This document shows, one piece after another, positions 1 to 64,000 of a stretch of DNA of 64,000 bases (the stretch's first letter is position 1; each line of letters starts with the position of its first letter). The notes beneath the pieces were generated by a model that saw only the letters and a program-made list of their open reading frames with translations, did no database searches and had not been told where the DNA came from. The stretch is from positions 25,854,001 through 25,918,000 of the forward strand of contig OZ004609.1 of assembly GCA_963924565.1 (NCBI GenBank), written 5' to 3'. The translations under genes were made by a program, and so were the position numbers. Source of the DNA: Ascidiella aspersa (taxonomy: Eukaryota).

Positions 1-1233
1 CTGTTCTGTGCTGGGAATTAGTTAGACTTTTTTATCTAAGGTATTCTTACATGTCTGATATTGGCAATTTTTCAGCTTTCTGTCAGCAATATCTTGGCTG
101 TCTAGTTTGTCACATATATATATATTACATTACTATTCAAATATTTATTGTATTGTAAATGTTATGCATTGGATTTTGTTATCTTATGCAACCTATTTAC
201 CAACCTGTTTAAACTTTTAAGTGTAACCAACATAGTTTCACATTTGTTGTAAAACTAATATTGGTAAATCAATAGCGTAAAGCCAGATCTATTAAAGTCA
301 TTCAATAAAATAATATGTTTGTTTTGTTTGTGCAAAAGCAACAATGACTTTTAGCCAACTTTTCCAATTACCAGACGCAATACATGAATAGGCCTCAAAA
401 TCTCTTGAAGTCTGTTGTGTTAAGCACTCCCTGGAATGCCTGTAACCTTAACTTGGCTAGTTTAAAACTCACATGTTTGTTGTAGCAAGTCAAATATTTC
501 TGTATTAAGGGCAAGTGATTTGTCATCAAAATCGTCTGATCACTGTAGTATGAGTCGCTCATAATTTTTGCCTGAGGTGTCAAAGGTCTAGAAACAACAG
601 GTTTAATGCAATTTATGAGGTTTTGCTGATGTCTATTTTTAACCTCAGGTTTTGGGATTAACCGGTTGTTTCACCAAACAGCCTTTGCTATTCTGTTTGC
701 ATTTAGTTGCTTTTTTATTTGTACAAAAGGTAATAAGACCAAAATGTATATGTCTTAGAACTATCTATTAGTTTAGACATAATATAATAAACACAGGTTG
801 TGACATGTTAACAGAGAAAAATTATACAGTTAAAGTTAGCAAACCGTAAAGTGTCTTTATGGAAAAGTTATGGTACATTATTTTTTTGTTGTTTTTGTAA
901 ATTATGTTTTCTGTAAGAATATTGTAAAAGCAATAGGAAATACTCAGCATAAAAAGACGGGTTACAAAGTTTCTATTTGAAACCAATCTTTAATTTCTTC
1001 ATAAATTTTTAATCAGTGCTTTGTAATTTGACTTTTGACCTGCCTTAGTTAACTTAGTAATGCTTTTTGCATTTCATAGTTACGGGTTTACATAAAAACA
1101 ATATGATGCAAGAAATTTATGTGTTTATTTAGTTTATTACCATTAACAACCCATCCTTCATGCTAACATACATAAGAATAAAATTACGCAAATAAAGTAC
1201 CTGACGAGAATTAACATCTTCTTCATTTTCTAG

Positions 1234-4200
1234 GTTTTGGAACTTGTAAAATCCATACACGCAAAAGAAAAGAAAGTTCAGTTCAAGGACATGATGATTA
1301 GCACCGTGATGCCGATTTCTGTTGCAAGAGAACTGGAGGAAAACGAGAAATCAGAACTTAAAAATAAGCAAAAACTTCAAGAGGCCCCGAGCAAAGGCTT
1401 AAAATTAAAGTGGTGGAACAAAAATGGAAAAAGAAAGCAAGTTGTCGAAGAGAAACCCCACTTCCGTTCATTTACAATGAAGCGGTAGGATTTTTTTACT
1501 TGTGGTGAATTACCCCAATGCAATTCACCGCTGTGTGAAATTTAAAAAGCAAAAGTGCAGCAATGTTGCTTTTATTTTTAGAATGAACAATGTTTCGATC
1601 TTATATGCTGACATTGTCGGTTTTACACAAATGAGCACCAACAAAACGGCTGCTGAACTTGTTGGTCTTCTCAATGACTTATTTGGCAGATTTGACAAAC
1701 TTTGTGAAGAAACTGGATGTGAAAAAATCAGCACACTGGGTAGGTTGTCAAGGTTGACAATTCTAACATGTTTCAAGCATGCTTGCTAACAAATAAGTAA
1801 ACAAGTATATAATATTTAAAATAAGTATCTTAACAATGTTGAAAAAAACTTTATTTGCAGGTGACTGCTATTATTGTGTGGCTGGTTGCCCAATCGAAAA
1901 TGCAGATCATGCAAAGTGTTGTGTGGAGATGGGATTAGGCAAGTTTTTTATAAGAAAAAATTTCCTATTTTTATTTGTTTTTTTATAATTTATTGATTTC
2001 TTGGTTAAGACTACCTGCAGGCTTTTTGTATATGCTCCCTGTTCATATAAATTATTTTAAGCACATTTGCCATAACTGTCTAATTTTTATCCAGGGATGA
2101 TAGTTGCCATTAAAGAATTCTGCATCCAGAACAACACAAATGTTAACATGAGGGTTGGAATTCATACAGGCTATGTTCTTTGTGGTATTGTAGGACTAAA
2201 ACGACGCAAGGTAAATTTGCTTATAGTAACTCATTTTGACAGCAGTTGTTTCAGCAATTTATGTTGCCAAACAAGATTGCTTTACGCTTGGTGATAATAC
2301 TAATTCAAAAACATATTTATGATTTGTTGTTTTAGCAGTAACTTTGTGAAAATGTAAACAGTTTTGCAATAGGCTAGTCTGGAAATAGGTACACCTATAA
2401 AACAAAAGCAATGCACTGGAATATGCTGCTAATTTTTGTGTCCCAATTTTAAAACCCTGTTTCTTTCTAGTTTGATGTGTGGTCAAATGATGTGTCGTTG
2501 GCAAATGGAATGGAGCAATGGGGAATTCCAGGACGAATTCACATCTCACAGCAGACCCTTGATTTTCTGGGAGATTCCTATGAGGTGGAAGACAGCAAAC
2601 TTGAAACAAGAAATGAGAACTTCAAAAGTAATTCCAAATTTAATATTCTTTAGCTCCAAATAGGAATGAAAAATTCTTTCCCAGATGAATGTAGCTATAA
2701 ATTTATGTTTGTTTGTGCTCCCTATATTTTGACGAATAACCTATATAATTAAACTTTACTCTTAGCCCTAATGATTTTGGTTTGGTTCTTTACTCCAGAT
2801 ATTTTACTATATTAGGTGTAGGATTTTTTTTAAATCATCTTAACATACAAAGTAATATGTAGTACACCATTGTATACTTTTTTAATTGTTTAGACAAAAC
2901 TGGAACTACATACCTGATAGTGGCACGAAAAGACAAACCAAACGCTGAGGACACGACCCACACAAATAATTCCACTACTCTTGATGGAAATTCTGAAAAC
3001 AATGTATGTCAGGCCACTTAAACTTTCTTTCAATAATGTACAAAGCACTGATATTACCTTTAAATACCAAACCAAGCATTATACTAATATAATCAAGCTT
3101 GTATGAGAAAGAAATGTCTGTTTTATGTTAAGAATTGGTTATTCTTTAATGCACACTTTTGTTTCCGAAAATTGTTTGCTTGTTGTCCTGTTTTTTTAGA
3201 TCCAAATTCTGTTTTGTTTGAATCCAAACTAACAGTGCTAAATTTGGAACTGATGTTTTTGGTTCATTGATTGATTGATGATTTACTAATCAGCTTTAAA
3301 TGTAATTCTCGCCCTGTAATTATGTTTAAGGTTGGAACTCCAATAAAACTGGAGAAACAGAGATCAAAGGTAAGCATCCCAACTGCCCAGTAATTATTGA
3401 CTTTGTCCGATATGTACTTATCTCTATCTCATTGCCAGTTTACAGTGACTTTGTGTTGTAACAACTTAACACATTCAGTATTTATCAGTACAAATAGCGC
3501 ACAGTTTTTGCCTGCAACAACATAGGCTCTCTGCTTTGTTTCCTTCTTTTTCTTGAGAATGACATAATGACCCAATGAACCGTTTAATAAGTTAGGAAAA
3601 GTTTTCTCTGTGAATTTTCAAAAAAAATTTGAATACGTGAAGAATTGCATGTTTAGCTAACTTAACAATGTGAATTTCAATATCAAATAGAGAAAATGTA
3701 AACAGTGAGATAAATTGAATGTAAGTAATACGTTATGCATTTTTCACAGTAATTTTAAGATAGACAACCTAAGAAACTAAGTTTTAAAAAAAAATAAAAA
3801 GCAAGAAAATCATTTGTCCTTCAAATAGCCAATGATTTATAATGCAGCTTGACTTCTGTTATATGCCCTTATTATTTTAAACACATGTATTGGTTTTACA
3901 CTGGGCATAATAGAGCTTGTTTTTTTAGTTTTTTGTAAAATTGCCTACTCCTCATCAAATTTGTATACAGTTTCTGTTCTCTATGAACATTGATTGCAGT
4001 GCTGGTTTTAACACTTCGGGAATTAAACCTGCTAACTGAATGCCTAACCTCAACTTTTGACCAGCAACTGTTGCCAGCTGTTGGTGTGGGTGTGAAAAAT
4101 GTGTTCCACTTTTTGGTGCTTCTGGTGTGCACAAACAAACTGCCTGTTGCATTTCTGTTTGTGTAATGTAACAGAGCTGTTGACAAACATAATACACTGT

Positions 4201-4290
4201 TAAACTGTGTGTGTATTTTTAGTCTTAAGTTTATGTGTTTTGCACCTGGTAAATAGCATAACAGTTTGGTTTTACAAATGTCCAGCAGTC

Positions 4291-4327
<37 letters not shown>

Positions 4328-7300
4328 TAACCGCTTTTTATACTATGTTTAATCAAATTATTTTAACTGTATATTTCCTGTAAAAAAGCCATTTTTTCTG
4401 TCCACTTTTTTATTGTGGCTTAGGTTAATTAAATATAACAATTTTATCCGTATTAGATCGAGTTCGCTTTAGTCTTACCTTTTTATAACCTCATTTGCAT
4501 TTTATGTTTTCATTAACCATGAAAGCATAGCATCGTGTTATATCGAAACTCCATCTATGTTTCCAGTTTGTTACTAATTTCACTCCATATCGTCCATTAG
4601 GCTTTGCTAAGCGTAAACCTTTATCTGTTGCCATTTTTAATTCTAAAAGTACCAAAAACTTTTGAAAACTTTCCTTTACGATATTTTTCTAAAAGTTCAT
4701 CTTATTGTTGTTTTGTGTCTTACAATCTCTATGTGTTGTGTGAATGATTAAAGGTGTACAGCAACAACGTACCTTCCACCGAACCGCTTTTATCCTCCAA
4801 GGTAGGTGTTGTCATTCTAAGCCATTGTGATGTAACAAAAAATAAGCCCAGGGTGTCATGGTTGATTGGCTTCTCAAATCCTAATGGTTTATAATTTTTC
4901 ATATGTTTTTATCACCGTTGTAATAAATTGTCTTGCGTGATAGTAGATAGATGTAACAACAGCCATAGTTTGTATTGGTCAATTGCAATTGTAATGGGCG
5001 GCTCACAATGACAAAGTTTTACAAGGCAAAATAGGACTGCACTTATGCCGTCCTACCATTTTTGATTTTCTAACGCAACTAGCATCATGTAACAGTATGC
5101 ATCATTGTTTCATTTATTTTATTGACATTTTAACGCTATTCATGCACAATATGTTCTCAGCATGCGCATGACTTTGGGTGATAAAATTTCCTAGGGCATG
5201 TTTTTCTGTTAGCTTCCACGTAATTACATTTTGCTTGCATGTCCATTCGAGCACCACCGCCTCTTTCTGTTATGTTTGTTATATAATGTAATGCTACATT
5301 ACAATCTCTGATATAAATATGACTAGCTGTGTACCAGTGGATATTATGTTTCTTCTAATTCAATGCCTTCGATTTTTTTTGGCGTTTAACTCACGTTCGA
5401 GTTTGTAACGCTGTAGGCTGATGAATGCCTGTACTCGTCAATGACTTATTTTCTTTTCCCCTTTTTGGCCGAATTAACAAGTTTTGTTTGATTTTTTTTT
5501 TTGGATCGTATCAGTTTGCTCACCAATTCTGCCGCTAAAATGCGATTTACTTTACCACTTCGAAAAATGTCTTCTCCGTTTTGGTAAATTTATTTGGCTT
5601 CTTAACCCTTTGTTCTGTTCTCAAGCCGATTTAAATTTCAGAAGAGAAAAAGTCACCTCGAACATGGCGGGGCAAACAACTTGCAGGATGGTAGCAACAT
5701 GTCCACCAGCCAGAATTCGCTGGCATACATGATTAAACAGGTGCATGCCGCCGAACACCGAACTATTTGTTATTTAAGTATTTTTTAATTTAAAGCAATT
5801 TTTTGAGTTTGTGCCCCTTTTTAATTTACCCAAAAAAATTGTGAACTTTTACTTTTGGATGTCTCGTTTTTTGCTACCGCACGGATTTGTTTCATTAACT
5901 TTTAATTTAAGATGATTTCGATTTGATGTTTTGAAAATTGCTTATCGCAAGCTAGAAAGTACGATTTATTTGGATATAACACTATGTGTAAAGTTGTTGT
6001 TAGTTGCCGCCGTTTAAACCCGTTGTGCGAACCAAGTTTAGGAATCTCCGCTTTGCATAAATCGATCAGCGCTCTATATTAATGCGCTGGTATATACGTT
6101 TATGCGTTTCGTTAAAACCACGCACTGAGTCCACCTGAGACTTTCTATGCGCGTAACTCATTAAGGTATGGATTTTACAGAAAAAACGAAGTTGGGTGTT
6201 TTCACGCTTGGCGTGTTTCTTTCACAGTAGCGACCCTCGTTGTCAATTTGCCTACGTCGCCCATCAATTAGTTTTCGATGAGAAAGAAATGTCCTTTGCG
6301 AAGTAAAGTGCTCTTCGGCCAGATTTCCAATTTCGTTTGGCCGCGTCGGCCTTTCGTCTAAATTATTCACGCATTTGCCGGTTTCGAGCATTCGCCGTTG
6401 CATAACGATCCACACAACTCGATACAGTGTATCAGGGTCTTGAGTTGCTGGGCGTCAGACGGTATCAGCTATATATAAATAGTTCTGGTGAAAGCACGGT
6501 TATACGCGTGCTTTTTAATGCACAATGGGATTGGACTGACTTAACATAAAGAGTGATCGGAATCAATTTCTGGCCTAAATATATTGCAACAATTGCAGCG
6601 CTTTTGGCCAACTTTCCCGTTAAAACAAATGCGTCTGTCTTGTCTTACGCACACGGATAATCCGTTTTTATTGCATACTGCGAAGGTTATAAATAACTAA
6701 GCAAAATTGCCCACATACCAATGTATGTCTGGAGCGTATTTACAACGACACCCTAAAACTCCTCGATTACGTTTAGAAGGGTTAAAGGCGCCGTTAAGTC
6801 GATATGTATTCCCATATCTCCTGCCTGGTTTCATGCCGTTAATATGCGACACCGCTCTGTACAGGGTGGCTCAAAAGTTGACAATTGCCACGTCAAGCGC
6901 AAGCAGCAAGCAAAAATTGCAAATCTAGTTTTTTTTATGACTAGACGCGGCGTGGCCCAGGTTAAATAGGGTCTTTACCTGTTTAATATGAAAACATTTG
7001 CAACTTTCCCTACTGGCGCTGTCACCGCAATTTAAAACAGTTACCGGCGGCCCTTCAGAGTTTAAATCAAGACCTAGAGGTTCGAGGCCAACTCGCGCGT
7101 GAACCAGCACAACAGCCGACGATTACTGAAAGCCTCTCTTGTGTGTTACTCGCAGGATCAGCTGATGGAGTACCTGGAACAGCACACCAGCCCTTTCGCC
7201 CAGCCCGGTGCCCTTTCGCGAATGCGCGAACTCGAGGACAAGAAGGTGGTCGACGACATGGGAAAATATGAGTGCGTCTCTATCGTTAAAAATATTCTTT

Positions 7301-10300
7301 ATTTCGTTTCGACCGCCTGCTAAACGACACACACACACATCATTTTTTGCGCCTGAGTTTAGGCCATCACCATGTGTTCGAAATGTCAACATTTCCAATT
7401 CTGCTGGCGCGCCGTGGAATTTACCTTTAAATATGGCCGCCTGTAAAATTGAACTTTTTTGTTTAGCCTTTGTCATTGACAATTGAAGGTGTGGCATGCC
7501 TGTGATCGACTGTAGTGGTACTGATCAAAAATGCTACAAACAAATTTTTAAGAGTAAAATATTTATATTTTTTGGGAGGGAGGCTTGGCCCATGTGCCCC
7601 CCCTGGCTACGCCTATGCATCCAATCTTGTTTAGTTGTCGCTTGTACAACCTGTGTGCGAACGCGCAGTCGTGAACCAATACACTACTACATAATTTAAA
7701 GACTCACTTGCCGCTGTTGTGTTTCTTACGTATTTCTAAGGCACCCGAACGCGGCTTTCACATACTAAAAATTATATTTGGCGAAAAACTGTATAAAATA
7801 TATCGCGTTGTAACTTTTGGTTAGTTTTGATTATGTAGGTATCTGCGAGCTCCGATTTAGATCTAAACAGTAACTGGTGTTCAACATTTGGGCCTGGGTA
7901 AAAAAAAGTTAAATGGCTGTAACCATGCTTTACTTACAACGCCAGACTACGGCCTCACAACCGTCCAAGGCGAACCGAGTGGAATACTTTCAAAGAGTCC
8001 AGTCACTTTATGCCGACTTCCAACAAAGGAAAATTCCCCACAATATATCCCTGGTCGTTATGCCCACGCGCTGTCCGCTCCTCATTTTTCGGATGGTACC
8101 ATATGCCCCAGCGAACCCTCCCTCCCACCCACTTCACACTCCTTCTACTGTACGTGTATGTTGCTTCAGGGAAGTGCTCGAGTTCTACGACAACAGCGAC
8201 GTCGATCACGTGACCATAGGCTTCGCCAATTCGTCCCTGGAACAATCCTACCAGGGAAGTTGTGAGCTCGAGACCAGGTCGGACCTTCCCATTGAAATGT
8301 GTGTATCGGCACGCTACAGAATCTTCGTGGTGAGTTGGTGTTGATGGGATTTTCTACAAGGGATCGGTGACGTTAGTTAGCTGCGATATTGCGAAATAGC
8401 ATTAACGGGCAAAATTGTCGCAAGTTTTCTTCGAAATCCTTGCCTGGTGTCACCTCAGCATCCCATTATGCGCGATTGGTTTGTTTATAGGCAGGATGGG
8501 TTTTATTCTTTAATAATCTCAATAAAAAATTGCAAATTCTAGATTTATATTTGCTTGCCGTTTATAAAAAGGCGTGCCGATTTGGTGAGTATATCCAACT
8601 AGCGAAAATAAGCTTAAATCTCGTGGCTGCCCTTTCAGGCTTATTTGGTTTATTTTCAGGCTTATTCTTTTTTACATTTGAGGTACAAAGAGTAAAGTTT
8701 AAGGTTGATTTGCTTTCAGAAAACAAAAACGGTACCCCGCTTTTAAGACACCACTTAAAGGTGTATACGCGCGATAATAGGCACGCGCACTTCTTGGGCG
8801 GGAACCGACACGTTTTTCAGTAGCACTTGCGCATTGTTGTTCATTAATCAAAACAAACAGATCGGGTACACGTAAACATCCGTAGTGCGAACGCGATAGC
8901 CTTGTAGAACAACTTGTATTTACGCAGGGAGTGCTGGTATCCACACAGTTAAAGCGAGACCTGTAAAGCAATTTGACAAGCTCAACATTTCTAAAACTCC
9001 GTCTAAATTTAACAACATATCATAAATTATACATTAGTGTTTCTCCAACACCAATTTAACGGGAGTGAAAAAACTATTTTAAAACAAGCAAAGATCATAA
9101 ACCATTACTTTATTTCGGGCCCATGGTTACTGACGTATAACTAAAGTGTTTAATCTTCATCAATAATTATGCCATACTAAAATTACGACTCTCTCAAAAA
9201 AAACAGGTCTATTTTTATTTTTCAATTCTAATTGGGGTTGCTCACAGAACAGCAGTAAATGAGATGGCTGCGAATCAACTGGTTATGTTTTGTTTGTGTT
9301 TCTTTTCCCTGTCGACCTTCTTTAAGTTTATAGTTTTTTACGCGGAATATTTTTTTTACGTATACATAAGCGATGTAGTGGGAGCAGACATGATTTCCGC
9401 GGAATTTCCTATAAACAATAATCAAAGTGATAATTTAAGCATTAATGGACTGTCGTTGCCAAATCTGCCTGCAATTTGATAACTGTAGTATCGGAACGAG
9501 AACGGCACCTCGAACCAGTGTTTTAGACCGGGTTACCATACCGTGCTTATCTGTAAGGTATGCGGCTCCGAAATAAAATCCTGGATTCGCACCCGTGCTT
9601 ATTTAGGGTAACCCTGGTTATAGGTTAATCGAAATCCGTTCACGTTTTAACCTCGTTCGGCCTCATCCTAAGTTTTACTTTGCCGAAATTCCTTCTGTTG
9701 ATAAAATCGCGGCTCTTCTTCCAGGACCTGGTCGCCGCATCCCTGGTGACGGTGCTGGTCTTCGTGGCTTCCATCCTCCTACTCGCCTCTCCAGCATCCG
9801 ACGTCTCGTGGATCGTGACCTTTGTCATCCTCTTCGCCTTATTGGTGAGTACTTTCACCTGCGCTCTAGTGTAGTGTTGTAATGACTTAAGTCAATGTCA
9901 TTTGCAATTAAGTCACTGTTTTCAAATGACTTGACTTGACTTGACTTTATTTTTCGGGGCAAAATGACTTGACTCGACTTAAGTGTTTTAGACAAATGAC
10001 TTTACTTGACTTAAGTCTTTTAGACAAATGACTTGGGTTCAAATTATGTGTTTTTATTAAGCGTTTTTTGTATAATTGGGTTATTTATTCTAATGCTTGA
10101 CTGGACTTAAGTCAGTTAAAAATGACTTGTTCACAACACTGAGTGTATATGAATTGATTTTTAGTTGCTAGATTTAAGACATTTTAAGATAGTAGTATGT
10201 TGTTATCGTACATTACGACGATGTTTGTTTGTTGTATGTTGTCGAATCGTGCGTTTTTGCGCTCTTTTTTATATATCAACGCTGTATAAGCGCATTCAGA

Positions 10301-13300
10301 TGCATTCTTCCATCCATACTTGGCCGTGTCAATTTCTTGCAGTGGCGGTTTAGCGCGCTACAAAGAGCTAAATTAACCTCCAGTGAATTTTATTATTAAT
10401 CGTGTACCACTAAATGCGGTTTGCCACTTATATGGGATGAAAACCGTTTAAGCTTAGAACGTTGTTAACGGAAAACGTTGAAACTGCTAAAAATGCGTTT
10501 GGATTGCAAACCCTGATTACACCAGTCAGTAAGTTTGCTCATATTTATCCAGGCTACTTTCTGTGTGCTGTCGGCGCTCTACGTGTACGGCAAGTCCGAT
10601 TTGACCGGTACACCTCGATCCATTGCGGGAGCACTGGCCAACTGGGAGCTTCGGTAAGATAACTTTGCTTGTGTTACTACAAACTTATTTGACTTCCACT
10701 TACGTTTTTTACGCTTTTTAGTGTTTTTTATTTTTGTAAAAGCGACAACGTTTTTTGCCTTATTTAAAACGTGGTCCATTGTGTTTTTTTCCTTTTAGTG
10801 TTTATGTGGTTTATATATGTTTTGTTCGCCTACAGTTGCAATAATATTGCCCTGAAGAAGATTCCCCACTATGTAGTCGAAACGTTGGTATTTTAATTAA
10901 ATTTACAACTTTACAGTTTGAACAATGCATTGCAGCAACTGTATATTCCTTTTAATTTTTGTGTGTTTTTTACCATAACTATACTCTGCTCAGTGGGTAA
11001 AAAACGGAGGCTTACAATAAAAACTGATTCCGGGTCAACATTGTCGGCCAATCTTCTAATCTAAACCAAGCTTATACGTATGTCTTGCCGCAGGAACGTG
11101 TGTCATTTGTTAACACCAAAAATGACAGTTATATATCGCGCCTCGCCCGTTTACAGTTAGATCGAATTGTTTTATCGAGCGGCGATGTGCTATTCCTGTT
11201 CCAGGCGTTCGATCGAAGCTCAAATTAAACGTTCATCCGCACATAATCGACGGCTGTACTTTTGGAAATCTGTGTTGATTGCATTCCAACCTTCCGCGAA
11301 TTTCGAAGTTCTTCCAAGGCCAATAAAATCGCTTGAGCCGAGCGCAGCAATTTGCTTGCTAATTGCCTCCCAGAACATATCCAAAACAGGATTTTATATC
11401 TTGATAATAAATTGCAAAGCCAAAAAGGTTGATTAAGACGTTTCGATACGAGCTTGTATCATCTTCAGTTAATGTCGAGATGATGTCGATCTACTCGACC
11501 TTTTTGGCTTTGCAATTTATTTTCAAGCTACATTACAGATCCGTGCATAGTCTACCCAAGGATTTTATATATTCCGTAATTTCGGTTTATGTTTTATGGC
11601 ACATGCGAACACAGCGGCTTGCTTTTCTTCCACTGTTCCTTAGGGTTTTTTCCTATTTTTTAATCTACCTTTTACCGGCTAAGGTTTTTGCTAAACCTTA
11701 GCCTTATTTAAAAAAAAGTTTGCCATTTTATTTTTTCATAACTTTTTGGGGATGTACAACTGCATAATTCTCCACGCACCGAAAGCCTTGTAGTTCGGAT
11801 GAATGACGTTTTAAAATATCTCTCTTTGTTTAAGGTTTTGCTTTCTTCACTTTTTGTCCTCTGATTGTTTGAGGCATTTATCCATGTATGTTGTCTTTAA
11901 TATAAGTGTACTAATTTAAAGTTTAAGTAGACTCGCCATTGTTGTTTATTTGGAGGTATACGGTTTAAATTAGTCAGTTTAAATCAGTGGTTCTCAAACT
12001 TTTGGAAATTAGTCGCTGTCTATTATTAGTTATTCAACAACTGACCATTGTAAGGTGCATAGGTTTTAAAATAAATATTAGTTAAAACTTGTGTAAGTCG
12101 TGGCCCATTTAATGTCTCTCAACATGTTGTGCCTTCTAGCTCAAATTATTCTATGAACGTCATTAAGCGTATATGAACGTCATTAAGGGGGTCTCTGAAA
12201 TAATAATAACAACAACAAATCGAGATTAACTGAAAACTATTGACCACGGTTAAAAGTGCTTGTTTTAAATTTAACAGTACTGTCCACTCTTTCCCACTCC
12301 TCCAGACATGTGATCGGAGGACTCCTGCTCCTCTTTCCGGCCGCCGTCGTTTTCTCTCACTACGCCTGCCAGCCGCTCGGCAGCGCCCCCTCGTGCTCCA
12401 ACTACGTCATCGTGGGAGCGGTCGTCATCCTTCACTTTCTTAACTTCGACCAACTCAACACCTGGATGCGGTGAGTTGTTTGGCTGCGGTTTTGCGTTAA
12501 CTGTAAAAAAACTACCCGTCAGTCAAGTATTGTTGCGAGTTAATGTAAAACGTTTTAAATGTTAAGTACAATAGTTTTTCAACAAATAGCCAATATTTTC
12601 AGGCGAGTAAGTGAAAAATAGTAACCCAATTAAAGTGGTCATCACAAGACTAATTATGCTCAACCCCACCTACTATTGTATCACATTCACAAGCCTAGGT
12701 CGCTAATCACATCTCCAGAAGTGTTAAAGTTAAACGTTGTTGTTGTAAGTCAATGTGAGTTGTTTTAAATGTCAAGTACAATTGTTTTCAACCAATAGCC
12801 AAGGCGTTCAGACAAACTTTAAAACTAGTTTCATGTTTAATCCCCTTCCCACAACAGCCTTGCAATAGAGGCCATGGTAGCTATTAACCTTTTATGCGGC
12901 CACTGGTAACTTTTTTTAGGGTGGACATTTTGTACAACTACACTGTTAGCGACGATGGTTAAAAAAGTTTTTTCTTGTTTAAAGCCGTACCTAATCATTC
13001 GCCGAATACGCCTCTTTCACTTTCTAAAGCGAAACAGGCTTCCTTCTGTTTTTAGTGCAACTTAAAAAAAGGAGTGGAAGCAACCGTTGCCCCATTTTAT
13101 TTTACCTGGTGACAAATAAACGCTGATATTGTTTTGTCTTTATCAGTACAGAGGGTCGCTTGTTTACATAATTACAAACGCTTGCTTTAGAACTGACTGT
13201 GTACGCGAAAGTTCGATAGGGTATATTCCGCTGAAATCCGTCACGCCAAACGACGTGTTTTCAGAATTGGTCTCTGATATAGGAATTTTTTGCGCACGAA

Positions 13301-16300
13301 CGATCTGAAAACGCGTTCGACATACTCCGGTTTTCTTTCGTTTCATGCTTCACGCTCCAAAGCGACTGCAAGAGTTATCAATGTAACCAAATTCCGCATC
13401 ACTCTCCAGCGTGTATAACCGGGTCCTAGGAAAATCCCGTCTGGTGATAACTCGTTCTGCAAAAATCAGTGACCCGCGGCCCACTATCTGGTGCAAATCA
13501 AAAACACTCAATTGGGCGGTTTAAGACGGCAACAGCCTCGATCGAACATTTGAGACAGCACGGCGATTTTGTTAATGCTGCTAAACGGATAACAGACCAA
13601 AATGTACACCAATTTTGAAAAATCTATCTAGGTACACTTGTCACGCAGTTTGATAATATAATTATTAATGACTATAGTTTATGGGGTTCGTTGGTTAGCG
13701 ACTGAGTTGCCCATGATTTTATAGCCTTTGACGAATTTACGGCGTGGTGTACGTGACCCTCCAGCCGAATCAAGTTATCGCGCACCATGTGGGTACAAAC
13801 AACACTGCCACGCTGTCATGTTCCGATCACGCCTGTCAGCAGCCCGCCGACGCAAAACGCCCTCGTTGGATTACCTCTATCGATTCCGGCCCGCCATTGT
13901 GTATGCATAATGCGATTTGACGTCGATTGTCGTCGGCGCCCCGATTCATTACGACAAAGAAAGGACCCGAACCCGGGTCCCTTCGCTCCGCGCCAAACCG
14001 GGATTCTTTCTCCCGTGCGGCTAATCACTCCGGCCTCGTCCCAACGGCATTGGTGCAACTCGTTTGCCGCGGTACGCGACCCGCTCATTACCCGCGCCGG
14101 CGTCCCGTAATAGCTTCGCTCATCAAATATTCATCCTATAATACAAAACTCTTTCGCCAAAGCGCCCAGAACGCATTATCGTTTATAAGCCCCGGGTCGA
14201 TGGCCTTTGCCGCTTTTGCTATGTAGAACTGGTCCTAATTTACCTGCCGAGGTTTTTGTTCGGCTTGAATGCGCGAAAGGCCTGCGTTCTGTCGCGCTGG
14301 CTCGTACGCTAAGTCGGCGATCTAACTTTGTTGCGATTTATTAGAGCGTAAAGCCCAATGCGTTCAGTTTTGATGTAAACACCTATAACAATGTATGCAA
14401 CCAATCAACCACGTTAACAGTCCAACTCATTTAATCGGCCCTTCATGCGTTTGACAACGTTGTAGAATTATCAGGCTTGTTTATCGTAATTGACGCTTGA
14501 GCTGGTTTGAATACAGGGATGAAGAAACCTAGACACTTGCCTTCACCCCGTAAAGTGTATTCTCGGTTTAGGCTGCTGGTTTTGCGAAGTTAAGAATTCG
14601 AAAGGAGGCAGGTGGCCCCAATTTGCGTGGAAATTCCGAGAAATCCTTACTGCACGCAACCTGGGCTTCCTTCTATTGCTGCATCGCTAAAAAACCCGGG
14701 GTATAAATTCGGCAAGCCGCACGTTTCTTCACGCAAGACTCGTCGCCCGGCATTGCCGCAGCTCAAGCAAGCGTTATCTGGACGCGAACAAGCTTTGCGT
14801 TTCAAACGCCGAAATTCCACGCGTCGGCGATTTTATGAGTGCCGCGCCCCTACCACTTGTTGGTGCTGTGAATAAACGAGTAGCCAAGGATGGTTGTCCG
14901 CGGCTATATAGATACTTTTGGAACTAGCCCATTGCCGTTTTTTGAACAGACAAAGTCCATAACGCGCCCCAGTTATGGCTAACGGCACCCCTCAAAAATA
15001 ATAAATAGATTTTCGGCACCCCGACTGAAATTTTTGTTGAATAATTTACTGAAATGTCACTATAAATGCAATTGGCACAATCAACCTAAAACACGAAGGA
15101 AAAGGTCATTTGATATAATGTTTTTTAATCGTACACAAATAGTTTTATCAAGAAGCTTACCAATTGAGCAAAAATCGGATTCTTAAAAAATCTCAAAATA
15201 CCTATCGGCACCCTTGAGCATTCGCGCCGCGGCACCCCGGTTAAGAACCACTGCCCCAAAATATGCCCGGAAATAACCAATTGTTGGTGTGCTCATGTGT
15301 CATTTGAAAGGCGGGGTTTGTTCAGAATTTTTTTTTTTAATGAACAGTTCGTTTTATTTGATGCGCCAGCAGCCCGTCATTATGGTTTCCCACCCAAGAA
15401 GCACTGGAAATGAAACAGAAAATGACAGTCTAACGATAATGTGCCATAAGTGTTGTTTTGTCGGCTTGTGATAATCCTATTGCGACCCCGGCAGGCTTCG
15501 GAGCATTCGATATTTTCAGGCACATAAAAGGATTAAAAAAAGCTTTAGATTTTTTGAAATTGTTATTCAGAAAAAGGTAATCGCAGTAATGTATTCAGAA
15601 AAAGGTAATCGCAGTAATGTGTTGGTCAGCGTTAGCGTTTTCTAAACCAAACCTGACCCAATTATGTTTTGCAACACTCCTACACCTTAACGCATTGGGT
15701 TTCTCATCGTATATTTATTATTATAACCGTAATAAAATTGTACCATGGTTGTAGAGTAGCTTTATTAGCAATAATAATAATCTGCATAAAATTAACAATT
15801 TACTAAAAGAAGTGATCAATTTTCCTACGTACACATGACCTTAGTATAGGGTTTTAATATGTGTACATTACATTCCCATGTTCAGCTTGGGCATATCTTC
15901 AGGCAAACTTTCCTATTTTCTTTACAAATGTTTATCGTCGCAATGAGCCTACTGTCGCCTAAACACAACATCGCCATTTGCCGCCTGTAATTGTTCCTCG
16001 TACATTATTTGCGGCCGAATTAGCTGCCACATCGTCTCCGAACGAGACGCCTATAAATAATTAAAATAGCCGAACAAGTAACGCTTTCACACCAGCAGCG
16101 CCACCTCGCTTTTCTCGGCTATGCGAACTCTTCGCTCGTTTAAGGATTCGCAATTTCTGGAAAGACTTTTGTGGTATGACAATAAATCGTGTTTTGTTTG
16201 CTTGGCAAATATGCAATCCGTTTTGCCTTTGCCTTTTCGTAATAATAAAAGCAAAAAAGGTTTTAGGAACCTGGCCGCTATGCGGCCGAACATCTGTCGT

Positions 16301-19300
16301 ACTATCCCTAATGAAAAATACGCTTATTTTTTTAGAAAAAATAAAATTATACTCATTAACTACCTTCTAAATTCATATATATATATTTTTTTTAAATGTT
16401 TGCAGTTTGGATCATTACAAGCCGAGTATAGTTTTTTTACAGTGCTTCTTAAACTTTTTTTAGTTTTGTTCAACCCTAGCATCTATCTCCAGATTTCATT
16501 CACCCTTGTCTCATAAAAAATGAAAAACTTAAAATTTATTTTGTTTTTGGAAATTATCACCTGTTCACTGAACAGCTTGAACACCCGGAATATCCGCCCT
16601 GCTCGCAATCTATTGTATCCAAATATCCATTTCTGCAGGTTCACCCTTTCACCCCTTTTATTTGGTTCACCCAGGCAAAGTTTGTATTTACCCTGGGTTG
16701 AACCATTCACCTGATTGAGAATCACTGGTTGTTATATACAGTTTTGTCCAAAAACAAACGTTTGGGCTTTTAGAATATTCCATAATGGATATCTTGGCAC
16801 TGAGGCCAACGATACAAACGAGACTTGCGCTTTTTGCAGGACGGCGCTGGCAGCCCTGATCGCCTTGGTCATCCTGGCCCTGGTCTACGCCAACCCTTGC
16901 ACATCCACGGCTGGCGCACAGACGGGTTCGGGCAACTCGACCAACGGAAGCAGCGCTCGCCTTTGCCAGTTCCTAGACAAGGAGGCAGGCCAGCGCTACG
17001 AGTTCATAATCGACCTCGTGTTGGCCGTCGTCTTCGTCTTCTTTCTCAACCGACACAACGAGGTAAACCATCGAGCCTTCAATGGCGTTTGATTTTTCCA
17101 GCTAAGTATTTTAGGGAGACTTTGATGGAGTTGGCGTTGACACTGCACTCCTAAAATGAAGCTACTGAGTTTTCACACGAGCTTTGCATGTCGTTTTACG
17201 TTATTTTGTTTGAAAGATTGAGGCATTGTCGATCTTATAATGTAGCTGGAACGCGATATGCATATCCTAACGCTTTATACTCAATATACACCTATATGAT
17301 AAGATAGTTTTACCCCCCCCCCTCCAGGGTATTTTTTTAACCAGAACAAAATGCTTAATCTCTAACGAAACGTAACAGCTCTTATAAAATTAAAATAAAA
17401 AAATAAAAAGTATTATTATAACATATTCATTGGAGCAATGTTTATATATTTGTAGGTGCGGACCAACATTTTCGCAAATGATACTAGTACTCGTTCTGTA
17501 ATTTAGGAAGGTATCGCACTCTGTTACAGGATTGTCATAAGTCTTTGGATCTTTAAAAGTCTTTCAATGTTTTTAATTGATTTAAAAGTTTTTCCGAAAC
17601 GTCTTTGAATTTATTTTTTGTGCAGCTTAAGTCATGTATTTAGAAAGTACCAGTAAAAAATAATTTGATTGTTTTGACCATGGCATTTGCCCTGTTTTGT
17701 TTTCAAATTATATTAAAAAAAGAACGTCCAGCGATCCAATTTTAGGTCTTTAAAAACCTTCAAATTTTCTTAGAAAAGTCTTTGAATGCCTTTGAATTAT
17801 AAATATGTGTGGTAACCCAGTGTTAACAAACCTAAACTGTGTTACTGGAATGCAAACTGAAAATGTAAAAATGAAGATCTCCTCGCCCTTACACGTTAAT
17901 AACGGCAATGACTTCAAACTAGCAATATACTTTAGACTTCCTTGTCTGAGTCGAAATCAGTCATTTATATGTTCTAGTTATTAATCAGACACGAACGTCT
18001 AAAATATAATGCTGTGTTACTGGCGGTGTATTTTGCGTTTTCTTAATATAGTTTTTTCTTGCATGTAAGAAATCCAGTGCTTGAAAAAACGCTCTGCACA
18101 CCCACGTTCGGCACCTAGGTGTGTCCGTAACGTAGCGGGCGTTTCCGTCGAGTAAGCGCACCCGCCATAAATCATCCTCATGTTGTTCCTTCTCACAGCT
18201 GGGCTACCGCCTCCACTACAGCGGTGAGCGGAAGGTGCAACGCATCCGTGAGGAGACAGAGACGCAGCACACCTACGTCGAGTGGCTGCTCGAGAACTTT
18301 ATACCGAGCCACGTCAGGGGCGCCATGAAGGTAAATTGCTGCTGCTCCTGTTTGGGGGTTTGCGGATTTAAATAAAACACACGCGCTTCATGTATTGCCA
18401 AGTGTTACGGTTCAGGCTGTTGAGAACTGAAAGTTAACAACTTGCGCCATGTGCTTTTCGCTGGCAACATATTGCGAAATTGGAAAGGAAAACAGTTACA
18501 TTGTTGCGTCATGAACATGGAAATTAAATGACGTTTCTCGCTGTAACAGTCAAGCTTTTAACAGAGGATCTCGTTTTTAACGTTTTAAAGCGCATGACGT
18601 TTATGTAGAAAACTTGACTTTACGGTCCATGTTTGATAGCCTATAACTATGCCGCAAAAAATAAATAATTGCTAAAAATGTTCTCTCTCGTCTAGTATAT
18701 TATGTAGCTTAACTAGTGTTATCACGTCCAGGCTCGCACAATTTTTCCTCTCTTAGATTCGCATCAGTGCAAGTTAAACAAGAATAAAACAAAATGCATT
18801 TTCATTTTTGCGGCCCGTTTCTTCGCCACTGCTCGTACAAACTCGCAACAATTCGGTTCGTCAAATAAAGGTTTTACGTGTTTGCTTGCAGGACAACCTG
18901 CTCTACTCGAAGACGCACAAGAAAGTAGGCGTGATCTTTGCCACCATCGTCAACTTCAACGAACTATACGAGGAGGATTACGCCGGCGGGATGGAGTTCA
19001 TCCGAGTCCTCAGCGAACTTATAGGCGAGTTAAAAACCCTTAGATCAGGGGTTCTAGAGCTTTATTTTACCTCGGAAATCAGCACGGTTGCCAAGCAATT
19101 TTCAGATATGACGTCAAAATGCCGTAATTATACAAATAGACTTCAGATATCTGCTGATTTCGAGCTAAAAAATGTGAAAGTGTAATGGAGTCTAGATTCA
19201 GTGCAAAACCGTTCTACTTTTAGTTAAATTCTTTGATAAAATTTGATTACTTCTTGAATATACACTAATATTATACACTAATATTTCCATTAGGCCCGGA

Positions 19301-22300
19301 ACTAGTTCACGAACCCCCAAGGAGTCATGGACCTCAGTTTAAGAACTCCGGCGTTAGGTGGACAGAGTAAAGCTCAGTGCGTTTTGTATTGTAATTTGTC
19401 TTGCGATTCGTCAATAGTTTGCAAAGCCTTAAGTAAAACGTACGCTTTTGGTGAGTTTCGTGCCTAGTCGTTTTTTCAAGAGGCGTCATAGTGGTCGGAG
19501 CTTCAAACGAACTTTAATCAACTTTAGCACATGCGGGGCTTTAAACAATGTAAAACGATATTCGGTACCTTTCCCTCAACTCAGATGATTTCACCTTAAA
19601 ACTTCAAATGCGCCACGACCCGCCGTGTGCGTCATCACACTCTGATATTAAAAAAGTGCTTTTCCTTTTTCGCTATACTATTGTATTATAGCATGACAAC
19701 ACTAGGATATGCTTCAGGGTTGAGCAAATAACTAGTCGAGGCAATTAAAGCTGTCTAATCGTCGGTATCGTTACTGAAACATTACAATAAGTAGTTACTA
19801 AACTGATTTTAATTACGTATTTGCTTTAATGTAATACTACACATAGCAATATACCGAATTGGCAAGTACTTGAAACATGTTTATTTGAGCAACGCGAGTT
19901 TACTTCGCCTACAATGACTCCCCCTTTTTACCCATAGTAAACCACAATACGTAGTACCTCGGGCAAAATCCCCCAAACGTGATTTTGCGCCTATGCGGAA
20001 GCTCAAAGCACGTCCTTCTACAGACGGTAATGCACTTCCGTTCGCTTTAGCCTTAGTAAAGGCACGCGAGACGCGCGTTTAAACTTTTTGATGCCTCCTA
20101 AACTGTTTTCTGTGCAACTTCTTGGTAATTTAGCTAAAAGCTAAGTAAGATTTAAATCAGATTAGAGAGTGATCTAAATCATCCATTCCTCTCTCGCGTC
20201 TCGATTTCCAATAACAATGACACCATTTCGATTGCTTGAACAAAAATAAAAAATATAATTTAAAACAGCTACTGTTACCTATTGCGAAATATCCATCCAT
20301 TAACGCGCTATTCGAACCTTTTTGTGTAAGGTCGTTAAAAGCCTTATTGTTGGACGCCGTGAGAATATACATAATTTATTTGCCACCCAATTAACTTCAT
20401 CACAAACAAAACAACAAAAAGGCTTTTAATCAAAAATATAAACTGTTTCAAAAACAATCAATAACCGGTTTTTACCTATTCCCACTCGAGGCCTGTGGCT
20501 TTATGAGCAATGAGCAATGAACATGCATTCTGTTGCCACAAACAAATGCGTTTGTTTTTCCGAGTTCCTGATATAAGGTTATAGGGAATAACGTTTGTTC
20601 TGCTGTTTCTATTTCACAAAACTCGTATAACAAGGAAAAGAAGTGGCACTGTAGACAAATTGTATTTTCACATCATTTTATCAGAACCTTATGAAGCACA
20701 GTCGTGCGAAAGCTCGTAAGTGTCACTTTTTTTAGTTTTTAATTAGGACAAATACGTCTATCAACCAAGATTCGCTTAACACGGTTGTCTTTTGCCGGTT
20801 TCAGGCGACGTCGACGAGTTGCTCAACAAGGAGGAGTTCAAAGACATCGAGAAGATTAAGACGATCGGTACCACTTTTATGCTCGCGTCAGGTTGGTTAC
20901 CTGACTACCAGAGTCAATCTGTTCCACAGTTTAGCAATAAAATGTTGATTTGAGCCGTGTACTATAGATAGCAATAGGGTACTACCCATTATACCAGTGT
21001 TTAAAGATCTGGATTTTAGTTCCTTTTTATACTCGTCTTCGGAGTACTTAATTATTAATTATAATCATTAATATTAGTGCAATATTGAAATAGAAACACG
21101 TGGATGGCCAAATGTGCCTTTGTAATTGTAAACATTTACAGTTCCATTATCTTGTTAAAAAAACACTACCTTGGACGAACCCGGCTTTGTAGTGCAGATA
21201 CAAGAATCCGTGTATTCCGATTCAATTTTCTTTATTCTAACACAATACACCGAGATTACTCCAAATTAAAGAAAAAAAAAACTGTGCTTTGTGGAATCGT
21301 GCTTTTGTTATCCTTGAGAGAGTCAAATTTGAACGGTAATTGGCGCCTTTGTGGGTCCGCCCGCGGCTTTGTCACTGACAGGAGCGCGCCTTGTCTTAAA
21401 ACGCGCTCGTTGCCAAATGACACAAAATCTGCGGCGCAGAACGTCGTGAAATATATTGGAAGTGACGCAGGGCTGCTTCGCCTCAAATAGCTTGCCGTCG
21501 CTGCGTTTCGCCGAAACTTTGCGGTGATTTTGCGTGCTGCGGCTGTCTTGACATTTCCCGACCTTTAAACGGCGCCGCGCCAAAGAGATTCGACCGATTC
21601 GGGCGATTCGCATCGCGCGGTTGTTTGCTGTTGCTGATAGCCTTTGCGTGCGTCGGTTGCCCATGCAAATAAAGGAAAGAACGTAGCACGTTAAAATCAT
21701 AATTCTTCAATACGTATTCTTTTAAGATGGAAATTATAACATTAAAGTATATAAACTCTTGCTACCAGGCATAGTAATGTTACTCAAAAAACAGCTCTTC
21801 TGGTAATTGTATTCCTTTATCAACGTTTCGGCAACGGCAAGAATAACAATTACCAGAAGAGCTGTTTTTTGAGTAATATAACATAAAAATATTTAATTCC
21901 CGACAAGTTCGTCCCGCTTCTTTAACGTAATATGTGTATAGTTAAAGATATAACTGTTTGTTTATCAATTAAAGCTTATTCTCTCTCGCTTGTTTATTGT
22001 CAATATAAAGGTCTCCACCCGGACACCGACCAAGAAACAACCGGACCAGAATCACACCTTGCGCGGCTCATGGAGTTCTGTATCGCCATGCAGGTGACTG
22101 TGAAAAAACGTTGAACTTTTAAACGATTTAATAGCTTTTCAATAAAAAAGATCTGTTATCATTTAACAAAGTAAACAGGGCCAGATGTGTGCCTTTTGGA
22201 AGATTTAACACTTGCTAATCTTACTGTCCTTGCCCTGTCCCGGTATCCCATTCTCTAGGTATTAGAAAGTATACCAGGCCACAGGTGTTTGACAGTAATC

Positions 22301-25300
22301 AAGGCCCCATATATTGGGCATAAAATGTGATCCACGTCACATAACGAGTTTTTTAGTCCCAGGGGATAATGTTGAACAGTATCCGAGGCTGCACTGGTAA
22401 AACAGTGTTCACCCGTCAAGGCTTTGACAACACCAGGGATTGACAAAACTCTGCTGTAGCAAGACCTTTTTATTAAATCTTTAGTTTTTACGAATGTTAT
22501 GTCACTTTTAATTTCTCCTCTATGGTTAACAAATTAAATTGAAACCTTTCGAAGTTTTTTGCGTGTCCGGCTGCTTTCGCTCGAGTTTGTTCACAGGGCG
22601 CAAATAACCAATTTAAAGCAAGCCTCTTTTCGCAATCGCTTTCTCTAGAACGCCGTCGATCGCTTCAACGAGAACATGCTCAACTTCCAGCTGATCCTTC
22701 GCATCGGCTTCAACCACGGCGAGGTGACGGCTGGGGTAATTGGCACCACCAAGCGCCTGTACGACATCTGGGGCGACACCGTCAACACCGCCAGTCGAAT
22801 GGACTCGACCGGCGAGCCCGGGCGAATTCAGGTGGGAAAAAAGGAGGCATTTTTTACCCAGTGCTCAACGTGGCTACAAACACTTGGCTATGAATGCATT
22901 GTCACGATTACAACTGACCCTGTATAACTCATTTGAATAAGCAGTCGATTCCAATCTGTTGACCTTACACGACCCTATTTTAGCTTTTATGCGATCCTTT
23001 ATAAACCAATGCGATCTTTTATAAACCAATGCGAGTTTTTGCGCACAACTTTTTGCTTAAAGGCACTTCCAAAAACTTCACATTGCAAAAAAAACAATCT
23101 AGAATAATTTATGTAAAAAATAATTTATTTTTTCCGTGAATCCGTTTTGTACTTGATTCCCCGCGACAATGCTAAATTTTCTCTTTTAAGCGCCGCCTCC
23201 CGATGAGTGATTGAGGGTTAGTATTTTCTAGAGGCCAATGTCGCTTTTACCCAGTTGGACAGATTCTGGTTTGCCTTTTCGAGGCCATACGGCGTTCTTT
23301 CAGTACAGATCGATTGTGACGTCAATGCATTGTCTATTACAACTCCTCCACGTATGACGTGCATTGTGCGTCAACAAAACCCAAAGAAACGATGATCGAT
23401 TTAGAGTTGCGTCGGTCCTTATTGTTACTTGCAATGTAACACAGCAGAATTGCAATGACTGATGACAAATGACTTGACTTGAGTGAACAAGTCATTATTT
23501 TAAAACGGCTTGACTTGACTCTGGTAATTTGGCAAATGACTTGATTTGAGTGAACTTACGATTTATGTATTTCGTTTGCTTTAGAATGGCGCCCCATTAT
23601 TAAACGTGACTGAGCGCATCTTCTACGTAAAATTGCTGTGTTTAGTTCTTATAAGAGCTGTCGTGACATTTTTTCAAATCAGCTATTGTGACATTTGACA
23701 AAATTAGGTTTCTTTGATTTAGCGAAGCGATCTCAAATTGTTTTATTGCGACATTCTCGATAAATTTGCTGTTTTTTCAAAGTGTCTACTTTTTGTTACT
23801 TAACTTGGGCAATGTGGTTTGCAGATATAAGGACTAGCCTTCATATTATGCAGCAAACCACATTTCCTATAAATAACTCGATTAAAGTAAAATGCTCTTT
23901 CAACAAATATTTACTTATGGCCTCAGATGCAATTAACGTACCGGACTCTATCAGATTTTATTATTGAACCGTTATTTCGTTTTTAAACTAATGGTTTGTG
24001 AAGTGGAATTCAGCGCAATGAGCATATTAAAAACAAAACATCACAATCGCTTGAAAGTAGAGCATGACATGCGACTATGCTTATGCAAAGGGATGAAAAA
24101 CCTAGTGGATACTAGACAGGCGCAATGATTTTTTTGTTCGTATATGAAAACAAAATGGGGTCGCAATGTAATTTTTTCTTTCATTTTATTCAAATTGGGG
24201 TCGCCTATAAAAAAGGTTGGAGACCACTGCTAAAGGATATAGGCCAAGGGTGGGCAAATGTAATCAATGGAAGAGCCATTTGCAGAAACTCCAAGTACCT
24301 CAGAGCCTCAAAATTATTTCAATACAAAAACTCTTAAAAAAAGGTTGGTTGCATATAATAACAGAATTGTAATATAACAAAACTTAACGGTAATAATCAA
24401 CACAATAATAATAATGCGCACAATATTTATTAAAATCAGTCTTTTGTTAACTAACTCTTCGGACTCTATGTCTAGTGATACGTGATAAACGAAATGTTAG
24501 CCTAAATAACGAAAAGAAAAAGAGAGAAACGTTTATAAACTGTACTCTTGGTAACCTTTACAATTTTGTCGAAATTTACGATTCAACTAGAAGAGCCACA
24601 AAAAACATGCCGGAGAGCCACATGTGGCTCGCGAGCCGCAGTTTGCCCACCCCTGCTATAGGCTATGTTGAAAGTGAATAAAGAGTTATTCGAAACGTTC
24701 AAAATGATACCTACTTCTGTATGGGCTTTGATATTCTTATTACTTCTTACTACAACCTCCAACCATTATGCTCCAAAGTTTTAAAGCTAAAGTCCTCAAA
24801 CCCTTCTATCTATTTTTGTCCTGGTATGAAGCAAACACAACGTGAAACAGATGTGTCATTCCGTATGATTTATTAGTTTATTTGTCATATTAAATGCGAC
24901 TTTATGTCCTTTTATAACCTAGGTTTCCGAGAAGAGCAAGTTGGCGCTGGATGAGCACTACAATTTTACCTTCCTCGCCGAAAAAAGAGTCAAAGGTTCG
25001 TTGAAGAGTTTTTGCTTTGATCTGCTATTCCAATAGTAAAAAAGTAATATTTTCGCGGGTTGACAGGTGATTGTATTTAAAGAGTCTAAATATTTTTGGT
25101 TGCAATTCGTGTCAGCGTTTGTTCGACCATTTCTAATTGACATATGCTTAAATTATCTAAGTAAAATCTGTTTCACTTTTCCATAACCAAGTAGAATCTG
25201 TTTCAATTTTCCATTTCCAAAAATAATCTACTTTCGTTGCATGCTACAACTTTTAAAACCGTACCCAAAGCGTCCAAAGAAGCCTTTCTTCTAAGAAGCT

Positions 25301-25460
25301 AACAATGTTGACCCAGCGCTCTGGAGCCGTATACGTTTAACGCCCGTTTTTTCGTATCGCAGGCAAAGGAATGATGAAGACGTACCTGATGGTGCGAGAC
25401 GACGAGTCCACCCGAAAGCTCCCCATTAACCCAAAGTTCGACTACAACCCCTTTTGCTGA
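1234..25460 (+). CDS. ADCY9: Adenylate cyclase type 9-like, 3' part (C1a, C1b, TM7-12, C2a, short tail); 5' exons lie upstream of the window
   Basis: Phase-consistent exons: 1234-1484, 1582-1739, 1861-1938, 2095-2210, 2471-2627, 2894-3003, 3331-3369, 4754-4801 (less certain), 5642-5740, 7156-7271, 8170-8329, 9725-9844, 10553-10653, 12306-12470, 16840-17062, 18199-18330, 18892-19024, 20805-20891, 22011-22093, 22649-22831, 24923-24995, 25363-25460 (TGA). AC9-type motifs: [138 protein letters not shown]. Catalytic Asp/Asp (C1) and Lys/Asp/Asn/Arg (C2) are intact. Confidence 0.95.
4291..4327. repeat. (TA)n microsatellite
   Basis: Run of about 37 nt of alternating A/T with one interruption. Confidence 0.9.
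9872..10141. mobile_element. MITE with internal (TGACT)n pentamer arrays
   Basis: Ends tagtgttgt / acaacactg; many tgacttgact/aagtca units. Related fragments near 23455-23560 and 45715-45800. Confidence 0.55.
10848..10890 (+). ncRNA. Hammerhead-like motif in a T-rich Penelope pLTR-like remnant (about 10660-11000), AC9 intron, sense orientation
   Basis: ugcc-CUGAAGA-A-GAUU-ccccacuaugu-AGUC-GAAA-C-GUU-ggua; 4-bp stem II and 4-bp stem I, each with a G-U pair; embedded in T-rich sequence. Confidence 0.5.
11400..11527 (-). mobile_element. Short Penelope-like insertion: 33-nt inverted arms enclosing a hammerhead
   Basis: Arms cttgataataaattgcaaagccaaaaaggttga (11400-11432) and tcgacctttttggctttgcaatttattttcaag (11495-11527), 2 mismatches. 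Confidence 0.6.
11432..11473 (-). ncRNA. Minimal type I hammerhead ribozyme (Penelope-like element type)
   Basis: Minus strand reads auuaa-CUGAAGA-U-GAUAC-aagcuc-GUAUC-GAAA-C-GUC-uuaau: intact core, 5-bp stem II, 5-bp stem I, GUC cleavage triplet, palindromic ACGU in place of stem III. Confidence 0.75.
15564..15619. repeat. Perfect 28-bp tandem duplication
   Basis: tattcagaaaaaggtaatcgcagtaatg occurs twice in tandem. Confidence 0.85.
17528..17820. mobile_element. Degenerate MITE with GTCTTT subterminal repeats
   Basis: Ends caggattgtcat / gtggtaacccag; repeated agtcttt(g/a)aa motifs near both ends. Confidence 0.4.
21780..21876 (-). mobile_element. Short inverted-arm element with a CGAAACGTT core remnant (truncated Penelope-like insertion)
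   Basis: About 35-nt arms ttactcaaaaaacagctcttctggtaattgtattc and gaataacaattaccagaagagctgttttttgagtaa; the spacer reads gccgttgcCGAAACGTTgataaag on the minus strand. Confidence 0.5.
24245..24655. mobile_element. hAT-type MITE
   Basis: TIRs caagggtgggcaaa / tttgcccacccctg; 8-bp TSD atataggc / ctataggc (1 mismatch); no ORF. Confidence 0.75.
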
Positions 25461-28400
25461 CGGCCTCCGCTTTCGAGAACTTTCCATATTTGTGCAAACA
25501 ACCGCTTCACGCCCTGCGACGATTTTACAGTTTTAATGTGAACCGAACTTAAACTTACCTGACGAAGATTATTTGATCACGCCCGACAAATGCTAAAGTG
25601 AGCACAGAACGCGTTATCCTCCTTGCACACTTAAACATAAAACCGAAACGCGGCGTTTTAAACCTTAACTGCCCGAACGGTAAAGCCTGCCTTTATAAGC
25701 GCGAAACAATCTAATTTTTGTGGCACTATTTTTTCCTGATTTAATGCAGTAACGTCGCGCGAATAGTGGTTAAAACTCCTGCTACGATGGCACAGTCTGG
25801 AAAGTCCCCCGTTCCCTTCAGTATTTCGTCGTTTCGCCCTACGCACCTCGCGTTCAGTCTTCTTCACGTCGCCTTGTGTGCGATCTCGAAAGTTTCTAAC
25901 CACGTGATGTGATTGTGATGCGTGTTATACCCCTCTCCATTTTTTTCGTCGCCCGCGTTTTAACCAAGATTATTACTCTTTCTTATTCTATCGTTGTTGA
26001 TGTTGTCGGTTTCGTGTCTGCTCGCTTCTAAATCCGGCGACAAATAATACCTGATGATATTATTATTATTATTGTTATTATGACTACCCCGATGTTATTG
26101 CTTTCTTTTCCACGATGATATTTGCCGTTGTTGTCGTCGTTGATGTTGTACCTGTTGTTATCTGCGTTGCTTCAACACCCCTTTTCGTGCTCGCCTTCTT
26201 TGTTTCCGTCTTCTACCGCCGCGTCCATGTTTTACCTGTTGCCGCGCGGATTCCCCAAGGTGATTCCACGGTCGGCGCACGACCCATTTGATTCTTTATG
26301 TGCGCTTGTATCGCGTCGGCAATGCTTCCCCGCAACGATTCTCTATTTTCATCTGCATGTCAATAACCGCTTCCCGATAATGTCGTGCGTTGTACCTAGT
26401 AGTTGTTACTGACTTTTCCTGTTTTTGCGTGCGAGATCGCTCACTTTTACCCAGGCGCTTTTTCCATTGCAATACTACCATCGTCGTTTTCATTGCATTG
26501 CTCGTTTTACCATTATATATCTATATTATGTATATTCACTATTTGGCCTAACACCCTGTTTCGGGTTAGCAGCCTGCCTGGCCCGCTATATCCTCCGATT
26601 TACCCTACTCGCTTTACTGAATCACTAAAATCACCGCATCGCATTTATTACCTGGTCAACATAGATTACTACCTTTACTCCCCGTCAACCACTTTTTGCA
26701 TTGCAATATTTCCAATACGACTTTCCTTCTGTCCGCAACAAGCAAATGCTCTGCCGCTTACCATGAAATAACACATCGGTTTGCAATAATAACGATCATT
26801 CGCCTTATATACCACACTTTTGCGTATTTTTTAAACTGCAAAATCAATAATGCCCTCCAAACCACCATTTGCGTTGTCTAGTATGAGTCAACAGCCAACA
26901 ATTTTCCATATGTATCATTAATTTCAAAAACAGCCGACTTACCTGCCGATATAGCGGTTGTTAGTTTGACTTATAGTTTTTTAACCGATAACGTTTACTT
27001 TTTAGGGTGGGTTTTGCTAATGCCGCGATCCTTTTGAATTGCGTGCAAAACACGTTTATCTTCGTTCCCCATTTTAACGCACCCGTAGCCGGTGTCGCTG
27101 CTCAGCTGCTAATCAACTGACACGCCTGAACTGCTAATTTGCGGACTTTTTTAATTGACAATCTACACGTTACTTTGCAATGCGCCAGAAAGCGAGGAAC
27201 GTTATCGTGGTATTGTTGCGAAGCGTCGAATATTCAAACGAATGGTTAGCACGTTCTGTAACTTGCTGCAACGGCGGGCTCTTATCCGGATGTCATTTTG
27301 CTAACTCGATGCCTTTTGATTTGCTTTCTTTACTATAACCTCGATGCGGAAAAAATGCTTGTGCTCTCAAGCACAGCCAATTGCAAATGTAAACAAAACT
27401 TGAAATACCTTTATAGACAATGATTTATCCTCGTTTGTATTTTTTTAGTTAAAAACTGCGATGAATTTATTTTGCTTGGCAAGGTGACGCCTAAAGATGC
27501 GAAATCCAAAACGCAATACATTTTTATGTCCACTCAAATCGTGTCTGAACGGCCTAAATCGACCAGGGTAACACGTTATGATTTCTCATTGTTTTGTTTC
27601 GATTTTATTTTTTCGTGCGCGGTCGCTTTTTACAGGCAGCACTAGTCGAGCTGCTGCTTACTCGTATTTCCGATTTCCAACCGTATTTTTCTTCATTAAA
27701 GATTTGGCACCTCTTGTCTTGATGACACATTCGCGGGCGTTTAACGTAAGAAACAAAAAGTACAAAAGCAATACTCGATTTAAATAACACGCCGTTTATT
27801 TTCCCCATCAGCAATAATTAACTTCCACAAAGGTATTAGGTTTTTTTTCTTCTTTTTGTTCCTCTTTGGATAGGCAGAATTCAAACCACCAACATCTGTC
27901 CATAGTGTCTCTTGTTTACCACATAAAATAACGCGGTTAGGAACTTTCGCTTTTTCTTCGTTGGTGAAACCCATTCGTTTTTTTCGTTTTGTCGTCAACA
28001 TAGACCTATTTCGACATTCCTCAAATCCATACCACGCGGCCGTTTAACCGCGTTTCTTTCAGAAGTGTTCCGGTACGACGTTGTAAATTCAACTCCTGCA
28101 AATTGCAACGATAAGAAAATATTCTCCCAATTACGATTTCCTGATATCTACGTCGAAGATTTGCACTTCAAAGGTTCTCATATACACAGTACGCGTGTTT
28201 GACCCGTTTATTTCGCAACGCACTAAGTATAATTTTCATTATTTGACGTCAATTTGCATATGCAGACATAATGTCGACTAAAGACAATTTTATAAAAGTA
28301 TTTTATGGATAACATTTTTGTGTGCGTAAAAAATGCGTGTACTGTGTGTACAGTCTCCTTAAATCTCGACACGTTAGTCGGGCAGCGTTTGGCTCTTATT

Positions 28401-29123
28401 GTGTGTAGTACTTTTTTTCTGTACAGCTTCCTCCTTAGCGCCACGCACACCGGTCGACAACAACCGAGACCGAATTTCTTAGCGTTATACTTGTTTTCGA
28501 GCGCACCTCGTTACTTACAATATAGGCGACTGTTGCATTGTGTGCGTTTGTCTGTTGCAATAGCACCTTAACAGGTTGAGAAGTTGAGAGACGCAGATAG
28601 CTAACTGTGGCCATTTTAAGAGTTTTTACAGAATTCACGGTGATTAATTAGTTTTACCTTTTGTTCGGTATGTAAACTTAGCACAGGCAATATGTTTTAA
28701 GTGAGCCACACTTGTAAATATTTAGATACAAACTCAGGCTAATGGTGTGATACCTTGTTTATATAATAGCTTCTCCATTTTTACGTCCGTCAAGGCAAAC
28801 AACCAAGTGTTAGAAGTATCTTAAAGAGTTGGCATACTTCGTAATCTGGAAATTGTACCTGTGCTAAATTTTTCATAACAGATCTGATAAAAATGTTGTT
28901 GTTAGGGGCATGAGTACAATTACAATTTAACCATCAGTCCTTGAAAGCTGGATCTTTGCTTTTACACAAGTGCTTCTTTCCATTTCGCAACAATACAATA
29001 CTTAGTGCACGCGCGCAGCATAACACAACACCAGCAACTGTACATTTATGGTACAATGCGAAACGAACGAACAACAATATACAAAAAAAAAACACGACCA
29101 TTTTCAGTTTCTATCCAAAGCAA

Positions 29124-32100
29124 CTATTTTGCCCCTAACTTGTAAAATGGTCTGCCCGAGATCCACGACTCGTCGTCGCGAAGCGGCCGCGGAGTCGACG
29201 GACTAGCTGACGTCATCGATACCCTGGATGACGTAGGCGACGTGAACGGCGTCAGCTGGCTGGACTTCAACAGAGAAGGCGGGCTTTGTTCCTTGTCTTC
29301 CTCGTTGCCCAACAAGCCCTGGTACTTGTCGAAAATATGCAAGCGCTCTAAAGCCTGGACAGCGTCTCGTTTTTTGCTCTTCTTCGTTTCCGCATCTTGC
29401 TTCTGCTCATCTTCATCTTTCTCCTCGGAGGATGACGAATGGGTCAGGTCCCCGTCGCTCTCGCTTACTTCGATCTCGACCACCTCGTACTCGTCCGGAT
29501 CGTACTCCTCGTCCTCATTCCACTCGATGACGTCATCGCTCTCGCTCGACGTGACGTCATTCGATTTCGCAGCGGAAGATGACCTCAACGATGACGGCGT
29601 CGCCACTTCCGGCGTCCGCGGGAGAGAACGCGTCGGCGTGTGATCTCCGTGCACCTGGGGTGACTTTGGTTGTTCAGTCGGTGGGATGACCAGCTTGGGT
29701 GCAACTCTCGCCCTGTTCGTGTTAACGTCTTTCGCTGGTGCCGGTTCCTCTCTTATGAGCTCCTGCTGCTTTTGGGCCCTTTGCTTTGTGGCGCTCTCCT
29801 GCTCCGCCTCGGATTCGGTGGCCGAGAAGTCGCTCGCTATCGTTTTGCCCTGAACACGATGAAGGTTGTGCACAATCCGAGATCAAAGGAGAGTTTACTG
29901 ACACTGTGTTAAAACTATTCACGTCGAAGTAATAATGATTTTTATCGCACTATTTGATCACTTATGCCGTTGGAGGCAACTTTGAAAACAATCCGTCGAC
30001 AAGAATCTAGAACCACAACATACCTAACTTACCTTTTTTAGGTTTAGCATCGGACTTTCGGTGCGAATTGAGTCCATGAGTTGCGTTCTGAGATCAACTG
30101 GCGGCTTGGCTCGTTTTGCAGTTTTGTGCGGTTTCGGTTGCGTCTGCTAAAAATATATTACACGTCATAGATATATAGCATTGCAATTGAGGGAAAACGT
30201 AAAAGGACATTTTTCAAACGAAAGGGCGTTCGTCTGCATTTTAAATCTTACCTTGCCCGTTTTGTTTTCTCTCTCGGGCTCACCAGTAGCTAAGTTTTGA
30301 AGTCTGTTTGAAAACCAGTTTTCCAGCATATTCAATTCGTTTGGATTCATCTGGCCCAGAATTTTCTGAAACAAAACATCTGTCAAATACGCAAGTAGAT
30401 AGAATGCAAGTTTTATAAAATTTCAAAAGTTTTTTTACTTTTTGTATGAAGCTATTCAATCTGTGGCTGTTCAGAAATGACACATCTTATTGTGTCATAT
30501 CAGTTGTATTTTTGCAGTTCTATTAATCACATTTCTAAGTCAAAGCACAAATGTTTATTCTGACGATCATGGTGTTAATGTGTGCACCTGCAGATCCTTG
30601 TCCTGCACTGATCCGGTTGCATCAAGTAACACGCATTTTTTCTTCATGTTCTCCAATCGCTGGGCTTTTTCTCTTCTGTACCATTCGCTGCTGGTCTGGC
30701 GACGAAGTGTTGGCCTAGTGGGCTAAATATACGCAAATGATTGATTAGTTCATCATGGGAGGCGGCTAAGCTATAACAAAAAAAAATAAACTAGGTGTAC
30801 ATTATAAAACAAAAAATTCTTATATTGGCCCAAAGGATGACTACGAAAATGACTGAGGCTTGACAAGTTAACCTTCATTCAGTGTTGCTCATTTAACCCA
30901 ATTTCGCCTAGTGAGTTAGATACAAAGTTCGTAAATAGTTATAATACCAATGCAAACTGAATATGTGAAAAAGAAGATATCTCCTCGCCCTAATGCACGT
31001 TAATGACGACAATGACTTCGAATGGTAGCAAAACAGTATAGACTTTCTTGTTTCAGTCAAAATCAGTCACTATAGGTTCTAGTTTATAAAAGAGAAATAT
31101 ATTTCGCCAATCACGGCATCATCAGTCTCTAACAAACGAATACAAAATAAAGTAAACACGTAAACCAGGTGGTAGAAATTAAAAGTCATGAATAGTAGAA
31201 ATTTAAAGTCATTTTTTATAACACCAATCAATGATTTTTTGGACTTTCGTTGCAAGGGTAAAGCGATGTCGTTCGCTACTTTTGCATTTTATAACCCCAA
31301 TTCAAACAAACCCCGGGATTTTCAACATACATTCATGCGTTGTTCAGCCAGTCTCTTCTTTCGCACTTGGTCCATGTTTCTGGTCAGAGAGTTAGATGCT
31401 GTCATGCGCAAGCCCGGGTTGGCAAACTGATAGCCGAACCGTAAGATCGTGCTGCGTCACAACAACAAGATTTTAAGCAATCATTACGCAATATTTGAAT
31501 GGAGAATTTCGAACATGCTGGAACAGTGTCTGACATAAATTTTAACAGTTTAATCACTATTTTTACATTATCAAAAATGTTGTCTGTTCGATAACAAAAT
31601 AACATCGTTATAAAAAAAAATTATTTAACTTTGACCTATTCTAATTTGGGCGAATTTTACATAAATTTCATGATATAAGTTTTTCGGGCTCAGCTTAATT
31701 CACTTTGCCCGGTGTTTCAATGGTAATCATAAAAAGTTGTTTAGTAGGCAAGTTAAGGAATACGCAACCGCTATGATTCGAGAGCCCAACATAGAAAATC
31801 ACTTTTCAATGTCGACAATCCCGAAACTGAACATCACGTCATTCGTTGCGGTGAAAGATTTCAAGCAGGCATTTACTCACTGGTTGTCGCGCAGTATCTT
31901 GCCAAACTCGTGCTCGACATTGGCACCGAAGATGTGTCGTTGGTTGTCGATTCTCACTTCGCGAAGGCTCGCGTTTTTTCGCAGAGCAGCGACGATTCGA
32001 AGCGCGCCCCCACCTGCGCAAGTAATTCCAATTAATCCGTGGCATTGCAGTGTAAGGCGGATAACTTGGTCTTTACTTTGGGTAACGAAATTTGAAATCT

Positions 32101-35100
32101 GTTCGAGTCATAGCCGTTACAAACCTTATAAGTTACAACGCTAGATGGTCTTGGGACAACAGGAAAACAGTTTCTCCTTTTTTAATTTATTTTTAGTTGA
32201 ACCAAATCTTTTAAAAACGAAGTATCTTCATACAAAGGCATGCTTGAGTTAAGGTTAAGTTGTTTTCCAACATTGGCAAATGACAAACACTTTTTGTCAA
32301 AAATATATCGAATGCAATAAATAGCCTAAAATTCAATTTGACTTGTTTTGTACCTGAAACAAGTTTTTCCTTTATAATGTGTTTTACATAGATGTTTTTA
32401 TTAATGAAACTATATTTTTAACGCTTTTCGACCTTCATTCGTTTTGCGTAACTATGAACATGACCAGGTTGCTTGCAATGATTTGTTCAAATATTTTCTG
32501 TTTTTTTCGAACACACCTGTTATGAAGTTGGACTCGACGTTCAGGTTTTCCAGCGTCTTGTTTTTCTTGATCATGGAGGCGAGCGCCCGGGCCGCCTTGT
32601 CTGTCAGCCCTGTGTTTGCCAACAGCAACGATTTCACCTGCGTGTTTTCCTCCATCGCGTCTGCCAGCTCCTCGAAGGCTTCCATCGGAACGTTTTGTAT
32701 GTTGTTCAGATTGACCTGATGCAAGACCAAGGTTGTCAAACTGACATCAATATATTTTCAAGTAACGACAAAATTCGCATTTTAATACAATAAAGTAAAT
32801 TTTAATAGGTTAAGCTCTAAGGAACTAAAGTAGTATTTAGCTGTGAATCACATGCCTTAATTCAAAATGATAGAAGCTTTTCAGCAAGATGTAATTCTTA
32901 AGGAGTTTTTATAAGAGATCTTGGTATATAATGCCACACATATGTAGCAGGAAAAACATTAAGGCTTTTTGTTAGTTTACATAATACTTAACGTCTTCAT
33001 AAGTTTTTTGACATACAAATTAACGAGAAGAACTTTCTGTAGAAAAAAACTTGTTCCACTTGCTATAAAAAATAAGCGCAATCTGCTTATTATTAGTTTT
33101 TTTGGGAAGGTGAGTAAAACCTGTAAACAAATGCATTTTAAACATTTGGTGTGTTGGTTGGCTACAAAAAGAACAACCAGTAATATAAAAGAGAAAAATG
33201 TAAAATTCCTGCTATTTGTGATTACATTTCGAAAAGGTTTTGCTGGCGTTTATTTAATTCGTTTGCATGAGTACAACATATGGCCGAATTGTGAAATAAT
33301 AAGCTCATTATCGGCTTGTGCGACATTAAATTAGGTGTTCTTATCGTTATTTGCAATATTTTCAATTGATCAAGTTGTAGTGCAATACATCAAGGTTTGC
33401 ACATGTACCAAAGTTCCAAACGGTTCGCTCAACACTGGGATTAATTATTTACGTTAGCGTTTTCCGCCAGCACTGCGATTCCAGTCCCGTTTGATCGCGC
33501 CAGGCCAGATCCCATGAGAGCGCGTGCGGCCGAAGATCATCGTTAGCGAGCAGCAGCTGAAGCTGTACGAGTCGCTGTAGGCGCCAGCAGACGCGACACG
33601 CTTTATGTCTATTGCTATTTGGACAGGGTGACTGGGTTACGATTCGCTGAAAGTCGGGCCTGTCGTCCGTTTGGGGTCCGGAAGATGCCAAGTGGTGCCG
33701 GCGCACTTGCGCTAGCTGTCAGCGTATCAGTAATATCGCCAGTTGCGCTGCGTGTCATGTGACTGCCAGAAGACTTTATATGGTTTGAACTTACAGCGTG
33801 TTTTCATAAATAAATAGACACGTTTTAAAAACAATTTGAGCCATCCGATACCTAACCTTTTAACTCATAACGTTCCCTCTTCGTTTTAGTTGAACTATAT
33901 AATGTTTGTTAAATAATAATGTGTTTATATGTCAAGCAGCGGGCCGTGCGTCACAACGTCCGTTTTGCGTCGTGACGCAAACACCCGGAGAGACGCAAAG
34001 GCGCGCGCTAACCTGCAGCGAGCAGCTGCCGCCGAAAATAACGGCAATGACGTCACAAAGCAAAGCGCGACCTGATGCGGTTACCTCCGTCAGACTGGGA
34101 TCGTTCTCCCAAATTCGCAGCAGGGTTTCCTCGACGCTGTTCGGGTTGATTGACAGCTCGCCGATGACGTCGTACGAGGACTCGGCGCTTGTGCTACCCG
34201 CCGTCGTCGATGACGTCATCGTCATGACGTCATCCACTGGGTCCTTTGGCGGCGAGCGCTTCAGTTGGCGGTGCAGGTGGTCGTTGGCCTCGGCCACGGC
34301 GCGGTCGACTCGCTGGTCCGAGTTGACGCTGCCCTCGGAGTCCGCGTCCGACTCGTCAACGCAACTCTGCGAGTTACTGAACTCGCTCTCGTCGTCGTTG
34401 TTGTTGGCCGCTGCTTGCTCCTCCTTTCGCTTGACGCCCTCCGTGATGTGCTTGAGGCTTACGCCGTGCAGAACATCTGGCAGTTTTGCTTCACGCGTTT
34501 CCACCTGGCAAGGCGATGTGGATATTTTTTTTAAACTTAAATTTTGATGAAATAAGCTATTGCTGCTAGGCATAATGTATAACCGAGTGTTGCTCATACA
34601 GCAGTATTATAAACAAATTTTTGATATTTCGTCAAGTGCCTTGGTGAAAACGGAAAGTTTGATTCGTGTTAAAATTCTGGTTTTGAATATACCGATAGAA
34701 TGGTGAGTTGGAATATTCGCGTTAACTAGGTATCTGCGTTTTTTAACGTTTACAAATATTTTATTTGCTTGTTTTTTAGATCAACTATTTAAAATTTGTT
34801 CCAACAAACAAAACGATTATCAAAAAAGGCATATCACTGGCAAAAACTTAACTAAACTTAATAATCGTAAACCTGGCTTTTTCTCATAAAAGAGGTTGGT
34901 TCATGGGCGGGTTCCCAGGGGTAAACAATGCTATAGTAAAAAAGTCCTAGACTATACCCAACAGATAATAAGTAATTCTTTCGCTGCAAAAGTTCTAAAA
35001 TTTATCATAAATCACAAAACGAAAAGTAGAATTAAATTTATGAAACTGTTACAAAATACTGCCTATAGTTTTGTGCAAGGTTTATTCATTCTACATTTAA

Positions 35101-37914
35101 CTACAATCTCTACAAAAACAAAAAATATATTTTCTCGATGCTTTTCCGATACAAGCCTGCATAACCTTAGCAACATGGGGCCTTAACTAATTCTACGATA
35201 GACATCATTTTGAAGCGCAATCAAGGCTCATAATAATATATGTTTGTCAGTACTGTTTCATCTTGTGCTTTGCTAGTAATTGCTACAGTGGGATATGACC
35301 TCATTAATGTACTTACCTTTTTTAAACGGGGCCGGAGTGACAACATTTCTTGTGTGATGAAGTTGGAGTTGACAGGCTGGGCGTCCTTCTTGGATTCCTT
35401 GGCGATCTTTTCCTTGTTGCGTCGCTTAAACAAGGCTGAACTGTTTTTCCTTGTGTATCGCCGACTTACTCCACTGCTGTTTGCCCTACACGTTCTCCGT
35501 CTGCGGATTGATACTTTTTTGTTAAGGGATTGGATAAAATTTAAGCGCATAAAGGTTACTGCGCGCATTTTAAGTTTGATGGATAAACTAAACCATAAAA
35601 GAGCATTACGAAAGACATAAAAAAACATAAATTTTTAGAAAATATACATACGAAAGAGTATGGCTAATAAAATTGGATAACCGGCAAAAGGTTTTCTGAA
35701 AATATAAACAAACAATTGGTAAGTTAACAGTTATAATTAACTATAACAGTCATATTTTTTTTAAATGTCACTAATTAATAAGATTCTACAAAGCACGAAA
35801 TTGAACGATAATAATGAGCACATATTAGAAACTACGCGCGCGCAATTATCCCGTGATAGACATGCTGCCTAGAATTTGTTTTTAACGAAAATTGTATCGA
35901 ATCGGAACTGACATTATCCCTAACCAACACTATAGTGGCATTGCAGTGATATGACGTTGGATTCAACCAGCAGATAAATGGGTTGCACAGCATCCAGTTC
36001 GAACTTACTTGGATCGTTGCTTGACGGCGTGCATGAGCTCATTCTTCATTTCGCCTCCATCCTCACTGCCCTGCTTCCTCAGTCGCTCCCGGGAGCTGGT
36101 CTTGCGCAGCGCCGGCACTTTGAAGACGTGATGCTGACTTTTGCCTGGTGAGAAGATTTGTTTTGGTTAGTCTACTTGCCATTTTAGTGCGCCCTGTCGA
36201 GAGAGATAATTCGCACACCCATACTGCCAGGGTGTTGACAAAAATTGCCTCCCTTGGCGGCACCAGCACCTTAAGAGTGCTCGGTTGTCGGACGACTGCT
36301 AGGCCTGCACCAATGCTGACTTACCGCCCTTTACCTAATATGCATTTTGCTATTCATTCGTTTCTCCTAGGTAAGACCACCGTTTGATAAAAAAGAAAAA
36401 ACAAAACTACAGAGTACTAGCAACTTCAATGTGGCAAAGCAGGAATGCTATAGAGGACATGTTCCAAATCAACTAAATTTTTTGATAACAGCTTTGTGAA
36501 ACATATTGTGAACTGTTATTTGATCTTGTCGCATTGTAATTTAACATTACCTTCATTTTAATCGATTGGCTGCTAACCACTAACAAAGTCGAAAAAATAC
36601 CCTAGGTTATCCATCTTACTCTTATCATATTGCTCAAGCACACACTCAACATATCTTAGTTTATTAGTTCAATAATGTCGTAGTGAAAGTTAGTTAAATT
36701 TATTACACAATCATGTTGCTGGAATGGATGACACAGTCTCGAGACGTACCTGTTTTCTTCTTTTGAATGTCGTGCGATGGGCGTCTTTGTTTTGCGAATT
36801 CTGGCACCTTAGGAGTCTGATCTGCCTGATGGGAAGATAAGCGCCTTGATCGATCTCTTGTCTAGCGAACAAAAATTATACAATTAGTCTCATTTGAAAA
36901 GGCATGTCAAACAGCTGATTTCGTCCCTTTAGACCGTTTTAAAACTTTTTGTGATTTTTTAACATTTGTGCTTTTTTAACAATTGTGTTAAACCCCTTTA
37001 AAACAATTGTTAAAAAAGAATAAAAGTCTTACTACCACCAAGCGCTGAGTTGAATTGTTAAACGTATAAACTTTAAAAACAAAATGTTACCCAAGCTAAT
37101 AACTGGCATCATCTTTATTATCCCTGTTCAAATCAAACCACCAATAATATGTTTAGAGTGAGGAAGTCTTTACATTTGTACCGCTTTAAATGGAGTGGTT
37201 AATCGTGGAAACTGTAAAAAAATGTAAAAAATAAACTAGACGGGGATTAGAATAAACCATCGTACCTCCTCAAGATGTTGCGACGGTGTCGTGTCTTGCT
37301 CTTCGCACTCATCATCAGATTCAGATTCTTCACTTTCCGAAGAGGAGGAGTAGTTGTAGCCGTTGGCCGCCTCGGGTTGACCTTCCGGTATCTTGTTTAA
37401 CACCTCCCTGTCGATTTCTCCCTGCATTGATTCAGTAGTAAAAACTTGCTTTAAATTTTATCTTTGACTTTATCAAGCTCTGTTCAATTGTTTTGTTATA
37501 CATAAATTAGATTTAGGCCGTTTTTATTATAGTTACATCAAACTGATTATGAAAAACGATTCAAGGACGCAGTTTACCGATTTTTTATATTATGTTTAAC
37601 AAATGCAGTTTTCTAACTAAATGTTTTCGCCTAATTGTATGCTAGGCAGCCTTAGGTATGGTACGATTGGTGTGGTATTGTCTGACATGTGAGACTACAG
37701 CTATCCAATGTATTTTCACTAATTATTTTTTTTAAACGCAATGAAATGCCACTTTAATTCTGCATTTATATTTTTACAATTGCCACGTGATATGTTCTCA
37801 TACCTCAAGCTGCTCAAGTTCTTCTGCGGTTAGATTGCACAAAATCTCATCTTCGTCAATTTCTCTGTATTTCTCCAGCATATGTCCATAACCATCGCCT
37901 CCGTTTGAAGACAT
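29124..37914 (-). CDS. TMOD: Tropomodulin/leiomodin-family actin pointed-end regulator, about 881 aa (Tmod N-terminus, LRR domain, WH2-like motifs, acidic tail)
   Basis: Phase-consistent exons (5' to 3'): 37914-37804, 37421-37266, 36861-36750, 36144-36009, 35485-35317, 34504-34085, 32715-32517, 32013-31881, 31451-31331, 30722-30588, 30365-30252, 30146-30033 (NAGNAG acceptor), 29849-29124; total 2646 nt. N-terminus LEKYREIDEDEILCNLTAEELEQLE; LRR domain [31 protein letters not shown]...LENLNVESNFITG...VRIDNQ...ILRFGYQFANPGLRMTASNSLTRNMDQVRKKRL; C-terminal WH2-like DLRTQLMDSIRTESPMLNLKK. Confidence 0.9.
30949..31210 (-). mobile_element. Penelope pLTR-like remnant (T-rich segment, hammerhead, 140-nt downstream segment); partial copy at 17849-17978
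   Basis: 30949-31084 (aatgcaaactgaa...tctcctcgccct...aatcagtca...gttctagtt) aligns by eye with 17849-17978 and lies next to the hammerhead at 31093-31130. Confidence 0.5.
31093..31130 (-). ncRNA. Minimal type I hammerhead ribozyme in intron 9 of the Tmod/Lmod-like gene (sense orientation)
   Basis: Minus strand reads agaga-CUGAUGA-U-GCC-gugauu-GGC-GAAA-U-AUA-uuucu: intact core, 3-bp GC stem II, 5-bp stem I with one G-U pair, palindromic AUAU mini stem III. Confidence 0.65.
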
Positions 37915-39723
37915 TTTTACAGGGAACTGCAACTGGATTGCTTTTCAAAACAATCACAGAAGTTCGCCTTACAATTTGTTTTTAACTTTTCTTACTCTTA
38001 CCCGTGATAAACTACCCTCCGCGGCCTTGATTACAACAACACATAAAAACATGTCGTGTTTTCATAAAAACATGAACTTATGTTGAAACGGTCATTAATA
38101 TCTGTGATAAGTTGACAACTAATAGGTCTTATATCTCTTTTCGCAAACATCTTTTTACCGACGCTTTTTTAGCACATATCAGTATATGCATACGCTAAAA
38201 GTGCACAGCTCATAATTCCTCTGAGGGTGTATTGATTTAAAAGTGCAAAGGCCGTACGCTTGAAAAGTTCAGCGATAATGCGTTTACCACATACGAACGC
38301 GTTCTGAGGTTCGCACCAGTCCCACACGTCAATCAACTTGATGAAACACATATGTTTGTAAAAGTTCGGAACACACACACTATGTTCCTGCGATGTTCGC
38401 TAGTAAATATGAAAACAGAGATAGAATTTCAACGAACTTATCTATATACTACACATATTTACGCAGTATCTCTTTATATTGAGGTGCACTTTGTGAGTTT
38501 AAATAATTCTAGGAATTAAAACACTGAAAAGATTTTTCGCTATAAAATATTTTTCCTGACAAATTTTTTATGTTCTCGAGGTAATATTTCTTATATTGCC
38601 TAAACATCTCAAAACATGTTACATATTCTTTGTTGGCTTAATAACCTTGTTTACATTCAGATTATTTCCAAACGACTAAGTTAAGCATCACAATCAGATA
38701 TAATCTAAATTCTAAAATATTTGACTTGGCTTCAAGGCTAGGTTGCTTGTTCTGTCTACTGTCCACCCTCACCGTTTCGAATTTCACTCTGCCATTTGCC
38801 AATGGTGGGGCGTCGAATGGATGAAGCGCATTCATTAGGCGGCGATAATCAAGATTTATGACGATGAGTCACGTGATCGTTCCTTGGAGGGTGGTTATTT
38901 TCGTTCGCGCGTATACGCAACCTCGACTGAGCTGGAATGGGATGCAACGAATCGCAGAACAAATACGTCACCGACGAACCAATGTTGACATGTGAAGTTT
39001 GATTCGCGTTTTGTTTCACTGCGCTAAGCCAAAGAAAAAAAATACCCGGTTTTAAAGAATGGAACATTCTCGCAAAGTTTTGTACCATTGTGTCGTTGCT
39101 CAAAAAGACCCTAAACAAAGTCCAAAACGATAGGCTACACTTTAGGTTAACTTAACGCTATTTGGTTTAAGTAAAAACAGAATCAGGCCGGGGTCGGATC
39201 CAAGGGGGTAGGCACGTGGCCATGCCCTCCTTAAAAAACTATACTTTTTGCTTGGTTTAGCTACGAAAACGCATTTTTTTAGCTCAAAGGCTTTGTGCGT
39301 CCCACCACAGACCACACCTTCGAAAATGAAAGTTTCGGCAACTTAAGCTATAAAAAGAAAGCGTTTTTTCGCTTTGCGCGAATCACTGACATCTTTGTTA
39401 TGTAGATTTTTTATTGAAAATAACACCACCTCTCCAACCGAAAATTTTAACCAAACGAAAGAAATGTGTTGTGTTCTCAAGGTTACGTTTTATGACGTCA
39501 CGTTTACATGTAACTTTATGACATTTTATTTTAATGTAAACTTGTTATGTCGCGTTATAAAGTAACTTTGTGACGTCGTCTTTAAAAAATTATCATGAAT
39601 ATAAACAAAATAGTGTTGTTTAATGTGGCCGGGTAGGCCTGATAAATGTGTCAAAATATAAAATTCACTTTTTATATAAAATTCGCCCGCAAATAAAACT
39701 TCGTTTAGTATAATTACCTAGCC

Positions 39724-40775
39724 CAGCGTGGTCCAACTTATTTTCATCGTGGGCCAGAAACAATTTTTTTTGCGGGCCAATGTTTTAAATAGAGATTCTA
39801 GGCTTATTCCTGGCAAATTATACATAACCCATTGCAGTGGTTCTTGACCTTTTTTCAGCAGCGCTCCACTTTGGTAATTTTCATATGCCTTTCGCCCCCC
39901 TACGAAAAGCAATTCGGCATTTTCTATTAAATATCACTAAGACAACTTGAAAAAAAATAAGTTTAATTGGTTGATTGGCGCTAAACTATAAATTTAGGAG
40001 TCTTTTCGCATTGGGCACACAACAAACTCGACACATTGATTTAAACAGTACGTTATCTTGTTTCAAAAGATGTGGCGACACACAATACAACGACCATATT
40101 GCAAAAACATTATAGATTCGCGCAAAAAAGTTTGAGTCCCCCTGCTGCAAGCCTGTTGTCATATATAAAATACCGGTATGGATAAAAAATAGTTTGAACG
40201 GGGGGTGACTTTTATCGTTTATCTATAAGTTAGAAAAATTGTAATTAAATGGCCGTTATACATTCGATGATATGAAAACATGCAATGGCACTGAAAGAGA
40301 CTTTGGGGCTAAAACATAGTCAAGAAAAGTAAAAAAACAAGATTGGCGCGAAGCGCGAACAATTTTTGCAGTTTCAATGTTAAAAAAAACATGGCAAAAA
40401 CAGAGTTGGTAGCCAACAGCGCTGTAGGAGTGGTGTACAACCCAAACGAAACTATTAAAATCATTGCAAAAAATATTGACTTGGAGCTCGCGCCCCCTTA
40501 AGAATTGCTTGGCGCCCTAGGAGGGCACGCCCACCAGGTTAAGAACCGCTGGCCTATGGCATACTAACTTTGAAATCTACACCTTTGTTCAGCTACGATA
40601 ATTATGAAATCACAAAGGATGATTTACGAACTTTTTTGTCCATTACAATAACAAAGAAACAAAAATTGAAGTGATATTGCTAAATTGCAGCAAAGCTGAC
40701 GTCCAGTTCGCGGAATAAAAAAGTGGAACTCGCGGGGCCAACTTTGGCCCGCGGACCTGCAGTTCGACCACACTG
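39724..40775. mobile_element. hAT-type MITE with a second MITE (39835-40551) nested inside
   Basis: Outer TIRs cagcgtggtccaact / agttcgaccacactg; inner TIRs cagtggttcttgacc / ggttaagaaccgctg with a decayed 8-bp TSD acccattg / gcctatgg. Similar CAGTGGTTCT-type ends occur near 11985, 15253, 19046-19350 and 24229. Confidence 0.6.
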
Positions 40776-42025
40776 AACTAGTATATATACGTAGGGCGAT
40801 GACGTATCATTTAAACTTAAAGTACAAACCAAAGTTCATAGAAATTTAGACACTTTGGAACAAACAATAACCACTAAGAAAACATTCCTATTTTTAATGA
40901 CTCTGGGACACAATGTACTAAAAGTATGAATTTTATGAACTTTAAATAAAGGTCTTTATCGTATTGTTTTGTTTATCATTTTTTTCACTGCGTCTAAAGC
41001 TGTGTGACAGTAAATATCAAGGTATCTAGTTAACGTTCGAAACGTAGTACGCACACTATTCAATTTATGTCGAATATTTTAATATAATATATTATATTTT
41101 ATCAATTTAGGGGATTTTTTCAAAAAGTCAGAATTTTATAGTGTAATGATACGTTGAACGTTCGAGAATTTTATATCAGAAAGTTTTAAACTATACATAC
41201 CGTAATGACAAGTTTTCTTAAATTGTCTACACTTGTTATGCATTTTTGTGTTATTTTTGCTTTATTATTTTTTATGTTTAGTCTAGAAGAAAAACTTGTA
41301 AATATTATATAAGCAAAAATCGTACGCCTTGTATTTTTACGTTATAGTTCATTGATCTGAATCATGATTTATGGAAATAGAAATACACCAGTGAATGAAA
41401 AGTGCATCATGCTTTTTAGCAGTGATGCAAGAATTTGCACTAGTTATGTTTCCTTTCTTTTAGAGAACATAAAAAGAAAAAAAAACAGTGTTCCACATCT
41501 TAGTCGATTAAGCACGAACCTTTTTGTGCCGCAAAAGCTAAATGAATATTCGAAATCGTAGTTTTTTAAAGTTCAAAGAAAGGGTTACAACTTACAAGCA
41601 ATGAAGCACGATTGGTAAATATGCATAAAAGTAATAATTATTGAGCGTAACGAATAACTGGCATCGTACTTTATACAAATATTCCGGTTGAAACAAAACC
41701 GGTATTCTCCGCACGTTGACAGCGCACACATTTAAGTTTAGTAATCGTAGACTCTAATACGCAGTAAACGTTTTGTTTGATGCTAGATAAGGTAATTAGG
41801 TTTAATTGTGTGTGCTTTTATTTGGTCACATACGTAACCATGGTAGCAACAATCTCCAAGATATGTTCATTTTTTGCAATGTTGCTAAATAGGTTAAGGT
41901 TTTGCAATTAATAAATACCTTACTTTACTGTTTCATCCACAGCTTTTAAGATCTATAGATAGAATTTATTTATTTCTAATTTGAACTATCTATACACCTG
42001 TTTGTGCTAATTATCTGCATACAAA

Positions 42026-44497
42026 ATGTCAGAGGCATCATCTGAACAGCAAAATGCTGCTGATAATGAAGCAAGAGAAACTGGCTCTATAATGGCAAGT
42101 TACATTTATTATAATAAACATAATATAAAATTGATCATTCCTAATACCAAAATATCCCCCTTTTAGAACTTTATGGCAGCAAGAAAAATTGGAACTGCAA
42201 TGTGGGTCATGAGATTATATTTGCTGTTTCTCAGTATCCAATACATGTTCTTTTGCAGGTTTGTAATCTTTTGATTTAATAGTTTGCCACGAGTTATTCA
42301 ATCTAAAAAAATGTTTTAAAAATAGGACTGAAATTTTAGAAACACAGTTTATAGCTTGGGACAACGGCGTTACAATAAAAAGAAATCAACCTTAAATAAA
42401 TAAATTAAATTAATAATGCCTTCCAGATTGGAAACTTTGGATTTGGCGCGGGGAGACGATTTTGCAGCTTGAAATTGCGCTGCTGTAATACCATTTCCGT
42501 CCAAATTTGCGCGGCTGTAATCACCTTATTTGTAAAAATTTGCACGGCTGAAAATGGAGTACTATACTGAAAACTGTTAGCGCGACCAAAGTTTTGTGTG
42601 TTTGAGCGATTTTCCGCGGCTGGCCGCATTTAACGTTGATTTTACACAAAATGCGCGGCTATGACCGCGACTGAGCGCTAAAATGGCCTTACTTTTCAAC
42701 ATGGAATGCCTTTCCTAATGCTACACAAACTTAACTATTTACGAGAAGGTCAATGATAAATAACACAAAACAAATATGACTCTGTGCTTAACATTTGAAT
42801 GTTATAAAAATGCACTAAAAATTAATTCTGTTAGTAAAAATCTGACATTTGTTTTCAACAAGTAATTGAATATGAAACACTGTCAATTTTGCTTGTATTT
42901 CAGTGCATTTGACATGGGTCAGTACTTTCAGCGAGCCATGATTGCAAATGCAATTGTTTGTGCGTTACGCCTTCACCAAAGGGTTCCAGAGTTTCGCTTT
43001 ACAAGAGAACATTTGGCTCTTTTACTGCAAGAGGACAGCTGTCACTACCTTATCTACTCAATGATATTTTGCACCTCACATCCTATCACTAGTAAGTTTA
43101 AGTCAGGCATGTGTAACTACACTTTATCAGGGAGAGTTGACTTTTTTTTAAAAGCACCTTGAAAACTGTTGTCAGTTCAAAATGCATTGGTATGAACATT
43201 GGGATGTCATTGATATGTAAATATAATCAATTGCCATGTAATAGTGTAGATAAATTTGTAGGATAATGGGATTGTATGCTTTTTTCTATATGTTTTTATT
43301 TTATTTCTGCTTCATATATATCAAATTCGTGAAAAAACACAGAATTTATTTTGGACAACTAGGTCTTATCGTCATGTTGCTTTGATCCTATAGATCGGCT
43401 GATATAACTTTCTCGGATAAAATGGTCAAAATATCAGTAATTAAAAATAAAATCTAAATAACATTTCAGTTTATCTACCTCAATTTATTAAACTCTTGAT
43501 TTGTATGTTAACTTTCCATGATATGAAACAAAAATATATTTCAAAAGATAAATAATGCTTTAAAATTTAGCTAGGAACAAAATGTTAAATAACTTGGTCA
43601 AAAATTTTCAACTCAATCCTTTATTAATGATCCATTTTCAAGTTGCTTTGATGCCGGTGGTTGTGTTCGCTATTCTTCATGCAAGCAACTTCACCCGTCA
43701 GATGTTTGATGTATATGGCACCAACTCCTACTTGCTGTTAAGAAAAATCATCAACACTGTTGCCAAGAACCAAGCTGTTCTGTTTCGCTTTGTTGCCCTT
43801 AATGAGGTCCTGCTAATGCCAACCACTATTTTTATGCTGATTGGGTAAGTTGTTTTGAATGTTGTTACTGTATTGCGTTTTTTTGGATTATTTAGCACAA
43901 CCACAATTGCATCCTACAGCGGAAAAGCCACTGTAGTTGCCCCCTTTCTTTACTACAAGTTCTTGTCTTACCGATACGTATCAAGGAGGAATCCCTACTC
44001 AAGGTATGGTCCTTAAATTTTTTATCATTAAATTAAGTTTAATAAATAATATTCATTTTTTGGATTAAAGCTATATTTTGGTCCTAACTAAAACTCACAT
44101 GAGCTGCCTAATTAGCACAATATCACATTATATGTATAAAGTATAGGCCACTTGGACCAAATAAAACATTATTTTGTTGAAGGCAACAGCATTACTGATT
44201 GATGTTGTATGTCCAATTAAACTTTTATTGTTACAGGGTACCAGCACGGCCTTTCAGATAGTTAAGTCAAACAGAATTAGATCCTTGGCTGCACCTGCCG
44301 TGAAATTGTATTTTCTAACTGCATTTTTTTTCCTTAACAGGATGGTGTTTTACGAGCTGCGTGTTTCAATGGAAACATTCTCCCAAAGCCCCAGCTGCCC
44401 AGGATTTCTTACCTCTGCCATCCACAAGGTCGTGTCGATGTGCTACAAGATGGCTCCTCCCATGGAATACCAACAACAAAGCCAGCCACAGCAATAG
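42026..44497 (+). CDS. TMEM33: Transmembrane protein 33 (Pom33/Per33 family ER membrane protein), about 263 aa
   Basis: Exons 42026-42094 (GC donor), 42167-42258, 42904-43091, 43643-43844, 43920-44003, 44341-44497; total 792 nt. Motifs TAMWVMRL, YFQRAMIANAIVCALRLHQRVP, LLQEDSCHYLIYSMIF, NEVLLMPTTIFML, RYVSRRNPYSRMVFYELR. Probable 5'UTR intron 41792-41942. Confidence 0.95.
42418..42709. mobile_element. MITE in TMEM33 intron 2
   Basis: Imperfect TIRs gccttccagattggaaa / ttttcaacatggaatgc; CpG-rich insert within an otherwise CpG-poor gene body. Confidence 0.5.
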
Positions 44498-44553
44498 TGA
44501 AATGATAACCCCGGAATGGTTTAACTTGGACATTTTGCGAATTGAAGTTTAGC

Positions 44554-44559
44554 AATAAA
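44554..44559 (+). terminator. Polyadenylation signal of TMEM33
   Basis: AATAAA about 57 nt after the TAG stop. Confidence 0.5.
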
Positions 44560-47500
44560 GTATTTATTAGGGTGAACTAACCGAAACGTTTTTATAGAAC
44601 AGTTTAATTGCAATCGCATGACGACATATCTATACACCGGCGGTAATATTGTTATTCGTTGGAGACGGTTGTTATTTACTTCCAAAACATTCAAGACAAT
44701 TAACGTTCTATTTATTCGTCCTTCAATAAAACCTGTGTGCTTCTCCAGATACCAGTTCACTTTTGGTTTACTTGTGTTATTTTTATTCAACATATATATC
44801 AATTGTTTACTTACGAACTTGTAATAGAATATATGCTCACGTTTTTTGCATGAAGTTGTTACCAACCTGGGGGTTATCAGAGTAACGCAAAAAAGTACCG
44901 AATTTATACTTTTTATGAAGTTGTTTCTCTTTATGCAACGAATACTGTGTTCCAACTTCATAGCGGCTAAAACATTAGACCAATCCACAAAATAACCGCC
45001 GCATTTGGCGTAAACATAAATATATTTGCTCGCACAGCGATTTGGTAATACTCAAAATGTCCTAATGTCGAATCTCCCATGTTGTTAATATAAAAAGATA
45101 GTTATTTTCAACAATATTTATGATAGTAATAAGCTCAAACAGATTACAAAAACGTGGCGAATGATCACACTGAAAATCTTTCGTTTATACGGCTTTTAAT
45201 AAATTGTTTAGAACCCTTATTCTAATTATTGTTTTTTATGTTTGTGGTTCACCAACGTTATTAGGTACACAAAAATGTGATTCCACGCCTCATTTAAACC
45301 AATTCAGTTCACATAGGTTTCGAGATTTGTCGTGATATACAAATGTACCTTATTTTGGCCATCCACTTTAAGAGCATTTTGTTTGTTTGCTTGCACACTG
45401 ATGGAATCCTACATTTATTGCATGAGAGTAACAAACTACGCCGAATGTTTGATCTGCCGAGGAAGTCTTACCGTGATTTTCGTTCCGTCCTGTTTTGTTT
45501 TTGTCATAATTAAAAGGATTTAAACATTGTACGTTTGATTTTTCAAAATATTTTTTACGTAAATTTATTTGGACATTACTCCATTATTATAGTGTTGTCA
45601 GACGTTTACATTAAGAACTGTATAATGACGCTAAAGTTATAGTTTCGTTTCACAAAAGTTTTCGCTGTTGTAGTCACTATTGGTCAATGACTGCAATTTA
45701 GCGAATTTTTTGTCAAATAACTTGACTTATGTTTCTCGACGAAGACCATTACCCGACTTGAGTTATTTGGACAAAGCACTTCACTCAAACAAAAGTCCAT
45801 TACCAAATCGGCCTCCAACGTTTCCGCTAGAGAGCGTAAGTTAGCCAGATTACGTAATGGACCTTCAGGCCAGTGAGCAAAAATATTTTGCCTGATAAAA
45901 TGTTTTCTGGATGACGCAAGGTATAAAACCTTTTTTTATTTCCACGTAAAGAGCTAAATAAACAGAAATCTCGCTTAGTATGACACTTGATCGCTACGGG
46001 TGAACAATTTTTCTAACTTTAGTTGTTAGATATTAATTTTGTCGTGTGTTTTAAAGAAGGACCCCTAACAGATATGAGTAAGCGAATTCTCAGAGCCACA
46101 TGTAACTGTAAAAAGCGAAACTGACCATGTACAGTATATAACTGCTACTTGCTCCAGTTAAAAGCAATGAGTCTAGAATAAACACTGTTTTCTAGTGTCG
46201 GGAAGTCACATTTCGTAGTAACAATTCACCCATAGCCTCGAACTGTGCTTGTTTACAATTAGGAAAAATGCAGTACCTAGACACGAATAGCCTACACGGC
46301 AAATTTGTCTGATATAACGCAACAAAATATGTCAAAACCACCACTATATTAGAATTAAGCGAAAGTTCAATTAGGCAAAACATCGTGGAGTTTAGATTTT
46401 ATCCGTATAATTATCAATTTCATATCCGTATAATTCATCAAGGAAATTAAGTGATACATAAAAAAGCGAGTTTTTAGATTCTGGCACACCAGAACGATTC
46501 GCGAACCCGAGAGGTTGGATGACAAACCATTACCGAAGAAGCTATATTTATTCTTTGGCGGGGGTGCTCCCGACTTTGCAATATCGGGTATCAGCCTGAT
46601 CCGATGTTATCAGACAGCTCTGTACAGTTTTATCGGTCGTTTATTTATTTTTCTCCTGCATATTCTGTGGCCAGGTATGGACAATCGGAATTTCTTTAGA
46701 TTTTACTAATTGGATAAGAAATTCAATGCGTGCTTTTCAACTTTCTCCAATTCGGTAAAACTTAGAATGACTGAATTCGCAGAAAGCATAGGTTAAACCA
46801 ATATCTAAATCAGAATTTTACTTCTTTAGTTCCATTAAAGTTTTGTGTAATAAGAATATGAAAGGCAAAATTCGTACACAAGGATTGGCACCTTTCAGGC
46901 CGTCTGATTTACTTGCATGACATTATGTTGTGACTGAGAAATTTGAAAACACCCTTAAATAATGTATATATATAGCCTTATATGAAAAGTTAATAAAAAA
47001 GTTAGATTTTAACTTAGTTAAAACAAACAACCAATGCATAAATTAGATTGGAACTATAGAATTAGCAGCATATTGCTTAAATTCCTCAATTGCATAACGA
47101 GAATTTTCTTGTCGTGTAGGCCTACTGTATGCGTCAGTGCGTCTAACACAATCTGTTGGAGGACAGTGTATTGTACATAGGTGTGATTTCGACGGTAAAT
47201 AGTAATATCGTTAAAGTTTCGCCTGATGCGAAAATCGATACCCCTGTTATTATCTGCATAGTCTATTCGGTTAATTCGCAAAGTGGCTGTTTGCTACACG
47301 AGGAGATAAGATATGGGCCAGGCGTTTCTCCCCGGCTGCTCGTTTACTTCATCAACACGTTCGCCATCGCGCGGCCGTGAACTTTCTAACTCCGGGACAA
47401 TTTTCAGATTTAAATTCCGCGTCCAAGTGCGACCGCGTGGCGCGCCGCTGCCCAAACAACGCCGCGTGTCGCTCCAGTTGTTGTTTTGCCTCGCGCCTGG

Positions 47501-50500
47501 GGAGAAACACATACGCGACCCTGGCCTATTCACCTTCCGCGGCCGGAGTTGTTCTGCATAAAGATAGTTGTCAAATTCGGTGTCGTATTAAGGTCCACCC
47601 TTACGTCTTGTTTGACCAGGGCGCCGAGGCCGGGCGGTTCCTGTGCTTATTATTCTTCGCAGACGCGACGACAATTACCGCTTCCAATGTCGTCGTCTGT
47701 GACGTAAACACAACTGCGTTTCGTCTGCGACGCGCCAATCGGAATCGATTCGAGAAAAGGCGAACCGTCAAATGACAGATTGAGAAATGCGGAAATCAAG
47801 CAAACAAACAAATAAACTGTAAACGAAAATCGGGCAACAGTGCCCGCATTCTGGGAGCCCATAATTGAAACGAACGCCGTGCACTTTCCAGCTCTATTTT
47901 GGTCTGGATGTTTTGCTGATGTAAATTGGCCAGGTTTTGCAAAGAGAAGTTTGCTTTCAAGGGCGGATTGTAGTAATGGGATAATGACTACATGGCACGC
48001 TTCGGGAGGCTTTCTCCCAATGTGATCACACGATACTATAATGGCATTTGTTTTGATTCCGCAGTGTCTGACCATGCGAATCGCGTGTCAAGGTATGGTA
48101 CGGATCGATTAGTATCTGCATTGACGCAGGCGTTTTACAGAAGTTGGCCGCGGCAAAATAAAGGCGATTCTCAAACCAGGCAGCATTTTGTTATTCATAA
48201 AAGAGTTTTAAATGAAAAAGCTAACATTTTTATCTTTCAGATGATACGGAGATCACTCCCGTAACACGAGGATTACCTTACTTACTTTCAACACTGTCGG
48301 GCGTCGATATAGGCTGGGGTTGAAATGCCTACCGGATCAGCGGTTTCGCGGTAGCCCTAATGGAACGTTCCTCGGGCTCAGTAATATGTTCATCCGAGTC
48401 TAATAGACAGGCAAAATGACGACACTTATCCGATTACTGAACGACCACGCCTGGATTACACCGCTGTCAGTAAACGTGTTGGTGTACAAGATGATTATAA
48501 GACGGTGTTGACGGTTAAATGTTATCAGCCTGCGAAAAAAAGCTTTGGGGGTGCAAGGTTCTCTTGTACGCGCTTAATAATTAGTTCGCTTTTAAATAAA
48601 CTCTCAGAATTCATGTCGAGCTGGAAACAAGTTTGTTTTTCATCATAAACTTTTTTCAAGACGCTGACACGGCTGTTTTGTTTGTGTTTGCCAGAAGCGC
48701 CTTCGACAAGATGTTGAGAGCCCGGGGCGCCTGTCTCTCGCATATATAGGAAGCGGCGAATTTTCGTTTAATTGTCAACAGACTGCATCGCAGACGACTT
48801 TCCATTCTCTTTCTTTATGTGCGTCTCAACGCCCGTCGTTTCCTTTTCGAGCCGGGCGCACGCCCTCCCCACTTTTTGCTGCCAGCAAAGTATCAAAACC
48901 GGCTTATGGCAAGGCGTTTATCACCATACGATTGCTGATGCTGATGCTTTGGTCACAACACGCTTCCCTAATGTGGCGCCTCGAATTTGCAAACGTGTGG
49001 GGGAAATAATAAGGGGTGAGGAAGCCATCGCACCTTTGTAAGCCCGTGGCATACGTTTCTAGAAATGTATGCATTCTGGAAATTGTATTTCCTATATTGT
49101 TTTCGGCATCCTGGCATATTTACCTCGAATAAAGTAACTTATATCGTTGGAGCATACAAATCAAGTCGCTGCGTACACCCCTTCTTCCACCCTATAGAAA
49201 CAGCTTAGACCTGTGTTTGTGATATCAGAAAGCAGCCCCAAAAGGTATCTCAAAATAGTGCAGTAAACCCAAAATGACTATACTTGCGAATAAACAAACA
49301 AAGCGATAACAATCTAAATTACGGAAGTGTTTTACCACTATATATTCTTGTGGTGTTGCACAAAAAACCATGTAACTATGACAAATTTAAAATGATAAAC
49401 TGCCAGCGCCTGCATGCAAACCTAAATAGACTGCTGATAAATTATCGCATAGGGAAAATATATAGTTGCCAGGAGTAAAAGTTCAAGGTAAGAAAACTCG
49501 CCTGTTAAAATCTGCGGCGAAATTCCACAGAGAAATCGCAGTTGGTAATACAGTATTAGGTCATTCTGACGGCCGAGAGAAATGGCAGCAATGAGCGTCG
49601 TTTACTTGTTATGCAACCCAGTTCAAAATGTCGCCTGCGGATAAGGTGTCTAGCTTTGGTTTTCGACTTGGCGATAAGATGGGGATCTTTCAAGAACTTA
49701 CGAAGAATACACCTGTGGCCTACGCCGGCGATCCTTATCGAATACCCTATGCCGTGATCCGGTTAAATCGTCGCCGTGCCAGGAGTTCGGCCGTGTGACG
49801 AGAAGACTAGCGCTATTGCTTTTAAATGCTGCGCGGGTGACAGTCATTACCTATCATTTCGAGATGTCGAAAAAGGGGACGGGTTCGTTTGCGATTTGAG
49901 ATTGTCCTGCACGATTGCTGTGACATGCCGACTCCCAACGGGGCGTCTGAATCACTGAAAACTGCAAAAAAAACAACGAAGGTTCGCGACTTTTATTGAT
50001 TAGGCCTCCTGCAGTCGGCAGTTCTCGAAATGAGATTTCAACATCCGGAACGCCGGTGGGACCCTTTCGTCGCGACGTTTATCCAGTTTTTTTTTAATTT
50101 TACATTGTCGGCGCGTCGCCATTTTTGGTTTCGTATACGCTACAGTTGGTTGCATCCAGGTAAACATAAAGTACATATTTGGCTGTTTTCTTTTACCAAA
50201 TGTATTTTATTTTTAGGGCATTGGTTACCAACCTTTTTAGTGAGATGGACGCTTTTCATGGTTTGGATCCTGCAACTATTAAATTCGTTACATCATTTAC
50301 TTACAAAGTTAGGATAAAAAGACACTTAATAAATTATTTAATAAAATAGTCAAATTAATAATAATCCTTCTGAAGTGAATAAATATGATCTTTTTTAACC
50401 TGGTATCAATAGTTTTAAAGAATGTCGTATTTTGTCTACTAAACTTTTTTTTTTTTACCATTTTCCATTTATTATACGTGTGAAAAGCTTGTGGACCCCT

Positions 50501-51675
50501 TGGGTTCTCATAAAACATGTGTTTTTTTTAGTTTTCATTCTCCGATAATAAAACATGCGAATTGGCTTAGTATCAGTTTGATTATAGCTTGCCTGCATTT
50601 TTACGGTAAGAATATTTTAAATCGGGGCTTTACAAATTTGTAGGGCCTTTAAATCCTTTCCAGCACACAGCTTTTGAAAGACAAATGTGGAGACTCACGA
50701 GTTTTGACGCGAAAACCCAAGAGACATACCATATTCACTTTAGGTTCAAAACGTTTCGTTATACATTAAAAAACGTTATGCTCGTTTTACATTTTACTCA
50801 CTGAAAATACCATATGCGTAATATGGTTTACAATGTGAGAGGCGCCTCTATTATAAACAAATGCCCCGAAATTCGGTAAACAAACAACGGTAACGCCGTA
50901 TTTTTCCTCCCCAGCGATCTCCACGGCGTTCAGGAATCGACAGTCGTCCAAACGGCCCGCGATAACATCTCGGCAACTATTTAATCTGGCATCGGGCTTC
51001 GCGCCTGGGCCGCGGCCGTTGCAGTGGGACCTGGACGCCGTATCGCGCCCCAAGATCTGAGCATTTTGGCATAAGCCCGAAAGCGTCGTGACATACGATT
51101 CGAGGCGCTGCGGTGCCGAAGATAGCGTCGCTGGCCCTGGGAAGGGAGAAACGTGTGATTAGCGCAAATAAATCGTTACGACAGATTCCCGATCTGATAA
51201 AACTTTCGCATTTCGCGGATAAGCGCCCGCGCCGGCGTTTGTTTTCAAATCACACTGCATAGGCCTTGGGTCATGATCTGAACATTGGCGCGGCTCAGTC
51301 GCCCCGATTAAGGCCGGGCGCTAATGAGGGCGACACCCTTCGTTGCCTAAGCGTCGTTTGTGCTTTTTGTGTTTTCGTGAGTGAGGCGTCGCGTCGTCCC
51401 TTGAACTCGTCACGGGGTCACGCGCGCGCGACTTACTTTTGACGCTCCGTTTATTGCGACCGCGATTTGCGATTTTCATTCAATCGCAGTTTTAATTAAA
51501 TCTAGCGATTTTCTATTTTTTATTTGTCGGTCGCCGCTGTGGAAAGCGAATTGTCAGAAGTGTTTGGATCATTTGTCGAGTACTATTAAGCTTACATTTG
51601 ACCATATGCTTTTTGTTAATAAATTCAGTAACAAACTTAGGAGCATAATGGTAGGAGGCTGTAGTCAAACGTCTA

Positions 51676-51785
51676 TAATAAGAATATCAAAGCCCATACA
51701 GAAGTAGACGTTGAAAATGAATACAGAGTTATTCGAAACGTTCAAAATGATATCTACTTATGTATGGGCTTTGATATTCCCATTA
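51676..51785 (+). mobile_element. Short inverted-arm element with a degenerate hammerhead; one-armed copy at 24667-24742
   Basis: 33-nt arms (51676-51708 and 51753-51785, 3 mismatches) around ttgaaaat-GAATA-cagagt-TATTC-GAAACGTT. Nearly the same core plus right arm recurs at 24667-24742. Confidence 0.55.
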
Positions 51786-54730
51786 CGTCAGTAACAAAGA
51801 TATCGCACTCCATACCAAACTAAATTCCTTGAACTATGTTAATACCTGCCGACCTATATGTGACGAAGCGAAAACATATTCTCGGTGTTTGATTTTTTGC
51901 GCAGTTAATTTAATTTTCCGACCCGGTCGAAGAGAGTGAACTTTAACGATTTCTCAACCGATGGGCGGTGGTGCGGCCAGGAAGGAAGCAATTTGCAGCA
52001 AAACCCTTTTCGGCGCGAAGTTGAGTAGTTCGCTTCAGTCGAGACGATTTTTCTTCCATTCGCTGTTTTCTCGAATGCAATTAAGTTGCCACGAGCGAAG
52101 AAACGCAGACGCAGGGGCCGAGACCGCTGGGACCGGGGGGAGCGCGACCGAAACGTAAACACAGTGTTATTGCGAACTATTTACCTTGCCGCTTCCAGCG
52201 CGTAATGCGCTTAATATCAACAACGGGCCTGCCCCGATTTCAAGCAATATCGCTGCCATATCCAATATAAACAAACGTGTTTGTCGTTGCCAGTGCGCTC
52301 CCCGCTGCTGTAACAGTCGCAGCGCATCGCCGCGGCTTTTGACGGATACATTTACTACAGCAGGAGCTTTGGGTCAACCCGGAGAGAGACAGAGAAAGAG
52401 TTTGCAGAGTGAATCTGATAAGGAAAAGCGAAGAGAGTAAGCGGCGATTGGGAAGCGCAGTATACATTTAGCATTTCTCCCTTTGCTCTCTTTCTGTCTC
52501 TCTTTGTTTCTCTTTCCATTGTGGGCGTCGCAAAACGTTATTGTCGTTTAGTCATGATTTAGGGGGAAACAATGAACATATGACATTAGGGGTAATGCGG
52601 CATTCCTGCTATAGGCTGGAATACGCAACGACTTTTGTCGGTTGACTGACGCGCGAATGGCTGCAGCAACAAAAGCTTTGAGAAAAGTTACAAAACAACA
52701 AATGTATTTAATAAGCGTTATAGTGTCCAACTCGTTACATGCTGCGCCACTATAGGAAGCCGTAATGCGCTAATGATGGGCTACGCTTCACACTTTTACA
52801 ATTAACTTGTCGCGAATCAGCGTAGGCCAAGCTACAGAATCAGGTGCTTTTTGATAAGTGGTGTAGTGTTCTGCGTGTGTGTGTCTGCCTGTGACTCTGT
52901 GTGTGCTTTGCAACTGTGTCCTGTTGTCCGTGACACTAATTTGGGTTTTGCTAACGAGCAAGAACAATCAAACACTCTTGCATGGAGCGTATCTATTTAA
53001 AAGTGCACGCGTTAACAAAACTGAATAGGTTATTAAAGCCGATATCGCTGCTTTACCACTGCTGCTGCTGACTGATGCAATTTAATACGGCGGAAGTTGA
53101 GAAGAAGATCTAAGTTGGCCAGCAGACGCGCTGCCTTTTCTTGATCTTCGAGTGTAATCTCTCTGCTGTCTATAATACCACCGCCCGCTTTAATTGAAGA
53201 TTATTGGCGCACCCACAGCACACAGTCTGCACCGAAACCAATTCAGTCGACAGTTTGCGTTTGTGAGTGGAAGTGCGATTGGAGTGTATTTGTGGCAACG
53301 GGGCGTATATACATCAGGGAAAACGCAACTTTTGCTTGGTCAAGGTTTAGTTAAGATTTTGTTCGACTGAACAAAAATTATGTGAATGCGCGGGAAGATT
53401 AGCGAACTTTAAGTTCGCCGCCTAAGAACAGCAACAGTCGCAGGCGTACAACAGACGTTCTGTTTAATTGCTCACGTTGCCGTAAAAGAATATGGCGCGC
53501 GCTGCGACCTTGACAAGAATTAGTTCGGATAAGAGCGGTCGCCGTGTCGCGCTCGCTTCGCTAAGAATCGCAGAGGTTTCCTCGAGCCGAAGCCAAGAAA
53601 GCTGCGGAGCGTGCGTTCGCGTCATGTTCAAGTCGACGACCCTATATAAGCGAGTAATTGCCGCAAAATCAATTTCGGGCTTCGCCGGATCGTCAGGGCG
53701 CAGCAACAGCGGCTATTGAACGATCGCTTTCTATGAAAGCGGCCAGCGCGCCCAAGTCCGAAAAGCAATCGAGTCGGAAAATCGCACAAGAAAAGAAGAA
53801 AAAACCGCGGCGAGATTTACGAGCGGGTACATGTGCAGGCGACGGGGGCGAAAAAAAGGTAGCGGCCGAGCGGCGTTGCTGCATCGAAACGAGCAATGCG
53901 GAAAACGCAACTGCGCCTGGCGGATTGGAATGAAATCGCGCATGCAGCGGCCAAGTCGCGAGAGAATAGGCGCGTGTCGCGTTGGTTTCGAAAGCGAAGC
54001 GTTCGCTCGCTCGTCGCACTTCGTCGCGCTGGTCAACGGTCGCTGGCCGGGCGAGCAGGTCAGCTGAAAAAGTTGGGGCCTTCAGTTGCCCGAGGAGCGA
54101 CTGGGTAGCGTTTGTGCGTCGCTCTTGAAGTTATTATTGTTTAGCGATTTTTGTTTTTCGCTCCCGAGTGGTAGTTTTTAGTCAGGGAAATTGTACTTGT
54201 CGTTCTTTAAGACTTTTTGATTTATTTTGTTATTAGTTTAGGGCGACACCGTGTTTTAAAAGTTGCGTGCAATCAACAAAAATATTTAGTTTAGATGCGG
54301 GTCAGCACCCGATTATTATACGTGTGAGGTATTTAATTAACAATTGAGAAAACTTAATTTTGTTTTCCAGGGGCGGTTGAATGACCAGTAGGAGGCTACT
54401 ACGAATGTTTCGAGTATACGACACATAATTTCTAGAATCGTGGAATAATAACTTAAAATTAGTAAAACAAATGAGATGTGTTTTTGTAGGGTCAGCCAGT
54501 GGCGAAATTGGCGATTTCTTTAGCAAACCACACAACGTTTAGGTTTGACATATGTTATTTTTGCCTATTTGTTGTGTGCAAAAGTGCACCGGTGGACTTG
54601 AGAATTTTTTGCATTTTTCGGTGATCTTTTTATTCCCTTGCTACTTTTCCAGCGCCCGTTCTGTTTACGTCTACATAAGTTCTTTACTCAATTTGTTTTT
54701 TGCAGGACAATTGCTCTAGAAAGAATTTAA

Positions 54731-57700
54731 ATGTTGGTTATGCCCACCGGTACCGCAATGCACGGCAAATGGGAAGGCGCGAGTATGACCCCTCCGCAGC
54801 TGCCCTACAAGGTAAGAAAAATGTTTTTAACCTGCACAAGTTGTTATGCTTTCGTGTCTCCGTTTTGTACATGTTCGATCGCAAAGCGGCAGCTTTAACA
54901 ATATGCCGTAAATTTAATTCGGCGGTAAATGGGGCTTCAATTTCCCGCAGACTAAACTTTTCGGGTTGGCATACCCACGACAGGGGCCGTGCATCCGAAA
55001 TCCACATTTTGTTGTGTCGATAGCTTTTTTTTCTTTTCTAAGTGTGCTAAATGCAGCATTTCCTCCGCAATGAAAATGTAATTAGGAAATTTACTAGGAC
55101 TTCGATAGCGGTAAACGCGCACATGTTGCTCGAACTCGCAAAAGACTGATCGTTTATAAGCGAAAGATCCAGCCAAGGGAAGTGGGCCGCGACGCTCGAA
55201 CGCAATCTCGGGTACACAAGTCGAAATTGGGTTGAAAGAAAATAAACCCGCCTGTTTGGAAACCGCTGTGCTGCACGGCGGCTGCGTGTGGGGGGAGGGG
55301 GAGGGGCTAAAGCGTGCTCAAGGGGCGGTGCACTTGTCGAATAGTTGAATAACAAATCACCCGTGACAGGTTGCGCATAAACAAAGCGAAAGACGGTCGC
55401 CTTGCCTCTTCTCCTTTTTTTTATCTCTCTCTATTGCCGTCGTGCTTACATGGCTCATTGAAAGTGGCCGCGTACAAAGCTATCTAAAGTTGGGTGTCCA
55501 CTTATTGGGTTTGGGGAGTCGTTGTTTTTCTTTCCACGCCTTTCGCGGAGGCCAAAATTTTAATCCCCTGTGCGAAAACCAAGCTGTTCAAGCAGCGCAG
55601 TGCCGCTTTTCGTAACTTTTCTCTTCTTTGATTGACGTTTCGCCCCAATAGACGGAAAGCTACTTGGTTAATTTGTAACAGTTTTTGTGGACAGATAAGG
55701 GACAGTGATAATAATAAGTAGCCAGACTCGGCGCTGCGACGACGCACGGCGGGTTGGAACCCCGACGAACTGCAAAGCAAATAGATCACCTCGCCGCGAC
55801 AAACACAATGCGGCCTTCAAACAATGCCAACTCTGTGGCGATATCTTGAGAGTGCCCCGTTTCATCGACACAAATGCCATTTCGCCGGCGTGTTTTTATT
55901 TGACTTTGCGCGGCCAGAACGCCAATTGATAACGCTGTGTCAATTGTGCCGTCGATAAAGCCCTCCAAAATTCGCAAACTGCATTTACCCTCACGGCAAG
56001 TTTACAGGTTCCGGTCGAGTCACGGGGCCCCAGAGCGCTCTAATTGACACATTACAGCGGAATTATCATCGCTACTACCCACTCGCGTGCGTGTGCGTAC
56101 GCGCGCATAGGTGTGTGTTGTGCGCTGTGCGTCTGCTCTGCACACCACTGCTGTTGCTGCTGGTCAATGGTTAACTTTAGACGTGACAGAAATGCACTGT
56201 TCATCGACACAGCACGTGGCCCGAAAAACAACTTACAGTGTTACATGTCGCTACCGCCAGCAAATCACCCCGCCTCGTACAATACCGCACAATACACAAC
56301 GAAAAGATCCCAAGTTGTTTCAAGCTGTCCTTTTACTTTGACGCGGCACGTTATCCATTAAAATGGCGCCTCGCTTTGTCGTTCACGTTAGCTGCCTTGC
56401 CCCGCACGCATTGTATTGCTCGACGCGCGTCTGAGGTTAGTGTGTGAAGCGTTTTCGAAGACGCGCGCCATTTTGAGCGCCGCTTCTCTCGCGTAATGTC
56501 GCCAACGGTTCCGCGTGGTTGCCTCCACCCGCGCCGCAAAAGCCTCTTTTTGTTAAAACAATGCGACAAGTAAATCGCAATCGTATCGTGTCACACCGTA
56601 GCGCCGGCCAACGATTTACGCCTTCGTGGGGTGGCGATTACACACTGCGAGACAACAATCCCAACTGGTGACGTCATAAATTACTGGCTGGGCCGCGTTT
56701 TTTTTGCTTTTTCCAGAGAGCCGAGACCTCCGAAAGGACCCGGCAAATACATCTGCCAAGGTTTACGAGTTGAATTATGTCGCAAACGGACATCGGGCGC
56801 TGCGCCGCGATTTACTTTTGAGCAAACCCGACCCCACGAGACGATAGCATGTCGTCTCTTCAAACGAGCGCGCAATCGTAAACGACTATTTGCTCGTTTT
56901 CCTGTAAAACCCGATCGGTTTGACGCTGGTGTTTGCCGTCTTTTATCGACCTCCGCTTGGGTAGCTAAGGTAGTTGTTTGCAGGATTATTTGCCGCGGAG
57001 GTTTTAGCATTAACACTGTTCCGCCCTAAATCATTTTAGTACGAAAAAAATCTTGGTCCTTTCACGTTTCTGATCTTCCCATCAGGAATCATTCCCGAAC
57101 GCGCAACGTTGGAGGCGTTTTTCAAGTCAAATGACATGGAACCGAATAGTTATTTTAAGATTCAAGCGAGCACTGAAACCAAACCCAGGGCGTTGTAATG
57201 GCGCGCAAAGTCGTAGAAACCCCGCTTTAAACTCAAATATATGAATGTATGTTTGTAACACGCCCACTATACGCACTGACCGATGTCGCGCCGCCCGCCA
57301 TTGTATTTCGGCGCTTCGGTTCAAATCGTGGAAATCTACCGGTCGGGGCGCGCGGCACGAACCGCAGTCCTTAAACGGCGGCGGCAATTATTGCTTCGGA
57401 AATCTACGCAGCGGCATTCCCACGCCCGTGCAACCCCGCTTGACCTGCGCAAGAATTGCGGTGAACTTTTAGCAGTAAGTTGGTCGCTCAAGAAACGAAA
57501 TAGCCCCGGCTGTCCAGCGCGAACGGCAGAAGGTTGGCGTTTTTGGTCATAGAACATAGCTGTCGAGGCTATACAAGCAGTCCAATCGTTAGTTAAACTT
57601 TTTGGCCGTTAAACATTCGTGTCTTTAATTCTGGCCAACGCTTCTTCGGGACTATGTCGCGATACGCCGCGTCACTTATATTAAAAACGGAAAGATATAT

Positions 57701-60700
57701 TGGCGAGTTTGGTTTGTGAGTATGACGTAATAAAAGCGTTGTGTTCGAAGGAAAAAATCCGTTCAAGAAACGAGCGCGCTCAATCTAAAAGCATGCCATA
57801 CAAGCGACCGATCGAGATCCCAAAGTTTTCCAGAGGCAGCGTGTTATTTCCCTTCGGGAGCGAGCCCAGCTCCCAACCCAAGCGCCACTTCCATATGGAA
57901 TTATTAATTTGCGCCATTTGCGTTTCCGTGCGCGGCGACTCGCACAACGCCCGTCGCCATCAAATGCGGAGCAGAATCACCACCAACAGCTAAAGCAGCA
58001 GCGGCAACAGACCGATGGATATTGTACGGCGTTGGATGTTTTCCGCGCGAGCCCATATAAAGATGACAAATCGGGCCTGCCGCGGCCTACGCAGTTTATA
58101 TGTAACGCCTCGGTTTCTGGTTACATCTCCGGTGGAATGCGACTCTACTGCTGCTCACTGCTCCACTCCGCTGCTGCGACAGCGGCGCTTTGTTTTCGCC
58201 TGCGTATGGCGGACGCGGTTTAAATAAATATGAATTTATATATCTATATATATACTCCAGATGCAGAATGTGGGACGGAGCTTTAGCCGAAATGTGCCCA
58301 GGAAACCGATGCGTGCGTGACTTGGAACGCCTGCGCGCCCGGCATTTTCTGCTAAACGCTGTCGCTGCTGTCAGTGGCGAGTTGTTACTGGTCTCCAAAC
58401 TTAGTCCACGTGGTCTTCAATAGACTCTACAATATGGGGGGTCATCGCCAGTGGACCGTATGGCTGTAGGCCAAAGGTTGCTGATTGTGGTTAGGCGCTA
58501 TATACTAGGCCTTTCGTCGAAAACGCTTTTTCTGCTTAGCCGTTGCAAACGAGCGACGGTGTTCAATGATCAAATCAATCTCTATTAACAGCTCCCCACT
58601 ACAAGGGGAAATGGAGCCAATCAGGCTGGGCGGCAAATGTCCCCAGTCCAGGTTAATAATTGCGTCTGTTTCCCAGGCCGCCGAAGGCAGCCGACTACGC
58701 GCGCGGCCGTCCCGTGCTTGGCGGATTATTAATGCCGATATCTGATTGTGCTAGGAAACAATCGTCTATTCATCACATTCTCTTTTCGGCGTTCCAATAA
58801 AACGTTGTTTCCTTCCCCAGCGGCGCCCAAGGGTAATAATTGAACGCCGTTCGTCATCCGTACGGTGTAACCTGCCGCGGTCGCCCATGCTTCTGCTGCT
58901 TAGGGGTAATTATGATTATATATGCGCGTGTCGTTGTTACATAAGTCATCGTCGGCGGCTCGATTAGCGTCGCGAAACACGCGCTTCGACGACGGGGTCG
59001 CGCGCTTTTTTAAGGATGCGGCGAGAAAATGGATTCCGCGAACTCTGCTTCGAACTTGCCCGCGTGGGCCAGCACGGCAGCTTTTTCGCACAGGCACGCG
59101 CGCGGGCGTTCAGCAGGCCGGGAAGCAGCCCAGCGCGTTGGCATTGCCAATAATATAAACGTCCTAATTCGGCGCGTCGGGCCCGATGCGATTTTTTGTG
59201 GAAATACACTGCCTTTCCGGCAACGCCGCGGTGCTCGTGGCGCGCCGCGCTATGATTTATGTCCTCCGCGTTCTCGCGTTCCACCCCTCCCTGTGTGGCG
59301 CCCCTTTCCCTACTGTAGTTTGCTGCCTATACCTTTACCAGCTGGGATATACTCGTACATGCCGCACCAGGTTTTTTAAAGGTAGCGTTGTACCGCAAAC
59401 CGTTACCGCAATTTTCTGTGCGGTCGCCAACCCGAGGAAATTACAACTTTGTGCGACCGCATTGATTGCTTTGGCTAATTAACGTCGCAACTTTTGGACC
59501 TCACGCAAGCGGTGCTGACGTTTACTGATGAGCGCTCTACCCCAGCGCTGGCTTCTCATCTACTATTAAAGCGCCCCATACGAGGGCCAGCCTAAGCTGT
59601 TTGCGAAATAAACATGCAGGTTTGCTGAGACGGCTGCGGCAAACACACTAAAAGCCTTGCTTAAGGTTGTTCGATTGTCTACCGTTCATAACGTCTATAC
59701 TTTGTTGTTTATTTGCTATTTTGTATGATGCACGCCCTTTTTTCATTTAAATTAATTAGGTTCTCCGACTAACTTATATGTCCATTATTGAGGATTTTTG
59801 CAATACTATAATGCTTTGTTTTCAGATCGAGCGCCCAGCTTACAGCACACCACCACCAGTTGAAAACACACCGGCCAACAACGAATGTCGGATGGTGGAC
59901 CTCCGTGGTTCCAAGGTCGCCAGCTTCCACCTCGGTCGCGAGGAGTACATCTGCCTGCCTCAAGTGAGTAGATTGGTCTTCGTTAATTAAACGTTAACCT
60001 GAAAAACTTGTTTAAAGGATTCGAAATTACTTCACACATAGTTATCTCTTACTATAATTGAATGCACGTTTAACATTTACTCTTGTGATAATAGTAAATA
60101 AATTTGCTTGATGTACTTGTTGTTGCCCAATGAAAGTGCGAGGGTTTCACCCTTCCTGACGCATCCTCGCTTTAAAAGACTAAACACGAGTCGCCGCTTG
60201 CTTGCTTGATGTCACGTGTTTAGTATACCGTGGCGGCGGTGTGACATCACACCTTCGACGAGCGCTATAGCAAAGCACTTTCCGCTAAAGCAAAGTGCAA
60301 TGTAATCACCCGCGTACCTCGTGCTTATAAACGCACCTTGCGGATATTACCGGCCACCATTTTGATTTCCGCCATCTCTGACGCGCCACGCTGCTGCTTT
60401 TACCGATCGTGACAGGAGAGCGCCCGCCTCTGGTGGATTGGTTTATTTTCACGATTACCCTCGTAATCCCGTGCGCGCCAGTTTTATGCATTATTGCCAG
60501 TTTTACTTTTCCGGGAAAGTCGCGGTGAGGCGGCTTTTGGCCGGTTTAAACGCAGCCTTCGACGCCTCTATATTAAACAGTGGCTTTGGAGGCCAGTTGC
60601 GTTTAGATAGCCAACTTAAACCGTTAACCCCGAATAATGCACCTAGCGGTGCCAGCTGTGGCGATATTTGGCGACTTGGCCCACTTTAGTTGCACTTGAT

Positions 60701-61437
60701 TGTTTCTCTTGCGACATGAGACATATGAGCAAACTGGGCACATAAGAGAATGTCTGACACGCGTAATTAAGCAGGCGCCGGAACATTTGTCGTATTCCTC
60801 TCCTTTGGTCAAAAGTCGATATCGCGTTCGGGGGTGACAAAGCGTCGAAAGTACCGCCGCTTCCAACTCGGCCGATTGAGACGTTCCGATTTAATCCGGC
60901 GTTATCGATTTCGGTCGCGAAACTTGAGACAAATTTGTAAAGATCGCGGCCATCCTTGACATACGTTTATGAGTCGGCCGTGTCGCGATCCCCAACGTGC
61001 ATCGTGGCACTTGCCCTTTGTTGTAACAAGGAGCGTTTTCGATTTTGCGATCGAAGTTAAGAACGTCAAATTTAATTTGCGAATTCCTTGTGCCGACAAT
61101 GCAGATGCCAAAGTTGCGGATTTAAATTTGAGCTCAACTGAACACGCCATATGTGGTCACACATCTTAATCCTAAATAAATTGGTCGAGGTTTTTTGGAA
61201 AGACGACTGAAACCAAGAGTAGCAGCCAGTCAGCTTTCGTTCACTAACGCCCACGTTTTATTTTGATCGAGTCCTGTTGCATGAATATGCTAATCAGCGG
61301 TTCTATCCCAAAAATAAACTGTTTATTTCTTGCAGGCCTTTGAACTCTTCCTGAAACACTTGGTGGGTGGACTTCACACTGTCTACACCAAGCTGAAGAG
61401 GCTCAGCATCCACCCAGTCGTGTGCAACGTAGAGCAG
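54731..61437 (+). CDS. DACH: Dachshund homolog, 5' part (N-terminal Ski/Sno/Dac domain); gene continues beyond the window
   Basis: Exons 54731-54811 (ATG preceded by in-frame TAA; acceptor AG at 54704-54705), 59826-59963 and 61336-61437, all joined in phase 0. They encode AYSTPPPVENTPANNECRMVDLRGSKVASFHLGREEYICLPQ|AFELFLKHLVGGLHTVYTKLKRLSIHPVVCNVEQ, near-identical to the DACH box N. Confidence 0.93.
60179..60254. promoter_or_regulatory. Candidate Dach intronic enhancer (inverted Fox pair plus inverted T-box pair)
   Basis: actaaacacg...cgtgtttagt followed by GGTGTGA-ca-TCACACCT (60238-60254). Confidence 0.4.
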
Positions 61438-64000
61438 GTGAGACCTGTTTAATAACTGTTAGTTGTTGAATCTCTTGCACTTTATACTCCGCTGCTGTGG
61501 CCGCTCGGCGAAATGGCATTTGCCTGCCTCTCGCGGTGCTGGAATGCCAGTTGTCTTAAGGCGCACGTTGCTATACAGACTCTCTTAAAAAAATGCCGTC
61601 GTGTTCCCTACATTTCCATGTTTGCTGTAATTAATTTATCTGTGTACTAAAGTTATCCTTGTACTGGCGATAAGGGTATCAGTGTCATCCCAAAACCTGT
61701 TGTAAATCATTTAAATCCCGCTTGGAAAAAAATTTCCATAACCTTTCACCCCTTGTTTTCTTGGCTAAAACATGTTAGTTGTTTAATAGTTTTTTCTTCA
61801 AACCGTTACATGACGACCATGAAACAATAAACTAGTTTATAATAAACTAAAACATATTTTGCAATTGTGAAGGTCATTTTTTTGTATTTGCAAAATAATA
61901 ATATTACATGTACAATACAATATTTTTCGAAAGTAATTTTTAATCTCATGACACACAATAGGTAATAGGGTAAATTTGAAAAATGTGAATTAATTTATTT
62001 TCCGAAATAACCTTTTTTTATTATGATAATTTGTCAAGCAGCATAGCTTCGTGTCAAAACATTTATTTTCGTCCATTTCGCTGGCACTACACGTGAGCAG
62101 TCAAACTATATTCACTCAATACTGGTAATTGCTTTACACCTGGTTCGTTATGAGACCTTTAAAATGACTAGAAATACACAAAATAAGTGGATTATCCTAA
62201 AGTATTTATTCTTTGTTGACTGAATTAACGCAGCCGCTGTTGGCCACGTTTAAGCCGCAGACACGATAAAAGGCCACAGTAAGCGTTTCTATCGACGAAC
62301 ATATCTGAACCTCCAATAATATTTTCAATAAACCTTGCAATAAATTCTGAACAATAAATATAAATATTTGTCAAAACAAATATTAGCAATATTGGTTTTA
62401 AAATATAAAACTACAGAAAAAAGGTAATCAGATTAAAAATATTTTGTGACGAAATTGTTACACCCAAAAATGTTGTAGTCAACACTCAAGAAAAATTGTG
62501 GTTTTCCGCGGCTTGGTACATGTCGTACTAAAAAAAAAGAAAAAATGCGATAAGGCTATAAGGACCGACTTTCTAAGAAATTCTGAATAGCAACATTCTT
62601 AAAACAACCAAATTGCAAAATTACGTTTAAAGATTATTTGATTTACTCGCCAGTTCAGTCAACCTGGAGTTATTGATTGTTTCGTTCCCATCATGTTCTT
62701 CTGTTTCTAAAAATGATGCGCAAAATCGCATACACGCGAAAAAACAAACAAAAATGAATAAAGACGAGTAATATTAATTTAAAAAAAAAATAAAGAAACA
62801 ATAAAAAAAATAATTAATCATTCTGGATGTGATAATTTCTCATCTAGCATCAAAGTTTGCTATTCGTAGTGGCGCTGGTTGGAACTGAGACAATGGAAAG
62901 TAGGAGTGCCCATTCACGTTTCAAACGACTTGCTAAATGCCTTTGAAACTGCTAAAGCTGCTATTCTGGCTGTTGATAAGCTACAGTTTGATTGATCTTC
63001 AAGGCAGTTCCGCGTATATAGAAAATTCCGGTTCCATTTTGCATCTGCATTACTTAAGTGCTAAGAAACAAAACGTATACAGCACCTAATTGGAAGGTCG
63101 TCACTTAGGTCATTTGCACAAATAAATAACACCAACGCAGTTCACAGACCAATATAACTTGACTTCGGGTTGTTTCTTTACTAAAGATTTGTTCTGCATA
63201 AATGATGGGCTGTCAAACGTTTTTTTTTTATTTTCCTCAACCTTTAGTGACATTTACCAACTTTTGCGTGTGTGGTGTCTTTTATATTTTATAATTAGCA
63301 TGGCCAGGCATGTATTTTCGCGCTCAAAATTATCTTCGTCAAAGTACTGGTGTTTGTTTGTCTCGCTGACTGATGGCACTGTTTGAACAACGTTTGTTCA
63401 GCAAACCTTTTCGTTTTTTTTTTGTGGCATCCACAAAAGTCAACATGTTTAACGAGGGACACTTTATTGTAGTTCCTGTCTCGGTAACAACGTCGTTGTC
63501 ACATATATACACTCTAACGAGGCTTTTCTTGCCATAAACTTTGGAGATAATATATTTCGACATTTGTTTAAGATGCTTTATTATTTTAATGCCATTTATT
63601 TATTTTGCTAACAAATATTTACCGTTACATAGTTAAAACCACAGAACAATGATACAATTCACCTATATGCTAATGCTAAGGTTTGCGGGTTTTTACTATT
63701 TTAATGCAACGATTTTAATTCTTTGCCTAATGTTTCAATTTTGTTTTTAACCTTTATGAGGCGATTTAGAAGATTTTTTTTCATTAGCTGTGCAATCCAA
63801 GTGATCTGTTTTTTGATATTCCGGTGGCCATTCTGGTACACTCACATCGGAGAAAAGGTCTTAATATCTGCCCTTGCGCGCTTGTCTTATTTTGCCAGTT
63901 TGCTCATTTAGCTACTTTTCTCATGCCAGGCAATTTGTAAATTGCCCAACTATTCAACAGCAACTTGCTACAGGAATTTCGTAAAATTATTTTCATTTGT

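Follow-up and report, generated by a model that had tools for sequence, protein, structure and literature searches.

The segment 11400-11558 of the window (the whole stretch of 64,000 nucleotides that was analysed) is a 159-bp insertion that very probably represents two 5'-truncated ends of a Penelope/Poseidon-type element, placed head to head within a 12-bp target-site duplication, and that likely arose when a protein of the element cut both strands of the target and one short cDNA was made at each. The two arms, the tail on one side only, the duplication, the parental reading frame and the copy number were observed directly. The features tested identify 11400-11558 as a truncated and inverted insertion of an EN-bearing Penelope-like element (PLE), an architecture that has already been published (PMC8557442, PMC3846280) and of which it is an ordinary example, one of hundreds in the genome. 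On its own, the single locus is of small importance. Family statistics are modestly useful for asking how PLEs form head-to-head ends and what role their hammerhead has; the testable constraints obtained here are the strict one-sidedness of the tail, a duplication of 12-13 bp and a pile-up of ends upstream of the uncut hammerhead.

Architecture of the insertion

A sequence-only reading of this region had delimited a 128-bp unit with pairing ends. Its start at 11400 stands, but the true end lies 31 nt beyond 11527, at 11558, and the tail and the 12-bp duplication had been missed (Table 1). The tail-bearing arm corresponds to the beginning of the PLE reading frame, with an ATG at 11480, and its frame is similar by eye to the N-terminus of the intact ORF of a related element, L258. 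The tail-less arm has lost 20 nt at about 11428/11429, including the start codon of the ORF, and the two arms overlap by 1 nt at 11475. The inverted repeat described earlier was recovered between 11400-11432 and 11495-11527 with 31 of 33 nt identical; it measures 33 nt because the private 20-nt deletion cut down an arm-to-arm repeat about 20 nt longer. Likewise, stem I of the hammerhead does adjoin the arm, as had been noticed, but only because this copy lost those 20 nt. Relative to the natural copy L093, 11400-11558 carries four substitutions and one deletion, which, together with the perfect duplication, partly bears out the suggestion that the insertion is young.

Table 1. Coordinates of the insertion, its hammerhead motif and related upstream sites
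Feature	Position	Strand	Remarks
Left target-site duplication copy	11388-11399	.	12 bp, identical to 11559-11570
Right target-site duplication copy	11559-11570	.	12 bp, perfect
Tail-less arm	11400-11475	-	Parent -39 to +57 from cleavage site; alignment to natural copy L093
Tail-bearing arm	11475-11558	+	Parent +5/+6 to +88; alignment to L093
31-nt tail	11528-11558	+	One arm only
Stem I	11473-11469 with 11436-11432	-	5 bp
CUGAAGA core box	11468-11462	-	Followed by one unpaired U
Stem II		-	GAUAC/GUAUC; loop of 6 nt
GAAA	11444-11441	-	CG next, then GUC site
Predicted cleavage position	Between 11437 and 11436	-	At GUC site
Pyrimidine run + YAG sites	L093 4370-4378; L258 near both hammerheads; window 10825-10837

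A genome search with 11380-11575 returned 2156 candidates; in the 40 that were scored, matches stop sharply near 11559, and this end is fixed while the middle is variable. As for an empty site, no joint skipping the insert was present among 15 of 225 joints, at low flank depth and amid crowding repeats; contigs of one run (X1) span both insert junctions by fewer than 31 letters.

Adenylate cyclase exons occur on the plus strand on both sides of the insertion (1481-1789 and 18778-19185; best matches AC9, E = 3e-25 and 1e-11), placing it in an intron, so the minus-strand ribozyme is antisense to the host gene, as the sequence-only reading had it. Such a position between AC9-like exons, together with a strong fold on the host strand, is what a hairpin or ribozyme co-opted for regulation of the adenylate cyclase gene would show. 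Co-option is nevertheless extremely improbable, given that the ribozyme is antisense to the gene, that hundreds of similar copies are found on both strands and that the RNA depth on the insert flanks is 0-3.

The hammerhead motif and its predicted folding

The hammerhead announced for this locus was confirmed on the minus strand at 11432-11473, with its core, stems I and II and GUC site in place. It has the features of a type I minimal motif, namely CUGANGA, GAAA, a UH site, helices I and II and a palindromic 15.2-16.2, and its stem III consists of the palindrome ACGU alone, with no loop. In the window, a strict minimal-hammerhead pattern matched once with stems of 5+5 bp and three times with 4+4 bp, and in none of 200 dinucleotide shuffles. 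Recognition by a hammerhead descriptor, proposed earlier as a check, failed in Rfam: for 9000-14000 at E <= 5, no hammerhead family was found and four weak unrelated matches were returned. Rfam miRNA matches were rejected as arising by chance from the hairpin.

The structure predicted by folding is the long hairpin rather than the ribozyme, with z = -10.5 on the plus strand and -9.6 on the minus strand and none of 200 shuffles equally good. Stem I is predicted to pair with a probability of 0.01-0.02 within the insert and of 0.04-0.07 in an isolated 42-mer; the ribozyme had been called intact, which holds for its complete sequence but not for its fold, this stem staying below 0.1 in both settings. 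Among 65 aligned family rows (one duplicated and a few misaligned), stem II and stem I show one double change each, and two uncompensated stem I variants, each marking a subfamily, occur in 13 and 7 of the rows. Covariation of stem II, expected earlier among copies, was not found within the family in this alignment, but in three other hammerhead motifs of the genome the stem II sequence differs and pairing is retained. The maintenance of the fold with different stems in other families suggests that selection worked on the masters and not on the stubs.

The motif resembles the metazoan PLE hammerheads described in PMC4209133 in its type I core, 5-bp helix I, unpaired base before helix II, G10.1-C11.1 pair and palindromic 15.2-16.2 without loop 3, and also in that most motifs are single and dispersed, with some opposite-strand pairs 100-700 bp apart; its helix II has 5 bp, compared with 7-8 bp in the Schistosoma motifs. 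For the motifs treated in that paper, monomer cleavage was not found and dimer cleavage was low, and the motif at 11432-11473 is predicted to cut itself only as a pair. The hammerhead would be a passenger derived from the pseudo-LTR, and its cleavage would require a second copy or the protein of the element; given this requirement and an orientation away from the host transcript, it likely has no function at 11432-11473.

The parent element

The exact hammerhead core pattern matches the genome 529 times and an exact 21-nt tail pattern 534 times, the reversed control giving no match in either case. Longer copies extend upstream to a frame with a reverse transcriptase (RT), a DKG motif and a terminal GIY-YIG-type motif, so the proposed linkage of a multicopy hammerhead to such a frame was borne out. 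The RT domain (PF00078) was detected in L063 (E = 2e-9) and L254 (E = 1e-7). The GIY-YIG-type motif, seen in translations, fits the definition given in PMC8557442 (two cysteines between GIY and YIG; R, H, E, N). Searches of Pfam, the PDB and homologues gave the endonuclease no name, the homologue search returning two proteins, neither of them named; the endonuclease was assigned by its motifs. In translations of L091, L093 and L256 inspected by eye against PMC8557442, DKG is present and the CX2-5CxxC linker between RT and endonuclease is absent. With its DKG motif and no such linker, the parent would on these sequence characters fall in the Penelope/Poseidon clade.

None of 124 RT candidates has an intact frame of the parent family; the frame is broken in every copy viewed, with open stretches of 216-433 aa in the best of them. 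An intact related family, L258 (G000:C3:20857344-20860901, minus strand), has an 848-aa frame that is 53% identical over the last 203 aa and is bordered by a hammerhead at both ends. In the parent, the hammerhead is situated about 100 nt past the stop codon, and in copy L093 it lies in the pseudo-LTR, between the end of one frame and the start of the next. From the anatomy of the parent and of L258, the end of the stub corresponds to the point where the next frame starts, which is also the case in PAc and Pen2a. Coverage by DNA reads drops from about 14,800 close to the 3' end to about 50-100 over the endonuclease region. The deleted form of 11400-11558 is single-copy in the genome; the lack of a PLE parent, which had been named beforehand alongside a single copy among the refuting conditions, is contradicted by the parent described here.

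Family anatomy and the origin of the arms

Of the 534 tail matches, the first 100, on contig C1 and part of C2, were taken as a tail-anchored sample; the hammerhead was not a criterion, and removal of nine segmental duplicates left 91 copies. These are mainly head-to-head or single arms: an opposite arm is present in 63 and absent in 28. None of the 63 two-armed copies carries the 31-nt tail on the second arm, and 56 of the second arms terminate at +45 to +68. Target duplications of at least 10 nt were found in 50 of the 91 copies (35 of them of 12-13 nt), compared with 3 of 270 shuffled flank pairs, and are absent in the other 41. The median copy length is 175 nt. Joints vary widely between copies, either arm may be the longer, and many joints skip sequence or hold additional bases; repeated joints also have matching flanking duplications and, on that account, resemble segmental duplicates.

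A non-autonomous retrozyme- or MITE-like element, itself transcribed, cleaved and re-inserted as a unit of 128-159 nt, would account for the shortness of the copies (85 of 91 are at most 300 nt long), for a read depth of short copies two orders of magnitude above that of frame-bearing ones and for locus L002, where the arm-to-arm joint is identical. It is, however, highly improbable: the window form occurs once among widely varying joints, L002 differs at subfamily-diagnostic bases in a manner fitting an independent event, arm ends avoid the cleavage site, the locus holds no tandem repeat, and the tandem array of hammerhead monomers that is the hallmark of animal retrozymes in bioRxiv 10.64898/2026.07.22.740005 was seen in 0 of the 91 tail-anchored copies. 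The non-autonomous ribozyme element, one of two identities put forward in the sequence-only reading, was set aside for its unique form, its differing joints and the likeness of the repeated joints to segmental duplicates; the other, a very short PLE footprint, is upheld by the head-to-head arms, the one-sided tail, the duplication and the RT-bearing parent frame.

Within a PLE origin, the inverted arm might instead stem from a single molecule that folded back and primed itself, as proposed in PMC3846280. Some joints do fall on RNA palindromes, either stem II or ACGU (L018, L009, L012 and L153), and short snap-back sequences are found in a few. Fold-back would, however, place the end of the second arm at the start of the first or at random, contrary to the preference for +45 to +68, and it fits poorly with a tail that never enters the second arm, with either arm being the longer and with joints that skip sequence or add bases; we consider it unlikely and retain the priming of a separate short cDNA on each target strand.

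Two further observations were made on the distribution of copies. Ten of them (L189-L192 and L194-L199; G000:C1:37.7-38.5 Mb) form two same-flank sets, pointing to large segmental duplications near the C1 end. In L233-L252, 23 matches, 20 of which were viewed, continue beyond the point where the tail usually ends and into the frame, most of them stopping after a further 20-40 nt or so, possibly at a third, rarer RT start site.

Pile-up of 5' ends upstream of the ribozyme

Many arms that extend through the hammerhead stop shortly beyond it. Among tail arms reaching -33, 26 of 41 stop at -33 to -45, a rate of 0.073 per nt compared with 0.008 elsewhere (p = 5e-17, interval chosen post hoc), and 17 of the 30 second arms reaching -33 stop in the same interval (p = 3e-9, likewise post hoc), the rate of 5' ends there being about six to nine times that elsewhere. 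The cleavage site itself shows no excess, with four tail-arm and two second-arm end events. The mode of 5' ends in a larger mixed sample is -38 to -40 (39/139), and the hammerhead arm of the window copy ends at -39. The 26 piled-up tail arms comprise 14 that run into the opposite arm, four that run into the duplication and eight that do neither, some of which could reflect alignment limits. Since the ends pile up 33-45 nt upstream and not at the cleavage site, the templates were likely uncut and likely had their start a short distance ahead of the ribozyme. The literature searched, largely the main text of open-access papers, contained no account of a pile-up of this kind.

We lean slightly towards the view that the pile-up marks the 5' end of the RNA. 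In 8 of 16 arms the base before -39 is a G (p = 0.03); setting aside two for which the other arm accounts leaves 6 of 14 (p = 0.11), which makes for a weak cap test. The CA at -40/-39 is initiator-like. For Penelope, an internal promoter within the pseudo-LTR is reported in PMC2377424. An RNA 5' end at -39 was not seen in one RNA run.

A stop of the RT or a processed RNA end, whether through a bound protein, a dimer of hammerheads or a 3' splice site located at -42/-41, is a less probable but substantial explanation of the same interval. A pyrimidine run followed by CAG lies just upstream in both subfamilies, the evidence from the cap G is weak and, in the D. virilis Penelope, an intron ends at the 5' side of helix I (PMC4209133) and the start is placed further upstream (PMC2377424). 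On the other hand, only one locus among 80 hammerhead contexts without the parent upstream motif matched upstream sense sequence, a leader common to more than two of the 80 was not found, and a structural stall would be expected 3' of the fold and not past its 5' side. A spliced or trans-spliced template was rejected as the cause, the upstream sequence not being shared in the 80 contexts, as was complementarity to stem I, the ends of the partner arms being spread from +54 to beyond -100.

In the single RNA run, element reads of either orientation are present, their depth per letter being about one fourteenth of that of the DNA, and they are absent from the endonuclease stretch of L093 (3900-4067); this pattern fits passive transcription. 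A pile-up of read ends indicative of cleavage was not seen on the window or the parent in this run, a weak test, as an ordinary RNA-seq library would lose small and circular RNAs.

Comparison with known elements and proposed mechanism

Insertions that combine an inverted pLTR with a tail are described for EN+ PLEs, including Pen2a of Adineta vaga, in PMC8557442 and PMC3846280. As there, 11400-11558 consists of a 5'-truncated copy beside an inverted truncated copy, with a short target-site duplication, a tail of 30-40 bp on one end (31 bp both in Pen2a and here) and a pseudo-LTR that takes in the first codons of the frame. It differs in its extreme shortness, with no coding body, and in its private 20-nt deletion, and duplications in this family measure 12-13 bp in contrast to 8-10 bp. 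It shares with the animal non-LTR retrozymes, as presented in bioRxiv 10.64898/2026.07.22.740005, a non-coding nature, a type I hammerhead and derivation from a PLE; retrozymes are, however, head-to-tail tandem repeats, whereas 11400-11558 comprises one head-to-head unit, whose joint is unique. Identity with a retrozyme was rejected for want of head-to-tail tandem hammerhead units at the locus and in the tail-anchored sample.

The closest biochemical parallel is PAc, the Poseidon element of Anolis carolinensis. According to PMC11167929, its protein cuts and extends both target strands, two internal RNA start sites bound the tail, uncut RNA serves as template and RNA reads ending at the cleavage site are absent. 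Here too, the hammerhead is at the junction of pLTR and frame, two internal RT starts would bound the tail and, in one run, RNA reads do not end at the cleavage site; cutting and extension of both target strands on an uncut template would likewise apply to 11400-11558. The long frame begins 10 nt past the cleavage site, whereas that of PAc starts at stem II; the tail is delimited by +57 and +88, counted from the cut, and among 124 RT candidates an intact master was not found. In vitro, the start site of PAc did not differ between strands in that paper, so its behaviour alone does not predict strict one-sidedness.

For 11400-11558, we propose that the element protein would cut both target strands and that each end would prime one short cDNA. 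The cDNAs would have started inside the RNA, one at +88 and the other at about +57, in keeping with the in vitro behaviour of the Anolis element, and their ends would be joined with an overlap of 1 nt. Because the arms overlap in the template, two RNA molecules or two passes would be needed. The arm with the hammerhead would halt at -39 as the RNA begins there, a step to which we give marginally better than even chances. An RNA start at -39, together with priming inside the transcript close to its 5' end, would yield stubs of about 100-130 nt.

More tentatively, and with somewhat less than an even chance, Penelope insertion may follow a fixed rule in which a dimer of the protein works on two uncut RNAs and starts one cDNA at the distal site and the other at the proximal site, never both at the distal, with synthesis running to the transcript start just before the hammerhead. 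Were this so, genome sequence by itself would suffice to locate both the promoter and the start sites of the RT from the ends of stubs, and the stubs would show that cleavage by the ribozyme is not used in defining templates.

Other hammerheads, PLE families and repeats

A second minimal hammerhead, at 10848-10890 on the plus strand, lies 550 bp away in a different repeat family, for which 324 genome candidates were found and 40 scored; the core is kept, stem II is longer, and the motif probably belongs to another PLE family. A third, at 31091-31130 on the minus strand, has CUGAUGA, a GCC/GGC stem II and an AUAU palindrome. In L093, a degenerate hammerhead-like stretch at 4287-4325 (CUGAAGG ... 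GAAAC) overlaps the subfamily A stop codon, some 100 nt before the main motif, and is missing from subfamily B. A pyrimidine run with YAG, similar to a 3' splice site, precedes the core by 9-21 nt in three families; copies that had been spliced were not seen.

Other PLE families, L258, L259 and L262-L264, have open frames of 816-880 aa and are candidate active elements; four copies from such families stand in tandem on C9 with a spacing of about 2.67 kb. Elsewhere in the window, an imperfect 32-nt tandem repeat with inverted partners at 9924-10121 is possibly a MITE or a minisatellite. Opposite-strand frames at 29124-35634 (minus strand) resemble, by eye, a tropomodulin/leiomodin-type gene.

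Follow-up and report, generated by a model that had tools for sequence, protein, structure and literature searches.

Gene structure and transcript

The window (the whole 64-kb stretch of DNA that was analysed) contains a leiomodin-like gene on the minus strand. With predicted exons E1-E4 included, the coding sequence is 2661 nt and encodes a protein of 886 aa, not the 881 aa of the original prediction. The 13 exons are named E1-E10, E10b, E11 and E12. L and P numbers denote loci and protein fragments used for comparison. The following features were identified:

29124..37914, minus strand: whole coding sequence (13 exons, 886 aa) of the leiomodin-like gene, ending in stop codon 29126-29124
37804..37914, minus strand: E1, aa 1-37, Pfam PF03250 match; conserved in L009 and L010
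37878-37804, minus strand: tropomyosin-binding helix TMBS1 in E1, aa 13-37
37266..37421, minus strand: E2, aa 38-89, acidic Ser-rich insertion; predicted (AG/GT sites, phase 0), partly conserved in L009 and L010
36750..36861, minus strand: E3, aa 90-126; predicted, keeps the E2-E4 frame
36831-36796, minus strand: remnant of the Tmod RQKDQT..P string in E3 (HQADQTPKVPEF), aa 100-111
36009..36144, minus strand: E4, aa 127-171, conserved H.FK.P.L(R/K) string and ABS1-like helix
36049-36017, minus strand: ABS1-like helix in E4, aa 159-169
35317..35500, minus strand: E5, aa 172-233, basic region, then first half of the pre-LRR block
35487-35437, minus strand: RRxS-type cluster in E5, aa 177-193
35373-35317, minus strand: first half of the block, VNSNF..LRPRLKK, aa 215-233; conserved in L008, L009, L010, L023 and P0016
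34430..34504, minus strand: start of E6, second half of the block, V.TRE(A/P)...LHGVSL.HIT.G.K, aa 234-258; RNA joint 35317 to 34504
34085..34429, minus strand: remainder of E6, with the LRR N-cap from aa 352 (34150) after a variable acidic linker and conserved STTAGSTSAESYDVIGELS
31331..32715, minus strand: E7-E9, aa 374-524, LRR of Tmod/Lmod type (actin-binding site 2) and C-terminal helix; RNA joints
30588..30722, minus strand: E10, aa 525-569, conserved RPTLRRQTSSEWYR string; RNA
30252..30365, minus strand: E10b, aa 570-607, TMBS1-like helix (I/V)L..M.P..L..LE.WF; conserved in L005, L008, L009, L024 and P0113
30033..30146, minus strand: E11, aa 608-645; RNA, orthologues in L005 and L008
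30095-30033, minus strand: Lmod-type WH2-like motif in E11, aa 625-645
29124..29849, minus strand: E12, aa 646-886 and stop, acidic tail; conserved in L005, L008 and L024

A spliced contig of RNA run X3 (2813 nt, depth 160, minus strand, GT..AG at every joint) fixes exons 5-13, i.e., E5-E12 including E10b. It gives E5 at 35500-35317, E6 at 34504-34085, E7 at 32715-32517, E8 at 32013-31881, E9 at 31451-31331, E10 at 30722-30588, the additional exon E10b at 30365-30252 and E11 at 30146-30033, all on the minus strand. Its loose end at 35500 agrees with a 3' end of E4 at donor 36009, and that at 30032 with the start of E12 (29849). The junctions of E1-E4 are predicted from splice sites and reading frame, from relatives that conserve E1, E2 and E4, and from the part of the contig 5' of E5, whose 626 nt equal 515 nt of predicted coding sequence plus 111 nt of UTR. 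A clear counterpart of E3 was sought in relatives and not identified. The exon chain is thus supported by RNA in exons 5-13 and remains a prediction at the E1-E4 junctions. All motifs quoted in the original prediction are present in the sequence, on the minus strand. The exons encoding them are retained in the mature transcript of X3, not skipped, and the motifs are conserved in the orthologous exons of other tunicates. Exon reads were not found in about 6% of the raw reads of a further RNA run (X5), a result that has no bearing on whether the gene is silent. Rfam, at gathering thresholds, identified nothing within the 64-kb window.

Domain organization

The tropomyosin-binding N-terminus expected of a tropomodulin (Tmod) is present. 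E1 matches Pfam Tropomodulin (PF03250) with 26.6 bits (cut-off 23.3, E 6.4e-6), over profile positions 2-29 only, and the match covers just the first tropomyosin-binding helix. No PF03250 alignment past position 29 was obtained for exons 2-6, leaving the span 30-142 of Tmod proper (ABS1, TMBS2) unmatched. The ELK(K/N)EL.QAVK.R string of E4 is conserved in L009, L010 and L023. Its counterpart in the window, MKNELMHAVKQ, had been listed as a weak WH2-type motif; we take it instead to be like the ABS1 helix of Tmod1.

Exon by exon, identity of the LRR exons E7-E9 with their orthologues in L005, L008 and L009 is 75-84%; over the complete LRR domain, identity with L005 is 81%. The predicted LRR actin-binding domain was recovered through orthologues: P0005 matches Lmod2, Lmod1 and Tmod1 ABS2 structures in the PDB (E 1e-44 to 1e-49; 168 bits for its LRR against Lmod2), and precomputed PF27087 matches lie on the orthologous exons of relatives, through which the window LRR was placed. 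Among the matches listed, the closest named relatives are the Ciona savignyi fragments P0005 and P0016, which marks the source genome as that of a tunicate. Homologue searches, one of them with a profile led by a 562-aa fish Lmod, listed no full-length tunicate protein within their length and ranking limits. The intron positions in the LRR differ between the window gene and the canonical Tmod paralogue of the same genome.

Following the LRR is an LL..IR string, seven residues and LKK, a pattern conserved in L005 and L008. E11 splices to the 241-aa exon E12, reading LKK|G, and in the window species the spliced motif is LKKG, not LKKV. A profile of E11 aligned with 76 fish Lmod WH2 segments at P 1.1e-4 (hhalign); a narrow HMM built from those 76 segments gave no match to the window protein and 8.8 bits on L005. 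A PPPQRPPSPP run precedes the WH2-like motif in the L008 orthologue, where the window species has only weak Pro content (KPP). Thus, the WH2-like motif predicted for the C-terminus is present after the LRR and of Lmod type, but it is not terminal, as 241 aa follow. Conserved islands in E12 are IEW..DEEYDPDEYEVVEIEV, LE.LHIFD.Y and the terminal RDD.SWI.G.PFYKLGAK; the tail has no match in Pfam or the Atlas. Overall, the assignment to the Tmod/Lmod family holds, with a leiomodin-like layout (TMBS1 helix, no TMBS2, LRR, and a post-LRR extension with LL..IR...LKK).

A conserved block before the LRR

The apparently new part of this leiomodin-like protein is a conserved block of about 44 residues before the LRR. 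It reads as an amphipathic NF(I/V)T.EML.L, RPKLKKV, TREP, and then LHGVSL.HITSG. An intron splits this thymosin-like string, and the X3 contig joins LKK (E5) to VETREAKLP (E6). Aligned across 10 sequences, the block forms a conserved island flanked by variable linkers. It is conserved across about ten tunicate lineages, its second half in 12 database fragments and 9 loci, and the L(K/R)KV.T(R/K)E(P/A) core is likewise conserved among tunicates. Because it is conserved in the orthologous exons of other tunicates, we conclude that the E5/E6 block is not a chance string. None of the 244 vertebrate Tmod/Lmod proteins compared has such a block, and we found no report of it in the literature.

Like beta-thymosin and WH2 modules (thymosin-beta4, ciboulot-type repeats), the block has an amphipathic stretch followed by a short spacer, L-K-K/H-V/T and x-T-x-E; a further conserved segment lies about as far along as the C-terminal helix does in thymosin. 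Whereas beta-thymosin is a small sequestering peptide, the block is part of a large pointed-end protein; it also fails both Pfam models, and its +4 position, E in thymosins, is variable.

Pfam and PDB searches took one exon at a time, with the natural P0016 fragment of C. savignyi in place of the E5-E6 junction. The Pfam cut-offs are 23.1 bits for WH2 (PF02205) and 24.8 bits for Thymosin (PF01290). No WH2 match was obtained at E up to 10 on E4, E5, E6, E11, surrounding ORFs or P0016, and the window is not among the matches of a genome-wide WH2 scan; in calibration, true fish Lmod WH2s reach only 12-17 bits on this model. Thymosin matches were not identified on the exons or P0016, and the genome-wide Thymosin scan found six true repeats elsewhere (C8:14.649-14.651 Mb and C3:21.973 Mb) and nothing in the window. 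Of the Pfam scans proposed, that for Tropomodulin succeeded on E1, and no motif reaches WH2 or Thymosin; the thymosin-like string is present, spliced and conserved, but fails both models. In profile comparison (hhalign), the block aligned with the thymosin repeats of its own genome at P 0.0048 over 13 columns, whereas bona fide Lmod WH2 gave a weaker P of 0.036 against the same repeats. PDB sequence searches with E5, E11 and P0016 returned no WH2 or thymosin chain. A match of E5 to a designed repeat protein in the PDB was rejected as compositional. ESM Atlas searches with P0016 residues 1-45 and with the E12 tail returned no usable matches.

Structure prediction was run on the same natural fragment. 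The complex of own-genome actin (L011:1489-2619) with P0016 residues 1-48, a peptide that starts six residues into the putative helix, scored 0.03, a value that speaks neither for nor against binding. The AF2 model of P0016 (17 sequences) has a mean pLDDT of 58.6, with the motif region unstructured and the truncated LRR mis-modelled, and is uninformative.

Proposed function of the block

On balance, we favour the view that the protein belongs to a tunicate leiomodin branch and that the added block is most likely a second G-actin site of WH2/beta-thymosin type. [quoted passage not shown] The tunicate lineage would have gained the block, about 44 residues long, after the degenerate ABS1 helix and ahead of the LRR, with the RRxS-type cluster just upstream. 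As a second G-actin site, a role suggested by motif shape and conservation, it would leave the LRR flanked by monomer-binding motifs on both sides. Actin binding by the block is plausible.

A fuller version, which we offer more tentatively, is that the block is a working beta-thymosin/WH2-type module. The protein would then have four actin sites (ABS1 remnant, block, LRR and C-terminal WH2), with monomers delivered from both sides of the LRR, and could represent a natural variant of the Lmod nucleator and pointed-end polymerase, possibly switched by RRxS phosphorylation. The new actin nucleator architecture originally proposed is retained as a hypothesis.

A rather less probable reading accepts a tunicate Lmod in which the block does not bind actin and serves regulation or a different partner as a short linear motif. 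It might be a basic docking site under phospho-regulation, with the RRxS cluster just upstream, a patch for nuclear localisation or membrane binding, or a tropomyosin/nebulin-like contact replacing the lost TMBS2. The missing Pfam WH2 and Thymosin matches anywhere on the block are consistent with this, as are the variability among tunicates of the E of LKKTET and of LKH in the second half (its K is not conserved), the strongly basic character of the block, its position beside the conserved RANSSGIG.SR.Y.R.NSS sites, and the lack of a helix there in the AF2 model of P0016 (pLDDT 56-64). However, the amphipathic stretch followed by three residues and L(K/R)KV.T(R/K)E has the shape of a WH2/thymosin core, own-genome thymosin repeats align better with the block than with a true Lmod WH2, and all other modules of the protein deal with actin or tropomyosin.

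Leiomodin acts in muscle, where it initiates actin filaments and elongates them, and tunicates are the sister group of vertebrates. How leiomodin changed from a pointed-end cap to a nucleator and elongator is an active question (with work on Lmod2 in 2025-2026), and the tunicate protein is the only non-vertebrate Lmod that we found in the literature. If the favoured reading of a second G-actin site is true, the extra monomer-binding motif is a natural experiment on the number and placement of actin-binding sites. Mutants of the LKKV core, of the helix's hydrophobic face and of the RRxS sites would then suggest themselves for work in vitro and in Ciona muscle. Even if actin binding is not its role, the block remains an unannotated motif under strong constraint, in a protein of muscle.

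Relationship to leiomodins and tropomodulins

The same genome also encodes a canonical Tmod (G000:C2:36.10-36.11 Mb) whose N-terminal domain is complete (PF03250 positions 2-132). The window gene is a paralogue of it. In the LRR tree, the own-genome Tmod and vertebrate Tmods form a clade (95/87) with the window protein outside, in a separate tunicate clade (95/99). The best tree joins tunicate Lmod-like proteins and vertebrate Lmods at support 52/10; the alternatives were not rejected (AU p 0.31 and 0.50), and the tree had a single outgroup, on a long branch. The LRR phylogeny suggested for the gene thus sets it outside the Tmod clade and does not separate a vertebrate-Lmod orthologue from an offshoot.

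The Ciona counterpart, KH.C14.251 (KY21.Chr14.610, XM_026837543.1), was described in 2023 and named Lmod because it has a WH2 at the C-terminus and a short run rich in proline (PMC10605842). Because it already carries that name, an invertebrate leiomodin, which the original prediction offered as one reading, is not new. Ciona has this Lmod, expressed in muscle, as well as a canonical Tmod1/2/3/4 gene, and one duplication in Olfactores was proposed; Lmod was left out of the tree and sequence files of that study (PMC10605842). We compared it with the window protein through the paper's description and the C. savignyi fragments. Both are tunicate Tmod-family paralogues; the LKKV/TREP/LHGVSL block, the post-LRR TMBS1-like helix and the long acidic tail go unmentioned in the paper (PMC10605842).

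It is unlikely that the gene is an independent tunicate (or older) Tmod duplicate with WH2-like motifs acquired by convergence, and not a vertebrate-Lmod orthologue. The low support and AU values given above would allow this, and the different LRR intron positions of the paralogue and the long tail after the WH2-like motif, unlike vertebrates, also point that way. Against it, both groups share an unusual WH2 type after the LRR (a spacer of 6-7 residues following LL..IR), the L008 orthologue has a Pro-rich run before the motif, TMBS2 is lost in the tunicate gene and vertebrate Lmods alike, and tunicates and vertebrates are sister groups; a single Olfactores duplication was proposed (PMC10605842).

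A diverged Tmod TMBS2 with the following ILGMHTL remnant, inherited and not added, is a very improbable source of the block: it holds the TMBS2 place between ABS1 and the LRR, where the canonical paralogue reads ..AELTDIAG | ILGMHTLMNTDQFY, and (M/V)LHG(V/I)SL is loosely like ILGMHTL, but only two residues are identical, exon boundaries differ (ILGMHTL opens its exon, LHGVSL lies 11 residues in), TMBS2 is acidic whereas the block is basic, and the Pfam Tropomodulin profile stops aligning at position 29.

With vertebrate Lmod1-3 the window protein has in common the TMBS1 helix, a lost TMBS2, an acidic linker ahead of the LRR, an LRR ABS2, and a post-LRR extension with LL..IR, spacer and LKK. 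Tmod1-4 and the own-genome Tmod share with the window protein TMBS1 and an LRR with C-terminal helix, and the window protein keeps an ABS1 remnant; unlike it, Tmods are about 350 aa long, have TMBS2 and the ILGMHTL string, and are without a post-LRR extension. Vertebrate Lmods end soon after WH2, whereas the window protein continues for 241 residues. Vertebrate Lmod genes have about three exons, compared with 13 in the window gene.

Gene structure and splicing

A single gene lies on the minus strand at window positions 37914-29124, with an exon chain derived from six-frame reading and splice-site inspection. A contig of 2813 nt (depth 160) from sequencing run X3, the kind of which is unrecorded, aligns to the span in blocks whose intervening minus-strand introns have GT..AG ends, and is thus a spliced transcript. 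The existence of the gene is established, as is its splicing from E5 on, and E5-E11 of the predicted chain are fixed by this contig, along with an additional exon, E10b.

Exons carried by the X3 spliced contig (window coordinates)
35500-35317, minus strand, E5
34504-34085, minus strand, E6
32715-32517, minus strand, E7
32013-31881, minus strand, E8
31451-31331, minus strand, E9
30722-30588, minus strand, E10
30365-30252, minus strand, E10b (additional exon)
30146-30033, minus strand, E11

The loose ends of the contig agree with the 3' end of E4 and with a start of E12 at 29849. E1-E4 are a prediction based on splice sites and phase; including them, the coding sequence is 2661 nt and encodes 886 aa, rather than the 881 aa of the original prediction. 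The contig carries 626 nt 5' of E5, a length that fits predicted E1-E4 (515 nt) together with a leader of 111 nt. The RNA joins LKK (E5) directly to VETREAKLP (E6), thus the mature message contains the proposed thymosin-like string. Splicing connects E11 to the last exon, of 241 aa (E12; the junction reads LKK, then G), so the WH2-like motif predicted after the LRR is present but internal, not C-terminal.

Both LKK exons stop right before a GT donor (30033 for E11, 35317 for E5), so intron read-through would also give LKKV. The E11 read-through is LKKVS-stop, like the ending of vertebrate C-terminal WH2s, and LKK directly before GT, with read-through to LKKV, also occurs at the E5 donor of three orthologous loci (L008, L009 and L010). 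Only the spliced form was found in the X3 contigs, with no sign of intron retention at these donors. Very high copy intronic repeats occur at ~30950-31190 and ~34520-34620, where summed DNA-contig depth reaches ~54,000 vs ~54 in the flanks; matches of RNA run X5 within the span are confined to these repeats. An Rfam scan of the entire window at gathering thresholds identified no family.

Relationship to tropomodulins and leiomodins

The predicted Tmod N-terminus was recovered in part: E1 clears the Pfam Tropomodulin cut-off, but the alignment is limited to profile positions 2-29, which correspond to the first tropomyosin-binding helix, and no match to the rest of the domain was found downstream. 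The HQADQT remnant in E3 has no clear counterpart among relatives. With E6 as query, a HMMER search across 1.84 billion representative proteins returned just 12 fragments, all short and exon-sized. One, P0005, is a Ciona savignyi protein, and a second C. savignyi fragment, P0016, crosses the E5-E6 junction; because of this origin, we place the host genome (308.6 Mb, 75 contigs) in a tunicate other than C. savignyi. PDB entries matching P0005 are the actin-binding LRRs of Lmod2, Lmod1 and Tmod1 (E 1e-44 to 1e-49), Lmod ranking marginally higher. A canonical tropomodulin with a full N-terminal domain, the tropomyosin-binding site TMBS2 and an ILGMHTL string is encoded on a different contig of the same genome. 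The leiomodin-like gene is its paralogue, and its family is established.

The LRR tree has 23 rows (5 tunicate Lmod-like sequences, 7 vertebrate Lmods, 9 vertebrate Tmods, the own-genome Tmod and 1 beetle Tmod), and is without the remaining fetched Tmod/Lmod proteins, Lmod1 or a non-insect invertebrate Tmod. The own-genome Tmod clusters with vertebrate Tmods (95/87), and vertebrate Lmods form a separate clade (95/96). The tunicate Lmod-like sequences form another (95/99), apart from the Tmods, but their grouping with vertebrate Lmods has support of 52/10, and the two alternative orders have AU p of 0.31 and 0.50, so the tree supports no single branching order among these three clades. Such a tree is compatible with the entire gene being an independent Tmod duplicate, a rival to be set against the Lmod-like motif of E11.

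Ciona gene KH.C14.251 was named 'Lmod' for a C-terminal WH2 and short Pro-rich region in its product, and is expressed in tail muscle; the same study proposes that Tmod and Lmod arose by duplication in an ancestor shared by tunicates and vertebrates, and its tree and sequence files do not include Lmod (PMC10605842, 2023). The literature searched gives no other leiomodin-tunicate link. Thus, an 'invertebrate leiomodin' is already catalogued, if only thinly. The finding itself is real, and is not a new nucleator class.

Candidate actin-binding motifs

The E11 motif resembles vertebrate Lmod WH2s in its long spacer from LL..IR to LKK, and its profile matches that of 76 fish Lmod WH2 segments (P 1.1e-4). 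It is kept in the orthologous loci L005 and L008, in the latter behind a PPPQRPPSPP run. By analogy with vertebrate Lmods, the protein would act at thin-filament pointed ends, where the E11 motif may recruit an actin monomer. The MKNELMHAVKQ string, listed originally as a weak motif, is conserved in relatives. In position and pattern it looks like the ABS1 helix of Tmod.

Public assemblies yielded the orthologous loci of nine further lineages, and the exons were located in these. Before the LRR lies a single unbroken conserved island of ~44 residues, reading VN.NF(I/V)T.(E/Q)(M/I)L.LRP(K/R)L(K/R)K in E5 and V.T(R/K)E(P/A)..(V/L)..(M/V)LHG(V/I)SL.H(I/V)T.G.K in E6, with a basic, RRxS-rich stretch ahead of it and a variable acidic linker behind. 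The E5 half is present in 6 sequences and the E6 half in 10 aligned sequences and 12/12 database fragments. None of 244 vertebrate and insect Tmod/Lmod proteins compared carries the block. Conservation of this block and of the E11 motif in other tunicates is established.

The shape of the block (an amphipathic stretch, a 3-residue spacer, LKKV, then x-T-x-E) argues for a WH2/thymosin-like element, and a second conserved segment follows, spaced roughly as the C-terminal helix is in thymosins. Compared with own-genome thymosin repeats it gives P 0.0048 over 13 columns, vs only 0.036 for genuine Lmod WH2. No exon or ORF, nor the joined P0016, gave a Pfam WH2 or Thymosin match, genome-wide scans with both found none in the window, and PDB sequence searches matched no WH2 or thymosin chain. 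True fish Lmod WH2s are likewise under the Pfam WH2 threshold, so this failure counts against membership more than function. We tentatively suggest, somewhat short of an even chance and with less confidence than for E11, that the block is a putative second monomer-binding site, perhaps regulated via the adjacent RRxS cluster. Alternatively, it may be a docking or regulatory motif unrelated to actin, in line with the Pfam results and less so with the thymosin comparison. Less probably, it may be a diverged remnant of TMBS2/ILGMHTL, which the canonical paralogue retains. The block is no copy of the E11 motif (P 0.076).

Other features

Conserved basic RRxS/RKNSS-type clusters at 35437-35487 (E5; RANSSGIG.SR.Y.R.NSS, directly before the block) and 30680-30722 (E10; RPTLRRQTSSEWYR, directly after the LRR) flank the actin-binding parts and look like AGC/CaM-kinase phosphorylation sites. 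The RNA-supported E10b (30252-30365) encodes a helix, (I/V)L..M.P..L..LE.WF, like the N-terminal tropomyosin-binding helix and kept in L005, L008, L009, L024 and the database fragment P0113. E12 (29124-29849) encodes an acidic tail of 241 aa after the WH2-like motif, unlike vertebrate Lmods, which have nothing comparable. The tail has no match in Pfam or Atlas. Three islands within it are conserved: IEW..DEEYDPDEYEVVEIEV, LE.LHIFD.Y and, at its end, RDD.SWI.G.PFYKLGAK.

The genome (G000) also encodes multi-repeat beta-thymosins with LKHVET-type cores (four repeats at G000:C8:14649368-14651245, two at G000:C3:21972926-21973276). At least eight intronless actin genes, their reading frames open over the full length, are arranged in tandem at G000:C7:22148952-22244521 (L011-L015, L017-L019), where L011:1489-2619 encodes a 377-aa actin.
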